Assembly: GCA_963826715.1 (NCBI GenBank)
Contig: CAWGYA010000008.1
Span: forward strand, 288,001-352,000
Length of the DNA stretch: 64,000 bases
Direction of reading: 5' to 3'
Origin: Candidatus Bathyarchaeota archaeon
GTDB lineage: Archaea; Thermoproteota; Bathyarchaeia; Bathyarchaeales; Bathycorpusculaceae
Position 1 is the first letter of the stretch. Every line of letters begins with the position of its first letter. Positions 1-64,000 of this stretch are shown here, one piece after another. The position numbers and the translations under genes were made by a program. The notes beneath the pieces were generated by a model that saw nothing but the letters and a program-made list of their open reading frames with translations, was not told where the DNA came from and did not search any database.

Positions 1-1
1 C

Positions 2-1012
2 CGTTCTCAGCGCCTTGGCGACGAGTTGGGGGTAGAAACACTTTATGTGAAGAATGAGGGCGAAAACCCCACTGGCAGTTTTAAAGATCGTGGCATGACC
101 GTTGGGGTTACCAAAGCTGTCGAGCTTGGCGCTCGTCATGTCATCTGCGCTTCAACCGGTAACACTTCGGCTAGCCTCGCAGCATACGCTGCACGCGCTG
201 GAATCCGCTGCACAGTCCTGATTCCGTCAGGCAAAATCGCGTATGGCAAACTTAGTCAAGCCATGATACATGGCGCTAAAGTTTTGCAAGTTAGAGGAAA
301 CTTTGATGAAGCGTTAGATTTTGTTCTGAAACTCGCTGATAAACACAAAGACATTTACTTACTTAACTCGATTAACCCTTTCCGTATTGAAGGTCAAAAG
401 TCGCTGGGATACGAAATCTGCGAACAATTAAACTATGTGGTTCCGGATCGCATTATTATCCCCGTTGGAAACGCTGGCAACATCAGCGCTGTCTGGAAGG
501 GCTTGAATGAATTCTATAAATTAGGTTTAATCAAGATGCTACCTAAAATGACGGGTATCCAAGCTGAAGGTTCAGCGCCTATAGTGCAGGCGATTAAAAC
601 AGGTAGTGACAAAATTGTTCCTGTTGAGCACCCCGAAACTCTTGCGACCGCCATCCGGATTGGTGCGCCTGTAAGCTGGAAGAAAGCGATAAATGCTATC
701 CGTGAATCCCGTGGTACAGCTGAAACCGTCACGGATCAAGAAATTCTTGATGCACAAAAAACTTTAGCGCGGGTGGAAGGCATTTTTGTGGAACCCGCTT
801 CGGCTTCATCTATTGCTGGACTTAAGAAGCTCATTAAGAGAGGTGTGATACTTGAGAATGAACGTGTGGTCTGCATCACGACGGGTCATGGTCTCAAAGA
901 TCCAGATACTGCAATTAAACAGAGTGAGAAGCCTCTTGAGGTAGATGCTGATATCTCAGCGATTGAGGATGCTTTGGGTTTAAAGAAGGAAACGGCAATT
1001 TTAGCACGGTGA
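2..1012 (+). CDS. thrC: Threonine synthase (5' truncated by window edge)
   Basis: PLP lysine motif NPTGSFKDRG, ASTGNT, PVGNAGN, VEPASA, TGHGLKD; frame is open from position 2; first gene of thrC-hom-lysC run. Confidence 0.95.
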   Translation, partial: RSQRLGDELGVETLYVKNEGENPTGSFKDRGMTVGVTKAVELGARHVICASTGNTSASLAAYAARAGIRCTVLIPSGKIAYGKLSQAMIHGAKVLQVRGNFDEALDFVLKLADKHKDIYLLNSINPFRIEGQKSLGYEICEQLNYVVPDRIIIPVGNAGNISAVWKGLNEFYKLGLIKMLPKMTGIQAEGSAPIVQAIKTGSDKIVPVEHPETLATAIRIGAPVSWKKAINAIRESRGTAETVTDQEILDAQKTLARVEGIFVEPASASSIAGLKKLIKRGVILENERVVCITTGHGLKDPDTAIKQSEKPLEVDADISAIEDALGLKKETAILAR

Positions 1013-1019
1013 ACATGAA

Positions 1020-2060
1020 ATGAGAATCATCTTAGTTGGATATGGTGTTGTTGGCAAAGGGGTTACGACTATTCTTGCTCGCCGGTACATCGAGGAAGTT
1101 AGGAACTATGGGTTTAATCCCAAAATCGTTGCTATCGCGGATATAGATGGGGCAGTAATCAGCCCCCGTGGTCTCAGCCCTAAGAAGTTGGAGAATCTTA
1201 AAACTACTCGTCCCATTTCCTCTGACCCCGAATTTGGGCACCCGGATATGAAGGCGTTAGATGTCATTGAATCGGTGGAAGCCGAAGTGGTTGTTGAAGT
1301 TACTCCAGTTAACATTCAGAATGCGGAACCTGCGCTCTCGCACATTACCAAGGCATTTAAAACTGGCAAACATGTTGTCACAACTAACAAAGGACCATTG
1401 GCCCTTGCTATGCCAGCCTTAACTGAACTTGCTGAGTATAACAATGTGTATTTGCGTTTCAGTGGTACTGTTGGCGGTGGTACTCCTATGCTTGAATTTG
1501 CTAAACGCTGCTTAGCAGGTGACAGAATTCTTGGGATAAAAGGTATTCTCAATGGTACGACTAATTATGTCCTAACTGAGATGGCTCAGAATCGTGTGTC
1601 TTTCCAAGATGCTTTGTCAAATGCGCAGAAGCTTGGATATGCAGAGAGGGAACCTTCGATGGATATTGATGGTTTTGACACTGCCTGCAAAGTCGTTATC
1701 TTGTCGAATTGGATACTTAACAAGAAAATCACTTTAAAAGATGTGGATCGGACAGGAATTCGCGACGTTACGGTGAAGATGCAGGATGACGCCTCAAAAC
1801 GCGGCAATACTCTCAAACTCATAGGGGCCATAGACGGTGAAAATACCACTGTTAAGCCCACTGAGATTCCTAAAACTGATCCTTTATGTGTCAGTGGAGT
1901 TCTCAATGCCATTACTTTCCAAACTGAGTATGCGGGTGAGCAGACTCTTGTCGGCAGAGGTGCAGGCGGAGTTGAGACTGCAAGTGCAGTTTTAAGGGAC
2001 CTCTTAGACATAAGACATAAGTTAGCAAATAGACTGCTAAATAATAACTCGGAGCTTTAA
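1020..2060 (+). CDS. hom: Homoserine dehydrogenase
   Basis: Rossmann GYGVVG, HVVTTNKGP, TVGGGTP, GILNGTTNY, GYAE..P..DIDG.D, GRGAGGVETASAV. Confidence 0.95.
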   Translation: MRIILVGYGVVGKGVTTILARRYIEEVRNYGFNPKIVAIADIDGAVISPRGLSPKKLENLKTTRPISSDPEFGHPDMKALDVIESVEAEVVVEVTPVNIQNAEPALSHITKAFKTGKHVVTTNKGPLALAMPALTELAEYNNVYLRFSGTVGGGTPMLEFAKRCLAGDRILGIKGILNGTTNYVLTEMAQNRVSFQDALSNAQKLGYAEREPSMDIDGFDTACKVVILSNWILNKKITLKDVDRTGIRDVTVKMQDDASKRGNTLKLIGAIDGENTTVKPTEIPKTDPLCVSGVLNAITFQTEYAGEQTLVGRGAGGVETASAVLRDLLDIRHKLANRLLNNNSEL

Positions 2061-2062
2061 AA

Positions 2063-3472
2063 ATGAAAATCATTATGAAGTTCGGCGGCACTAGCGTCGG
2101 GACAGGCGAAAATATACGCCACGTAGCAGAAGTTGTCATGCAGTATTCAAAACAAGATTACAAGGTAGCGGTGGCGGTTTCTGCATTAGCAGGCGTTACA
2201 AACAGTTTAATTGAAGTAGGCTGCCAAGCTAAGAAAAGCAACGAAAATCAAATCCAAACTTTTACCGCTGATCTGTTAAAGAAGCATATAGAAGCTATAG
2301 AGAGAGCTATTAGCAGCAAAAGTATTCAAAAAGAAGTTACTGACATTACCGAGAAAACCATAATTGAACTTGAAAAAGTCTTAACAGGCATCTGTTATGT
2401 TGGCGAATTAACACCTAAATCTAAAGATTATGTCATGTCGTTTGGTGAGCGGTTGTCTGCACCTATTGTTTGGGGAGCCATAAAAGACCTTAAGGGCAAA
2501 ACTCAATGGTTCACAGGTAAAGACGCTGGGATTGTTACTAATTCAAACTTTGGTGAAGCCGATCCTCTCATGAACTACACCACTCATCTGATCCGTGAAC
2601 GTTTAAGCCCTCTGCTTGAGCAGGGCGTTATCCCTGTTGTCACAGGGTTTATCGCGGCAAATCAAGATGGAATTATTACCACTGTTGGGCGAGGCGGTTC
2701 CGATTATACTGCGACTATCCTTGGTGTGGCTTTGCAGGCGGATGAAGTTTGGATATGGACAGATGTGGACGGCATAATGACCACCGATCCTAAAATCGTT
2801 CCCACTGCCCGCATGCTCTCTCAGTTAAGTTATCAGGAAGCCGCGGAAATGGCGATTTTTGGTGCCAAAGCCATGCATCCTCGAGCTCTTGGACCGGTCA
2901 TAAAGGAAAATATACCTGTACGCATCCGAAACACTGCGCATCCCGAAAATCAAGGTACTCTTATCACTAAAGAACCCAACCCCAATGCTAAAGAAGCTGT
3001 GAAGGCAGTCGCCATGATAAAAGATGTGGCGATGCTTAATGTCTACGGTGCGGCAATGGTTGGAGCACCGGGAAGTTATGCAAAAATATTAGATGTTTTG
3101 GGGAAAAACAACATCAACGTCATGATGGTATCTGCAGCAGTCTCTGAAGCTAACATTTCAATGATAATCAAGCGAGGCCTATTGGGTAGAGCCATTAGCA
3201 ATCTAGAAATTGCTTTGTTGGAACGCGGAGGCATAGTCAATGAAGTCACTGCAGAAGATGATGTCGCTGTAATCGCTGTGATGGGCGCCTATATGAAAGG
3301 TACCTTGGGTGTAGCATCGAAAATCTTTAGCATCGTTGCAAAGAAGGGCATTAACGTCCGGATGATTGCTCAAGGCAGCTCTGAACTTAACATTTCCTTT
3401 GTTGTTAAGGAGAATGATGGGTTCTCAGTTGTGCAGGAGATACACAGAGAATTCAATTTAGACAAAAAATAG
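2063..3472 (+). CDS. lysC: Aspartate kinase with C-terminal ACT domains
   Basis: MKFGGTSV, SFGERLS, GRGGSDYTA, WTDVDGIMTTDP, QGSSELNIS. Confidence 0.95.
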   Translation: MKIIMKFGGTSVGTGENIRHVAEVVMQYSKQDYKVAVAVSALAGVTNSLIEVGCQAKKSNENQIQTFTADLLKKHIEAIERAISSKSIQKEVTDITEKTIIELEKVLTGICYVGELTPKSKDYVMSFGERLSAPIVWGAIKDLKGKTQWFTGKDAGIVTNSNFGEADPLMNYTTHLIRERLSPLLEQGVIPVVTGFIAANQDGIITTVGRGGSDYTATILGVALQADEVWIWTDVDGIMTTDPKIVPTARMLSQLSYQEAAEMAIFGAKAMHPRALGPVIKENIPVRIRNTAHPENQGTLITKEPNPNAKEAVKAVAMIKDVAMLNVYGAAMVGAPGSYAKILDVLGKNNINVMMVSAAVSEANISMIIKRGLLGRAISNLEIALLERGGIVNEVTAEDDVAVIAVMGAYMKGTLGVASKIFSIVAKKGINVRMIAQGSSELNISFVVKENDGFSVVQEIHREFNLDKK

Positions 3473-3863
3473 ATTGATCGAGGAGATTACCTCTTCTTCG
3501 CTTTTTACGGTTATTTAGTTTTGGTCCACTTTCCATTTAAGGTGCCAATTTATTCTTTGTTTTGGTCAAAAGTTATTTTTGGACAAACAATAATTTAGCT
3601 AGTAAGAGATTTATTCTTGATTATACAAAGTTTCTATATTATGATTCTATTGTTTAACTTAATGTTCCTCTTGTTATCGCAGGTGCGGCGACTACTCTAA
3701 TTAGGTTGTTGACTTTCTGGATTCAAATTATGGTAGTTTATCCTATATTTCAGTTGACTGGACTTAAGAATGTATTAAGAGGCGGTCTTTCAATGGATGC
3801 CCTTGTTGGTACTCAAGAACCCTAACCGTCAATATCGTTAATATGAAAACACGAGAGAATTAA

Positions 3864-4241
3864 TTGATGATATTTGCCAAAATAGGAGCTGGCTTATACG
3901 TTATTTGGGGACTGCTTCATATTCAAGCAGCGTACGAAGCATTCATTCTCGGAACCACCATTAATCAAGGTATTATTCAAGGAAAAATTTTTCAAGATGC
4001 TTGGAACTTGCTCTTTTTTGCATTGTTTAGTATAGTAATTGCATCCAGATTCAACTGGAAAAACAGTGTTTTGGGGTACTGGCTTAACTTGGCGGTGGTC
4101 AGTATGGCGGATATAGGTTTCGTGGTTTTTGTCCTTATTCCAGGAAATGTGACGTTTTTTCCAGGTGTTTTAGGACCGGTCTTTTGGATCGCTGCAGCGA
4201 TTTTTTCAAGCATTGGTGCTAAAAAAGAGCCGACCAGTTAG
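3864..4241 (+). CDS. Hypothetical integral membrane protein (about 4 TM)
   Basis: 125 aa ORF with four hydrophobic segments. Confidence 0.7.
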   Translation: MMIFAKIGAGLYVIWGLLHIQAAYEAFILGTTINQGIIQGKIFQDAWNLLFFALFSIVIASRFNWKNSVLGYWLNLAVVSMADIGFVVFVLIPGNVTFFPGVLGPVFWIAAAIFSSIGAKKEPTS

Positions 4242-4416
4242 ATGCTGTTTACGTGGCGGTATTTGGGGTGTGTTAAGTTAGCTGCGATAACCCGAATGTA
4301 AATTGTTTGTGTTTGTAACTATTCGGCTGTTTTTGGTTCTCTTCATATCATCTAATTTTGACTTGGAGATTTAGATTTTTAGGGGGATTTAAGACAAAAG
4401 GTAATTGTGGAATTGA

Positions 4417-4677
4417 TCAGTTCCACGGGAATAATTGAGGATAGAAAATCGTTGAAACAATAAGGACAAGCACAACTATCAAAGCAGCAGTAATAATGAC
4501 TTTTTTTGCGTTAGTTGAAAGCTTAGGGCGGGGCTTTGAGGCGGGAATCTCTACAGTTTGGGAGGGCGCTTGTTGAAATTTAACAGTGGGCGAATTTTGT
4601 CTTGGAATTGCTTTTTGGCAGTATGGACAGAATACTTCTGTGTCTTTGATCTGGCGTTTGCAATAAGGGCAAAACAT
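4417..4677 (-). CDS. Zinc-ribbon protein with C-terminal membrane anchor
   Basis: FCPYC...FCPYC pair, Pro-rich linker, C-terminal TM helix. Confidence 0.8.
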   Translation of the reverse strand: MFCPYCKRQIKDTEVFCPYCQKAIPRQNSPTVKFQQAPSQTVEIPASKPRPKLSTNAKKVIITAALIVVLVLIVSTIFYPQLFPWN

Positions 4678-5196
4678 TGTTTTTAGCTCATTCTTTGGCG
4701 TTGGAAGAAGGCAATAAAGCTTGCCTTCTCAAGCTAAAAAGGAGAACAAATCATTAAAAAGTAAAAACTGAGCAAATTTTGATTCTCGCGGGCTTTTCAA
4801 ATTTAAAATTGTATTTTTAGGTAACATATTTCATTTTGTGGAAAGTCAGTTGGCTTGTTAAAACATCAGTTACAAATGGTTTTTGTTGTTTCTTTGATTA
4901 ATAGAAGAAATTTGTCGGTGGGGGGTTGCTTCTTCTTCTTTTGAAATGCTTAAAATTCTGTTGGTTAGTGGAGCATATTGATTTGGCTGTTTGTATATAA
5001 GAAAAGTGATGGCAATTACGATTCGTCGACTTAATATGTGATTTTTTCGCAGGTTTAAATTCTATTGAAGTTTATGAACTGTATCTGCGTTAGAGTGAAT
5101 TGAGTACTTGACTGCTTCAAAAAAAGAAGTAATGTTAATTTTATTGCTTTAGACTAATTCGTGTTAGTGATTAAAAGAAAGGTAGAAAATAGAAGG

Positions 5197-6168
5197 TTAA
5201 AAGCTAGCTCTTTCAGGTATTTCGAGGTTTAGCTGTCGTTTTAGTGCTTTGTATCTGTTTCTAACTGTAACTTCTGTGACTCCAGCAGCTTCCGCGATGT
5301 CTTTTTGCGTAATCTTTTCGTTATTCTGAAGACAAGCAATATAAAGAGACGCAGCTGCCATACCCATCGGGTCCTTGCCAGCTGAAACACGTCTTCTTCT
5401 TGCTTCCTTTAGTATGGCTATGGCTGTCCCCTGTGTTTTGCCTGAAACTCCGTTGTTTCCTGCAATTTTTGATATATATGATAGGGGGTCGGAAACCGGC
5501 ATGTGGAAATCAAGCTCTTGCAGCAGTAGACGATAGCAACGTGCCACATCTTTTTTGTCTACGAGGCTGGCTTCGGTGATTTCTCGGAGCGATCTGGGTA
5601 ATCCGCTTTTGCGGCAAGCAGCATATAAAGAGGCAGCAGCGATGGCAGATATAGATCTCCCGCGGACTAATCCTTTTTCGAGTGCTTTTCTGTAGATGAG
5701 GGCGGCTTTTTCTTTTATTGGGGGTGCAATGTTTATTTTGCCTGATAAACGGTCAAGTTCGCTCATGGCTTGAGCGAGATTTCGGTCTATGGATGAGTGG
5801 ACTCGGCTGCGTATTTGCCATTTCCTAAGACGCCACATCTGAAGGCGTGTAGATAGGGGTAGTTTTCTTCCAAAGGCATCTCTGTCTACTTGGCTGATGG
5901 TTGTGGATAATCCTTTATCATGAACCGAATAAGAAGTAGGCATACCAACACGACTACGAGAAGCCTTCTCCTGCGGAGTAAACGCACGCCACTCCGGAGC
6001 CTTATCCAACATCTGCTCATACAAAACAAGACCACAATCACCACAAATAGTTTCACCAGTATCATAATCATGAACAAGATTGTCACTTGTGCATTCGGGG
6101 CACTTATCGGCTAAGCGAGGATTCGCTTTTGGAGCTTCCTGGGATATTGTCATTTCTTCTTCTTCCAT
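5197..6168 (-). CDS. tfb: Transcription initiation factor IIB (TFB)
   Basis: Zn ribbon CPEC...CGDCG, B-reader PEWRAF, two cyclin repeats, C-terminal HTH QKDIAEAAGVTEVTVRNRYK. Confidence 0.97.
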   Translation of the reverse strand: MEEEEMTISQEAPKANPRLADKCPECTSDNLVHDYDTGETICGDCGLVLYEQMLDKAPEWRAFTPQEKASRSRVGMPTSYSVHDKGLSTTISQVDRDAFGRKLPLSTRLQMWRLRKWQIRSRVHSSIDRNLAQAMSELDRLSGKINIAPPIKEKAALIYRKALEKGLVRGRSISAIAAASLYAACRKSGLPRSLREITEASLVDKKDVARCYRLLLQELDFHMPVSDPLSYISKIAGNNGVSGKTQGTAIAILKEARRRRVSAGKDPMGMAAASLYIACLQNNEKITQKDIAEAAGVTEVTVRNRYKALKRQLNLEIPERASF

Positions 6169-6335
6169 TTATTTGCTCAGATCTTCACCAAATATAAAAA
6201 ACCCTGTTGGGTTAATTGATAACATGATCTACGCAGTAGAAATAAAATAAGCCGTAGTTATTATACATGATATATTTTTTTAACAATTATTAGGTTATTC
6301 TGTTGAAGTTATGGCTATTGGATGATTTCTAATTT

Positions 6336-9300
6336 TTATAAACGGTTTTTTTCAGCTTTAACATAGACTTCGACTTTTATGTTAGAACTTGCATGTTGAA
6401 GGAACTCTGACAAATTCCCAGCCCAGTGTGGTTTTGAGTCAGCGGTAAAACCTACAGTCTCAGCGATTCCTCGCCATAATAGCGCTTTATCATAATCTTG
6501 TGCATCTTGCGGCATAAATTCGAAAATCGAGCGGCTTGCTACGATAACTAACTTCTTTTTCATACGGGATATGGCGACATTGATGCGGTTTAGGTTAAGT
6601 AGGAATTCGCTTTCGCTTCGGACGTAATCGGGGTCGCTTACACATGTGCTTATGATTATAAAGTCGGCTTCGCCACCTTGATATCTTTCAACAGTGTCAA
6701 CACGGGTGTTTGCGCAACCGTCTTGAAGCATGTTTTTGAGAAGCCCCTTCTGAGCGTTGTGAGGCGTGATTACACCTATGCTTTCGCATTGAGCATTTCT
6801 GACTATAGCTTGAACAATCGAAGCCTCAATAAGGTTTGATTGGAAACTTTCCGCTTCGTCATGCACGATAAGAACAAATACGTTTTCAGGAGCCAAAACG
6901 ACTCCTAACCCAGCTGTTGCAGCTTTCACAGGAGCCAGCATTTGTCGTTGCTCCGAGTGGAAGTCAATCTGATCTTTCTCGTATACCCATTCTCGTAGAA
7001 ACTCCGCTATAACCGAGTGGCAACGATGGCTCTCGCATAACCTCTCTGCAGGAATATCCGCTGGATTTCTGCATTTTATCCGTTCCAGTCCAAGGTCTTC
7101 GTTGCGCAATAGGCGCAGAAAATCCATTGCTGAGAGGAAAGAAGCCATCTCTTCAAGAGTGCGTCGGTCTTCTCTTTCCCAGTTATGAGCGACAATCGGT
7201 GGTAGTTGTCGGTGGTCGCCTGCAACAAGGATTTGGCTGTTCTTTGATAGAAAGCTGCCTGAGAGTATAAGTTCGGGGAGTCTCATCATGCTTGCTTCGT
7301 CCACGACAAGCAAATCAAAGAAACCCTCACCCCATGGTGGCTCTGAATCCCCGATTTTCTTCATCAACCCATAAAGTCCTGGAGGAGTAAGACATAGAAC
7401 CAGTGGTTCAGAGGTAGAAGCGGCAGAGGTTAAGGTGGATTGGTTCAACAGACAATTTGTGAGTTCCAAGACCGTTTCTTGATCTTGGTTGTAGTTAACG
7501 TATTTGACGCCATTAATTGGTTTGACTAGAGAGATGTCGCTACTTAGTACGCGGAAGATTCTCAGGTCTTTGAGGTCATTGCCGCCGGCGTTGGTGTATT
7601 CTTGCCAGCATCTGGCAAGCTTTTCGACGAATTCTTGGATGGCTTTGTGGGTTGGTGCAACCATTAATACTCGGCATCTTGATTTTGCCCTATGAGCAGC
7701 GATATGCGCTAGAACTGCTAACTGCAAAGTTTCAGTTTTTCCTGTGCCTGGTGGACCCTGAAGCATAACAATCGGTTCGTGCCCAAATATCCTGTCAACA
7801 AAACGTTTCTGTTCAGCATTGGGTGGAAAACTTCTGCTTTCCATCCAACGCAGAAACCCAGATGCTGTTTCCATTGACAATGCAATCCTTGAGGTGCCCC
7901 CTGTTTTGCCCGCTAAATAATCAGCCAAAAGACGATATAGAACATTGTTGCCTGCGTAATCTAGACACTTAGCGGCTCTATCTGAAATTATGTCGTCAGC
8001 TAAATCATCTAGTATGTAGTAACGTCCTGCCTCAAAGAGTTGCATATATTTATTTTGGGCTTTCTCAGAGTCGGTTGTTGGCAGATTATGCCACGCGCTA
8101 TATTTGCTGCCTCTGCCGCGAGGCCAGCTGAGGACCTTAATCACGATTTCCAGCTTTGATACATCGACTCTATCAACTATGGCTCGAGCAGACTTCTCCA
8201 CTTCTCCAGGCGAGCGCTTATCGGTTTCTTCAAACTGCCCCTGTCCGTTAAGGCGTAGCTCGGTCACAACCATCCAGTCGCCTGAGCTAGAGCCATCTGA
8301 GCCCTTCACACGGCAGGCGTTGGCAACGCAGTCAGTTTTAGGCAGTCCTGTGCCCTCATAAACTAATTTTCCTCTTACAATGAATTCCTTCTCGAATTCA
8401 TCCACACGCGTGCATTGGAAGATCACTGATCGTCCTGAAGCAACTCTTTGGTATGGCAGCATAGCGTAATGTTGGTACATTTCTTGACGCTTTGAGAAGT
8501 ACTCCAAATCTAAAAATTCCCTGCAACTCCGTTCCAGTGTTGATGTACCGAGTGAGAATTCTTGGATTTTGGGGATAGCAATTGGTTTTTTGCCCAGTCT
8601 CCTGTTGCGGATTGATAATGACCGCTCGATTTGTTCTAGTGCCATGCAAATTTTGGTGCCCATAAGATTAAGTTCTTCATCGGTTATGCGGCGTGTTTTG
8701 GTTGTATAATCGCACCATTTACGTTTCTCAAGCAGTATTTTGGCTGGTCCTTTGACTTGGTCAAAGTTATCTAAGCGTTTTTTTGCGCCCCAGAGGTATT
8801 CGATTGGTAATTGGTCACCGAATCGAGCGCGGGCAGGGTAATATCCGTCGCTGTGTCCTTCCTTAAGAAAGGCGATTGAGCCATCGAGGTTTCTTTTGTA
8901 AGGTAAAGAGTAATTGAATAATCCATCGCGGAACACCAACGCTAGATCAACTATACTGCCGTCCCTGCGTTTGACGCGCCATTGATTGCGGTCAAAGAAA
9001 CATGCTTGCTCCAAAATTGGCAGCAGCCCAGAACTGTGATAGCGCAGGGCTTTTCGGTGAACGACTTCGTCTTGTAGGATTGAGAACATTGGTTGGTCGA
9101 TAGCTTGCCTCAAACCAAGAAGGTCACGCACCGCTTGTGCACTTATCAATGATGGTTGGCGGCAAACAGCTTTCATGAGTATATCGCGTTCTTGGCGACT
9201 GAAAAAGTACAAGTGAATAGGCGCTTCATCGGGGCTACCTGCGGCGTTGGCAGCTTTGTTTATGGCTTGAGATAGGTCTTGAAAGAAGCCTTCGAGCAAC

Positions 9301-10688
9301 TTTTGCTCTTCATCAATGCATTCATTCCGATCATCAGGGAGGCTGCGAATTACTCGCGAAATGCATAATGGCTCACCTCGGTAGCGAGTGCAACTGACTT
9401 TGGCGCTAAGCATTGAAACTACATCTAGCATGTAATCCCATTCGACGAAGAGATAGATGCGGATTAAGCTGTCAGGGTTATAGAGCAGTGAATAGTCAGC
9501 ACCTGCAGAAGGGCTGTCTTCGGGGAGGTTTCCATAGCCTGTTCCCGTTAACCAGGGCATCCATCGACTTTTGCTTGCGTTTTGACTGCTTGGGCGGATA
9601 CCACCGAGCATATATTGAGCACGTTCCACTAACCAATCCAGTTTAGCGCCCACGATGGGGTCTGTCGATAGCTCCTGTACTTTTTGGTGGTCTTTGGCAG
9701 GTATAATTTTGAAGTCGTTAGGTCTAAGGTTAGCGGAGTCTAGGACAACTTTTAGTCTTGCCAAATCCTCCAGCTTAGCGATGCCGTGGTGTGATAGCGC
9801 TTTCTGTTCGCCTCGGCTTAAATTCAGCAGTGCAATACTTTCGTTTTCGACAGCGCATACTATGCAGCATTCGTTAAAACCACAGTTGTCGCATCGCCAG
9901 CAAAGCTGATACTCGACTTCATCTATTGGTTTTTTGTGGATGCAATTGAATTCTCCATCTTTTGCTAAAAGGCGTTCAACATCTTGAATAAGGGGGCTCA
10001 GTTTGAATTTTGGAAGGTTCTCTGAGTCGAGACTTTCAAGACTTGTTTCGCGGTTGATGACTCCCCCCTCGAGTTCAACTTTGGCGGATAAACCGCCAAG
10101 TTCACGGGAGAGCAGTAGCGCATAAATAGCTACTTGGATTCGATGAGCAGTGTGCTCTTTCCAAGAGGATTTCAGCTCGAATATACGCACTTTGACTTTA
10201 CCGTTCTTAAGCGGCCAAATAGAAATCAAGTCAGCTATGCCTTTGACTTCCCAAATGCCAATAGTTCCCTTCATGGGCACTTGATAGAGTAGAAAAGGGC
10301 GTGAGTCAGCTTTTTCGCCCTCTATGATCTGGGTTTCAATGACATAACGGAGGTTGTTCATGGAGTCTTCGGCTTTGGTCCATCCGTATTGGTGTGGATC
10401 GTAAACTGTGAAGTCAATATAATTAGCGGCTTTTTCTTTGAGCTCATCTATCTTCTTTTCCTCAAGCGCTTTGCCTGTACCGTAAAGCAAGGGACTGATA
10501 GGTTTGAAGGCTTCAGGCCAGGTGCGTTTACGGACTTCTTTGCCTTCGAATTTAAGTTTGAAAAAGCGGGGGCAACAATTAAAGCGGATGTATTCTGCAA
10601 TACCTGATGCGGTCAGGGAGTTGCTGTTCTGCACCTCTTCTCCTAAAAGGTCGTCCATGTCTATGTCATCGTAACTCAACGCCCACAC
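6336..10688 (-). CDS. Large PD-(D/E)xK (Cas4/Dna2-like) nuclease fused to SF1 (Dna2/Upf1-like) helicase
   Basis: N-term CCPRF, GIADL..FELKSS, HRIQVAIY, CWRCDNCGFNECC; C-term QGPPGTGKT, APTHKA, VVDEASM, GDHRQLPP, TVERYQGGE, RINVAISR. Confidence 0.85.
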   Translation of the reverse strand: MWALSYDDIDMDDLLGEEVQNSNSLTASGIAEYIRFNCCPRFFKLKFEGKEVRKRTWPEAFKPISPLLYGTGKALEEKKIDELKEKAANYIDFTVYDPHQYGWTKAEDSMNNLRYVIETQIIEGEKADSRPFLLYQVPMKGTIGIWEVKGIADLISIWPLKNGKVKVRIFELKSSWKEHTAHRIQVAIYALLLSRELGGLSAKVELEGGVINRETSLESLDSENLPKFKLSPLIQDVERLLAKDGEFNCIHKKPIDEVEYQLCWRCDNCGFNECCIVCAVENESIALLNLSRGEQKALSHHGIAKLEDLARLKVVLDSANLRPNDFKIIPAKDHQKVQELSTDPIVGAKLDWLVERAQYMLGGIRPSSQNASKSRWMPWLTGTGYGNLPEDSPSAGADYSLLYNPDSLIRIYLFVEWDYMLDVVSMLSAKVSCTRYRGEPLCISRVIRSLPDDRNECIDEEQKLLEGFFQDLSQAINKAANAAGSPDEAPIHLYFFSRQERDILMKAVCRQPSLISAQAVRDLLGLRQAIDQPMFSILQDEVVHRKALRYHSSGLLPILEQACFFDRNQWRVKRRDGSIVDLALVFRDGLFNYSLPYKRNLDGSIAFLKEGHSDGYYPARARFGDQLPIEYLWGAKKRLDNFDQVKGPAKILLEKRKWCDYTTKTRRITDEELNLMGTKICMALEQIERSLSIRNRRLGKKPIAIPKIQEFSLGTSTLERSCREFLDLEYFSKRQEMYQHYAMLPYQRVASGRSVIFQCTRVDEFEKEFIVRGKLVYEGTGLPKTDCVANACRVKGSDGSSSGDWMVVTELRLNGQGQFEETDKRSPGEVEKSARAIVDRVDVSKLEIVIKVLSWPRGRGSKYSAWHNLPTTDSEKAQNKYMQLFEAGRYYILDDLADDIISDRAAKCLDYAGNNVLYRLLADYLAGKTGGTSRIALSMETASGFLRWMESRSFPPNAEQKRFVDRIFGHEPIVMLQGPPGTGKTETLQLAVLAHIAAHRAKSRCRVLMVAPTHKAIQEFVEKLARCWQEYTNAGGNDLKDLRIFRVLSSDISLVKPINGVKYVNYNQDQETVLELTNCLLNQSTLTSAASTSEPLVLCLTPPGLYGLMKKIGDSEPPWGEGFFDLLVVDEASMMRLPELILSGSFLSKNSQILVAGDHRQLPPIVAHNWEREDRRTLEEMASFLSAMDFLRLLRNEDLGLERIKCRNPADIPAERLCESHRCHSVIAEFLREWVYEKDQIDFHSEQRQMLAPVKAATAGLGVVLAPENVFVLIVHDEAESFQSNLIEASIVQAIVRNAQCESIGVITPHNAQKGLLKNMLQDGCANTRVDTVERYQGGEADFIIISTCVSDPDYVRSESEFLLNLNRINVAISRMKKKLVIVASRSIFEFMPQDAQDYDKALLWRGIAETVGFTADSKPHWAGNLSEFLQHASSNIKVEVYVKAEKNRL

Positions 10689-10828
10689 ACCTCCTGTATT
10701 AATTTCTAATGTTCTTGACTGTAAGATCTCTGGATATTATTGTATTTACCGTTAAGTTCGCAGTAAAGCCACCACCTAAAGTAAAAGAGCTTTAATGATC
10801 CGAAATATTATTGTGATTTGCGTGTATT

Positions 10829-11407
10829 ATGGTAGCATCTGGCATGAGCAGAATCAAAAAGCCCTATAGACAATTAACTCTTGACAAAATACCCAGTCTC
10901 CAGACAAATCAAACTCAACCTAATCCAGAAAAAAAGATAATTATCAAAAAAATTGCCGCCGACGAGGGAATAGATGAATTAATCCTTAAAGTGATCTTCA
11001 AACTCCAACCCTCCAAAAAATCATTCTCTAAGATAAAAGCGAATTTATGGTTTGACAACCAACTTCTTCCACCTACATTAATTCAAATTCCCCAGGGACC
11101 GGTGGCAACGGATGAGTTTGAGTATGAGTGGGTTCTGGAAATGTCCGGGGTAGCTGCTGGCAAGTATGCTATTAAAGTTGAAATGTTTGAACCTTGGGGT
11201 ATGAATGAGAAATTGAGCTATGCTATTGGGGAGTTGCTTGTTAACTATTTACCAAAAACGCGCCAAAGCCGACTTGTGAGAATACCGAGCATTAAATCTG
11301 TGGCAGGTGCGGATTTTTCGGTTGTCTCAAGCGAGGATCGTACCATTTATGCTGATTTTGATCAGTCACGTAAAGAAGAGAACCGCAGTAGACGTGACGA
11401 ATGGTAA
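10829..11407 (+). CDS. Hypothetical protein
   Basis: 192 aa ORF, beta-rich pattern; stop abuts convergent antiporter stop. Confidence 0.65.
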   Translation: MVASGMSRIKKPYRQLTLDKIPSLQTNQTQPNPEKKIIIKKIAADEGIDELILKVIFKLQPSKKSFSKIKANLWFDNQLLPPTLIQIPQGPVATDEFEYEWVLEMSGVAAGKYAIKVEMFEPWGMNEKLSYAIGELLVNYLPKTRQSRLVRIPSIKSVAGADFSVVSSEDRTIYADFDQSRKEENRSRRDEW

Positions 11408-12979
11408 CTATTCGATAGGAACATTGGTTTTTTTAGGTTTTTCTTGGGACTTCTGTTTTTGAGCAGCTTTCTTGGGTTTGCGTTTGCGCCTCACCGATGA
11501 GTAGAGCATGTTCGCTCGCTCCTGAATGATCTGTTTGGTCTCAAGCATTGCTGACGATTCATGGATTACATCATCAATCATATCTTTGCATACCTCTAGC
11601 TTCTCAACAAACTCGCGGTCGGAAATTCTGCGTTCATTCCGCATATCATATGTTTCCTCGATTTCAGCACCTATCTCGACCAGTTCTTTTCGTGATTTTT
11701 CAGTTTGTTCGGATTCCTGATCTTTGAATTTACTTTTTACATATCGGAATAGAATTGGCACTTGGAAGGTGATGGAGAGAAAAGCTACTCCCAATGCCAG
11801 GGTACGTATTATAGTTATGTCGGTTAAGCTTATGACCGCAGAGGCTGTTATAGTGGCTGCGAGAACAATTGAAAGAGCGCCTCGGACGCCGCCTAGCAAA
11901 GCCACGTAGCCCCAAATGCGCGGTAACTTTTCGCCTCTTTTACTAAAGAATGCAAATATCGGGAAAACTGCAGCTGCCCGAGCTAGCGTAACTGCAATGA
12001 ACGCTGCTATTATTAGAAACACGGATTGAGAGAGTGTAAGTAGGTCCGTTTGGAAACCGATGAATAGGAATGCTATGGAGTTTGCAAGAAAAGCTATCAC
12101 CTCCCAGAACAATTTGATTGTGTTACGAGTGGCGGATTCCATGGCGGTACGCATGGTAAAGTTACCGAAGTAGAGACCTGTTATTGCAACGGCTATAATG
12201 CCAGAAGCTCCAATGCCTGTAGCAAGCGCGAAGGATCCGTAAACAGCTGAAACTGTAAGGATGCATTCAGCTATCCGGTCTTCGATTAAGCTTGAGAGCA
12301 ACTCGGATATGAAGCCAATACCTAAGCCGACCAATAAGCCACCCAGAAGAGTATAGCTAAAGCTTCCTACTGCCTCTATGTAGCTTGCCTGATGCAGCGC
12401 AACAAAGGAGAGGATAATAGTGAATACCACTATGGCTGTCGCGTCGTTGAAGGCAGCTTCTGTGTTTAGTAGAATCGTGAGTTTTGATGGGACCTTGACC
12501 CTGCGGAATACCTCTAAAATAGTAACTACGTCCGTGGGGGCTATGAGGGCGGCAAATAAGAAGGCTACATAGAAGGGCAAACCGATAAGCCACATCACCA
12601 ATCCGCCAACTAAGGTTGCTATGATTACGCCAACTGTTGCCAGCACTAACGAGGGACGAATCACCGCTCGCAAGTCACCTGCACGGATATGCATCATTGC
12701 CTCAAAAACGAGTGGAGGAACTACTATTCCAACAAAAAACCCGTTCCCGCCACCTTCAAGCAGCAAGTTATCAAATGAGCGTATCTGATCGATAATTGCT
12801 TGGGCAAATCCGTGGATTGGTCCACCTACCAGTGACAGCAGGGTGGCGGCTGCAGTTATTCCTACACCCATTAGAACCAAAACAAGTGTGTAAGGGGTTT
12901 TAAATTTTAGCGATATAATAGCGGCTATGAACGTGATTAGTAAAAAGACGGCCATTATGAGTTCAATGTTGGTTGCCAT
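11408..12979 (-). CDS. CPA1/NhaP-type Na+(K+)/H+ antiporter
   Basis: About 12 TM, PPLVFE, ALIAPTDVV, EAAFNDA, FWE, GGVRGALS; charged cytoplasmic tail. Confidence 0.9.
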   Translation of the reverse strand: MATNIELIMAVFLLITFIAAIISLKFKTPYTLVLVLMGVGITAAATLLSLVGGPIHGFAQAIIDQIRSFDNLLLEGGGNGFFVGIVVPPLVFEAMMHIRAGDLRAVIRPSLVLATVGVIIATLVGGLVMWLIGLPFYVAFLFAALIAPTDVVTILEVFRRVKVPSKLTILLNTEAAFNDATAIVVFTIILSFVALHQASYIEAVGSFSYTLLGGLLVGLGIGFISELLSSLIEDRIAECILTVSAVYGSFALATGIGASGIIAVAITGLYFGNFTMRTAMESATRNTIKLFWEVIAFLANSIAFLFIGFQTDLLTLSQSVFLIIAAFIAVTLARAAAVFPIFAFFSKRGEKLPRIWGYVALLGGVRGALSIVLAATITASAVISLTDITIIRTLALGVAFLSITFQVPILFRYVKSKFKDQESEQTEKSRKELVEIGAEIEETYDMRNERRISDREFVEKLEVCKDMIDDVIHESSAMLETKQIIQERANMLYSSVRRKRKPKKAAQKQKSQEKPKKTNVPIE

Positions 12980-13302
12980 TTAGTTAGTTCCCCGCTACTT
13001 TTTTCATCTAAAGGTTATTGTTTAAGCGGTTAGATTGTACAAAAAAGCTTTTTCATCCAAAAACTGTAAAATTGTCAGAGTATGGTGATTAACTTAGATA
13101 TTAGCGAAAATAATTTTTGTGATTGTTTTTTTTCCTTGGCCACTACATACTAACTTTAAGAAGCTAAAATAAGAATTTTAAGACCTTTTTAGTCACCAGA
13201 GAACAACTATGAAAAATGGTGAGAAAAATAAAAAAGACATAGTACTAAACACACTTAGCAGAAACAAAGAATACCTAAATTTAAGGTCGAAAAGCGACTG
13301 AA

Positions 13303-13632
13303 TTATTTTTTTGGGATTTCAACAAATATTTTGCCATTCCTAACCTCAATACGGTAGCAATCCAGCTTCACCGTATCGATCACTTGATATTGACCGGTGC
13401 GGACATCAAATTTCCAGCCATGACAAGGACACATCAAAACATAACCAGTCAGAATACCGTTGTCAAAGCTGCAGCCCATATGGGGGCAACGGTTGGTTAC
13501 ACCATAAATTTGCCCTCCGATTTTTGCGAGAATAATTGGATTATCTCTTATTCTTACAGTAGCCATACCGCCTTCTTTGAGCGCAGCTTCTTTTATGGTT
13601 GAATGAAAATTATCTTTTGGCAAAATCTCCAC
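13303..13632 (-). CDS. Rieske [2Fe-2S] ferredoxin
   Basis: CPHMG and CPCHGWKFD Rieske motifs. Confidence 0.9.
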   Translation of the reverse strand: MEILPKDNFHSTIKEAALKEGGMATVRIRDNPIILAKIGGQIYGVTNRCPHMGCSFDNGILTGYVLMCPCHGWKFDVRTGQYQVIDTVKLDCYRIEVRNGKIFVEIPKK

Positions 13633-13675
13633 AATAGATCAAAAGGCATATGAGTTCAAAAAGTTGCCGATTTAT

Positions 13676-14797
13676 CTATGTACCATTTTTATTATGCACT
13701 TCAGAGAGTTTCAGCAGGGTTTCCTTGTAAACCTGAATCGCTTGCAGATACTCACTTATCTCGATATGCTCATCAACAGTATGATCAAGGTGGGAGTCTC
13801 CAGGTCCATAGGTCACAATAGGCAACTTCATGGCTTTACCAAGGATATTCATGTCCCCTGTTCCGGTCTTCCGGAGCAACGTTGCTGGTTTATTCAAGAC
13901 TTTACGAACTGAGGCGGATAGGACATGGACCAACGGAGACGCTTTATTGGCTTCGAAGGGCTCAACAGTATCCAAAACGCTTGATTTTATCCCCACTTGT
14001 GGATTGGCGTTTTGATAATTGGCAATTATTTTCAACATTTTCTCATGGACTTGTGCAGTTGTGTACTGAATAGGAACACGAACGTCGAGAAGTATTTCAG
14101 CTTCAAAAGGGATAACTGAATTGCCTCTTCCACCAACCATTCGAATTAAACAAACTGTAATGGAGGTGAAGGGTGTCTCGGTGGGTTCGATAGAAGGAAA
14201 AGTGCATGCTGCTCTGATTTTCTTCCAAAGCTCATAAGCTTTCTCCAAGGCATTATCATATAGCCAAGGGGTTGAGGAGTGCCCTGTCTCAGTGGTCACG
14301 TCAATTTTGAGCTGGATTTGTCCTTTGTAGCCAATGGTAATGTTTTCTACGCCACTGGGTTCACCAAAGATTGCATAATCAGCTTTTATACCCTGGTTGA
14401 TAAGATGCCGCACACCTTTGCTTGTGGCTTCTTCTTCAACAACACTGGCAACGAGAATTGTTCCTTTAAAGCAGGGGTCTTTACCAGCAGTAACTGCTGC
14501 CATAACCATAGCGGCGAGGGGACCTTTTGCATCAACTGCACCACGTGCATATATTTTTCCTTCCTCAACACGCAGGGGCATGTGCCCAGCCACTGTGTCC
14601 ATGTGCCCGCAAAGCATAATCACAGGTTCACCGTCCCCAACAACACCGATGACGTTACCAATGTTATCTATACCTACTTCAAAACCCATGCGCTTCATTT
14701 CTAAGGCTAAAAAGTTAGCTATATCCTGTTCTTTGCCTGAAGGACTGTAGATACCAAGTAGATTAGTTAGAAACCGTATTGCCATTTGCTCGTTCAT
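13676..14797 (-). CDS. lysK: [LysW]-lysine/[LysW]-ornithine hydrolase (M20 family)
   Basis: GHMDTV, RGAVDAKG, VEEE, TGTGDMN, YGPGDSHLDHT; last gene of lysW cluster. Confidence 0.9.
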   Translation of the reverse strand: MNEQMAIRFLTNLLGIYSPSGKEQDIANFLALEMKRMGFEVGIDNIGNVIGVVGDGEPVIMLCGHMDTVAGHMPLRVEEGKIYARGAVDAKGPLAAMVMAAVTAGKDPCFKGTILVASVVEEEATSKGVRHLINQGIKADYAIFGEPSGVENITIGYKGQIQLKIDVTTETGHSSTPWLYDNALEKAYELWKKIRAACTFPSIEPTETPFTSITVCLIRMVGGRGNSVIPFEAEILLDVRVPIQYTTAQVHEKMLKIIANYQNANPQVGIKSSVLDTVEPFEANKASPLVHVLSASVRKVLNKPATLLRKTGTGDMNILGKAMKLPIVTYGPGDSHLDHTVDEHIEISEYLQAIQVYKETLLKLSEVHNKNGT

Positions 14798-15977
14798 TTT
14801 CTTCTTCCTCCAACACAGAATCTAAAGCAGTGATAACGCGATCAATTTGAGGTTTAGTAATTATCAGCGGCGGTAACAGTCGAACCACCGTTCTGCCAGC
14901 ATCTATAACCAATAAACCTTTGTCAAGTGCTTTAGTAATAACCCCATAAACGTCATAACGGAGTTCCACACCCAACATTAACCCTAATCCTCGGACCTCC
15001 TTAACTATGCGATACTTCGCAGCTAAGCTTTCCAACTGAGTCTTGAAATATTTGCCGTTTATGGCCGCTTTTTCCGCAAGTTTCTCCTCCAGCAGAGCAT
15101 CTACAGCCGCACATCCTGCAGCGCAAACAAGTGGACTTCCACTAAAAGTAGTGGAGTGCTCGCCCACTTTGAATGTCGACATAATGTTTTCTTTAGCCAC
15201 CGTAATACCAATTGGCAAACCACCTGCAAAAGGCTTCGCTAAACACATAATATCGGGGATAACATTCCAGTTTTCGCAGCCGAAAAGCTTACCAGTGCGC
15301 CCAAAACTGGTCTGCACCTCATCAAAAATTAGCAAAATACCTCTACGGTTGCAGATTTCCCGCACTTCCTGCAAGTAACCCTCGGGGGGCACACGAACTC
15401 CTCCTTCCCCACGGATTGGTTCCATAAGCACAGCAGCAGTTTTTTCAGTTATAGCCTCCCCGATTTTCCCAGAGTTATCAGGGGGAACATGTTTAATATC
15501 TGGAATCAAAGGCATGAAGGGTTCACGATATTTCTTATCCCAAGTCGCCGATAACGCACCCATAGTTTTTCCGTGATAAGATCCCATCAACGCAATAATT
15601 TCGGTTTTACCTGTGGCTTTGCGAGCGAGTTTTATAGCGCACTCCACGCTTTCGGCTCCGCTGTTAGAAAGAAATGCTTTGTCAAGCCCTTGTGGCATTA
15701 TATTAACCAGTTTTTGTATAAATTCTGCACGCTTGTCGTTATAGTAGCAACTGTGGCAAGTTATAAGCTCTTGAAGCTGCGAGTTAACGGCTTCAATAAT
15801 TTTTGGGTGACAGTGCCCCAGTGCCGCTACGCCATAGCTACTAGCGCAATCAACGTACTCTTTACCATTGATATCCCAGAGCAATGCACCTTTTCCACGG
15901 GTTAGTACAACGGGTTTTTTTGAAAACACGTTGGCTAAATAGCGGTTTTCAGTTTCCATGATTTCCGTATCATTCAC
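14763..15977 (-). CDS. lysJ: [LysW]-aminoadipate/glutamate semialdehyde transaminase (class III)
   Basis: NSGAESVECAIK, YHGKTMG, EPIRGEGG, FDEVQTSFGRTG, AKPFAGG; cluster context. Confidence 0.9.
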   Translation of the reverse strand: MNDTEIMETENRYLANVFSKKPVVLTRGKGALLWDINGKEYVDCASSYGVAALGHCHPKIIEAVNSQLQELITCHSCYYNDKRAEFIQKLVNIMPQGLDKAFLSNSGAESVECAIKLARKATGKTEIIALMGSYHGKTMGALSATWDKKYREPFMPLIPDIKHVPPDNSGKIGEAITEKTAAVLMEPIRGEGGVRVPPEGYLQEVREICNRRGILLIFDEVQTSFGRTGKLFGCENWNVIPDIMCLAKPFAGGLPIGITVAKENIMSTFKVGEHSTTFSGSPLVCAAGCAAVDALLEEKLAEKAAINGKYFKTQLESLAAKYRIVKEVRGLGLMLGVELRYDVYGVITKALDKGLLVIDAGRTVVRLLPPLIITKPQIDRVITALDSVLEEEENERANGNTVSN

Positions 15978-16788
15978 TTGTTATCACGGTTCCTACCTTA
16001 TGATTCAGAGCTGAAGTGATGGGCTGACTGGCAGCCCCGGATGTAACCAGCACCTCCCCCACGCCTTGATTAAGTGCTTCCAGACCAGCGTGTACTTTGG
16101 TACTCATTCCTCCTCCGATCTTAGAGAGAACTTCTTTAACCTCAGTAGCCGCGATTTTCGGCACTCGCTCGCCTTTGAGCATCAAGCCCTCCACGTCCGT
16201 AAGCAAAATAAGCTTGTCTGCTTTGAGGGCACCTGCAAGGATTGCTGCAGTGCGGTCACCATCTACATTGAGGGGCTCATTGTCCTGACTGAGCGCAATC
16301 GGCGTAACAATAGGTACATAACCCTTCTCAAGTAACAGACATAGCAGTTTGGTATTGACTTCGGTGATTTTACCTGTGTAGCCACCGTCTATAACTTTTT
16401 TCCGTCCCCGCTCATCAACCACAATTAAACGAGTTTTACGTTCCGCCTTGAGGATGGCAGCATCAAGTCCACTTAAGCCCACTGCGGATATCCCCTGAGC
16501 CTGAAGCGCCAAAACGATTTGTTTATTCATCTTACCAGCCATCACCATCGTATAAATTTCAATAGTTTCCTTGTCAGTATAACGACTGCGGAACCCCTCG
16601 GGGGACATAATAAATTTCTGCTCCTTGCCGAGTTTACTCGCTATTTCAGTAACTTCCACGCCCCCACCGTGCACAAGCACAACTTGGTGTTGCTTGACAA
16701 TTTCCTTTAGGTCCTCAACTATGTCGGTTGAGGCACCTTCCTTTAGGATACTTCCGCCCATCTTGATAACAAGCAACATAGTGGTCAC
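15970..16788 (-). CDS. lysZ: [LysW]-aminoadipate/glutamate kinase
   Basis: IKMGGS, VHGGG, SRYTD, GGYTGKI, LNVDGDR, GGGMSTK. Confidence 0.92.
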   Translation of the reverse strand: MTTMLLVIKMGGSILKEGASTDIVEDLKEIVKQHQVVLVHGGGVEVTEIASKLGKEQKFIMSPEGFRSRYTDKETIEIYTMVMAGKMNKQIVLALQAQGISAVGLSGLDAAILKAERKTRLIVVDERGRKKVIDGGYTGKITEVNTKLLCLLLEKGYVPIVTPIALSQDNEPLNVDGDRTAAILAGALKADKLILLTDVEGLMLKGERVPKIAATEVKEVLSKIGGGMSTKVHAGLEALNQGVGEVLVTSGAASQPITSALNHKVGTVITSE

Positions 16789-17834
16789 ATCGGATGGAAC
16801 CCAGTGCTCTTAAGGCCTGTGGTTTCGTCAAGTCCCATGATTATGTTTAGGCATTGTACACCTTGCCCTGCAGCACCCTTGGTCATGTTATCAAGTGCCG
16901 AGAACATTATAAGGCGGTTAGCGTGTTCGTCGATTTCAAAGCCGACATCACAAAAGTTGGTACCCATAGTGATTTTTGGATCAGGCAATTGGTAGGGACC
17001 CTTGAGGTACTTTACAAAACGAACAAATGGTTCAGTACTATACATACCGCGTAGTGCCTTCCAAATGTCTTTGCTGGCAATAGGCTGCTTGGGGAAGCAA
17101 TGAATTGTAGCAAGAATGCCACGCACCATGTTAACAGCATGAGGTGTAAACGAAATTTTAACTTGTTCACCTAATGGTGATAACTCTTGCTCAACTTCAG
17201 CGATATGACGATGCCCTACGACTTTATAGGGGCGCACACCACTAAAGCGCTCAGGATGATGGCTAGCTAGATTAGGTTTACTGCCTCCACCCGAAGAGCC
17301 TACTTTCAAGTCCACAACTATTTTATCTTTATCAATAAAACCGGCCTTGACAATGGGAGCTAACCCAAGAATGGCGGCAGTGGCTTCACAACCCGCACAA
17401 GCTACGAGGTTAGCACTTTTGATTTCTTCCCGATGTAGCTCAGGTAGACCGTAGGCAGCTTCTTTAAGCAATTCAGGGTGAGCGTGTTCCCAGCCATAGT
17501 ACGTTGGATAATCAGCTGGATTTTTTAATCGGAAGTCTGCACTCATGTCGATTACTTTGAGCCCTGCCTCTAGTAGTTTAGGCACTAAGTTAACTGAGCC
17601 GCCGTGGGGGGTTGCTGTGAAAATTAAGTCACAGTTTTTCTGAAGAACCTCCATGTCCTGGGGAACAAATTTTAGCTGGGTCATTCCACGCAGGTTCGGG
17701 TGAACGTTGAAAACATATTCTCCTGCCATCTGCCGCGAAGTGACCGTTGTTACTTCAACCTCGGGATGCATAAGGAGCAGTCTTAGCAGTTCGCTTCCAA
17801 CATATCCTGAACCACCGATTATACCAATTCTCAT
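16785..17834 (-). CDS. lysY: [LysW]-aminoadipate/glutamate phosphate reductase (ArgC family)
   Basis: GGSGYVG, ATPHG, DMSADFRL, YGLPEL, catalytic AGC, HRHIAE, DNMTKGAAGQ. Confidence 0.92.
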   Translation of the reverse strand: MRIGIIGGSGYVGSELLRLLLMHPEVEVTTVTSRQMAGEYVFNVHPNLRGMTQLKFVPQDMEVLQKNCDLIFTATPHGGSVNLVPKLLEAGLKVIDMSADFRLKNPADYPTYYGWEHAHPELLKEAAYGLPELHREEIKSANLVACAGCEATAAILGLAPIVKAGFIDKDKIVVDLKVGSSGGGSKPNLASHHPERFSGVRPYKVVGHRHIAEVEQELSPLGEQVKISFTPHAVNMVRGILATIHCFPKQPIASKDIWKALRGMYSTEPFVRFVKYLKGPYQLPDPKITMGTNFCDVGFEIDEHANRLIMFSALDNMTKGAAGQGVQCLNIIMGLDETTGLKSTGFHPM

Positions 17835-17861
17835 TTCATGTTTCCTCTCAATATTTAGTTC

Positions 17862-19046
17862 TTAATGATCAATTAGACTAATAGCACCCCGTAACAATGT
17901 CTCAGCCATGTTATGCCCTGTTGCCAATCTCGTGTTTTCCCAGAACTCAGGGCAAGAATTCGACTCATGAAACACAAGGGCGCGCAGATTTTTCTCTACG
18001 TTTTCTTCAATAATAGTTTTTATTCGCTCATAAGCCAAATTTTGTTTGTAGATTTTGAAGGCTGCTTCAAGCTCGCTATTCCACGCTTCAAAATCGGTTA
18101 ACCGGGAATCGTTCAATTTCACCTTCTGCACAGGCAAAAACGCCTTTGCAGCCAAATCTAACTGCTCCTTAAGATATGCCTCATCCGCATTCTTATGATC
18201 CTTAACATCCACCATAGCATCAAGCGCAAAAATCCATGCGTCACTACCATTACTTAGGGCTTTGCCGCATTTCACCGCCAATTCCTGAACATATTGAGGC
18301 AATTTTGCATCAAAAACAAGGTTTCCAAGGAAAGTGTTAGTTCGAAAATCTTTGAAGCCTGCGCGAACCATCGATATGGGAAAACAAACAGGTTCTTTAC
18401 CCCACTCTTGGGAAACGATTATGCGTAGATCATAGAACCACTTCGACACAAGCTGTTGTGCAACGACACCTATGGGGTTGATAATTCCGGGTTTAGTTTC
18501 TTTGATGTTTGCTTCAAGCTCTTCGCGGGTTTTAGAAAGCATAATCATTTTGCCATGGGTACCCGCATCTGCCTTTATGACGATGCCCTCGGCTAGAGGA
18601 ATTTCTGCTTCGAAGAGGTCAGCTATGTCTTTTTCGTTATGAATTTCGCGACCGTTCTTCATTATGTCGGTTGCGTCGCAGGGTACAAATATGGTTTTGG
18701 GAATCGGCAAGCCTTGCTTATGGAGGTTTAGGAGGGTGCGAAGTTTGCTGTAGCATACAAACTCTATCTGCGAGCTGTTTAGAGTTTTTTTCCCTATCGA
18801 TTCCATAATATAGGATGCTTGAAGACGGCGATTCTTGCTCTGGGCACGGTTAAGCACCACTTTGGTGTCCTGGAAGGTTTTTGTGTAGTCCTTGCCCTTG
18901 GTTTTAGCGCTAAAACCGTCTTTTCCTATGCTTAGCGCTATCTTTCGAAAGGGGATATAAGTTAAATCTATACCAAGTTGCTTAGCGGTAAGTTTTATGC
19001 CGTTTTCATCGTTCTCCGAACGCTCATAAAGAAGTGCAATGCTCAT
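17862..19046 (-). CDS. lysX: Divergent ATP-grasp ligase in the LysX/ArgX (RimK family) position
   Basis: LNRAQS, PIPKT, KADAGTHG, DLRI, FRTNT, ESNSCPEF; between lysW and lysY; longer than typical LysX. Confidence 0.7.
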   Translation of the reverse strand: MSIALLYERSENDENGIKLTAKQLGIDLTYIPFRKIALSIGKDGFSAKTKGKDYTKTFQDTKVVLNRAQSKNRRLQASYIMESIGKKTLNSSQIEFVCYSKLRTLLNLHKQGLPIPKTIFVPCDATDIMKNGREIHNEKDIADLFEAEIPLAEGIVIKADAGTHGKMIMLSKTREELEANIKETKPGIINPIGVVAQQLVSKWFYDLRIIVSQEWGKEPVCFPISMVRAGFKDFRTNTFLGNLVFDAKLPQYVQELAVKCGKALSNGSDAWIFALDAMVDVKDHKNADEAYLKEQLDLAAKAFLPVQKVKLNDSRLTDFEAWNSELEAAFKIYKQNLAYERIKTIIEENVEKNLRALVFHESNSCPEFWENTRLATGHNMAETLLRGAISLIDH

Positions 19047-19117
19047 TGCGTTCAGCGTCCAGGAAAACTTTTGCCTTAAAAGGGTGGTTTAACAAAATAG
19101 AAATTGGTGAATACTGT

Positions 19118-19321
19118 TTATTCGCCCCAGTCTTCGCCTTCAATTGTTAACTCTTGAAGGTCTACGCATCCACCTTTGATTTGTTTAACTTCAAGCTCAA
19201 GTCCGCATCCGGGGCAACTCAAAATTTCGCCTTTTTCGGTGTCACAAGGAACATCAAGGTCTGCCTCGCAGTCAGGGCATTTTGCTTGTACATTTTCATG
19301 CTGATTTGCTTGTTTTATCAT
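19118..19321 (-). CDS. lysW: Amino-group carrier protein LysW
   Basis: CPDC...CPGCG zinc site and diagnostic C-terminal EDWGE. Confidence 0.96.
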   Translation of the reverse strand: MIKQANQHENVQAKCPDCEADLDVPCDTEKGEILSCPGCGLELEVKQIKGGCVDLQELTIEGEDWGE

Positions 19322-19561
19322 TTTTGTTCGTCATCACTTTATTTTTTATTGGAAATGTCATTTTGAGTATTTCGGGTAACTTTTAAACATTGTGACTTAT
19401 TTGTTACAACTTAGACTGCTAATGTTCCATTTGGTGCACCCAGCCCAACGCCACATCATCACACAAAACGTATCCTACTTAACGAAAAACGCATTATACA
19501 CACAATATCAGTATGGAAAACGTTAAATTTTTCAAGGATAATAAATTCAGGTGAAAAACCC

Positions 19562-19972
19562 ATGGACGAGAAAGACAAGCAAATCATAAAAATCCTCAAA
19601 GACGACGCTCGATCAGGTTACGGCGACATAGGCAGCAAAATCGGTCTTTCTGAAGGAGCCGTCCGCAAACGCATCAAAACCTTAACTGATGACAATATCA
19701 TACGAAAGTTCACCGTAAAAGTCAACGTCGCAGAAGGCACCCAAGCTATCACCCTACTAGCCACAGACCCCGCTTTCCCCACTGTGGAAGTCTCAAAAAA
19801 AATTCAAGAACTCTCAAACGTCGAAACCATCTATGAAGTTACAGGTGAATACGATATAGTCGCGGTAATCGGCGGAATGAGCGTCACCGAAGTTAACGAA
19901 TGTATAGAAAAAATCCGAAGAGTTGAGGGCATTATGAAAACTAACACCATGATAGTGCTCCGAAATTGGTAA
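19562..19972 (+). CDS. lysM: Lrp/AsnC family regulator, LysM-like
   Basis: HTH GLSEGAVRKRIK, RAM domain YEVTGEYDI; divergent from lysW. Confidence 0.85.
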   Translation: MDEKDKQIIKILKDDARSGYGDIGSKIGLSEGAVRKRIKTLTDDNIIRKFTVKVNVAEGTQAITLLATDPAFPTVEVSKKIQELSNVETIYEVTGEYDIVAVIGGMSVTEVNECIEKIRRVEGIMKTNTMIVLRNW

Positions 19973-19996
19973 GAGCGTGAATCCTTCAGAGCTTAA

Positions 19997-20710
19997 TTAA
20001 CTTCTTACCTGCTCTATCTTTTCGACACCACAATTGTCACCAATATAGGCGATATCAGTTAACCCGATAAAAAAACCAGTTTCTACAACGCCTGGAATCA
20101 TCTTCAATTTAACAGCCAAAATAGTTGGGTCTACAATTTCGCCTAAATAGACATCTAATATGGCGTTTCCGTTATCAGTTATAGTTGGCCCCAATTTACC
20201 TCTGCTCTCACGCACCACCGCTTTCCCACCAAGCGATGCAATTTTCTGTTTAACTAACGCAATAGCGAATGGTAAAACCTCGACAGGGACAAACTGATTT
20301 TTTTCCCCAAGTAACTTTACCTTTTTTTGTTGATCAGCAATTATTACATTAAATTTGGAAGCCGATGCAACAATTTTTTCTCGTGCCAGTGCCGCACCAC
20401 CCCCTTTGATTAGGAATAATTCAGAGGTCAATTGATCTGCACCGTCAATGGTAACGTCAACAGTTGGGTGTTCATCAAGAGTTGTCACTTGAATGCCGCA
20501 TTCAACCGCAAGCAGAAAAGCCTGATATGATGTAGGAACGCCCAGCAAATGGAGATTTTCAACTTTAATACGTTCACCGAGTGCTTCAATCGCATAAGCA
20601 GCAGTACTTCCACTGCCTAAACCGACAACAAAGCCATCATAAACATGCTTGACTGCTTCTAATGCCGCGTTTTTCTTCTGCATTACAAGTAGGTCTTGGT
20701 TATCCTTCAA
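19997..20710 (-). CDS. rpiA: Ribose-5-phosphate isomerase A
   Basis: GLGSGST, IDGADQ, IKGGGAALAREK, PVEVLP, TDNGN, PGVVETG. Confidence 0.95.
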   Translation of the reverse strand: MKDNQDLLVMQKKNAALEAVKHVYDGFVVGLGSGSTAAYAIEALGERIKVENLHLLGVPTSYQAFLLAVECGIQVTTLDEHPTVDVTIDGADQLTSELFLIKGGGAALAREKIVASASKFNVIIADQQKKVKLLGEKNQFVPVEVLPFAIALVKQKIASLGGKAVVRESRGKLGPTITDNGNAILDVYLGEIVDPTILAVKLKMIPGVVETGFFIGLTDIAYIGDNCGVEKIEQVRS

Positions 20711-21482
20711 TTTCCATCTGCCCTAATTTATCTAAAACTTTTTCGACTTCACTGCGTATGGATTCTATGCGTCGTTCAGCTTCTGTTTTGGCGGTGGGTT
20801 TCTCTTCAGGCGATTTGCGTTTTCGTTTGGGTTTTTCTTGTCGACTCTTGGTTTCTTCGGTATCCTCTTCTTCCTCGTTTTCTTCGTCTTCTTCTGCCTC
20901 ATCTATTTGCACGGACTGCGTTGGCATTTTAATTGGGATTTCACGGATTGGTTTAACGTCAATTCTGCCACGGAGTTCCTCTACTTTGTTTGTGAGTTCG
21001 CCGAATCGCTCACTGAAGAGTTTCATGAGGTCTTCCTGCATCCCTTCAAGTTCATGCAGAGCAATAATGGATTCGTCTTTTGAAATGGATTCTTTGATGG
21101 TGTTCATACGATGCTTGTAGCTAGCAGCGAGTTTTTCACGTTCACCTTCAGTAATTTTCCCTTCCGCTTGCGCCTCGTAGAGCCTCCGAATTGCGTCTCC
21201 GAGAATTTCGCGTTCCAAATCCAACATGCGTAATTCATCTTTGGCACTTGTTGCCATGGGGCCTTGGACACTTTTAGAAATTTTAAAAGGTATACTACTG
21301 AATTCGAGGTCAACTGTGTCAGGTTGAGTTTGCGATTTCAACTGTGGATTGGACTTTTGTTGCTTTGGTGAGTTAGGTTTCTTGGTGTTGTATCTACGCA
21401 TGGCAAAAATGACCGTACCGCAGGCGATGATAATCACTAGAGCGATTGCTACAACCATTATTGGGTCATCATACCAAACCAC
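20700..21482 (-). CDS. Hypothetical membrane-anchored coiled-coil protein
   Basis: N-terminal TM, helical core, acidic then basic low-complexity linker; overlaps rpiA start. Confidence 0.75.
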   Translation of the reverse strand: MVWYDDPIMVVAIALVIIIACGTVIFAMRRYNTKKPNSPKQQKSNPQLKSQTQPDTVDLEFSSIPFKISKSVQGPMATSAKDELRMLDLEREILGDAIRRLYEAQAEGKITEGEREKLAASYKHRMNTIKESISKDESIIALHELEGMQEDLMKLFSERFGELTNKVEELRGRIDVKPIREIPIKMPTQSVQIDEAEEDEENEEEEDTEETKSRQEKPKRKRKSPEEKPTAKTEAERRIESIRSEVEKVLDKLGQMEIEG

Positions 21483-21560
21483 GCCATGCCAACCTCAGTA
21501 CCTGATTGTTCACCATACATATATTAGTTAATATATTGGCTATGTTTGGCGGTTCAAGTT

Positions 21561-31081: not shown

Positions 31082-31198
31082 CCCTCATAAAATAGGGTTT
31101 AGAGTTAAAAAAGATGTGTATAAACCAACATATATTATCTGCAAACGACGAGTGAATCTTTTTTAGGTCGGAAATTCACTCAATTAAGTGTTGATTTT

Positions 31199-33793
31199 AT
31201 GAGCTTCGCCAATTTTACAGTTAAATCCCAAGAAGCCATTCAAAAAACCTTGGAGATTGCCTCTTCAAAACAAAACCAAGCTATTGAACCAGTCCATCTT
31301 CTAAAGGCCATGCTTCTAGTAGATGACAATGTAATTCCTTATTTGCTAGGAAAGCTAAACGTAAACTTAGATACACTATCGAGTTCACTTGAGAAATTAA
31401 TTGACTCGTTACCTAAAGTCAGCGGTGGAGAACCCTACTTATCTTCCAATTCTAACAAAGCTCTGAAAAAAGCTCAGGAAATAGCTTCTGAAAGTCAAGA
31501 CAAATTTGTCTCTATAGAACAGATGTTTTTAGCAATCTTAACCGTAAACGATTCAGCTTCTAGAATACTTCAAAGTAGTGGAGTTACAGAAAAGGCACTT
31601 AAGGAAGCAATTAAGCAATTAAGAAAGGGATCAACTGTGAATTCGCAGACTACAGATGAAACTTACAACGCTCTAAACAGGTTTGCAACAAACCTCAACG
31701 ATAGAGCAAGAACAGGAAAACTGGACCCGGTAATCGGCAGAGATGAAGAAATCCGCAGAGTCCTACAAATCCTATCTAGGCGAACAAAAAATAACCCAAT
31801 TCTTATCGGTGAACCTGGCGTCGGCAAAACCGCCATTGCCGAAGGCATAGCTCATCGCATAGTGAACGGCGATGTTCCTGAAAATCTCAAGGAAAAACAA
31901 ATTTATTCATTAGACATGGGTGCCTTGATTGCCGGAGCAAAATATAAAGGCGAATTTGAGGAGCGACTCAAAAGTGTAGTTAAGGAAGTAGCTTCCTCAG
32001 AAGGCGAAATAGTGCTATTTATTGATGAAATCCACACTCTGGTAGGCGCTGGCGCCAGCGAAGGAGCTATGGACGCAGCCAACATCTTAAAACCAGCGTT
32101 AGCCAGAGGTGAACTACGTGCAATCGGTGCAACAACTCTCAAAGAATACCAAAAGTATTTTGAAAAAGACAAAGCACTGGAAAGACGTTTCCAGCCTGTC
32201 ATGGTTAACGAGCCCGACACGTTAGATGCAATCTCGATCCTTAGAGGCTTAAAAGAACGCTATGAAGTCTTCCACCACGTAAGAATAAAAGATGAAGCCA
32301 TAATCGCCGCAGTCGAACTTTCTCAGCGATACATCTCAGACAGGTTCCTTCCCGACAAAGCAATAGACTTGATAGATGAAGCCGCCTCAAAGCTCCGATT
32401 AGAAATCAACTCCGCACCTGTAGAACTCGAAACTATCGAGCGTAAAATTCGACAACTCGAAATCGAGCGGGAAGCCATAAAACGGGAAAAAGACGAAACC
32501 AAACTTAAAGCACTCAACCATGAAATCGCTAACCTTAGTGAAGAAAGAAATAAACTCAAAGCCCGCTGGCAAGCTGAAAAAGACATTGTCGAACAAATTC
32601 AATCCAAAAAAAATGAAATCGAAAAATTAAGATTCGAAGATGAAGATGCAAACCGCAAAGGAGAATTAGGAAAAATTGCAGAAATCAGGTACGGCAAAAT
32701 TCCTGAAGCTTCAAAAACCATCGAAGACCTAAAAAAGAAACTTTCCGAAATACAAAAGGGCTCTCCACTCATCAACGAAGAAGTTGACGCTGAAGAAATA
32801 GCAGAAGTAGTTTCGCATTGGACCGGAATCCCAGTCAGTAGAATGCTTCAAAGCGAAAAACAGAAGCTGCTTAACCTTGAAACCGAACTTCACATACGGG
32901 TAATCGGGCAGGATGAAGCGGTCCAAGCGGTCTCAGAAGCCATCAGACGAAGTCGCGCAGGGTTACAGGATCCCAAACGTCCCATAGGATCATTCATCTT
33001 TTTAGGCACCACCGGTGTAGGAAAAACTGAGTTAGCTAAAGCCTTGGCTGAATACCTCTTCAACAACGAAAACAATATGATTAGAATTGATATGTCTGAG
33101 TATCAGGAACGCCATACAGTTTCACGATTGGTAGGCGCTCCTCCAGGATACGTTGGATATGAAGAAAGTGGACAACTAACCGAGGCTGTACGTAGGAAAC
33201 CTTATGCTGTTGTTCTGCTTGACGAAATAGAAAAAGCGCACCCCGATGTTTTCAACATCTTACTCCAAGTCCTTGATGATGGTAGATTGACAGATAATAA
33301 AGGGCGCACAGTAGATTTCAAAAATACAATTATCATAATGACATCAAATCTTGGTTCACATCTCATACAGGAAAACCTAGAGAAAATAACACCGGATACA
33401 AGAGAAAAAATTTGGAACCAAACAAAAGAACAGGTATTTGACTTATTGAAAAAAACTATCAAACCAGAATTCCTAAATCGAATCGACGAAATAATAATGT
33501 TTCAACCGTTAAATGAGGAAGAAATCAAAAAAATAGTCAAAAACCAGATCAAAAACGTCCAGAAAATGCTTGAAAAAAATAATGTTAAAATTGACATCAC
33601 AAAGAAAGCCATAAACTACATCGCCAAAGTAGGGTTTGACCCCCAGTTCGGCGCACGACCAATAAAACGCGTGATCCAAAAAACCATTCTCAATGAACTC
33701 TCAAAGATAATACTAGAGGAGAAAGTCAACAAAGATGCAGTTATTGTGGTTGATGAGCAAAACGGATCGTTAGTGTTCAAAAATAAACCATAA
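31199..33793 (+). CDS. clpB: ATP-dependent disaggregase ClpB
   Basis: [21 protein letters not shown], coiled-coil M domain, [29 protein letters not shown]. Confidence 0.97.
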
Positions 33794-33858
33794 CACTTGC
33801 TTACAAGCAAAAAATTAAAGCGTTAAACCGGCTATTGACCCATTAGGTTGAGGACTGA

Positions 33859-34428
33859 TTGATAACGTACGTTACTAAAGCAGACGGCTCCAGACAACCC
33901 TTTGACAAAGAAAAAGTTGTGCAGACATGTCTCCGTATGGGTGCACCTTACGAGGTCGCAATTTTAGTTGCGGAGGCAAAACATCACCTTGCATACCACG
34001 CTTTAACAGGGCTTGATGAGAGCCGCATAGCAAGAGCCATAATAGAAGATCTAACAGAAGGCTATTTGCGGGGCACAACCACTTTAAAAATTGACCGAGC
34101 TATGATAGTTACCAACACTATATATTCCGAGCATGCGAAAATCTACGGTGGTTGCCGCGATATTTTATTGGTTGGTTGGGAATCACCAAAGGGCTTTGGG
34201 CTTAGAGAAACCGTTGAAAAACACAAGCTTTACCCTCTGAGTTGCTTGAAAGGAGTAAATAAAGAAACACGACTTAAGTTGGTCGAAGCTGGCATAGTGC
34301 TCATTAGGCAGTTGCTTGAGCAAGACAGCAGATACATAGAGCGACACATCCACTTGTCTCATGAAAACGTTCTATCTATAATGGAAAAAGCGCGACACAC
34401 CACCGAAACACTATGGCAAAAAACGTAG
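33859..34428 (+). CDS. ATP-cone / restriction-endonuclease-like protein, apparently internally deleted (possible pseudogene)
   Basis: VTKADGSRQPFDKEKV start of ATP cone joined directly to EAKHH...IVTNT...GW..P...L..YPL nuclease-like C-terminal half. Confidence 0.6.
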   Translation: MITYVTKADGSRQPFDKEKVVQTCLRMGAPYEVAILVAEAKHHLAYHALTGLDESRIARAIIEDLTEGYLRGTTTLKIDRAMIVTNTIYSEHAKIYGGCRDILLVGWESPKGFGLRETVEKHKLYPLSCLKGVNKETRLKLVEAGIVLIRQLLEQDSRYIERHIHLSHENVLSIMEKARHTTETLWQKT

Positions 34429-34517
34429 GTTACTCAAAGAAGAGAGGGATTGCGTTTCGGCCATAAACCCCAAAAAATAAATATCAACTCATTGTTTGTC
34501 TATCGATTGATGAATAC

Positions 34518-34940
34518 ATGGGTATAGAGATCTTGGTTTTCATTTTGCTCTCCGTTACCCTTGAATGTGGCATGGGGATTCTCTACGGCGTTGCAGTCGG
34601 CTACGATCCATGGCTTGTTTTTCCAATGGCGATAGTAATAAATTTCTTAGCGATATTCGCAGCTATTTTTGTGGTAGATAGACTGCTATCGTGGAGGCAA
34701 GGCGTCAAAGTATGGATTGAAAGAAGACTCACAAGAGGTCAAAAACTCATAGATAAGTATGGTGCCGTTGGAATCGTAATGGGCGTTGTTGTTCTCTCTC
34801 CAATACAGTTGGCGATAGTAGGCAGACTGATAGGAATTAAACCCAGTAAACTCTACCCCGCCCTCTTCTGCGCCATTGTCTTGGTAGCGACGGCTTATCT
34901 AGCATTAGCACTTGGCATCTTCAAAATTCTGCTATCTTAA
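34518..34940 (+). CDS. Small membrane protein (small multidrug export/VTT-like)
   Basis: Four hydrophobic segments, KLIDKYGAVG motif. Confidence 0.7.
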   Translation: MGIEILVFILLSVTLECGMGILYGVAVGYDPWLVFPMAIVINFLAIFAAIFVVDRLLSWRQGVKVWIERRLTRGQKLIDKYGAVGIVMGVVVLSPIQLAIVGRLIGIKPSKLYPALFCAIVLVATAYLALALGIFKILLS

Positions 34941-35106
34941 AAGAGCCAAGGCAACAAGAGGGACCTAAACCATTAAACAGAATAAAAAAACAAGTTGGAA
35001 ATTACTAAGGGCATTCGCATACTCTTAGGGCTCAAAGTTGTATCCGCAACCTTTTTTTGCAAATATTGTTAAGCAACTTATCTTAAAATAGACTTAAGGC
35101 GAAAAC

Positions 35107-35806
35107 GTGACACAAAAGAATAAAGCTATAGTATCAATAGTTGGCTTAATCATTCCCGCTTCTTTGTTGTATTTATCATTTCTATCTACATTAGAAAATG
35201 AAAAACACGTTCAAGAAATGGCAAGTCTCATGGAGAAGATAGAGGTTAATTCAGTTTCTTATAACGAAGCCAATTTGACAGTAACCATAAATTGTACTAA
35301 AGGCTCAAATGATGCTACTGTTTGCGCTCTAACCGATATCATAATTAGAAACTTCCAAAAACAGCTTGAAATCATTCCTTCTCCAAGCAATTTGATCATA
35401 AATTTACCTACAATCCTTAAGCTTCAACTCTAAGAAACTTTGCCCTCAGAGATATACGAACTTCAGATTCGTACAGTCAAAGGATCAAGTTTTAATTACT
35501 ACAATTTTAACATTGGTAACTTCGTTGATCCTCAGCAAAAAATTGAAGTAAAAGAAATTGGTCTATAATCAAACTCAAAATGTTCTTTTAATGTATTGCA
35601 GCAGGATTTATGATAGAACAAGTCTATTTGTTGTCGTCAAGGATACTTACGGGTCACCAGTTGCCACATATGGAGACCCAATTCGCTCCCAAATATCTAA
35701 TGATGATACTTTGCTTACATTAAGGGTTGATCAATTGCTAAGCTCTGGTGAATACAGCGCATATATTGTAACAGAAAAAGGAGCAATCAAAAAATTTAGC
35801 ATATAA
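35107..35806 (+). pseudogene. Disrupted membrane-anchored protein with two tandem beta domains
   Basis: Frame continues past TAA at 35431-35433 (ETLPSEIYELQIRTVKG...QKIEVKEI), then frameshifts into the 35558 ORF; repeats KIEV..V.YN and L.S..Y...I.T.KG. Confidence 0.65.
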
Positions 35807-35888
35807 TTTTCAAAACAAAAAATTCCGTGACAATTTAGTCAGCAACTAAAACCTATTTTAGCTTGCCGCTAATTATCATAATCCGATC

Positions 35889-36275
35889 TCAGAATGCACC
35901 CACTGCGTTAGGCATATTAGGAGTTACTTGTTGAGTAATATCCCAATACTCTACTAGTTTGTCTCTTTCGAAGCTAAAGAGCTGCATTTGCCTGAGACCG
36001 CCTTGATCTGGTTTGGTTTTGTCATTAAAGAGCTCGGTATGTAATGCAACCAAGTCTTTTTCCTCAATAGCCTGCTTTATTGTAAATTCTGCATTTGGGT
36101 ACTGACCTTTGCCTTCTTTGTTTGTGCCATCCATGGCTTGTATTAGGGTTTCAATATTTCTTGAGATGTAAGGGTTATGGGTTTTGCATGAGGGCAAGAA
36201 ATATTTCAAGCCGTCACTGAATTTGCCTGTTAAACCGAGGTTTATAAAAGCTATTGCTATTTGCTTGTGATCCAT
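35889..36275 (-). CDS. SnoaL/NTF2-like protein
   Basis: THNPY, IEEKDLVALH, FSFERDKLVEYWD. Confidence 0.8.
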   Translation of the reverse strand: MDHKQIAIAFINLGLTGKFSDGLKYFLPSCKTHNPYISRNIETLIQAMDGTNKEGKGQYPNAEFTIKQAIEEKDLVALHTELFNDKTKPDQGGLRQMQLFSFERDKLVEYWDITQQVTPNMPNAVGAF

Positions 36276-36601
36276 AAAAATTCTTCAAGAACTATAATTT
36301 GCTCTTTGATAATAACCATCCGTTGAAGTCTACAGACATACACAACAACTTTTTGAAGACATTCCGTCAGTTAGCTCATTGTCAGAACATAAAAAATACG
36401 ATAAATAGTTTTGAGGTTGATTACTCTATGTGCCCAACCTGCGACAGACGTTTCTCATACAGTGCATACAAAGCAGCGTTACTTTCTTGAAAAAACATCC
36501 TGAAAAGGGTTTTTGCAGCTAGATTGCCCATATTCCTCATACGAGGAGTTCCAGGCTAACTGACTTCCCTGCGCCTTTTACCTAGGCTTCTTATAAGATA
36601 G

Positions 36602-36760
36602 TTATTGAGATTTAGGAGGCGTGTCTTTGTTGATCCATGTTTTTATTGCTTCTTGGACCGCTTTGGATAAATCACCTTTTTTGCCTCCGAATCGTTCAAC
36701 GGTTTTTAGTCTTAGTTGCATTTCTATTTCATCTGTGATGTCAACATTGATGCGGCCCAA
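36602..36760 (-). CDS. Small ribbon-helix-helix DNA-binding protein (52 aa, absent from ORF track)
   Basis: Hand translation (TTG start) MGRINVDITDEIEMQLRLKTVERFGGKKGDLSKAVQEAIKTWINKDTPPKSQ; alternating beta strand then two helices with LSKAVQEAI..W. Confidence 0.8.
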   Translation of the reverse strand: MGRINVDITDEIEMQLRLKTVERFGGKKGDLSKAVQEAIKTWINKDTPPKSQ

Positions 36761-37067
36761 TTTTCTTCACTTATTTTTTGCTAGTTACATATTGTTGTAA
36801 TAAGCGAGCAGCCATTTTGTTTTTTTCGTCATAATTTGTTTCATGTGTTATCCCTGCGGTTTCGCTTATTCACATTAGCACATATACGCATACACACTTA
36901 TAAGTGTATGTGTTTAAGTGAGCAAAACCCCGTGCATCCTCCAACGTACACCAATCATTGAGTCAAGTAAAAACTATCTTTTTGAGGTGCTTCAGGAACT
37001 GTTTCAGTTTTGTTTCAGCCAACTACTATACAAGCTTATGACCATAGTAGTATATGTTGATAAACAA

Positions 37068-37348
37068 ATGACAAACACAAAAATAATATTCGCTCTTGTC
37101 GCGGTTGCGGCATTGACTCTAGCCGCATTTGGAGTGGCGGCAGCTCAAATAGGCCAGAATCAAACAGTTCTCGGGGAACCCCCGAACACTGCAGTTCCAA
37201 CCCAAGGCTTTTGGGGATGCTCGGCAATTGCTTTGGCTATGGAGCCGGTCAGTCATATGATGCCCAATACGTTGCCCCACCAGTAGTTTCTGGCAATCAA
37301 GCTGCCATACCCTACCAAGGCGGTTACGGACCCTGCTGGGCACGATAA
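37068..37348 (+). pseudogene. Small secreted/membrane Gly-Tyr-Pro-rich protein with a 1 bp frameshift
   Basis: MTNTKIIFALVAVAAL...GFWG, then the other frame gives LGNCFGYGAGQSY...YQGGYGPCWAR-stop; 281 bp is one base short of 94 codons. Confidence 0.6.
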
Positions 37349-37417
37349 ACAACAAATAACCCTTTTTTTAAGTTTCCCAAATTTTGAAGATAATCTGAAG
37401 TAAAACACGTTTTAGGC

Positions 37418-37453
37418 AAAGCATATTGCGTGGACCAAGTAGGATTCAAACCC
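37418..37453 (-). repeat. Degenerate copy of tRNA-Ala 3' end and flank (old att-like site)
   Basis: aaagcatattgcgtggaccaagtaggattcaaaccc versus aaagcatgttgaagtggaccgggggggatttgaaccc at the tRNA. Confidence 0.6.
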
Positions 37454-37526
37454 TTGTAGGGCTCAGGATTTCACTTGCAAAATTTCTCTTTTCTTTGAAA
37501 CAATAAACAAGAACAAAGCAGAAAAA

Positions 37527-37706
37527 TTATCCTAAAGACCTTTTCGGACACTTCATTCCATGAGGTGTCTTATACGTGTCATACAATGCTCCAACAGTTG
37601 CGTCCGACTTCATTCCAAGATTTTCTTGAACTGCTTTTCCGCGAATACAATTGATAAATAGAGCATTTCTTCTCTTTTTACTCCATTTACCAGGCATTCT
37701 CATCAT
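37527..37706 (-). CDS. Hypothetical basic 59 aa protein
   Basis: Hand translation MMRMPGKWSKKRRNALFINCIRGK...KCPKRSLG; AT-rich promoter-like upstream, T-rich downstream. Confidence 0.4.
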   Translation of the reverse strand: MMRMPGKWSKKRRNALFINCIRGKAVQENLGMKSDATVGALYDTYKTPHGMKCPKRSLG

Positions 37707-37839
37707 CTCTCTAAATTACTCAGTTTAAAATAAATAAAAGGTTTTTTTATTAGACCCCCGAGTGGGGCAGTCAAAGAAACTAAAAAATGGGTTCAGAATT
37801 GCTTGAGATCTAAAAGTTCAGACGTATCTCTTCTGAGCT

Positions 37840-38130
37840 TTACCCGAATTTTGCGAGCACTTCCCGTCCGAGGTCAGTTATTTCGACAGCATAAAAATCG
37901 TAAGGTCCAAATTTCTTTGATGACTCAGGATTGTCAATTAGCTTGGATTTTAAAAGATGCCTTACTGCATCGTTGAGACCTTCTGGCATCAAACCTGTCT
38001 TTTGATGTAAAAGATCCACCTTCACTAGCAGACCTTTCTCAAATTGAGATAGGGCTACAAGAACCCGCTTAGCTGATTGGTCAATCATATCAAAATCGTC
38101 TTGTTCAAAATCTTCAACCATACAAAACAC
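37840..38130 (-). CDS. Hypothetical winged-helix-like protein
   Basis: LHQKTGL...LNDAVRHL...LI...VEITDLGR pattern typical of wHTH. Confidence 0.6.
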   Translation of the reverse strand: MFCMVEDFEQDDFDMIDQSAKRVLVALSQFEKGLLVKVDLLHQKTGLMPEGLNDAVRHLLKSKLIDNPESSKKFGPYDFYAVEITDLGREVLAKFG

Positions 38131-38258
38131 CTAAATCTAACTATAGCAATCTTTGCATAAAAACCATTTGAAACGCCCGTCTGAGCAAAGATAGTTCTGA
38201 CCTTGAATTAACAGTTCTATCCGAGTGGAAGTCTTTGGAACGGGCTTTCGATAAAAAC

Positions 38259-38570
38259 TTAACTTTTCGATTTTTTGACAGCCATGGCGCGTTCGTTGCC
38301 TGTGGTGTTCACGGTCCATTCGAGCGTGTCTCCTGGCTTGAGTTTGAGAAAAACGGCTATAGCTTCTAGGTTAGGCATAGTGTAAGTTCCAACTTCAGCA
38401 AGCCCCAAATCTAAACCAATCTTAGTTGTTAAGCCATCCATAAATTGTACAACAATCAAGAAACCAAAGCAGGAAGAAAGCCACTTTGAATTAATGACTG
38501 GTGTCTTAATTAGGTCTTCACTCAGAAACATCCTCATGGCTTTGCCTCTCCTTCTTAATGAATACTGCAT
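38259..38570 (-). pseudogene. Chimeric ORF: small membrane protein N-terminus joined to AbrB/SpoVT-like C-terminus
   Basis: QFMDGLTTKIGLDLGLAEVG followed by EAIAVFLKLKPGDTLEW. Confidence 0.5.
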
Positions 38571-38802
38571 AGTTTACGGTATATTTGATACTCCAAATAT
38601 CATAATATCCAGCTAAAATCAAAAAAACGAACTTTGCAATTTACTCTGCATTCGGGCAATAAGGCCTTCCAAAATCTGGAGATGACTTATTTTCTCGGGT
38701 CAATCGGAGCCAGACCTTATTGTCCAATCATCGCGGGCATTGTTTGGGGCAGTATCGAAATAGCTATTAAACTCAAAAGTGACTTCAGAGTAGGTTTACC
38801 TT

Positions 38803-38871
38803 ATGATTTTTGAAGAAGAAGACGATGATTGCTGTTGCGATGAAGATTGCGACTGCGAAGATGAAGAATAA
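38803..38871 (+). CDS. 22 aa acidic Cys-rich micropeptide
   Basis: MIFEEEDDDCCCDEDCDCEDEE-stop; TATA-like ctattaaa and aggt upstream, T-tract directly downstream. Confidence 0.55.
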   Translation: MIFEEEDDDCCCDEDCDCEDEE

Positions 38872-38996
38872 ACATCTCTTTTCCTTTTTTTATTGCCTGC
38901 CAAATCATTGATTCAATGTATAAACCTTTCATTAGAGGCAAAATAGTAGAAGTCAGCTTCTGGAAACTAAAACATAAAAGGACCGGGAATCCCGAC

Positions 38997-39032
38997 AAAG
39001 CATGTTTGAAGTGGACCGGGGGATTTGAACCC
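38997..39032 (-). repeat. Copy of tRNA-Ala 3' end and flank (att-like direct repeat)
   Basis: aaagcatgtttgaagtggaccgggggatttgaaccc nearly identical to 42172-42208. Confidence 0.88.
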
Positions 39033-39092
39033 AACTCTTAGTGGAGATATCACTCGGAGATTCACCATCATTGAAATTTTTGATCGCCTCAA

Positions 39093-40253
39093 TCATTCAA
39101 TCACTGCTGATCCGCCTTGCCATTGAGATATACGAAATATAACAAACTCAGCCGGCTTCACTGGAGCAACACCGATCAACATTATTAATCTTCCATTGTC
39201 TATATCATCTTGCGTCATTGTGTTACGATCGCATTTCACGAAAAAAGCTTGTTCTGAAGTTGTTCCCATAAGAGCCCCGTCTTTCCAGACAGTTATCAAA
39301 AATTGTGATACAGCTTGCTTTACCCTTGCCCAAAGTCGCTCATTATTAGGTTCAAAAACAACCCATTTGGTTCCCTCTTCAATCGATTCTTCAAGGTACA
39401 AAAACAAGCGCCGAAGGTTGATATATTTCCAAACGGGGTCATTTGAAGTTGTTCGAGCGCCCCACACACGGAAGCCTCGACCGCTAAATTCTCGCAAACA
39501 GTTTACCCCAAGAGGATTTAGAATTTCTTGTTGAGCTCGAGAGATTTGTTGTTCCGGACCGAGAACCCCTTCTATGACTTCATTGACTGGTGCTTTGTGA
39601 ACTCCGCGTTGCAAATCGTTTCGTGCGTAGATCCCACATATGTGTCCGCTGGGTGGGATGCACAAAATTTCTTCGGTATCAGGGTGCCGGATTTTTATCC
39701 ATGGATAATACAATGCAGCATACGATGAGTTGTATAGAGACCGCTGCGTCTGAATCGCGTCCAGACTTGCACATTTTTTTGAGTCAAGCACAGCAAACCG
39801 ATTCTTTAGGTTTTCACAATGCTCAATCATAGCATTATGAATTTTCTGGGTTATTCCACTAGGAATTGCTAAGATTTTGATTTCGTCAACTTGATTCAAC
39901 GCCCAAAGCCCAGTTCTCTGGCTTGGTTCACTGAAGTTTTTGCCTATAATAGTTTCATCGGAAACCACGCTATCTGTGGCTGTAACACGATTTATGTAGA
40001 CTCTTTGACCACCGTTCTGAAAAAACCCTTCGACAGCATGGGGCAAATAACGGTAATCACCATAACTTGTGTCCAAATAACCACCGAATAATCTTTGAAA
40101 TTCGGAAAAACTTGTAACAAGTGTGGGTTGGTTGAGTGGACCTTTCTGAGTTAAACCCACCATGCCTGTTGTACTTGTGCTTTTTCTTTCGATAGGTTTT
40201 GCACCTATTTCTATTTCTTCAATGTAAACTTTGGGTGACAAATATTCTGGAAT
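39093..40253 (-). CDS. Contractile tail sheath protein (eCIS Afp2/3/4-like)
   Basis: PEYLSPKVYIEE, VTSFSEFQRLFG, FFQNGG, AALYYPW, RGVHKAP, RVWGART, FEPN, GVAPVKPAEFVIFRI; family-type start position is ATT at 40253, first standard start is TTG 40241. Confidence 0.93.
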   Translation of the reverse strand: MPEYLSPKVYIEEIEIGAKPIERKSTSTTGMVGLTQKGPLNQPTLVTSFSEFQRLFGGYLDTSYGDYRYLPHAVEGFFQNGGQRVYINRVTATDSVVSDETIIGKNFSEPSQRTGLWALNQVDEIKILAIPSGITQKIHNAMIEHCENLKNRFAVLDSKKCASLDAIQTQRSLYNSSYAALYYPWIKIRHPDTEEILCIPPSGHICGIYARNDLQRGVHKAPVNEVIEGVLGPEQQISRAQQEILNPLGVNCLREFSGRGFRVWGARTTSNDPVWKYINLRRLFLYLEESIEEGTKWVVFEPNNERLWARVKQAVSQFLITVWKDGALMGTTSEQAFFVKCDRNTMTQDDIDNGRLIMLIGVAPVKPAEFVIFRISQWQGGSAVIE

Positions 40254-40300
40254 TGCCTATTCCTCTGGTTATGCTATGTGAGTTTTTCTTATAAAATGTA

Positions 40301-40314
40301 GCTTAAATTTAAGC
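40301..40314. promoter_or_regulatory. Perfect 14 bp palindrome in the divergent sheath/tube promoter region
   Basis: gcttaaatttaagc, next to TATA-like cttataaa. Confidence 0.35.
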
Positions 40315-40406
40315 GGGCGCTTTTAGAATCTGTCCCGATATCTTGGACTGTATTAATCGATAACGATAAATGTTAAACTACTCATAAAATATTGGGAGCT
40401 GATTTA

Positions 40407-40919
40407 ATGCCGGAGTTTAGTGTTAATGCAAATCGTTTTGATCCATACAAGAACTTTAAATTCAGAATTAAGTGGGATGGCAAATATGTCGCTGGTTTGA
40501 GCAAAATGTCAGCTTTAAAACGAACCACTGAGGTAGTTAAACATCGATCTGGTGGAGATCCAAGTTCAAGCAGAAAGTCTCCAGGTCGCACCGAGTATGA
40601 GGCAATCACTTTAGAACGTGGAGTCACTCATGATTTGGAGTTTGAAAACTGGGCTAACAAGGTATGGAACTTTGGTGCTGGATTGGGCGGTGAAGTATCC
40701 CTTAAGGATTTTCGCAAGGATATAATAATTGAAATCTACAATGAAGCAGGACAAATGGCAATAGCCTATAAAATTTATCGTTGTTGGGTTTCGGAATACC
40801 AAGCACTGCCAGAGTTAGATGCTAACTCAAACGCTGTTGCTATTCAGAGAATAAAGTTGGAAAATGAGGGTTGGGAAAGAGACACCGATGTCACTGAGCC
40901 CACTGAACCTTCAATTTAG
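40407..40919 (+). CDS. Tail tube protein (T4 gp19 / Afp1/5-like)
   Basis: RFDPYKNFKFR, KSPGRTEYEAITLERGVT, FRKDIII, RCWVSEYQALPELDAN; ATG 40407 follows gggagctga. Confidence 0.93.
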   Translation: MPEFSVNANRFDPYKNFKFRIKWDGKYVAGLSKMSALKRTTEVVKHRSGGDPSSSRKSPGRTEYEAITLERGVTHDLEFENWANKVWNFGAGLGGEVSLKDFRKDIIIEIYNEAGQMAIAYKIYRCWVSEYQALPELDANSNAVAIQRIKLENEGWERDTDVTEPTEPSI

Positions 40920-40955
40920 CCTTCAATTTTCCGGTTAATTCTGGAGAATGCCTTC

Positions 40956-42104
40956 TTGGTTCCACTAATTTCAAGCCGATCCAAAACTGTTAAAGGAGCG
41001 TTAGTTTTAGACAGGTCTACTTCAAAGTCTTCCGTCGACGATCTTGATCCTCTGAGCTTTATTTTTCAATACAATCCTGAGATACTCACTCACACGTTTT
41101 TCTCTTCAGACTGCGAAGAAGTAGCAAGGCAGGAAAAGGGGCAGAGAGCTAAAGGCAAAATCGTTGAATCAATAAACTTGAACTTAGAACTCGATGCAAT
41201 CGATCCGCTTATACAACCAAATCTACACCAAGAAATTGATGAATATGGCCTTCATCCAAGCCTCGCCATTCTTGAATCAATCATGCTCTCTCAAAACGCC
41301 ACATCATCTATTGTTCTCTTTACGTGGGGTCCCAATCGGTCAATTCCTGTTTCAATAGAAAACATGAGAATTTTAGAGGAGGCTTTTGATATCAAGCTAA
41401 ACCCAATTCGGGCAAAGATTGAACTTGCTATGAGAGTACTTGATATCTCGGAATTTAGAAAAGGTTCAAAGGGTTACACCCTTTGTCTACTTCACTCAGA
41501 TCGAAGAAATTTCTTCATAAAAAAACGCGTCTACGGAAGTCCATTCAATATGTCATTTGCGACAAAAATTGTTCCTCAACACAGCTGGAAAGATTTAGTT
41601 ATACACGTTAATAAGAAAGAACAAATACGCAAAATATGCAATTACGCAAAAAATAACCCTAAAACTTCTGAAACTCGGGGCTTTGACAAACACTCTCAAC
41701 GAAAGGGTCTCAATATTCTGTTTTTAGGTCCATCTGAGTCTGGAAAAACTATGGTGGCTGAAGTCATCGCCAGTGAATTGAAACTTGATTTGTTCAAAAT
41801 TGATCTTTCGAGGGTTGTCAGTAAGTATATTGGGGAGACAGAGAAGAATCTGAATAGAATTTTTAAAGATTCAGAAGATTCTGATGCAGTTCTGTTTTTC
41901 GACGAAGCTGATGCTTTATTCGGGAAAAGTAGTGAAGCAAAAGATACTCATGACAGGTATGACAATATTGAAGTCAACTATTTGCTACATAAATTGGACG
42001 AACACCAAGGAATCGTTATTCTCGCCAGCCGGGGGAAAGTTGAGGAAGCATTCGTGAAACGGATGAATTTCATCGTAGAGTTTCCATCTCTAAACGGAAA
42101 TTAA
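40956..42104 (+). CDS. Fusion of CIS tube-initiator-like domain and Afp15-like AAA+ ATPase core
   Basis: N-term FQYNPE...LFTWG...EEAFD.KLNPIRAKIEL; C-term SWKDLV, GPSESGKT, IDLSRVVSKYIGETEKNL, LFFDEADALFGK, HDRY.NIEVNYLL. Confidence 0.82.
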   Translation: MVPLISSRSKTVKGALVLDRSTSKSSVDDLDPLSFIFQYNPEILTHTFFSSDCEEVARQEKGQRAKGKIVESINLNLELDAIDPLIQPNLHQEIDEYGLHPSLAILESIMLSQNATSSIVLFTWGPNRSIPVSIENMRILEEAFDIKLNPIRAKIELAMRVLDISEFRKGSKGYTLCLLHSDRRNFFIKKRVYGSPFNMSFATKIVPQHSWKDLVIHVNKKEQIRKICNYAKNNPKTSETRGFDKHSQRKGLNILFLGPSESGKTMVAEVIASELKLDLFKIDLSRVVSKYIGETEKNLNRIFKDSEDSDAVLFFDEADALFGKSSEAKDTHDRYDNIEVNYLLHKLDEHQGIVILASRGKVEEAFVKRMNFIVEFPSLNGN

Positions 42105-42185
42105 CCCTCGAGATAATTTTTCCTTAGCTAATGGGGAATTAGCCTTGCAAAATAGGACTGGGGTTTGTTGAAAAGCATGTTGAAG

Positions 42186-42259
42186 TGGACCGGGGGGGAT
42201 TTGAACCCCCGACCTCTTGAGTGCAAGTCAAGCGTTCATACCAGCTGAACTACCGGCCC
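42186..42259 (-). tRNA. tRNA-Ala(TGC)
   Basis: Cloverleaf GGGCCGG...CCGGTCC-A with G3:U70, anticodon arm CTTGA-CTTGCAC-TCAAG, T loop TTCAAAT; intronless, CCA not encoded. Confidence 0.96.
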
Positions 42260-42604
42260 GTGCTTGCCAATTGATGCATCTCTTTGATATTTAGGTTTTG
42301 CCACCAAAAATCTCAACACATGCAAAATTCAGGGGATAAACAAATAAAAAAAGAAAATTAGTCGTTAAGGTTTGTTGGTTTAGTTCGGTTTTTTGGGTGT
42401 CACGGAAGCGCTTCTCTCATCGTATTTGCCTCAGAAAACTTTCTATTGGGATCAAGTTTGAATGGAGCCGCCTTCTATATCATTGAATAGAAAACTTGTA
42501 CGAAATTTTTTGCAGCCTTGCTGGAATAGGATTATTAATAGAACCCAAGGTTGATTTTAAAACGTTATATCCCAAAATGTATCCAATATGTTGGGAGACA
42601 AAAC

Positions 42605-43090
42605 TTGGATTTAAAAACTGTTAAAATCACACCACCACCAGAATGCAACATCATTTTGGGTATGGCACATTTTATAAAAACTGCTGAAGATCTATACGAG
42701 GCTTTGGTTAATGCGGTACCTAACATTAAATTTGGTGTGGGTTTCTGTGAAAGCAGCGGACCCTGCCTTGTACGCAATGAAGACAACGATAAGGAACTAC
42801 AGCTTCTCGCGGCCGAAAAAGCCTTTGAAATCAGCTGTGGACACAGCTTCATCATCTACCTCAAAAACGCGTACCCTCTAAACGTTCTCGACAAAATCAA
42901 AAAGGTGCCTGAAGTTTGCACTATCTACGCCGCAACAGCTAATCCGCTGGAAGTGCTGGTGGCAGAAACAGAGCAAGGCAGAGGCATAATCGGCGTAATA
43001 GACGGCTACAAAAGCAAAGGCATAGAGACAGAGAACGATAAAGTGGAGCGAAGAGGCTTTCTGCGAAAAATAGGCTACAAACTCGGCTGA
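42605..43090 (+). CDS. Adenosine-specific kinase family (DUF355) protein
   Basis: NIILGMAHFIKTAEDL, FCESSGPCLVR, GHSF, ATANP, GRGIIGVIDG, FLRKIGYK; TTG start after gggaga preferred over 42551. Confidence 0.88.
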   Translation: MDLKTVKITPPPECNIILGMAHFIKTAEDLYEALVNAVPNIKFGVGFCESSGPCLVRNEDNDKELQLLAAEKAFEISCGHSFIIYLKNAYPLNVLDKIKKVPEVCTIYAATANPLEVLVAETEQGRGIIGVIDGYKSKGIETENDKVERRGFLRKIGYKLG

Positions 43091-44061
43091 GCTGCTAATT
43101 GTTGGGCGATTATGCTTTCTAACAAGGACGGATCAATGTTTCCACCAGTAATCTCCAAAACAACTGTTTTTCCCTCAAATTCTTTACTATTTTCAAGCAG
43201 CATGGCAACACCAGCTACACCTGAGCCCTCCACTACTTGCCCTTCATATTTGCATAACAAATAGACAGCTCGTCTAATGGACTCTTCCGAAACTAACATG
43301 ACTCTGTCAACATACTGCTGAATAATAGGGAAGGTTATGGAGCCTGGCTCTATACCGCCAGATAGACCTTCAGCAATGGTTGTTGGTTCATGTCTGTGAG
43401 GGGGGATAATTCTGCCGGCTTTTATTGACTCATACATAATTGGTACAGCTCGAGACTGCACACCGATAACTTGTATTGAAGGCTTGAGTGATTTAGTGGC
43501 TATACTGATACCTGAGATCAACCCACCACCTCCAACAGGAACCACAACTACATCCGTGTCTGGTTGATCCTGAATAATTTCTAAACCCGCCGTTCCATGC
43601 CCCGCAACAATTAAAGGGTCATTGTAGGGAGAAATGTAGAGTCGTCCCTCTTCACGGGCTAACTGCTTAGCCTTCACCTCAGCCTCAGGATAAGTCTCAC
43701 CGAACAACAGAAGCTCCGCACCAAACCGCCTTATTCCTTCCACCTTAATTGTGGGCGTATTTGTTGGAACAACTATTTTTGTGGAAAAACCAAGCTTTTT
43801 TCCTCCAAAAGCTACGGCCTGCCCATGATTACCAGCAGAAGCCGTTACAACTCCACCGGCTTTTTCTTGGGGCGTTAAATTTTGAAGTTTGTTTATAACA
43901 CCCCTTATTTTAAAAGAATGTGTAACCTGCAGATTATCTAGTTTAAGATAGATCTCGGCGTGACAGAGGTCACTAAGAAAAATCGAACGCAAAAGAGGAG
44001 TATGTTTGGCATAATCGGATATTGCGACTTTTGCATTTTGAATGTCTCGAAGGTTCACCAT
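43075..44061 (-). CDS. ilvA: Threonine/serine ammonia-lyase (short form)
   Basis: HSFKIRG, ASAGNHGQ, PVGGGGLISG, TGGNID; no ACT domain; ATG 44061 after gggtga. Confidence 0.85.
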   Translation of the reverse strand: MVNLRDIQNAKVAISDYAKHTPLLRSIFLSDLCHAEIYLKLDNLQVTHSFKIRGVINKLQNLTPQEKAGGVVTASAGNHGQAVAFGGKKLGFSTKIVVPTNTPTIKVEGIRRFGAELLLFGETYPEAEVKAKQLAREEGRLYISPYNDPLIVAGHGTAGLEIIQDQPDTDVVVVPVGGGGLISGISIATKSLKPSIQVIGVQSRAVPIMYESIKAGRIIPPHRHEPTTIAEGLSGGIEPGSITFPIIQQYVDRVMLVSEESIRRAVYLLCKYEGQVVEGSGVAGVAMLLENSKEFEGKTVVLEITGGNIDPSLLESIIAQQLAAQPSL

Positions 44062-44165
44062 TAATTCTTCACCCAAAACTGTTGGCGTGTCTATTGTGAA
44101 TTAGTTACCATAAACTATTTTAGGTTACGCAAGATCAAACCTTAAAACAGGATTGTTGATATTTT

Positions 44166-45017
44166 ATGGCGTCATTAGAGAGAAACATGGCTCAACTTCA
44201 AGCTTATCGTGAACAACAAAACAAAGAAAGCCAAGAACTCAAAGAACGCATGGAAAAAATAAAACATAAAATCGCCGTTATAAGCGGCAAAGGCGGCGTA
44301 GGCAAAAGCACAGTAACTGTAAACCTCGCCACAGCATTCGCCATGAAAGGACATAAGGTCGGTATATTGGACGCCGACATCCACGGCCCAAGCGTACCAA
44401 GGCTTCTTGGTCTTGAGGGAAAACAGGTCAAAGCTACCCCCGCAGGAGCCTTCCCCGTTGAGGGACCACTAAACATGAAGGTTATGTCAATTGACTTCTT
44501 CTTAGCAGACCAAGCCCCTGCTATTTGGCGTGGACCGCTAAAGATGCGAGCTATTCGCCAATTTCTCGTTGACATCGTCTGGGGAGAACTTGATTTCTTA
44601 TTCATAGATTTGCCCCCAGGCACAGGCGATGAGCCTTTAAGTATCGCACAACTTCTGCCCGAACTTGACGGGGTCGTAATCGTTACTATGCCCTCACAGC
44701 TTTCAAGCAACATCGTAAAGAAAGCTATAACCTTTGCAGAAACTCTGCATATGCCCACCATAGGGGTTGTCGAAAATATGAGTGGCTTTATCTGCTCTCA
44801 CTGTGGCAAGAAAACCGAAATTTTCGGCTCAGGTGGAGGCGAAAAAATGTCAAAAGAAACTGGTGTAGCGTTCCTAGGCAGCATACCCATCGACCCCAAA
44901 GTCGGGGTTGACTCAGACATGGGAAAGCCATTTGTTCTCTCACAAAAGGATTCTGCTGCAACAAAAGCATTTATGGAAATTGTGGCAAAAGTCCAAAAAT
45001 ATATTCAGAACAAATAA
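44166..45017 (+). CDS. mrp: Mrp/NBP35 Fe-S cluster carrier ATPase
   Basis: SGKGGVGKST, DADIHGPS, IWRGP, DLPPGTGD, ENMSGFICSHC. Confidence 0.94.
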   Translation: MASLERNMAQLQAYREQQNKESQELKERMEKIKHKIAVISGKGGVGKSTVTVNLATAFAMKGHKVGILDADIHGPSVPRLLGLEGKQVKATPAGAFPVEGPLNMKVMSIDFFLADQAPAIWRGPLKMRAIRQFLVDIVWGELDFLFIDLPPGTGDEPLSIAQLLPELDGVVIVTMPSQLSSNIVKKAITFAETLHMPTIGVVENMSGFICSHCGKKTEIFGSGGGEKMSKETGVAFLGSIPIDPKVGVDSDMGKPFVLSQKDSAATKAFMEIVAKVQKYIQNK

Positions 45018-45070
45018 AAATTGAAAGGGTTTGAGAGCTAAACTCTCTACTTTATTTTTGGTCGTAATGG

Positions 45071-45361
45071 TTATGCTTTCGTTAGAGTAATCTCTATCGT
45101 GGAAACCATTCTAGACCTATTTTCGCCTTCTCTTGGCGGCATCTCTGCGGTTCCTATTGCGATTTTGGTGACTTTGAGGTCTTTAATGAAGCGGCTTCTG
45201 GTGATTTCAGCGACATCAACAGCTGTAGTGATTGCTTGACCTCTTGCTTTAAGGGTTATTTCTTTTTGGGACCCGGAAGAGAACGCGGTTATAATTGCGA
45301 GCACATAGCTCATGGGTGGTTTATTTCCAACAAATATTACGTCACTAGCTTTTTCAGACAT
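45071..45361 (-). CDS. albA: DNA/RNA-binding protein Alba
   Basis: IFVGNKPPMSYVLA, LKARGQAITTAVDVAE, VSTIEI. Confidence 0.96.
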   Translation of the reverse strand: MSEKASDVIFVGNKPPMSYVLAIITAFSSGSQKEITLKARGQAITTAVDVAEITRSRFIKDLKVTKIAIGTAEMPPREGENRSRMVSTIEITLTKA

Positions 45362-45711
45362 ATGTATTTCACATCTTTTTTTGTATTGTTTGTTTTGCGA
45401 TGTATTAACGTTCCGCTGTGTCCATTTTAGACCACGAAACGTTACTGTTTACTATGCAAACTTCCTTATAAAGAGGATTTCCGATTTCCAAAGCCTAAAA
45501 GCTGATTGTATGGATATTAGTTAATTTATCTATCGAAATAGCTACGTTTTAGTTGTTTTTGCTTCTCAGAATAAACTTGGTTGAAACAGCTCAATTGGCA
45601 ATCGATTGAAGTAAGTTGAAGTAACTTCGCAGTAATTTGGAGTTAAAGAAAAAACGGTATAGTTTTATATCTCATATATGAAGGGAAGAGTAAAAACTGG
45701 AGATCCATTTC

Positions 45712-46482
45712 ATGTCTGTGTCACCCAGCATTAAAGAAATCTTGGCCAGAAGAATAGCAGGAGAAATCACTCTATCAAGCAGACCAGGCACGGCTATGCG
45801 GAAATGGCGGGAACTCTTTGCGGTCTCCCAAATAAACCTCTCTCAAGCCATGGGATTATCCTCTTCTGTCGTCAGCGACTATGAAAGCGGCAGGCGAAAA
45901 AGCCCCGGAGCCAAATTCATCCGTCGATTCGTGTTGTCATTACTGCTGATTGATGAACAGAAAGGCAGCCGCTTCATCCGCGAATTTTCTAAACTTACCA
46001 GTTCACCTAGCATGGCAGTAGTGGATTTACGTGAATTCCCAATACCTGTACGTGCCGAATATTTATGCAAGGCAATCAGTGGCGAAGTGGTAGCTTGCAA
46101 AGACAAATACATCAAAGAAGTTAACGGCTACACAGTTATTGATAGTCGAAAAGCAGTTGAAGCTTACTCTGGACTTGAGTATGCACAGCTTTTCGGCGCC
46201 TCGACGGATCGAGTATTGGTTTTCACCAATGTTGACGTTGGAAGTCTTCCGATGATGATTGTACGAGTCAGCAATCTCAAACCTCGCATAGTAGTTTTCC
46301 ACAAAACACCACCTGATGAAGAAGCTATGCGTATAGCCGAATACGAACAGATACCGATCATCTACTCATCTGCACCTACCGTAGAGTATCTAGTTAAGGC
46401 ACTACGAAAACTCTACCGCATTGCATTACGGGTTAAGTTAGGTAGAAAACGGGTGCGTCCGCCACCACAAATTACTGCTTGA
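45712..46482 (+). CDS. Archaeal XRE-HTH transcriptional regulator (COG1709-like)
   Basis: IAGEITLS, RKWRELF, SVVSDYESGRRKSPG, GYTVIDS. Confidence 0.88.
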   Translation: MSVSPSIKEILARRIAGEITLSSRPGTAMRKWRELFAVSQINLSQAMGLSSSVVSDYESGRRKSPGAKFIRRFVLSLLLIDEQKGSRFIREFSKLTSSPSMAVVDLREFPIPVRAEYLCKAISGEVVACKDKYIKEVNGYTVIDSRKAVEAYSGLEYAQLFGASTDRVLVFTNVDVGSLPMMIVRVSNLKPRIVVFHKTPPDEEAMRIAEYEQIPIIYSSAPTVEYLVKALRKLYRIALRVKLGRKRVRPPPQITA

Positions 46483-46691
46483 GCTTTTTTCTTTTCGACA
46501 AAACTTCCACAAAACCATCATCTATGCACTTCACGCAAATAAGTTGATGCTGTTAAGCTCAACATGTCTTAAATTTAGAAAACAGGAGGAATCATCCAAA
46601 AATAGGACTTAATTCAAAAAACACTACTTTTTAAAAGCACAAATAAAGAGAAAAGATGTTAGAGGAGAAACTCGGTGAAATAGATAGTTAG

Positions 46692-46760
46692 CTATTTCTT
46701 TCCAGTTTTTTCTTCATGCTTCTTCTTTTTGGCTGCGTTCTTTTTGGCTAACGAAGGCAT
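46692..46760 (-). CDS. 22 aa Lys-rich micropeptide
   Basis: MPSLAKKNAAKKKKHEEKTGKK-stop; gtggggt upstream, pyrimidine tract downstream, in a 560 bp intergenic gap. Confidence 0.5.
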   Translation of the reverse strand: MPSLAKKNAAKKKKHEEKTGKK

Positions 46761-47045
46761 AATCTTAACCCCACTTCAATCCTTGATATGAATTACGCAG
46801 CATGCACCCTAAAAGCTTAACTCTTTAACAGTTCTATAAAACTGTAATAATTTGCTGTCCAATTATAATTTGATTTTTTTATTCTATTTCTCACTAAAAC
46901 CACGCACTAAGTGTAAAAATTTTTGCATAGTAAGAATAAAAAACTGGTTTAAAAAATAAACGGAACCTGCAGAGCTAATTGAGGTGCTGATACTTCAATT
47001 AAGCTAATATAATTGTTCCACAGTGCTAAAGCATGTTAGCGTACC

Positions 47046-47492
47046 GTGGAGAGAGTTAGATTGGATGAAATTTTAGAGATACTGGACAAAACTTCCAAGC
47101 GATTCAAGAAAACAGTTGAGCAAACCAAAGAAAACATCTGGAAACAAGCAGCCAAATATGAGCAGCTTCAGCAGTCACCTGAAGCCTCAGAGGATCAGAA
47201 AATAAAAGCTTTCATAAAAAAAACCTTTGAACTAGACCGATTAGAATGGCTGAATTCGCAATTAAGCCTGATATATTCTCTTCAGATTTTCGCCTTCAAA
47301 GTCAAGGTACTCGAGGTTTCTGTGGATAAAATTAATGATGAATTGATAAAGTCTGACGTACTAAAAAGTGGCGAAGAGTTGGAGGGCATCAAAAAGAACA
47401 TTGACGCTCTCAAAATCCTTATGGAAGCCCAGTACGAGTCAATGAAGGAAATTAACGAGTCACAAAACAAAAACTTGGGATATATTCATTAG
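47046..47492 (+). CDS. Hypothetical coiled-coil protein
   Basis: 148 aa, all-helical heptad pattern. Confidence 0.7.
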   Translation: MERVRLDEILEILDKTSKRFKKTVEQTKENIWKQAAKYEQLQQSPEASEDQKIKAFIKKTFELDRLEWLNSQLSLIYSLQIFAFKVKVLEVSVDKINDELIKSDVLKSGEELEGIKKNIDALKILMEAQYESMKEINESQNKNLGYIH

Positions 47493-47560
47493 AAATTAAG
47501 ATAATAAAAAAGGCAGCTTGGGCCATTCAACCTTAGGGTTGACCGCCTACAGCTTTTTAT

Positions 47561-48481
47561 TTAGAATAATTTTTCCCAGCTTGTAACTAGGTCTAGGACT
47601 TCTTGTCCAGCTTTTCCGCCGTAGCTCTTTAAGCGTTCCCGAGTGTCTTTCTCTGCAATTGCTTTCTTCTGGAATTCTTGCATCTGAGCTGCTTTGTCTG
47701 TGAGGTATAGGATGCCGTCAACACCTGCTCGCGCCATTCGAACGGACACGGTAAGGAGTTCACTTGCTGTGGGTGTTTCTCTTGGATCGTCTCCGGGACC
47801 GATAACATAGAGTGCAATGTTTAACTTGACGTCTTTAAAGAGTTTCTTGAAGTTACGGGTGAGCATTTCCCAATACCAGGGGGTAGCGTAGTTTTTGCTG
47901 AACATAACGACGAGAAATTCGTCGGTTAGTGGGTTGAGGTCATCAAAGTTAACGCCGAAGCGTTCATAGTTGGTGACTGGGTCTGGTAGGACACCAATGT
48001 AGAGTGGTTTCTTTGCTTTGTTGCGTACGCGATCGCTTGTTGCTGTCATGTAGTCTGTGACTTCTTTGCGTCTCCATTCATACCAGGATAAACCGCTTTT
48101 TGCGTGTAGATCTTTACAGCGTGGGCATATGCAGTGGTGGTGTTCAGCGAAGTGTATGCTATTTAGCCAGACACCCTGGCTTTTACGTGCGACATCTTCC
48201 ATGTAGTCTAGTTGTTCTGCTCTGTGTTCTGGTTGGGTTGCGCAGAGAACTTCCCATCGGACGTTGAAGTTGTCATTTGTTCTCCAAGCTGGACCAAGGT
48301 CTGATTGGCTGATCCAGTCTGGATGTAGGCGCGCCGTTACGTTGTCTCCGAAGATTGCAACGTTGCTGTGCATGTCAGCTTTGGGGGGCATTCGTCTGCC
48401 GACTTCAGGTTTTACCCGGAAAAGGTCAAAGTCGAAGCCTGGAACTTTCTTTGCTTCAAACATGTATGTGCCGAATTTCAT
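47561..48481 (-). CDS. Hypothetical protein, possible TIM-barrel (glycoside-hydrolase-like) with Cys/His cluster
   Basis: HPDW, LCAT, HFAEHHHCICPRC, W.EWRR, RFGVNF. Confidence 0.75.
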   Translation of the reverse strand: MKFGTYMFEAKKVPGFDFDLFRVKPEVGRRMPPKADMHSNVAIFGDNVTARLHPDWISQSDLGPAWRTNDNFNVRWEVLCATQPEHRAEQLDYMEDVARKSQGVWLNSIHFAEHHHCICPRCKDLHAKSGLSWYEWRRKEVTDYMTATSDRVRNKAKKPLYIGVLPDPVTNYERFGVNFDDLNPLTDEFLVVMFSKNYATPWYWEMLTRNFKKLFKDVKLNIALYVIGPGDDPRETPTASELLTVSVRMARAGVDGILYLTDKAAQMQEFQKKAIAEKDTRERLKSYGGKAGQEVLDLVTSWEKLF

Positions 48482-48730
48482 TTGCTTTTACCTTTTTAGA
48501 AACTCAAAACGCTCGGCGCTGTTATAAAGTTTTGCATAATAAGCCCAAGTTTGGTTGCAAAGTCTAAAAACGATGTTAAGTGATTACCCAAAATCAGTTA
48601 CCAAAGAACTTCCCATAAAGAATCAGGTTGGTTGTAAAACCGGATTTACAATACTGAAAAGTCAACTTGGCTTTTGATCAGAAAAAAAGATAAATTCCAT
48701 TTAATGGAAAGAATAGGGAAGATTTTAACC

Positions 48731-50140
48731 CTATTTTTTGTTGGTCAAGTATTCATGCATTGCTTTGGCTGCGCGTTTACCAGCGCCCATTGCGCTGATA
48801 ACAGTAGCCGCACCTGTAGCGACATCTCCGCCCGCATAAACCCCATCCAAACTTGTTTTGCCTACATCATTAACACAGATAGTACCGTGTCTTGGGTCGC
48901 TCTGTAAGCCTTCAGTTGTGCGTTGGATAATTGGATTGGGAGTTTGTCCGATAGCGATGATAACAGTATCGGTATCCATAACGAATTCGCTGCCAGGAAT
49001 CGTTTTAACTCCACGTCGACCCTTAGCATCCGGTTCAGTCAACTCCATAACGATACATTTCATGGCTTTAACCCAGCCTTTGTCGTCACCATAAAATTCC
49101 AAAGGAGACGCTAAGAACTTGCAGACCAAACCCTCTTCTTCAGCGTTCTCTATTTCCTCTTGACGAGCGGGCAATTCTTCACGTCCACGTCTATAAAGCA
49201 GACAAACATTAGCGCCTAGACGCATACTACTTCTTGCGCAATCCATAGCAACGTTGCCGCCGCCGATCACTACAACCTTTTTACCTATGCGAATGGGAGT
49301 GTCATATTCAGGAAATTTGAAGGCTTTCATCAGGTTGACACGTATAAGAAATTCGTTGGCACTATAGACACCACTAAAGTTCTCCCCTGGAACACCGGTA
49401 AATTGGGGTAGGCCTGCACCGCTGCCGATAAAAACCGCGTCATAACCATTTTTCATGAGTTCAGGGATAGTGTGAATTCTGCCTACCAAGTTTCCTAATC
49501 GTAAATCTACACCAAGATTCTGAACGTAGTTAACTTCGTTTTGCACGATAGCTTTGGGCAATCGGAATTCAGGAATACCATATGAGAGCACCCCACCGCC
49601 AACGTGGAGAGCTTCGAACATAGTGATTTCGTGCCCGAGCTTAACAAGATCTGCCGCAACGGTTAATCCTGCTGGTCCAGCACCGACAACAGCGACTTTT
49701 TTACCAGTCGGCTTTGCCTTTGGTGGGAGATGTGATCCATTTTTCAGTTCCCAATCCGCTAGAAACCGTTCTAGCCGTCCAATGCCCACTGGTTCGCCCA
49801 TTCGACCGATAACACATTTGGCTTGACACTGCACTTCCTGCGGGCATACACGTCCGCAGACAGCCGGTAATGCATTTTTACTTTTAATAACTTGAATGCC
49901 CTCAGCATAATTCTTGTCTTTGATACATTTGATGAATTGTGGAATTGGAACCTCTACGGGGCAGCCACTTCTACAAAGCGGGTTGGGACATTGCAAGCAA
50001 CGGTTAGCTTCTTCTAGCGCTTGCTCTTCCGTGTAGCCTAATGCAACTTCATCAAAATTTTTAGCCCTCACATGAGGCTCTTGCTTTGCCATTTCTACAG
50101 ATTTCTTACTCAATTTGGGTCTAGGCTTTGTTTCTACCAC
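48731..50140 (-). CDS. sudA: Nfn/Sud large subunit (GltD-like NADPH-dependent flavoprotein)
   Basis: RCLQC...CRSGCP, CGRVCPQEVQC, GAGPAGL, YGIPEFRLP, GGGNVAMD, AGGD; GTG 50140 after ggaggt preferred over 50173. Confidence 0.9.
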   Translation of the reverse strand: MVETKPRPKLSKKSVEMAKQEPHVRAKNFDEVALGYTEEQALEEANRCLQCPNPLCRSGCPVEVPIPQFIKCIKDKNYAEGIQVIKSKNALPAVCGRVCPQEVQCQAKCVIGRMGEPVGIGRLERFLADWELKNGSHLPPKAKPTGKKVAVVGAGPAGLTVAADLVKLGHEITMFEALHVGGGVLSYGIPEFRLPKAIVQNEVNYVQNLGVDLRLGNLVGRIHTIPELMKNGYDAVFIGSGAGLPQFTGVPGENFSGVYSANEFLIRVNLMKAFKFPEYDTPIRIGKKVVVIGGGNVAMDCARSSMRLGANVCLLYRRGREELPARQEEIENAEEEGLVCKFLASPLEFYGDDKGWVKAMKCIVMELTEPDAKGRRGVKTIPGSEFVMDTDTVIIAIGQTPNPIIQRTTEGLQSDPRHGTICVNDVGKTSLDGVYAGGDVATGAATVISAMGAGKRAAKAMHEYLTNKK

Positions 50141-50966
50141 ACTTACAACCTCCATGTATTTCTGCGAGCACACTGCTTAACCGTTCCTCAGGAAGCATTG
50201 TACGTTGGCGCAGAATTAACTCGTCAAAATCAACTTGGTGACCATCAAATTCTGGTCCATCTACACAACCAAAGAGCATTTTTCCTCCGACTGTAACACG
50301 ACAGACCCCGCACATGCCCATACCGTCAATCATAATTGGTGTGGTAGTGACTATGGTCGGGATACCAAAGGGCTTGGTGATTTCACTGGCATCTTTCATA
50401 AGTATGACTGGCCCCATGACTACACAACGGTCAAACTTTTCTTTCTTAAGCAATTCAGGCAAAAAAGCTAAGCCCGTGTAGCCTCTACTGCCATCATCGG
50501 TAGCGATAATAACTTGATCACTATATTTTTGGGCTTCCTCTTCCATCATTATAAATTCCTCGCTTCGGGCACCGATGATTGTAGTCACATGATTCCCAGC
50601 TTCCTTCATTACTTTAGCCTGCAAAAGAAGCGGCGCAATCATAACGCTGCCCCCAATGCAAAGAACTTTCCCAAAGTTCTTAATCTCTGAAGGATTCCCC
50701 AACGGACCCGTAACGTTATCGATTTCTTCACCCATTTCTAGTTTTCCCAGGGACTGAGTCGATTTTCCGACTTCATGAAACGCAAACGAAATAGTACCTT
50801 TCACAATATCATAGCCACAGATGGTAAGAGGGATGCGTTCACCTGTTTTTCCATGTATAATCATCAGGAATTGACCTGCATTTGCTTTTGAGGCGATATC
50901 TGGTGCCTCAACTTCGAAAAGCACGATTTTGGGAACGAGCATGGTTTTACTGATTATCTTGTACAT
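50121..50966 (-). CDS. sudB: Nfn/Sud small subunit (PyrK-like FAD/[2Fe-2S])
   Basis: GQF, ERIPLTI, GPLGNP, MIDGMGMCGVCRV, CVDGPEFDGH. Confidence 0.92.
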   Translation of the reverse strand: MYKIISKTMLVPKIVLFEVEAPDIASKANAGQFLMIIHGKTGERIPLTICGYDIVKGTISFAFHEVGKSTQSLGKLEMGEEIDNVTGPLGNPSEIKNFGKVLCIGGSVMIAPLLLQAKVMKEAGNHVTTIIGARSEEFIMMEEEAQKYSDQVIIATDDGSRGYTGLAFLPELLKKEKFDRCVVMGPVILMKDASEITKPFGIPTIVTTTPIMIDGMGMCGVCRVTVGGKMLFGCVDGPEFDGHQVDFDELILRQRTMLPEERLSSVLAEIHGGCKCGRNKA

Positions 50967-52177
50967 TCTGCTTTAGCCTCCACTTTCGATTCCTGTTTAG
51001 GTAACTTGGAGATTTTCTGATAGAAATCATTCAGCGCTTTTTGGAATTCACCTTGACACCGCGGAGATTCTTCATAAAGTTCGAAACGTTCCAAAAGCCC
51101 TTTCTTTTTTAAAACATCAAGCAACACACCCAAGTTGCGCTCAGCAGTATCTCTTCCTTCTTGGAGTTTACAATCTTTAGATGCACAAACCACAGCTATT
51201 ACACCGTCAAATCCGCAATCAAAAGCGTTGACTACATGGACTGGGTCGAGGGATTTGAAGCATGGAACCTCAAGTGCCATAACGTTTTTCCCTACAAAAA
51301 CATCGGTAGGGTTATCGAGCGCCGAAAACTCAGACCACTGGCAGATGAAAGCCAAAACAGCAGGTTTATCTAATTTGGCTTTAAGTTGTTCTGCAACTGC
51401 GTTGTAGCGGTTAAGCACATTCTCGAACTCGAAACCTTTAACTTGAATAGCCTTGTGTTGACAAACTAGCTGACACGCACCACAACCGACACATTTTTCC
51501 TGATCCACTTTTGGGGTGGCGAATGATTCAAACTTGATTGCGTCATAAGGACAGATGAAGACACATTTATCACAACCCACACATTCAAGAACATCATAAA
51601 CAGCCTTGCGGCTGAACTTAATAATTCTCACAGCATTTTCGTCGTAACCAAGCTGTTTAAGAACATTGCGCGCCAAAACCAGCCGGCGTGTGTTGATTTT
51701 AGTGCCTTCTTTATAGCGGCAAAAAGGATCTTCACATTGGATTGAAACAATATTTTTTATGCCCATATTTAGGGCTGCAAAGATAAAATCGGTTGGGACT
51801 CGGCCTGCACATGGCAATCGAAGTGATATATAATTATCAGCGCTTAGCCCTTGGTCGTCAAGGATATCCTTGACTTCACCTGTGTTAGGAGAGTTCCCTC
51901 TACACATTAAAACTAATGTTTCTGAGCTGGGGACTTTTGTTTGGGCTTCTTTGAGGTACTCTGTTAAGTTATCGTAGGTATAGTACTGCATTTTTATTGC
52001 TGAAGCTGGACAAGCACTATAGCATATGCCGCATACTTGGCATTCCTCTATATTAATGTCCACTTTGCCTGAGGAGTCACGTTTTATGGCTTCATACGGA
52101 CAAATCGATTGGCAAACATAACAACGACTGCATAAATCCTGATTAACCTCGACTACGGCGAGACATTTTTCACTCAT
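50954..52177 (-). CDS. Tandem [2x4Fe-4S ferredoxin + MvhD/FlpD-like] x2 protein
   Basis: Four CxxCxxCxxxC motifs in two pairs; LMC...LPCAGRV...C....C.YKEG and FICQWS...VPC..SLDP...GFDGV...C....C...EG. Confidence 0.88.
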   Translation of the reverse strand: MSEKCLAVVEVNQDLCSRCYVCQSICPYEAIKRDSSGKVDINIEECQVCGICYSACPASAIKMQYYTYDNLTEYLKEAQTKVPSSETLVLMCRGNSPNTGEVKDILDDQGLSADNYISLRLPCAGRVPTDFIFAALNMGIKNIVSIQCEDPFCRYKEGTKINTRRLVLARNVLKQLGYDENAVRIIKFSRKAVYDVLECVGCDKCVFICPYDAIKFESFATPKVDQEKCVGCGACQLVCQHKAIQVKGFEFENVLNRYNAVAEQLKAKLDKPAVLAFICQWSEFSALDNPTDVFVGKNVMALEVPCFKSLDPVHVVNAFDCGFDGVIAVVCASKDCKLQEGRDTAERNLGVLLDVLKKKGLLERFELYEESPRCQGEFQKALNDFYQKISKLPKQESKVEAKAECTR

Positions 52178-52420
52178 CGTTAACCACTCAGCGTTCCAAT
52201 ATGCGATGCTTTAGCATAAATGCTAAAAGCCTTTACCGCAAAGAGGTTTTTTGAACGATATAATCCTTACTCTGAAAAATGTGAAAATCCCTTATATAGC
52301 CCAGGTTTACCAAACGTAATATTTACTGTATTTTGAGTAAAAAAAATCCGCCGCAGATTTTACAAAATTCAAATATCAAGATTAAACAAATGCTGCCAAA
52401 TTTAAGAAATCTTTAGACTC

Positions 52421-53362
52421 TTATTTCTTGTAGTATGGGCGACGAATAAATGCGTAGGCCTCTAGAGCCGATGTAATACCTTGACCCACGGCGGTCCCAA
52501 CCTGCTTTACGGGATGATTGGTCACATCGCCCGCACTAAAAACACCAGGTAAGTTGGTGTGTTGGCGTATGTCGATTTTAATGTAACCATGGTCATCAAC
52601 TTTAATACCACTTTCGATTGCGAGTTGGCTGTTTGGAGCTTCGCCGACCTGAACAAACACAGCATCCACTTCGAGTTCAACGGTTTTTCCTGAAGCGTTA
52701 TTGATTAAACTCACGGAGCGTACTTGTTTATCACCTTTAATTTCTTGAATCTCCGTGTTCCAGAGAATATGCACATTGGGTTTACTGGTTATGTCTTTAA
52801 CAAGAGTTTCTTCTGCTCTAAACGTTTCGCGCCTATGAACTACCGTTACCTGCGAAGCCAAGCCAGAAAGGTACAAGGTAGTGATACAGGCTGAGTTACC
52901 GCCGCCCACAACAAGTACATTTTTTCCCTTAAAGAATGGTCCATCGCAGACGCCACAATAACTAACCCCTCTGCCCTTGAAGGTAGCTTCCCCCTTGGCT
53001 CCTATTTCCTTGTAATGCGAGCCAGTTGCGATAATAACGGCCTTGGCTTGGTAGTTTGACGAGGTAGTGGTTACTGTTTTTGCTTCGGCTTGAAGACTTA
53101 AGGCAGTAACGGCTTCGATATCGTGGATGATGGCACCAAGTTTACGCGCATGCTCCGTCATTTTTTGAGCAAGTTCACCACCGCTAATTTCAGCAAAGCC
53201 TGGGTAGTTGACGATGGTCGGGGCGTCGCTAATAGTTCCGCCTGCAAATTTTTCATCCAAAACCAATGTTTTGAGTCCACTTCGGACAGCGTAAATAGCT
53301 GCGGCTAAACCTGCTGAACCAGCGCCAATAATAATGACATCCAAATTTTCCAAAGTAATCAT
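52421..53362 (-). CDS. trxB: Thioredoxin reductase
   Basis: GAGSAGL, NYPGF, GVSYCGVCDG, VGGGNSA, HRRETFRA, FSAGDV. Confidence 0.95.
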   Translation of the reverse strand: MITLENLDVIIIGAGSAGLAAAIYAVRSGLKTLVLDEKFAGGTISDAPTIVNYPGFAEISGGELAQKMTEHARKLGAIIHDIEAVTALSLQAEAKTVTTTSSNYQAKAVIIATGSHYKEIGAKGEATFKGRGVSYCGVCDGPFFKGKNVLVVGGGNSACITTLYLSGLASQVTVVHRRETFRAEETLVKDITSKPNVHILWNTEIQEIKGDKQVRSVSLINNASGKTVELEVDAVFVQVGEAPNSQLAIESGIKVDDHGYIKIDIRQHTNLPGVFSAGDVTNHPVKQVGTAVGQGITSALEAYAFIRRPYYKK

Positions 53363-53486
53363 TCCTCTGTTAGGAATATTTGAAGTGCGCAGTTTATGAA
53401 TTGTTCGATGTTTTGGTTAGGTTTTGGTTTTTCCAATAAGCTGATAAGGGTGAAAACAAATAGTTACCTGTTTTTGGGGGACAGTT

Positions 53487-55253
53487 ATGTCTAAGTATCG
53501 GTGCACAGTCTGCAACTGGGTTTATGATGAAGCAAAAGAGAAAGTAAAGTTTTCAGATTTACCTCCTGAGTGGGTTTGCCCCATTTGTGGCGCCCCTAAA
53601 TCTGCCTTTGTGCTTCTATCTCAAACACAGGAAAACCAGATTGACAAGAAAGTGGAACAAACGGTCAGCGACGTGCTCATTAACCAAATCGCGTCCTGGG
53701 GAGTCAAATTTGTCTTCGGTATCCCAGGCACCTCAACCCTGGGCATCGTAGAGGCTATCCGTAAAACTGAAGGAAAGGTCAGATACATTCAAGTACGCCA
53801 CGAAGAAGCAGCTGCATTTATGGCTTCGGCGTATGGCAAACTAACTGGTCATATAGCAGCGGTTCTCGGGATTTCAGGTCCAGGTGCCACAAACCTTGTT
53901 ACAGGACTCTATGATGCACAACTTGACCATGCACCCGTTTTAGCGTTAACAGGTATGGTTCCAAGAAAACTAATTGGAAAAGGCTCTCTACAGGAAATTG
54001 ACCAACAAGCCTTCTTTGATCCACTCACAGTCTATAACAAAACGCTCATGACCGAAGACCAAACCACCTCATTAGCAACCCTCGCTATCAAACATGCACT
54101 GTTAGACCAAGGGGTGGCTCATATCGGCATCCCAAACGATGTACAAAAGCTGCCTTATGAAGCAGAGATTTTATCGTTTGAAGGTAGAATGCCCAACATG
54201 GCATATGGACAGGAAGACTGGGCGATTGAAAAAGCTGCCAAAACGATTGACACCGTTGAACGTCCAGTGATTCTGATGGGTTTCGGTTGCAGAGGACAAG
54301 GCACAAAGCTACTCGCGTTTGCATCAAAAATCGGAGCACCGATTATCTCGACCTTCCGAGCAAAAGGTTTTGTGGACGATTCAGAGCCACTTTATGTCGG
54401 CTGCCACGGCGGCGTAGGTTCCACTGCTGCGGGGGAACTAATGGAGAAAACCGATCTACTCATCGCAATTGGGTCATCTTTCGCAGATCTATCGCAAATT
54501 CCAAAGAAACGTTTGGTACAAATCGACATTAATCCATTGATGCTTGCTCGTCGCTATCCTGCAGAAGTCGGACTTTTGGGCAACAGCGCCGTTTTGATTC
54601 CTAAATTAACCCAGAAAGTAAGTAGAAAAAACAACGCCGCTTATTTGTCCGAGGTTGAACGACTAAAACAAACATGGGAAAAACAACTGGAAAGGGAAGC
54701 TGACGCTTCGGCCAAACCCATTAGGCCACCCTTTATCATGAAGGTGCTCACCGAAAAAATCGCTTCTGATGCAGTGATTTCACTTGATGTGGGCGAGAAC
54801 TGCTGGTGGTTTGGACGTAACTTCCGCATGAAACGCACCCAGAAGATGGTTATGAGCGGCACTTTGGCCACTATGGGTTTTGGCTTACCGGGAGCATTGG
54901 CAGCAGCATTCGCATACCCAGAGCGACAAATAGTGTGCATAACTGGTGACGGCGGCTTAACGATGATGCTGGGTGACTTCTTAACAGCGCACAAATATGG
55001 TTTGCCCATTAAGGTATTTGTTATCAACAACAAACATTTGGGGATGATTATGCAGGAGCAGAAAGTAGAAGGCTACAAAGACTGGCAAACCGATCTGCAT
55101 GATTTCAGCTTCGCCAACTTCGCAGAGAATTCAGGAGGTTTAGGCATCAAAGTAGTTGAACCTACAGATTTACCAAAAGCAGTGGATAAGGCGCTGAAAT
55201 CTGATAAACCCACAATTGTAGACATAGATACCGATCCAAGGCGTTTCCCATAA
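53487..55253 (+). CDS. Rubredoxin fused to TPP-dependent pyruvate-oxidase-like enzyme
   Basis: CTVCNWVY...WVCPICG; [32 protein letters not shown]...NN. Confidence 0.9.
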
Positions 55254-55415
55254 AATTAAGACATCCGATACTTAACTAAAAATAGAGCAGTAAGCAAACA
55301 TAAAATTTTAGAAGCCTTGGGGTAAGGTGAGGGTGTAAGTCCCTCTCTTGTTCTTAAAACAAGAAAGGCTTTTGGGCCTTATAAGTCATATTTCGATTTT
55401 CGTAATATCAAAGAT

Positions 55416-55850
55416 TTAAGGTTTAGGCCACGACCTTCCTGGTTCCTGTGTGCTACTCGGCACCGAGAGGTGCATCTGAACCCATAACCACTTACCGTTG
55501 CGTTTCTCTATAACTCCTGTTAACCTTGTAGCTAAATCAAACTTACCTTCACCGACTTTACCGTGGAAAGTAATATCTGCCGAGAACCACGCAACATAAC
55601 CAGCGGCAGAAACCAAAAAATCCTTGACACCAATTGACAGCACCGTACCCTGAGCCCAATCCCGCTTAAGGCTCTCAGTGAGCTGAGTTAATCCTAAACC
55701 TTTTTCGTCCGCGCCTGAACCGAGGGCAAAAACATCTGAATCAGGTGCCCAAAACGAAAGTGTCGCTGGGAGATCTTGTTTTTTGTACGCTTCAAACATC
55801 CCTTTGAAGGCTTGGGTTACTTCAGCTTGAGTTTTCGGGTCTGCTCTCAT
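55416..55850 (-). CDS. SnoaL/NTF2-like protein
   Basis: VAWF, RLTGVIEKRNGKWLWVQMHLSVP. Confidence 0.85.
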   Translation of the reverse strand: MRADPKTQAEVTQAFKGMFEAYKKQDLPATLSFWAPDSDVFALGSGADEKGLGLTQLTESLKRDWAQGTVLSIGVKDFLVSAAGYVAWFSADITFHGKVGEGKFDLATRLTGVIEKRNGKWLWVQMHLSVPSSTQEPGRSWPKP

Positions 55851-56051
55851 GTTAATCTACTCATCAAGCGTTAGTGTTATTAACCTTTTAAATTTTGCCA
55901 ATAACCAAACCCTAAGATTATTTCATACCAAAATGTGAATCCGAGTCAGGATCTCAAATTTTAAGCCAATAAAAGTAACAATTCAATTTTAACCACTTTT
56001 TCATGTTCTCTATTTTGCTTTTAGAATCTCTCAAACAAAAAGAGATCATAA

Positions 56052-56336
56052 TTAAATAGCGAGAATCCGATGGATTTTTTCTTTGTCTGTGCCCTTGATA
56101 AGCAGTTTTTTCTCCCGGGATGTAAAACCAAAAACAAGCTCAACCTGTGAATGAAAAAGCCTTGTTAACTCCTTGATGATTTCCTTGTTCACTTTGCCTT
56201 TTTCTGGTTCCTGGGTAGCGTAGATAACAATTTCAGTAGAGTTTACTTCAATTTTAAAATTTGGACTGTTGGGTTTAACAAAAATAGAGAGTACAACGCC
56301 GTCTTTGGTTTCTTTGACGCTCAAGGCACTATGCAC
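56052..56336 (-). CDS. DUF167/YggU family protein
   Basis: VKPNS, PEKGKVNKEII, GFTSREK; true start may be TTG 56324 overlapping topoisomerase stop. Confidence 0.88.
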   Translation of the reverse strand: MHSALSVKETKDGVVLSIFVKPNSPNFKIEVNSTEIVIYATQEPEKGKVNKEIIKELTRLFHSQVELVFGFTSREKKLLIKGTDKEKIHRILAI

Positions 56337-58015
56337 TCAGATTCACAGACTTCTGTAGTTTTCTTTTGTTGGAGCGCCCAACTAAACTTGCTCCGGAGCG
56401 TTGTAGGGTAAAATTTTTCAATGTCAAACTTAACTTTTTTTGCCCACTTTACATATGCAGTGGGATCAATGTAGCTCTTTAGTGAAGTGCCAAGGTTATA
56501 CTCTCGAGTTAGTTTGGTAAGTTCGATGTCGAGTTTAGCGCGTTCAATACGGACTTGCAGCGACTCAACTTTCTTACCTTCTTTCTTCTTTACTTTGAGC
56601 TGCTGCTGGAGTTTATTGAGACTCTCCTCCTTTTTGGAAACCCGGGCGTCGAAAGTCGGGGGGATTTTGCGTTTGTGATTCGCTACTTCCGCAACTTTGA
56701 AGTTCGCCATCTTAGCGGCATACTTCTTTTTGTAGTCTGGGTCGGTTTTAGTTACGCCGCTTTTCTCCAATTCTTCCTTGACGGTTTTTGTGCAGCGCCA
56801 GGTACGGAAAACTTTGGCTGTAAGTTTTGGCATTCTTTCGCTTAGGAAGCGGCTAACTTTTTTACTGTCTATACCTTGAAAAAGATATTCCAATTTTGGG
56901 TCTGCTTCTTGCTCTGCTTTGAATTTCTTTATGTTTTGAATTACTATAGGTGGAGCTTTGTAGTCTTTTACCCATCTAACTGAGTCTTTACCAAGGAAGT
57001 CAAAGTGAAGTGTGTCAGCATTGATTGTAATATGCTCGGAGCGAAGCGTAATAGCGCCTACAGTGTCGGCTTCATCAGGATCCTTTTCGTCACCAACCCT
57101 CATGTTCGGCACTAAAATCAGCCATGAAACAGTTGCGACTTTACGACGGTCTTCCTCTTTTGAACTCAAATTCTTGAGAATATGAGCTTCTATTTGCTTG
57201 ATTTGCTTTCCCAAGATTTCTGCTTTCTTGAATTTCTCTTTTTCACGATTTTGTTTCAAAAAAGCCGTATCGCTGAACCAAACATACTTGACTTTGCCTG
57301 TAAGTTTATCAATCCATTTTGCCACGTACATTTTATTGGGTTCCCAAACAATATCTTTCCAATTGCCCTCTGGACGTGGCTCGATGAGGTTGCCATGCTT
57401 GTCTTTAGTTAAATTCAGGATAATATCTTCTTCACAGGGACCTTCTTTCCATTTGCCCCGCTGCGGATGATCACCACGTCCCGCAAAGAGGCAACTAGGC
57501 TCAGCAGTCCAGTTTGCAACTTCCAAACGTTGCCCATCCACTTCAGCGTAACCATATTTCTCTTTGAAGTCTAAGCGTTTTTCTTTGCGCTCTTCCGCCT
57601 GCTGCTTCTTCTCTTCTTTGGTCAGAGCTTCTTTCTTGGCTTTCTCTTCGAGAATAAAAGAAATAATTTCGGCGAAGTCTATTCCCCCGCTTTGGGCTTC
57701 ACAGCCTTTTACTGTTTGTGGCGCTTCTATACTTGTCAGGTAGCTTGGGATGAAATTGTCTAGGAATGCAGCTTTGGGGTTTTCTTCCTTGAGTTTTGTT
57801 AGGAATTCCCTCATGAAGTTTTTTGTAAAAACTGTGTCAGGCGGCGGTATTGTAGTTGAGAGGGTTCTGCGCGTCCAAGCCATCGCCATCATTTCGCTCT
57901 TCGGTAATAGCTTAACTTTTTGTCCAGCAATTTTGATACTGAAACCTTTATAATCATAAGGGGGAACATAAATGCCGTTGTGTTTTAGAGTTTTCATAAC
58001 GTGTTTCATAGCCAT
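56321..58015 (-). CDS. DNA topoisomerase IB (eukaryote-like)
   Basis: TLKHNG, GRGDHP.RGKWK, RVGDEKD, FDFLGKDS, LTAKVFRT, ANHKR, LGTSLKSYIDP catalytic Tyr. Confidence 0.95.
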   Translation of the reverse strand: MAMKHVMKTLKHNGIYVPPYDYKGFSIKIAGQKVKLLPKSEMMAMAWTRRTLSTTIPPPDTVFTKNFMREFLTKLKEENPKAAFLDNFIPSYLTSIEAPQTVKGCEAQSGGIDFAEIISFILEEKAKKEALTKEEKKQQAEERKEKRLDFKEKYGYAEVDGQRLEVANWTAEPSCLFAGRGDHPQRGKWKEGPCEEDIILNLTKDKHGNLIEPRPEGNWKDIVWEPNKMYVAKWIDKLTGKVKYVWFSDTAFLKQNREKEKFKKAEILGKQIKQIEAHILKNLSSKEEDRRKVATVSWLILVPNMRVGDEKDPDEADTVGAITLRSEHITINADTLHFDFLGKDSVRWVKDYKAPPIVIQNIKKFKAEQEADPKLEYLFQGIDSKKVSRFLSERMPKLTAKVFRTWRCTKTVKEELEKSGVTKTDPDYKKKYAAKMANFKVAEVANHKRKIPPTFDARVSKKEESLNKLQQQLKVKKKEGKKVESLQVRIERAKLDIELTKLTREYNLGTSLKSYIDPTAYVKWAKKVKFDIEKFYPTTLRSKFSWALQQKKTTEVCESECIVP

Positions 58016-58095
58016 ACCCCGTTCTGCAGCGAAGTTTTCTTTTTCTTGCCAACTAGTGCTGGAAGCTTAAAAACCTTAAGCAAATCATATAGTGA

Positions 58096-58506
58096 TTATT
58101 TGGGGAAAAGTGTTTTTTGCCGCTTCGTTGCGCGGTCACACTGTAACTTTCTATAAACCATCTCAACGTTTTTGCGTTCCACATAACCCTTGTGGGGACG
58201 AAAACCACCACTGAAACCACCCGGGATATGCATGAGCTCGTGAATAAGAGTTCGTTCCTTGTCCTCGGGAGACATTTTGTCGAAGATTTCCGAGATGACC
58301 TCGATAGTATAGGAAGGCGGCCGATTTAAAACGCCCTGCCAGATTTTCCCTAAGCCATGAATACGGGCGATGGTACGACGAGCTTTGGAGCCTCGACTGC
58401 GCACACAATAAACAAATTGGGGCACAACATGATAGAATTCGCATTCTTCAGCTAACTGGTCAACCTGTTTTTTTATTTCAGGCGCTTCAAGATATTTTAT
58501 CGGCAT
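58096..58506 (-). CDS. Putative zinc metallopeptidase
   Basis: LIHELMHIP HExxH motif, ARIHGL. Confidence 0.8.
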   Translation of the reverse strand: MPIKYLEAPEIKKQVDQLAEECEFYHVVPQFVYCVRSRGSKARRTIARIHGLGKIWQGVLNRPPSYTIEVISEIFDKMSPEDKERTLIHELMHIPGGFSGGFRPHKGYVERKNVEMVYRKLQCDRATKRQKTLFPK

Positions 58507-58588
58507 ACATCTCCCTCTCTTACGGTATCTATTGATTGCTTGAGATTAAAAAGTTAAGTGCTACCCTGGATTAAGTTTAGCATAAGGA

Positions 58589-59659
58589 TTAGCCGATCAA
58601 TTTGGCCGCATAGGGAATTTTTTTAACTAAATAGATAATGACGATGGTTAATGCAAAAGTGACAACTGTAAGTACAGGAACATCCACCAATGAAATGCCT
58701 GTGTAGGGCCACAGAAAGCCTAAAAGGCCCAATTGAAGAGACTCTAAAACCAAGATGTGGATGAGATAAATAGGCAATGTATTTTGCCCAATCCATCCAA
58801 CAAAACGTTTGATGATACGATTGCTACCCTCGAGCTTCTCTCTGGGGATGCGGATTAGAAACAGAAACAAGGCAGCGGATGCAACAATCATGTTAAGGCT
58901 TAGATAGCCATGAAAGTAGGAAGTATACGCCTCGCCATACCATGCAGTCACGTACCAGGCACCAAAAACAGCCACTAAGAATCCTACCAAACCTACCAAT
59001 AGAACTCGGGTAGTCCGTATCTTAGTTTTCAGAATATAAATTCCCAGAAGATAGTAGCCCGCCCAGTCAAACGACATAAACATGACGGGGTTAAAATCAA
59101 AAGTAGTGAATGTATGAATGAAGGGGACGCTAACAGCGCTGATTAACCATAGAACCATTAGAATGGTGAATTTCGATCGGTCAAGATGTTTAACTAGCAC
59201 CCGCAGAATAGGAGTCAGGATGTACAAACCAATTATCATGTATAGAAACCACAGAAGTGGATAGGAGCCAGAAAGCAATCCCTGCTCAACACTTTGAAGA
59301 GAAACTGGCAAATCATGAACGCCAAAGCTCCAAATAAAAAATAACAGTGACCAGAAAACCAGTGGTATCCCTACGCGGTTAAAACGTTTCTTATAAAACA
59401 TTGTTAAGGGTTCATCGGCTTTGTCGGGCGTTAAAAGCAAAAGTCCGCTTAGCATTACAAATATAGGCACCCCAAGATAGCCTATGGCACCATAAAAGTC
59501 GGCTGTGAACCAGTTAAGCGTGACTAGTTGGGTAACTTCGCCGGGAATTTTATAGGGGAACCCTGATGAGTGAACAAGAATAACCATTACGATGGCGATT
59601 GTGCGGACTGAGTTAACCGAGAAAGCAGCTACAGGTTTATTCTCAGGTTTATTTTCCAC
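58589..59659 (-). CDS. Acyltransferase-3 family membrane O-acyltransferase
   Basis: R.IAIVMVILVH, VPIFVMLSG, KKRF.R, LWFLY, IYLIH. Confidence 0.9.
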   Translation of the reverse strand: MENKPENKPVAAFSVNSVRTIAIVMVILVHSSGFPYKIPGEVTQLVTLNWFTADFYGAIGYLGVPIFVMLSGLLLLTPDKADEPLTMFYKKRFNRVGIPLVFWSLLFFIWSFGVHDLPVSLQSVEQGLLSGSYPLLWFLYMIIGLYILTPILRVLVKHLDRSKFTILMVLWLISAVSVPFIHTFTTFDFNPVMFMSFDWAGYYLLGIYILKTKIRTTRVLLVGLVGFLVAVFGAWYVTAWYGEAYTSYFHGYLSLNMIVASAALFLFLIRIPREKLEGSNRIIKRFVGWIGQNTLPIYLIHILVLESLQLGLLGFLWPYTGISLVDVPVLTVVTFALTIVIIYLVKKIPYAAKLIG

Positions 59660-59780
59660 ACATTCCCACCCTGATGATGCCCAGATACCTGGAGGCCATT
59701 ATTAATAAAATTAATGCAAAAACACAAAAAAACTGAAAGTAAAAAAAGAATTTTTTCAGTTTATCAGTCCGTAGAAATGT

Positions 59781-60838
59781 TCAACCAATGATTTTTTTCA
59801 CTATGGGAATCTTCCCCAATGGATAGATTATAAGTGCTGACAACGAAAATGTCAGGAATGCTAACATTGGAACATCAATTAGTGGGTTACTTGTATAGAT
59901 GGGTGTGATACCGAAGAGTCCTAGTTGTATGGTCTCTAAAACCATAACATGGATTAAGTAAATAGGAAGGGTATTCTGTCCAACCCAATGGATAAAACGG
60001 TTAACGAAGCCGTACCGACTCTCCGCTTTATTTTTAGGGAAGGGTAAAGAGCGTAAAAAGGGCGACGGATGAAATTATCATGTTGAAACTAAGGTAGCCA
60101 TGGAAAAAGCCCGTGTAATCTTCGCCGAATGAAGCAGTAACAAGCCAGTCACCCAAAATGGCCACTAACAAACCGAAGAGAAAGAGGATGTATAGCTTGT
60201 ATGGTCGCGTTTTAGCTTTAATAAGGTAAATACCTAAGATGAAGTAGCCCACCCAACCAACAATAATCACCATAACTGGATTATAATTGAAGTCAGTGAA
60301 TGTGTGAATAAGCGGCACTGCAACCGTTCCAGCAAACCAGATCACCAATAGGTACGTTAGCATTCTGTAATTGAGGTTTTTGACCAGAATACGCAAGAAT
60401 GGCGTGACAAGATATAAACCAATAAGCAAATACAGAAACCAAAGATGAGAGTAAGCACCTGAAATGAGACCTTCCGAGACACTGGCAAATGTAAGGGGTT
60501 TATTATGAATATAATAACTCCAAGCGAAATATGCTACCGTCCAAAATATAAGCGGCAACCCAATTCGATTGAACCGTTTTTTAAAAAACACTCGCAAGGG
60601 ATCATTAACTTTTACAGGATCCAAAAGCAAAGAACCGGTCAGCATGACAAAGAGGGGCACACCAAGATACCCAAACGCTGCCCAAACATCAGCTACAAAC
60701 CAGTTGAAGATAACTGTCGAATTGATTACACCTGGGATCCGATAAGGGAACTCTACAATGGAGAAGAATAACAAGAATTATCGATAAGAAACGGATTGAA
60801 TCAACTGGGAAAGCAACGTTGTTTCGCTCAGGTTGCAA
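59781..60838 (-). pseudogene. Paralogous acyltransferase-3 gene with two frameshifts
   Basis: Other frames supply N-term LQPERNNVAFPVDSIRFLSIILVILLH and C-term RFIHWVGQNTLPIYLIH...KIPIVKKIIG-stop, collinear with the intact neighbour; shifts near 60750 and 60045. Confidence 0.85.
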
Positions 60839-60917
60839 GCGTATTCACAGACGCTATTTCCTTTTGTTACAAAATGCTAATAAAACCTATGAAACAACAC
60901 CAAAAAACAAATTAACC

Positions 60918-64000: not shown

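Follow-up and report, generated by a model that had tools for sequence, protein, structure and literature searches.

Can a contractile sheath, a tail tube, and a tube initiator serve a cell when no baseplate accompanies them? The question is raised by a 3.08-kb block of three genes in the window, the 64,000-nt stretch of DNA analyzed here, which comes from the 96%-complete genome (G000) of a soil archaeon of the Bathyarchaeota. The block takes up the whole interval between a tRNA-Ala gene and a repeat of its 3' part (Table 1). Both junctions are spanned by short-read soil contigs with 0 differences (X1 record 2, 38937–39688; X1 record 7, 41764–42261). A first-pass annotation had identified the genes as sheath, tube, and initiator-ATPase, with the sheath divergent from the tube and the module filling roughly 3.1 kb between the tRNA-Ala and the direct repeat. 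The strands and the extent of the block bear this out, and the gene identities were confirmed by Pfam, by profile matches to Afp7, Pvc7, and All3321, and by the AF2 fold. The same annotation called the neighboring DNA decayed. In the 34.4–39.0 kb segment the ORFs are all short and their Pfam matches are weak or absent, so this segment may be decayed.

Table 1. Features of the three-gene cassette and its borders (window coordinates).
Feature	Position	Strand	Remarks
Sheath	39093–40241	−	382 aa; compact, one-domain, contractile
Tail tube protein, gp19/Afp1-type	40392–40919	+	175 aa as listed
Fusion of tube initiator and AAA+ core	40956–42104	+	382 aa
Fusion, N-terminal half	40956–41540	+	Afp7/Pvc7/Cis7-like tube-initiator domain, without LysM
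Fusion, C-terminal half	41541–42104	+	Classical-clade AAA+ P-loop core, eCIS ATPase type
Intergenic region between divergent sheath and tube	40242–40406		Putative control region
Left att-like repeat	39000–39037		Degenerate tRNA-Ala 3' fragment plus a few downstream flank bases
tRNA-Ala(TGC)	42185–42259	−	ARAGORN; Rfam 70.7 bits
Right repeat copy	42176–42215	−	Within the 42176–42259 element that includes tRNA-Ala(TGC)

The sheath and the tube belong to the contractile injection system (CIS) lineage, as both exceed the Pfam cut-offs and have CIS sheaths or tubes as their best PDB relatives. The sheath matches Phage_sheath_1 (9e-23) and Phage_sheath_1C (1.3e-19), and its best solved relative is 9ezm_A (2.2e-119, aligned in two stretches), which belongs to the entry published with the CIS paper on Halogeometricum borinquense (PMC11566945). 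It is 84–92% identical to its counterparts in genomes G115, G124, G103, and G012, with dN/dS of 0.16–0.25 across pairwise comparisons. The tube matches Phage_T4_gp19 (6.8e-46), and its PDB relatives are the tube chains of AlgoCIS, Anabaena CIS, and Afp1. At the amino acid level it is 97% identical to the G115 tube, and the complete eCIS in G029 has a tube 82% identical to it; pairwise dN/dS is 0.09–0.15. The TTG start codon of the sheath reads TTA in G115, which leaves the true sheath start uncertain. The listed tube start, TTG 40392, reads CTG in G115, and the ATG at 40407 is probably the tube start, giving 170 aa. The intergenic region is rich in A/T, and inspection by eye shows TATA-like boxes and motifs resembling GGAG. 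Of its 167 columns, 11 differ by substitution between G000 and G115 and 3 by a single-base indel, these three being the only non-triplet indels in the cassette.

The N-terminal half of the fusion was compared with known tube initiators by profile and by fold. Pfam places CIS_tube (PF19266) at residues 30–159 (4.7e-4) with 20.4 bits against a curated cut-off of 27 bits. A profile built from 10 homologues matches five PDB sequences, with 9rce_H as the best (8.5e-6) and Afp7 (0.0048), Pvc7 (0.13), and All3321 among them, and hhalign against one canonical Cis7 gave a probability of 7%. The AF2 model of the domain (pLDDT 72.8, pTM 0.70) was submitted to Foldseek. Chains from CIS baseplate structures take the first seven places, among them 7b5h_AK, 6j0n_b, and 6rao_G, with E-values of 2.5e-7 to 3.7e-6 and moderate TM-scores of 0.42–0.51. 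The top chains include All3321, Pvc7, and Afp7, and phage baseplate-initiator chains come after them. The predicted structure thus has the tube-initiator fold, at moderate TM-scores. Pfam finds no LysM in the fusion protein, which carries the AAA core where LysM sits in canonical Afp7-type proteins. Complex prediction gave the tube–initiator pair a score of 0.35 compared to 0.00 for the best control; at least 82% of the contacts agree between runs, and partner pLDDT is at least 77. Among solved complexes 58 of 80 reach the mark used, compared to 2 of 110 mismatched pairs; only 7 of the 80 reach it with a score of 0.60 or lower, and both mismatches have scores in this range. The modeling hints at a contact between tube and initiator, although the pass may reflect likeness and not binding because solved Afp7–tube complexes exist.

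The C-terminal half matches AAA (PF00004; 5.2e-23, residues 254–377), finds p97, Cdc48, and Vps4 in the PDB, and is 50–67% identical to the AAA domain of the 648–699-aa eCIS ATPases of G029, G108, and G118. Those full ATPases have a winged-helix domain and a lid, whereas no winged-helix domain is found in the fusion by Pfam. The window copy ends (...EFPSLNGN) where the lid would begin, and relatives run on for ~85 aa. It keeps Walker A (GPSESGKT), Walker B (DEAD), and the pore loop (KYIG), and has lost the sensor-1 Asn through a 2-codon deletion (ILASR--GK versus ILATNxxxK). The full-length fusion is represented by eight protein clusters among the best 120 matches in 5.8 billion proteins, and it is a 393–396-aa open frame in 4 of the 34 genus genomes with an initiator-like gene. 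The lid is absent from all eight family members, which end in ...EFPSPNG[DN] or, in P0004, ...DFSSPNRD. A catalytic motif (Walker A, Walker B, or sensor 1, read by eye) is altered in seven of the eight. Besides the sensor-1 loss in G000, the genus copies read NPSESGKT (G115), GSSGAAKS (G124), and GSSGVAKL (G103), and the database clusters DPSNSGKT (P0003), GPSKSQKT (P0008), and EEAD (P0004). The lid-less ends and altered motifs make it doubtful that the module has, as first suggested, its own remodeling ATPase. The fusion is the least constrained cassette gene (dN/dS 0.27–0.48 across pairwise comparisons), and its altered motifs could mark slow decay instead of a scaffold role.

The genome was searched for the parts that the module lacks. 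Profiles of Baseplate_J, GPW_gp25, Phage_base_V, and Pvc16_N have 0 Pfam matches in the whole of G000, window included. The eCIS loci of G029, G108, G118, and G115 (locus C9) supplied every ORF of 60 aa or more as a tblastn query against G000, and the searches returned the three module genes, one small ORF on contig C2, and nothing else. No gene for a baseplate wedge, spike, cap, or tape measure was detected in G000, by searches that very divergent baseplate proteins can escape, in an assembly from which 4% of the genome may be missing. The absence of baseplate, spike, and cap noted earlier for the window thus extends to the genome. An eCIS/CIS cluster is recognized by at least 10 core genes including the Afp8 spike and the Afp11 baseplate, and only three genes are present. 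Two stray eCIS remnants, one at C2:350964–351317 and the other, at C6:31835, comprising the first 40 aa of a mini-hub, indicate that eCIS decay did occur in the G000 lineage.

The cassette recurs in another species, G115, so the layout is not unique to G000. Window positions 39058–42131 match there at 92.8% over 3082 nt, with flanks unrelated to those of the window and no tRNA. Flanking orthologues of the two genomes have dS above 1 or are saturated (pS 0.57–0.83) in six cases out of seven, the seventh being Alba with a dS of 0.66; the module dS is 0.14–0.25. Such similarity at an unrelated locus, in a pair of genomes saturated at the synonymous sites of their flanking core genes, argues for recent horizontal transfer of the cassette as a unit. 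These sequence comparisons demonstrate that the cassette moved recently between species in one piece, a mobility that the first-pass annotation had not foreseen. G124 and G103 have the tube and the same fusion (64% amino acid identity) together, and the sheath (85–86%) elsewhere.

The divergence between the G000 and G115 cassettes also measures constraint. The dN/dS values, all below the neutral expectation, are 0.156 for the sheath, 0.093 for the tube, and 0.443 for the fusion, with binomial p-values against neutrality of 4.8e-15, 1.1e-5, and 8.3e-4. None of the 191 substitutions in the 2,817 coding columns creates a stop, no frameshift occurs, and the single coding indel is 6 nt and in frame. 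By these codon comparisons the cassette has been under purifying selection since the two copies diverged. Selection in another host or element would also fit the low dN/dS of a mobile cassette. The earlier lean toward retention is favored by the G115 cassette, the non-synonymous deficit, the intact frames, and the conserved fusion family.

The cassette occupies a tRNA-Ala integration hotspot as an islet that lacks an integrase. A direct repeat of 17 nt, identical in its two copies (39006–39022 = 42180–42196), has a chance expectation of ~0.002 in 9 kb by an arithmetic estimate. Read by eye, the repeat is longer, ~50 nt interrupted by three small gaps, and takes in the 3' part of the tRNA-Ala. 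A similar tRNA-Ala fragment adjoins the ORF189 homologue in G103 and G124. In G124 this fragment and the tRNA-Ala flank ~17.5 kb, and a Phage_integrase tyrosine integrase (2.4e-24) adjoins the tRNA. We detected no integrase or other mobility gene between the repeats (3.1 kb) or in the adjoining 4.6 kb on the left side; a 55% homologue of the G124 integrase lies at C7:102285–103550 of G000 (tblastn). The cassette resembles tRNA-targeting islands in its place between a tRNA 3'-fragment repeat and an intact tRNA-Ala. It differs from those with a tyrosine integrase in having the 3'-end direct repeats without an integrase of its own, and in that the G115 copy is away from any tRNA.

Across 120 genomes of the genus, a sheath was found in 47, a tube in 53, and Baseplate_J in 9. 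Sheath and tube occur together in 40 genomes, 34 of them without Baseplate_J, and the co-occurrence across the genus has a Fisher p of 2e-13 that is not corrected for shared ancestry. Sheath, tube, and an initiator-like gene are present without Baseplate_J and Pvc16_N in 17 of the 120. In the closed genome G014 the genes are 0.5 Mb apart. Solo sheaths have dN/dS of 0.09–0.12 (4 of 10 pairs computable), tube pairs 0.04–0.10, and initiator-like genes 0.13–0.19, and the dispersed counterparts are under purifying selection at dS >1. Complete eCIS loci were found in G029, G108, and G118, and G108 has a canonical Afp7-type copy with CIS_tube (1.4e-31) and LysM. G012 has a pseudogenised solo sheath as well as a second sheath–tube' pair. 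The cassette is one variant of genus-wide reduced, often dispersed sheath/tube/initiator sets, a pattern that the first reading of the window did not anticipate.

We give a probability of about one half to the reading that the cassette is a reduced archaeal CIS derivative, mobile and retained by selection, that would build a baseplate-independent sheathed tube. The fusion protein is proposed to form a hexameric ring in which the AAA core would act mainly as a nucleotide-binding oligomerization scaffold and not as an unfoldase. The ring would display a ring of initiator domains that starts tube polymerization, and the sheath would then assemble around the tube. The outcome would be a spike-less sheathed tube within the cell, and the role of such a filament could be structural, stress-related, or virus-related. 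Sheath proteins without a baseplate tend toward contracted polysheaths. The characterized systems described in PMC11566945 build the sheath–tube module on a baseplate, and the device is spike-tipped.

A broader form of this proposal is tentative. This soil Bathyarchaeota genus may have domesticated a contractile tail into a baseplate-less intracellular filament of sheath, tube, and one end-piece, either an Afp7-like initiator or a Pvc16-like terminator. In four species the initiator would be joined in one protein with a pseudo-AAA ring acting as nucleator in place of the baseplate hub. The genes would be scattered over the chromosome or carried in a 3-kb cassette that hops between species via tRNA-Ala islands, and the window cassette would be the most compact self-sufficient form.

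One alternative is that the genes are a functionless remainder of a once complete eCIS or of an integrated element, still open by chance. Such decay would explain why G000 offers no baseplate, spike, or cap to work with, why the islet has no integrase, why eCIS remnants lie elsewhere, and why the fusion has degenerate AAA motifs, no lid, and the highest dN/dS against G115. A neutral relic is rejected for the span since the G000 and G115 cassettes diverged, by the non-synonymous deficit in all three genes and the absence of frameshifts. Coding and intergenic columns differ in the same direction, with 0 frameshifts in the former against three single-base indels in the latter. The truncated fusion architecture is retained in eight protein clusters, and the dispersed counterparts are constrained at dS >1. 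In G115 the real eCIS locus has decayed: the Baseplate_J homologue is broken into 8 pieces and contains stops, the hub is split into 3, and 3 stops interrupt the tube gene, whereas the cassette is intact. We consider a relic quite improbable.

Selection could also act on a partnership, with the cassette as a satellite that supplies sheath, tube, and initiator to the baseplate or head of an eCIS or tailed virus in the same cell or during co-infection. Horizontal mobility and an att-like site without an integrase suit this idea, as do the related parts in the complete loci of G029, G108, and G118 (the window tube is 82% identical to that of G029), the presence of both cassette and eCIS locus in G115, and the 7 Terminase_6N matches over cut-off and two HK97-type capsid genes in G000. 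However, G000 has no eCIS, the G115 eCIS is broken, and the two G000 proviral regions examined have their own Phage_tube_2 (non-contractile-type) tube genes and hub-like proteins and no sheath gene. The trio is also kept without a detectable Baseplate_J or Pvc16_N cap in the 17 genomes counted above. This option, raised in the first-pass annotation, finds no support in G000, and we regard it as unlikely. A defensive role is the least probable of the explanations we weighed: tail parts kept by the host, with a crippled AAA–initiator, would be incorporated into foreign CIS or into the tails of incoming contractile-tailed viruses and so poison their assembly. We know of no precedent for such interference by tail parts. 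It would fit purifying selection without a baseplate, mobility and an island location, catalytic motifs that have degenerated where the fold and the pore-loop KYIG are conserved, and the replacement dynamics seen in G012. Against it, sheath, tube, and initiator are retained as parts that match one another, as a structure that assembles itself would require. A matched set maintained by selection and spread horizontally among genomes that lack a baseplate would imply either a second, baseplate-independent assembly route with a non-injection function, or a baseplate too divergent to be recognized.

Among known systems, the archaeal T6SS-like CIS of Halogeometricum borinquense shares the domain of life and the sheath–tube core, and supplies the closest solved sheath relative. 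Its cis1-16 cluster directs assembly on a membrane-anchored baseplate, as described in PMC11566945. Its sheath is a 574-aa protein with an extra domain compared to the 382-aa window sheath, and a baseplate, a spike, a cap, and a full ATPase are all missing from the window module. Afp (Serratia), PVC (Photorhabdus), AlgoCIS, and the Anabaena tCIS have the same tube and sheath families, the fusion N-domain matches Afp7, Pvc7, and All3321 by profile and fold, and the AAA core belongs to the type of eCIS ATPase that the full loci of the genus encode. The eCIS operons catalogued in PMC8213781 have 15–28 genes, at least 10 core genes are demanded, and Afp8 and Afp11 co-occur in 98.7% of the loci; neither is present at the window module. 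Surveys that demand ~10 core genes (PMC8213781) drop such modules by design, so the size of the class may be underestimated. Afp7-type proteins bear LysM, whereas the window fusion bears the AAA core in its place. Pvc15 is described as a separate ATPase required for payload loading (PMC10097599), and the full ATPases of the genus have the winged-helix domain and lid noted above, unlike the lid-less, initiator-fused core of the window.

The Streptomyces CISSc, as reported in PMC10066040 and PMC10020575, is a precedent for a CIS that acts within the producing cell and not as a secreted injector. Chains of its solved baseplate complex (9gtp) are among the profile and fold matches of the fusion N-domain, whereas the window module has no baseplate. 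The T6SS with ClpV combines a sheath, a tube, and an AAA+ protein in one system, which is the basis of the remodeling-ATPase analogy. The T6SS requires a baseplate and a membrane complex, and its unfoldase ClpV is a separate protein of the Clp/Hsp100 type that forms a double ring and binds the contracted sheath. In contrast, the window encodes a single lid-less AAA core with non-conserved catalytic motifs, fused to a tube initiator, and this fusion is a simple candidate for a minimal nucleator.

The host genome (G000, Candidatus Bathyarchaeota archaeon; 2.64 Mb in 8 contigs, 96% complete; the window is G000:C8:288001–352000) carries a cassette of three genes: a sheath, a tube, and a fusion protein in which an Afp7/Cis7-like tube-initiator domain is joined to a lid-less AAA+ core. 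The first-pass annotation's observation is confirmed: the window has the three open frames exactly as it described them. Fusion residues 30–159 match CIS_tube at 4.7e-4 and 20.4 bits, which is under the 27-bit Pfam cut-off. The 3' end of the neighboring tRNA-Ala(TGC) is repeated at 39006–39022 as an exact 17-mer, and an extension read by eye reaches about 50 nt with three small gaps. Soil-metagenome contigs span both cassette junctions with zero differences, which excludes an assembly artefact as the source of the layout. The six runs listed for the cassette are all soil or wetland DNA, and no RNA run is among them. The TTG starts of the sheath (window 40241, position 10131 of excerpt L046) and tube (window 40392) are not conserved, being TTA and CTG, respectively, in G115, the other species with the same cassette. 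The sheath has an in-frame ATT four codons 5' of the TTG, with a GAGGA motif at good spacing before the ATT, and a tube ATG at 40407 is preceded by GGGAG.

Features of the cassette, catalytic-motif deviations in the fusion family, and related gene loci in the genus (unprefixed positions are those of the window; G, genome; C, contig; L, locus excerpt; P, metagenomic protein cluster)
Feature	Location or sequences	Strand	Remarks
Sheath	39093-40241	-	382 aa; Pfam Phage_sheath_1 9e-23, Phage_sheath_1C 1.3e-19
Tube	40392-40919	+	175 aa; Pfam Phage_T4_gp19 6.8e-46
Fusion	40956-42104	+	382 aa; Pfam AAA core 5.2e-23, residues 254-377
tRNA-Ala(TGC)	42185-42259	-	right side of cassette
Walker A deviation	G115, G124, G103, P0003, P0008		read by eye
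Walker B deviation	P0004		read by eye
Sensor 1 deviation	G000		read by eye
Mini-hub	L065:4719-5387, L067:4659-5315
Tube-Pvc16_N pair (examples)	G091:C1:976733-977699, G081:C1:86130-87089, G008:C13:134504-135467

A profile of the fusion N-terminal half and nine homologues matches five PDB sequences, every one from a CIS entry, and Afp7 (6rao_G), Pvc7 (6j0n_b), and All3321 (7b5h_AK) are among them. Foldseek with the full-length fusion model returned AAA+ ATPases only, so the N-domain was modelled separately. With the AlphaFold model of this half alone (pLDDT 72.8, pTM 0.70), the top seven Foldseek matches were the same Afp7, Pvc7, and All3321 chains and other CIS baseplate chains, followed by phage 'baseplate-initiator' chains. 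The hhalign comparison of the N-domain profile with one single canonical Cis7 gave 7% probability, with the F-WG...P-RA motif aligned. The canonical Cis7 of the full eCIS in genome G108 has CIS_tube (1.4e-31) and LysM, whereas the window's fusion is without LysM. The C-terminal half of the fusion shares 50–67% identity with the AAA domain found in the full eCIS ATPases of the genus (648–699 aa), which differ in having a winged-helix domain and a lid besides. In alignments, the window's fusion ends (...EFPSLNGN) at the exact point where these relatives continue into the lid. Inspection of the alignments by eye found a catalytic motif altered in seven of eight fusion-family members; the pore-loop KYIG is invariant across the four genomic fusion copies. 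The first-pass annotation had proposed a 'remodelling' ATPase, and the loss of the lid together with the drift of the catalytic motifs disfavors such an active unfoldase. Genome G002 has a free-standing 196-aa lid-less AAA protein (Walker A GPSEADKK) that adjoins a tube gene.

The fusion was considered as a one-assembly deletion product, in which a tube-initiator gene and an eCIS ATPase gene had been joined, when relatives matched one half or the other. This reading is rejected on the full-length orthologues in genomes G115, G124, and G103 and in four more protein clusters, which are metagenomic (P0003–P0005 and P0008). Among the best 120 matches considered from a search of 5.8 billion proteins, at least eight clusters cover 89–100% of the fusion query length, and all eight stop at the same point ahead of the lid. 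By these alignments, the fusion is a real protein family. Genomes G124 and G103 have a tube and the same fusion (391 aa, 64% amino acid identity), and their sheaths (85–86%) are 50 kb off or on a different contig. An initiator-like gene occurs in 34 of the 120 species genomes of the genus, with a 393–396-aa open frame only in G000, G115, G124, and G103. In metagenomic proteins, eCIS-type AAA domains with the lid are joined to other CIS parts, namely gp25 (P0018, P0099), Pvc16_N (P0031), DUF6760 (P0011), and, in P0102 (labelled Candidatus Bathyarchaeum), a whole sheath. Fusion of the ATPase to structural proteins may be a recurrent theme.

Species G115 holds the full cassette, so the layout is not unique to G000. 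Window positions 39058–42131 align with it at 92.8% over 3082 nt; its flanks are unrelated to the window's, and a tRNA is not nearby. The first-pass annotation had kept open the possibility that the three genes are a relic. Between G000 and G115, dN/dS is below the neutral expectation in the sheath (0.156; binomial p against neutrality 4.8e-15), the tube (0.093; p = 1.1e-5), and the fusion (0.443; p = 8.3e-4). The 2,817 coding columns contain 191 substitutions, no stops, and one in-frame 6-nt indel, and the only single-base indels of the cassette, three in number, are confined to the divergent intergenic region (167 columns). Decay is evident in G115 at its eCIS locus (C9:43465–65317; excerpts L051, L052), where the Baseplate_J homologue is broken into eight pieces with stops and the hub into three, and where a tube contains three stops, while the cassette of the same genome is intact. 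The dN/dS values, the lack of stops, and the separate broken eCIS locus in a genome with an intact cassette reject neutral decay for the period after the two cassettes split. At the same G115 locus a small 121-aa gene is split, and a 550-aa sheath and a Pvc16_N gene remain open.

The flanking orthologues of G000 and G115 have dS >1 or undefined in six of seven cases (Alba, 0.66), whereas the cassette dS is 0.14–0.25. The cassette is therefore much younger than the host split and moved horizontally as a unit. The tRNA-Ala(TGC) site is a hotspot for integration. The interval from ORF189 to this tRNA contains 5 kb of other DNA in G115. A fragment resembling window 38996–39056 directly follows the ORF189 homologue in G103 and G124, and in G124 the fragment and the tRNA enclose about 17.5 kb (L068, G124:C5:242000–260000), with a 425-aa tyrosine integrase (Phage_integrase 2.4e-24) adjoining the tRNA. 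Surface-protein genes and an ABC/FecCD iron-type transporter are also part of this island. In G103 the fragment occurs twice (L059, 4849–4908 and 7537–7584), with a spacing of 2.7 kb. An integrase was not found among the ORFs and Pfam matches of the window's islet. To the left of the cassette is a gene-poor stretch, in which positions 36602–36760 of the minus strand encode a ribbon-helix-helix protein of 52 aa (RHH_6, 2.4e-6), and this short segment (36483–36920) is repeated at 76–82% nucleotide identity at several sites in G103, G115, G012, and G029.

The rest of the G000 genome was searched for the missing machine parts. Baseplate_J, GPW_gp25, Phage_base_V, and Pvc16_N have no Pfam matches across the genome, which has one sheath and one tube in total. 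Every ORF of 60 aa or more in the eCIS loci of G029, G108, G118, and G115-C9 served as a tblastn query, and these queries matched the three module genes, one small ORF (C2:350964–351317), and nothing else. Baseplate, spike, and cap genes were not found by either method. The small ORF lies outside the window and encodes 117 aa with 74–80% identity to the 121-aa gene that sits directly 3' of the tube in the full eCIS loci of G108 and G118 and has no Pfam family. Its C terminus is altered, with loss of the CPNC zinc-ribbon-like end. Only five of the 120 genomes have the 121-aa gene, and the copies in G115 and G120 are broken. A mini-hub gene (G000:C6:31835–32206, outside the window) survives only in its first ~40 residues. 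Mini-hubs (218–222 aa; no Pfam family) are related to the two ends of G108's 359-aa gpD/VgrG-like hub; matches occur in 26 of 120 genomes and are open and full-length in about 13, including G124, G103, and the closed genome G014.

Membership of the cassette in a provirus was considered and rejected on the basis of two (C7 and C5) of the seven terminase sites. G000 has terminase and HK97-capsid genes, with seven Terminase_6N matches above cut-off; both of the regions examined encode Phage_tube_2 tubes and hub-like proteins of their own, and neither has a sheath. These tailed-virus-like regions (G000:C7:~122000–144000 and G000:C5:~158000–178000; L069–L072) contain terminase, HK97-type capsid, Phage_tube_2 tube, and YQBQ-like hub genes. 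One of their tail proteins carries a GH5 cellulase domain, and a CheB/CheR/histidine-kinase gene of 1025 aa breaks up the C5 region. A large family of paralogues, predicted surface proteins of 840–990 aa with a signal peptide, beta-propeller-like repeats, and a C-terminal membrane anchor as judged by eye, is found at L028, L029, and L036, at G000:C2:342900–349117, and at five or more further G000 loci. Members of the family border CIS pieces at two loci of G012 and in G029, and in G000 the distance to the 117-aa ORF is 2 kb. This adjacency may reflect variable regions only.

Genus-wide counts cover 120 genomes, where absence means not found with these queries and shared ancestry is ignored. 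The sheath was found in 47, the tube in 53, Pvc16_N in 42, and Baseplate_J in 9. Sheath and tube occur together in 40 genomes, and Baseplate_J was not found in 34 of these. Seventeen genomes have a sheath, a tube, and an initiator-like gene and neither Baseplate_J nor Pvc16_N. Another 15 have sheath and tube without the initiator-like gene, and 14 of them have Pvc16_N instead. In this second reduced flavor, a short tube gene is directly followed by a ~200-aa Pvc16_N (cap/terminator) gene; ~300-aa stand-alone Pvc16_N proteins also occur in genomes without sheath or tube. CIS genes are often dispersed, as in the closed genome G014, where the sheath maps to 2.09 Mb and the tube-initiator pair to 2.60 Mb. 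A 360-aa 'solo' sheath has conserved synteny in at least six genomes, and the flanks of its locus are on two separate contigs in G000. Among ten pairs each, dN/dS was 0.09–0.12 for solo sheaths (dS computable in four), 0.04–0.10 for tubes (eight), and 0.13–0.19 for initiator-like genes (five). In the other families of the order, 24 genomes were covered and no sheath homologue was found. In the sheath tree, the compact sheaths of 382 aa make up a single clade (support 100/100) that groups with the long sheaths of eCIS-type loci (G108, G118, G115-C9) and the solo-sheath clade, with an inner order not settled by the tree; the G029-C2 eCIS sheath falls outside this group. The syntenic solo sheath of G012 (L030:9822–10474, contig C5) is a pseudogene in fragments with a TAA stop, and on contig C13 of that genome an intact sheath of 382 aa (84% to the window's) precedes a tube of 150 aa. 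It looks like one sheath was replaced by another.

The gene identities, intactness, selection, mobility, and lack of detectable partners are observations. The interpretation in the first-pass annotation is partly supported, with a neutrally decaying relic rejected and a remodelling ATPase disfavored. At a probability of roughly 0.5, we favor a reading in which the cassette is a reduced CIS derivative, mobile and under selection, that needs no baseplate for its assembly. The fusion would form a six-fold ring with the AAA core as the oligomerization platform, its initiator ring would nucleate the tube, and the sheath would wrap the tube. The tube-initiator complex prediction scored 0.35 compared to 0.00 for the best control. 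Of 80 solved complexes, 58 attained this mark, as did 2 of 110 mismatches; at 0.60 or under, only 7 of the 80 solved complexes and both mismatches attained it. The prediction weakly suggests a tube-initiator contact, and the pass could stem from solved Afp7-tube complexes. A sheathed tube without a gp25-type sheath initiator may perhaps not even be contractile.

In the available parts of the literature, including PMC9230969, PMC8213781, PMC12210884, and PMC11566945, we found no description of the three-gene module, although eCIS-catalogue supplements might list some. Those supplements aside, the same sources yielded no initiator-AAA fusion and no CIS genes in Bathyarchaeia beyond the mention in PMC9230969 of one-domain homologues of the sheath in Bathyarchaeota MAGs. 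An eCIS cluster, as defined in PMC8213781, has 10 or more core genes, with Afp8 and Afp11 among them, and by that definition the three-gene module is not one. The parts themselves belong to the CIS lineage, and the nearest solved relative of the window's sheath is the sheath of the H. borinquense CIS.
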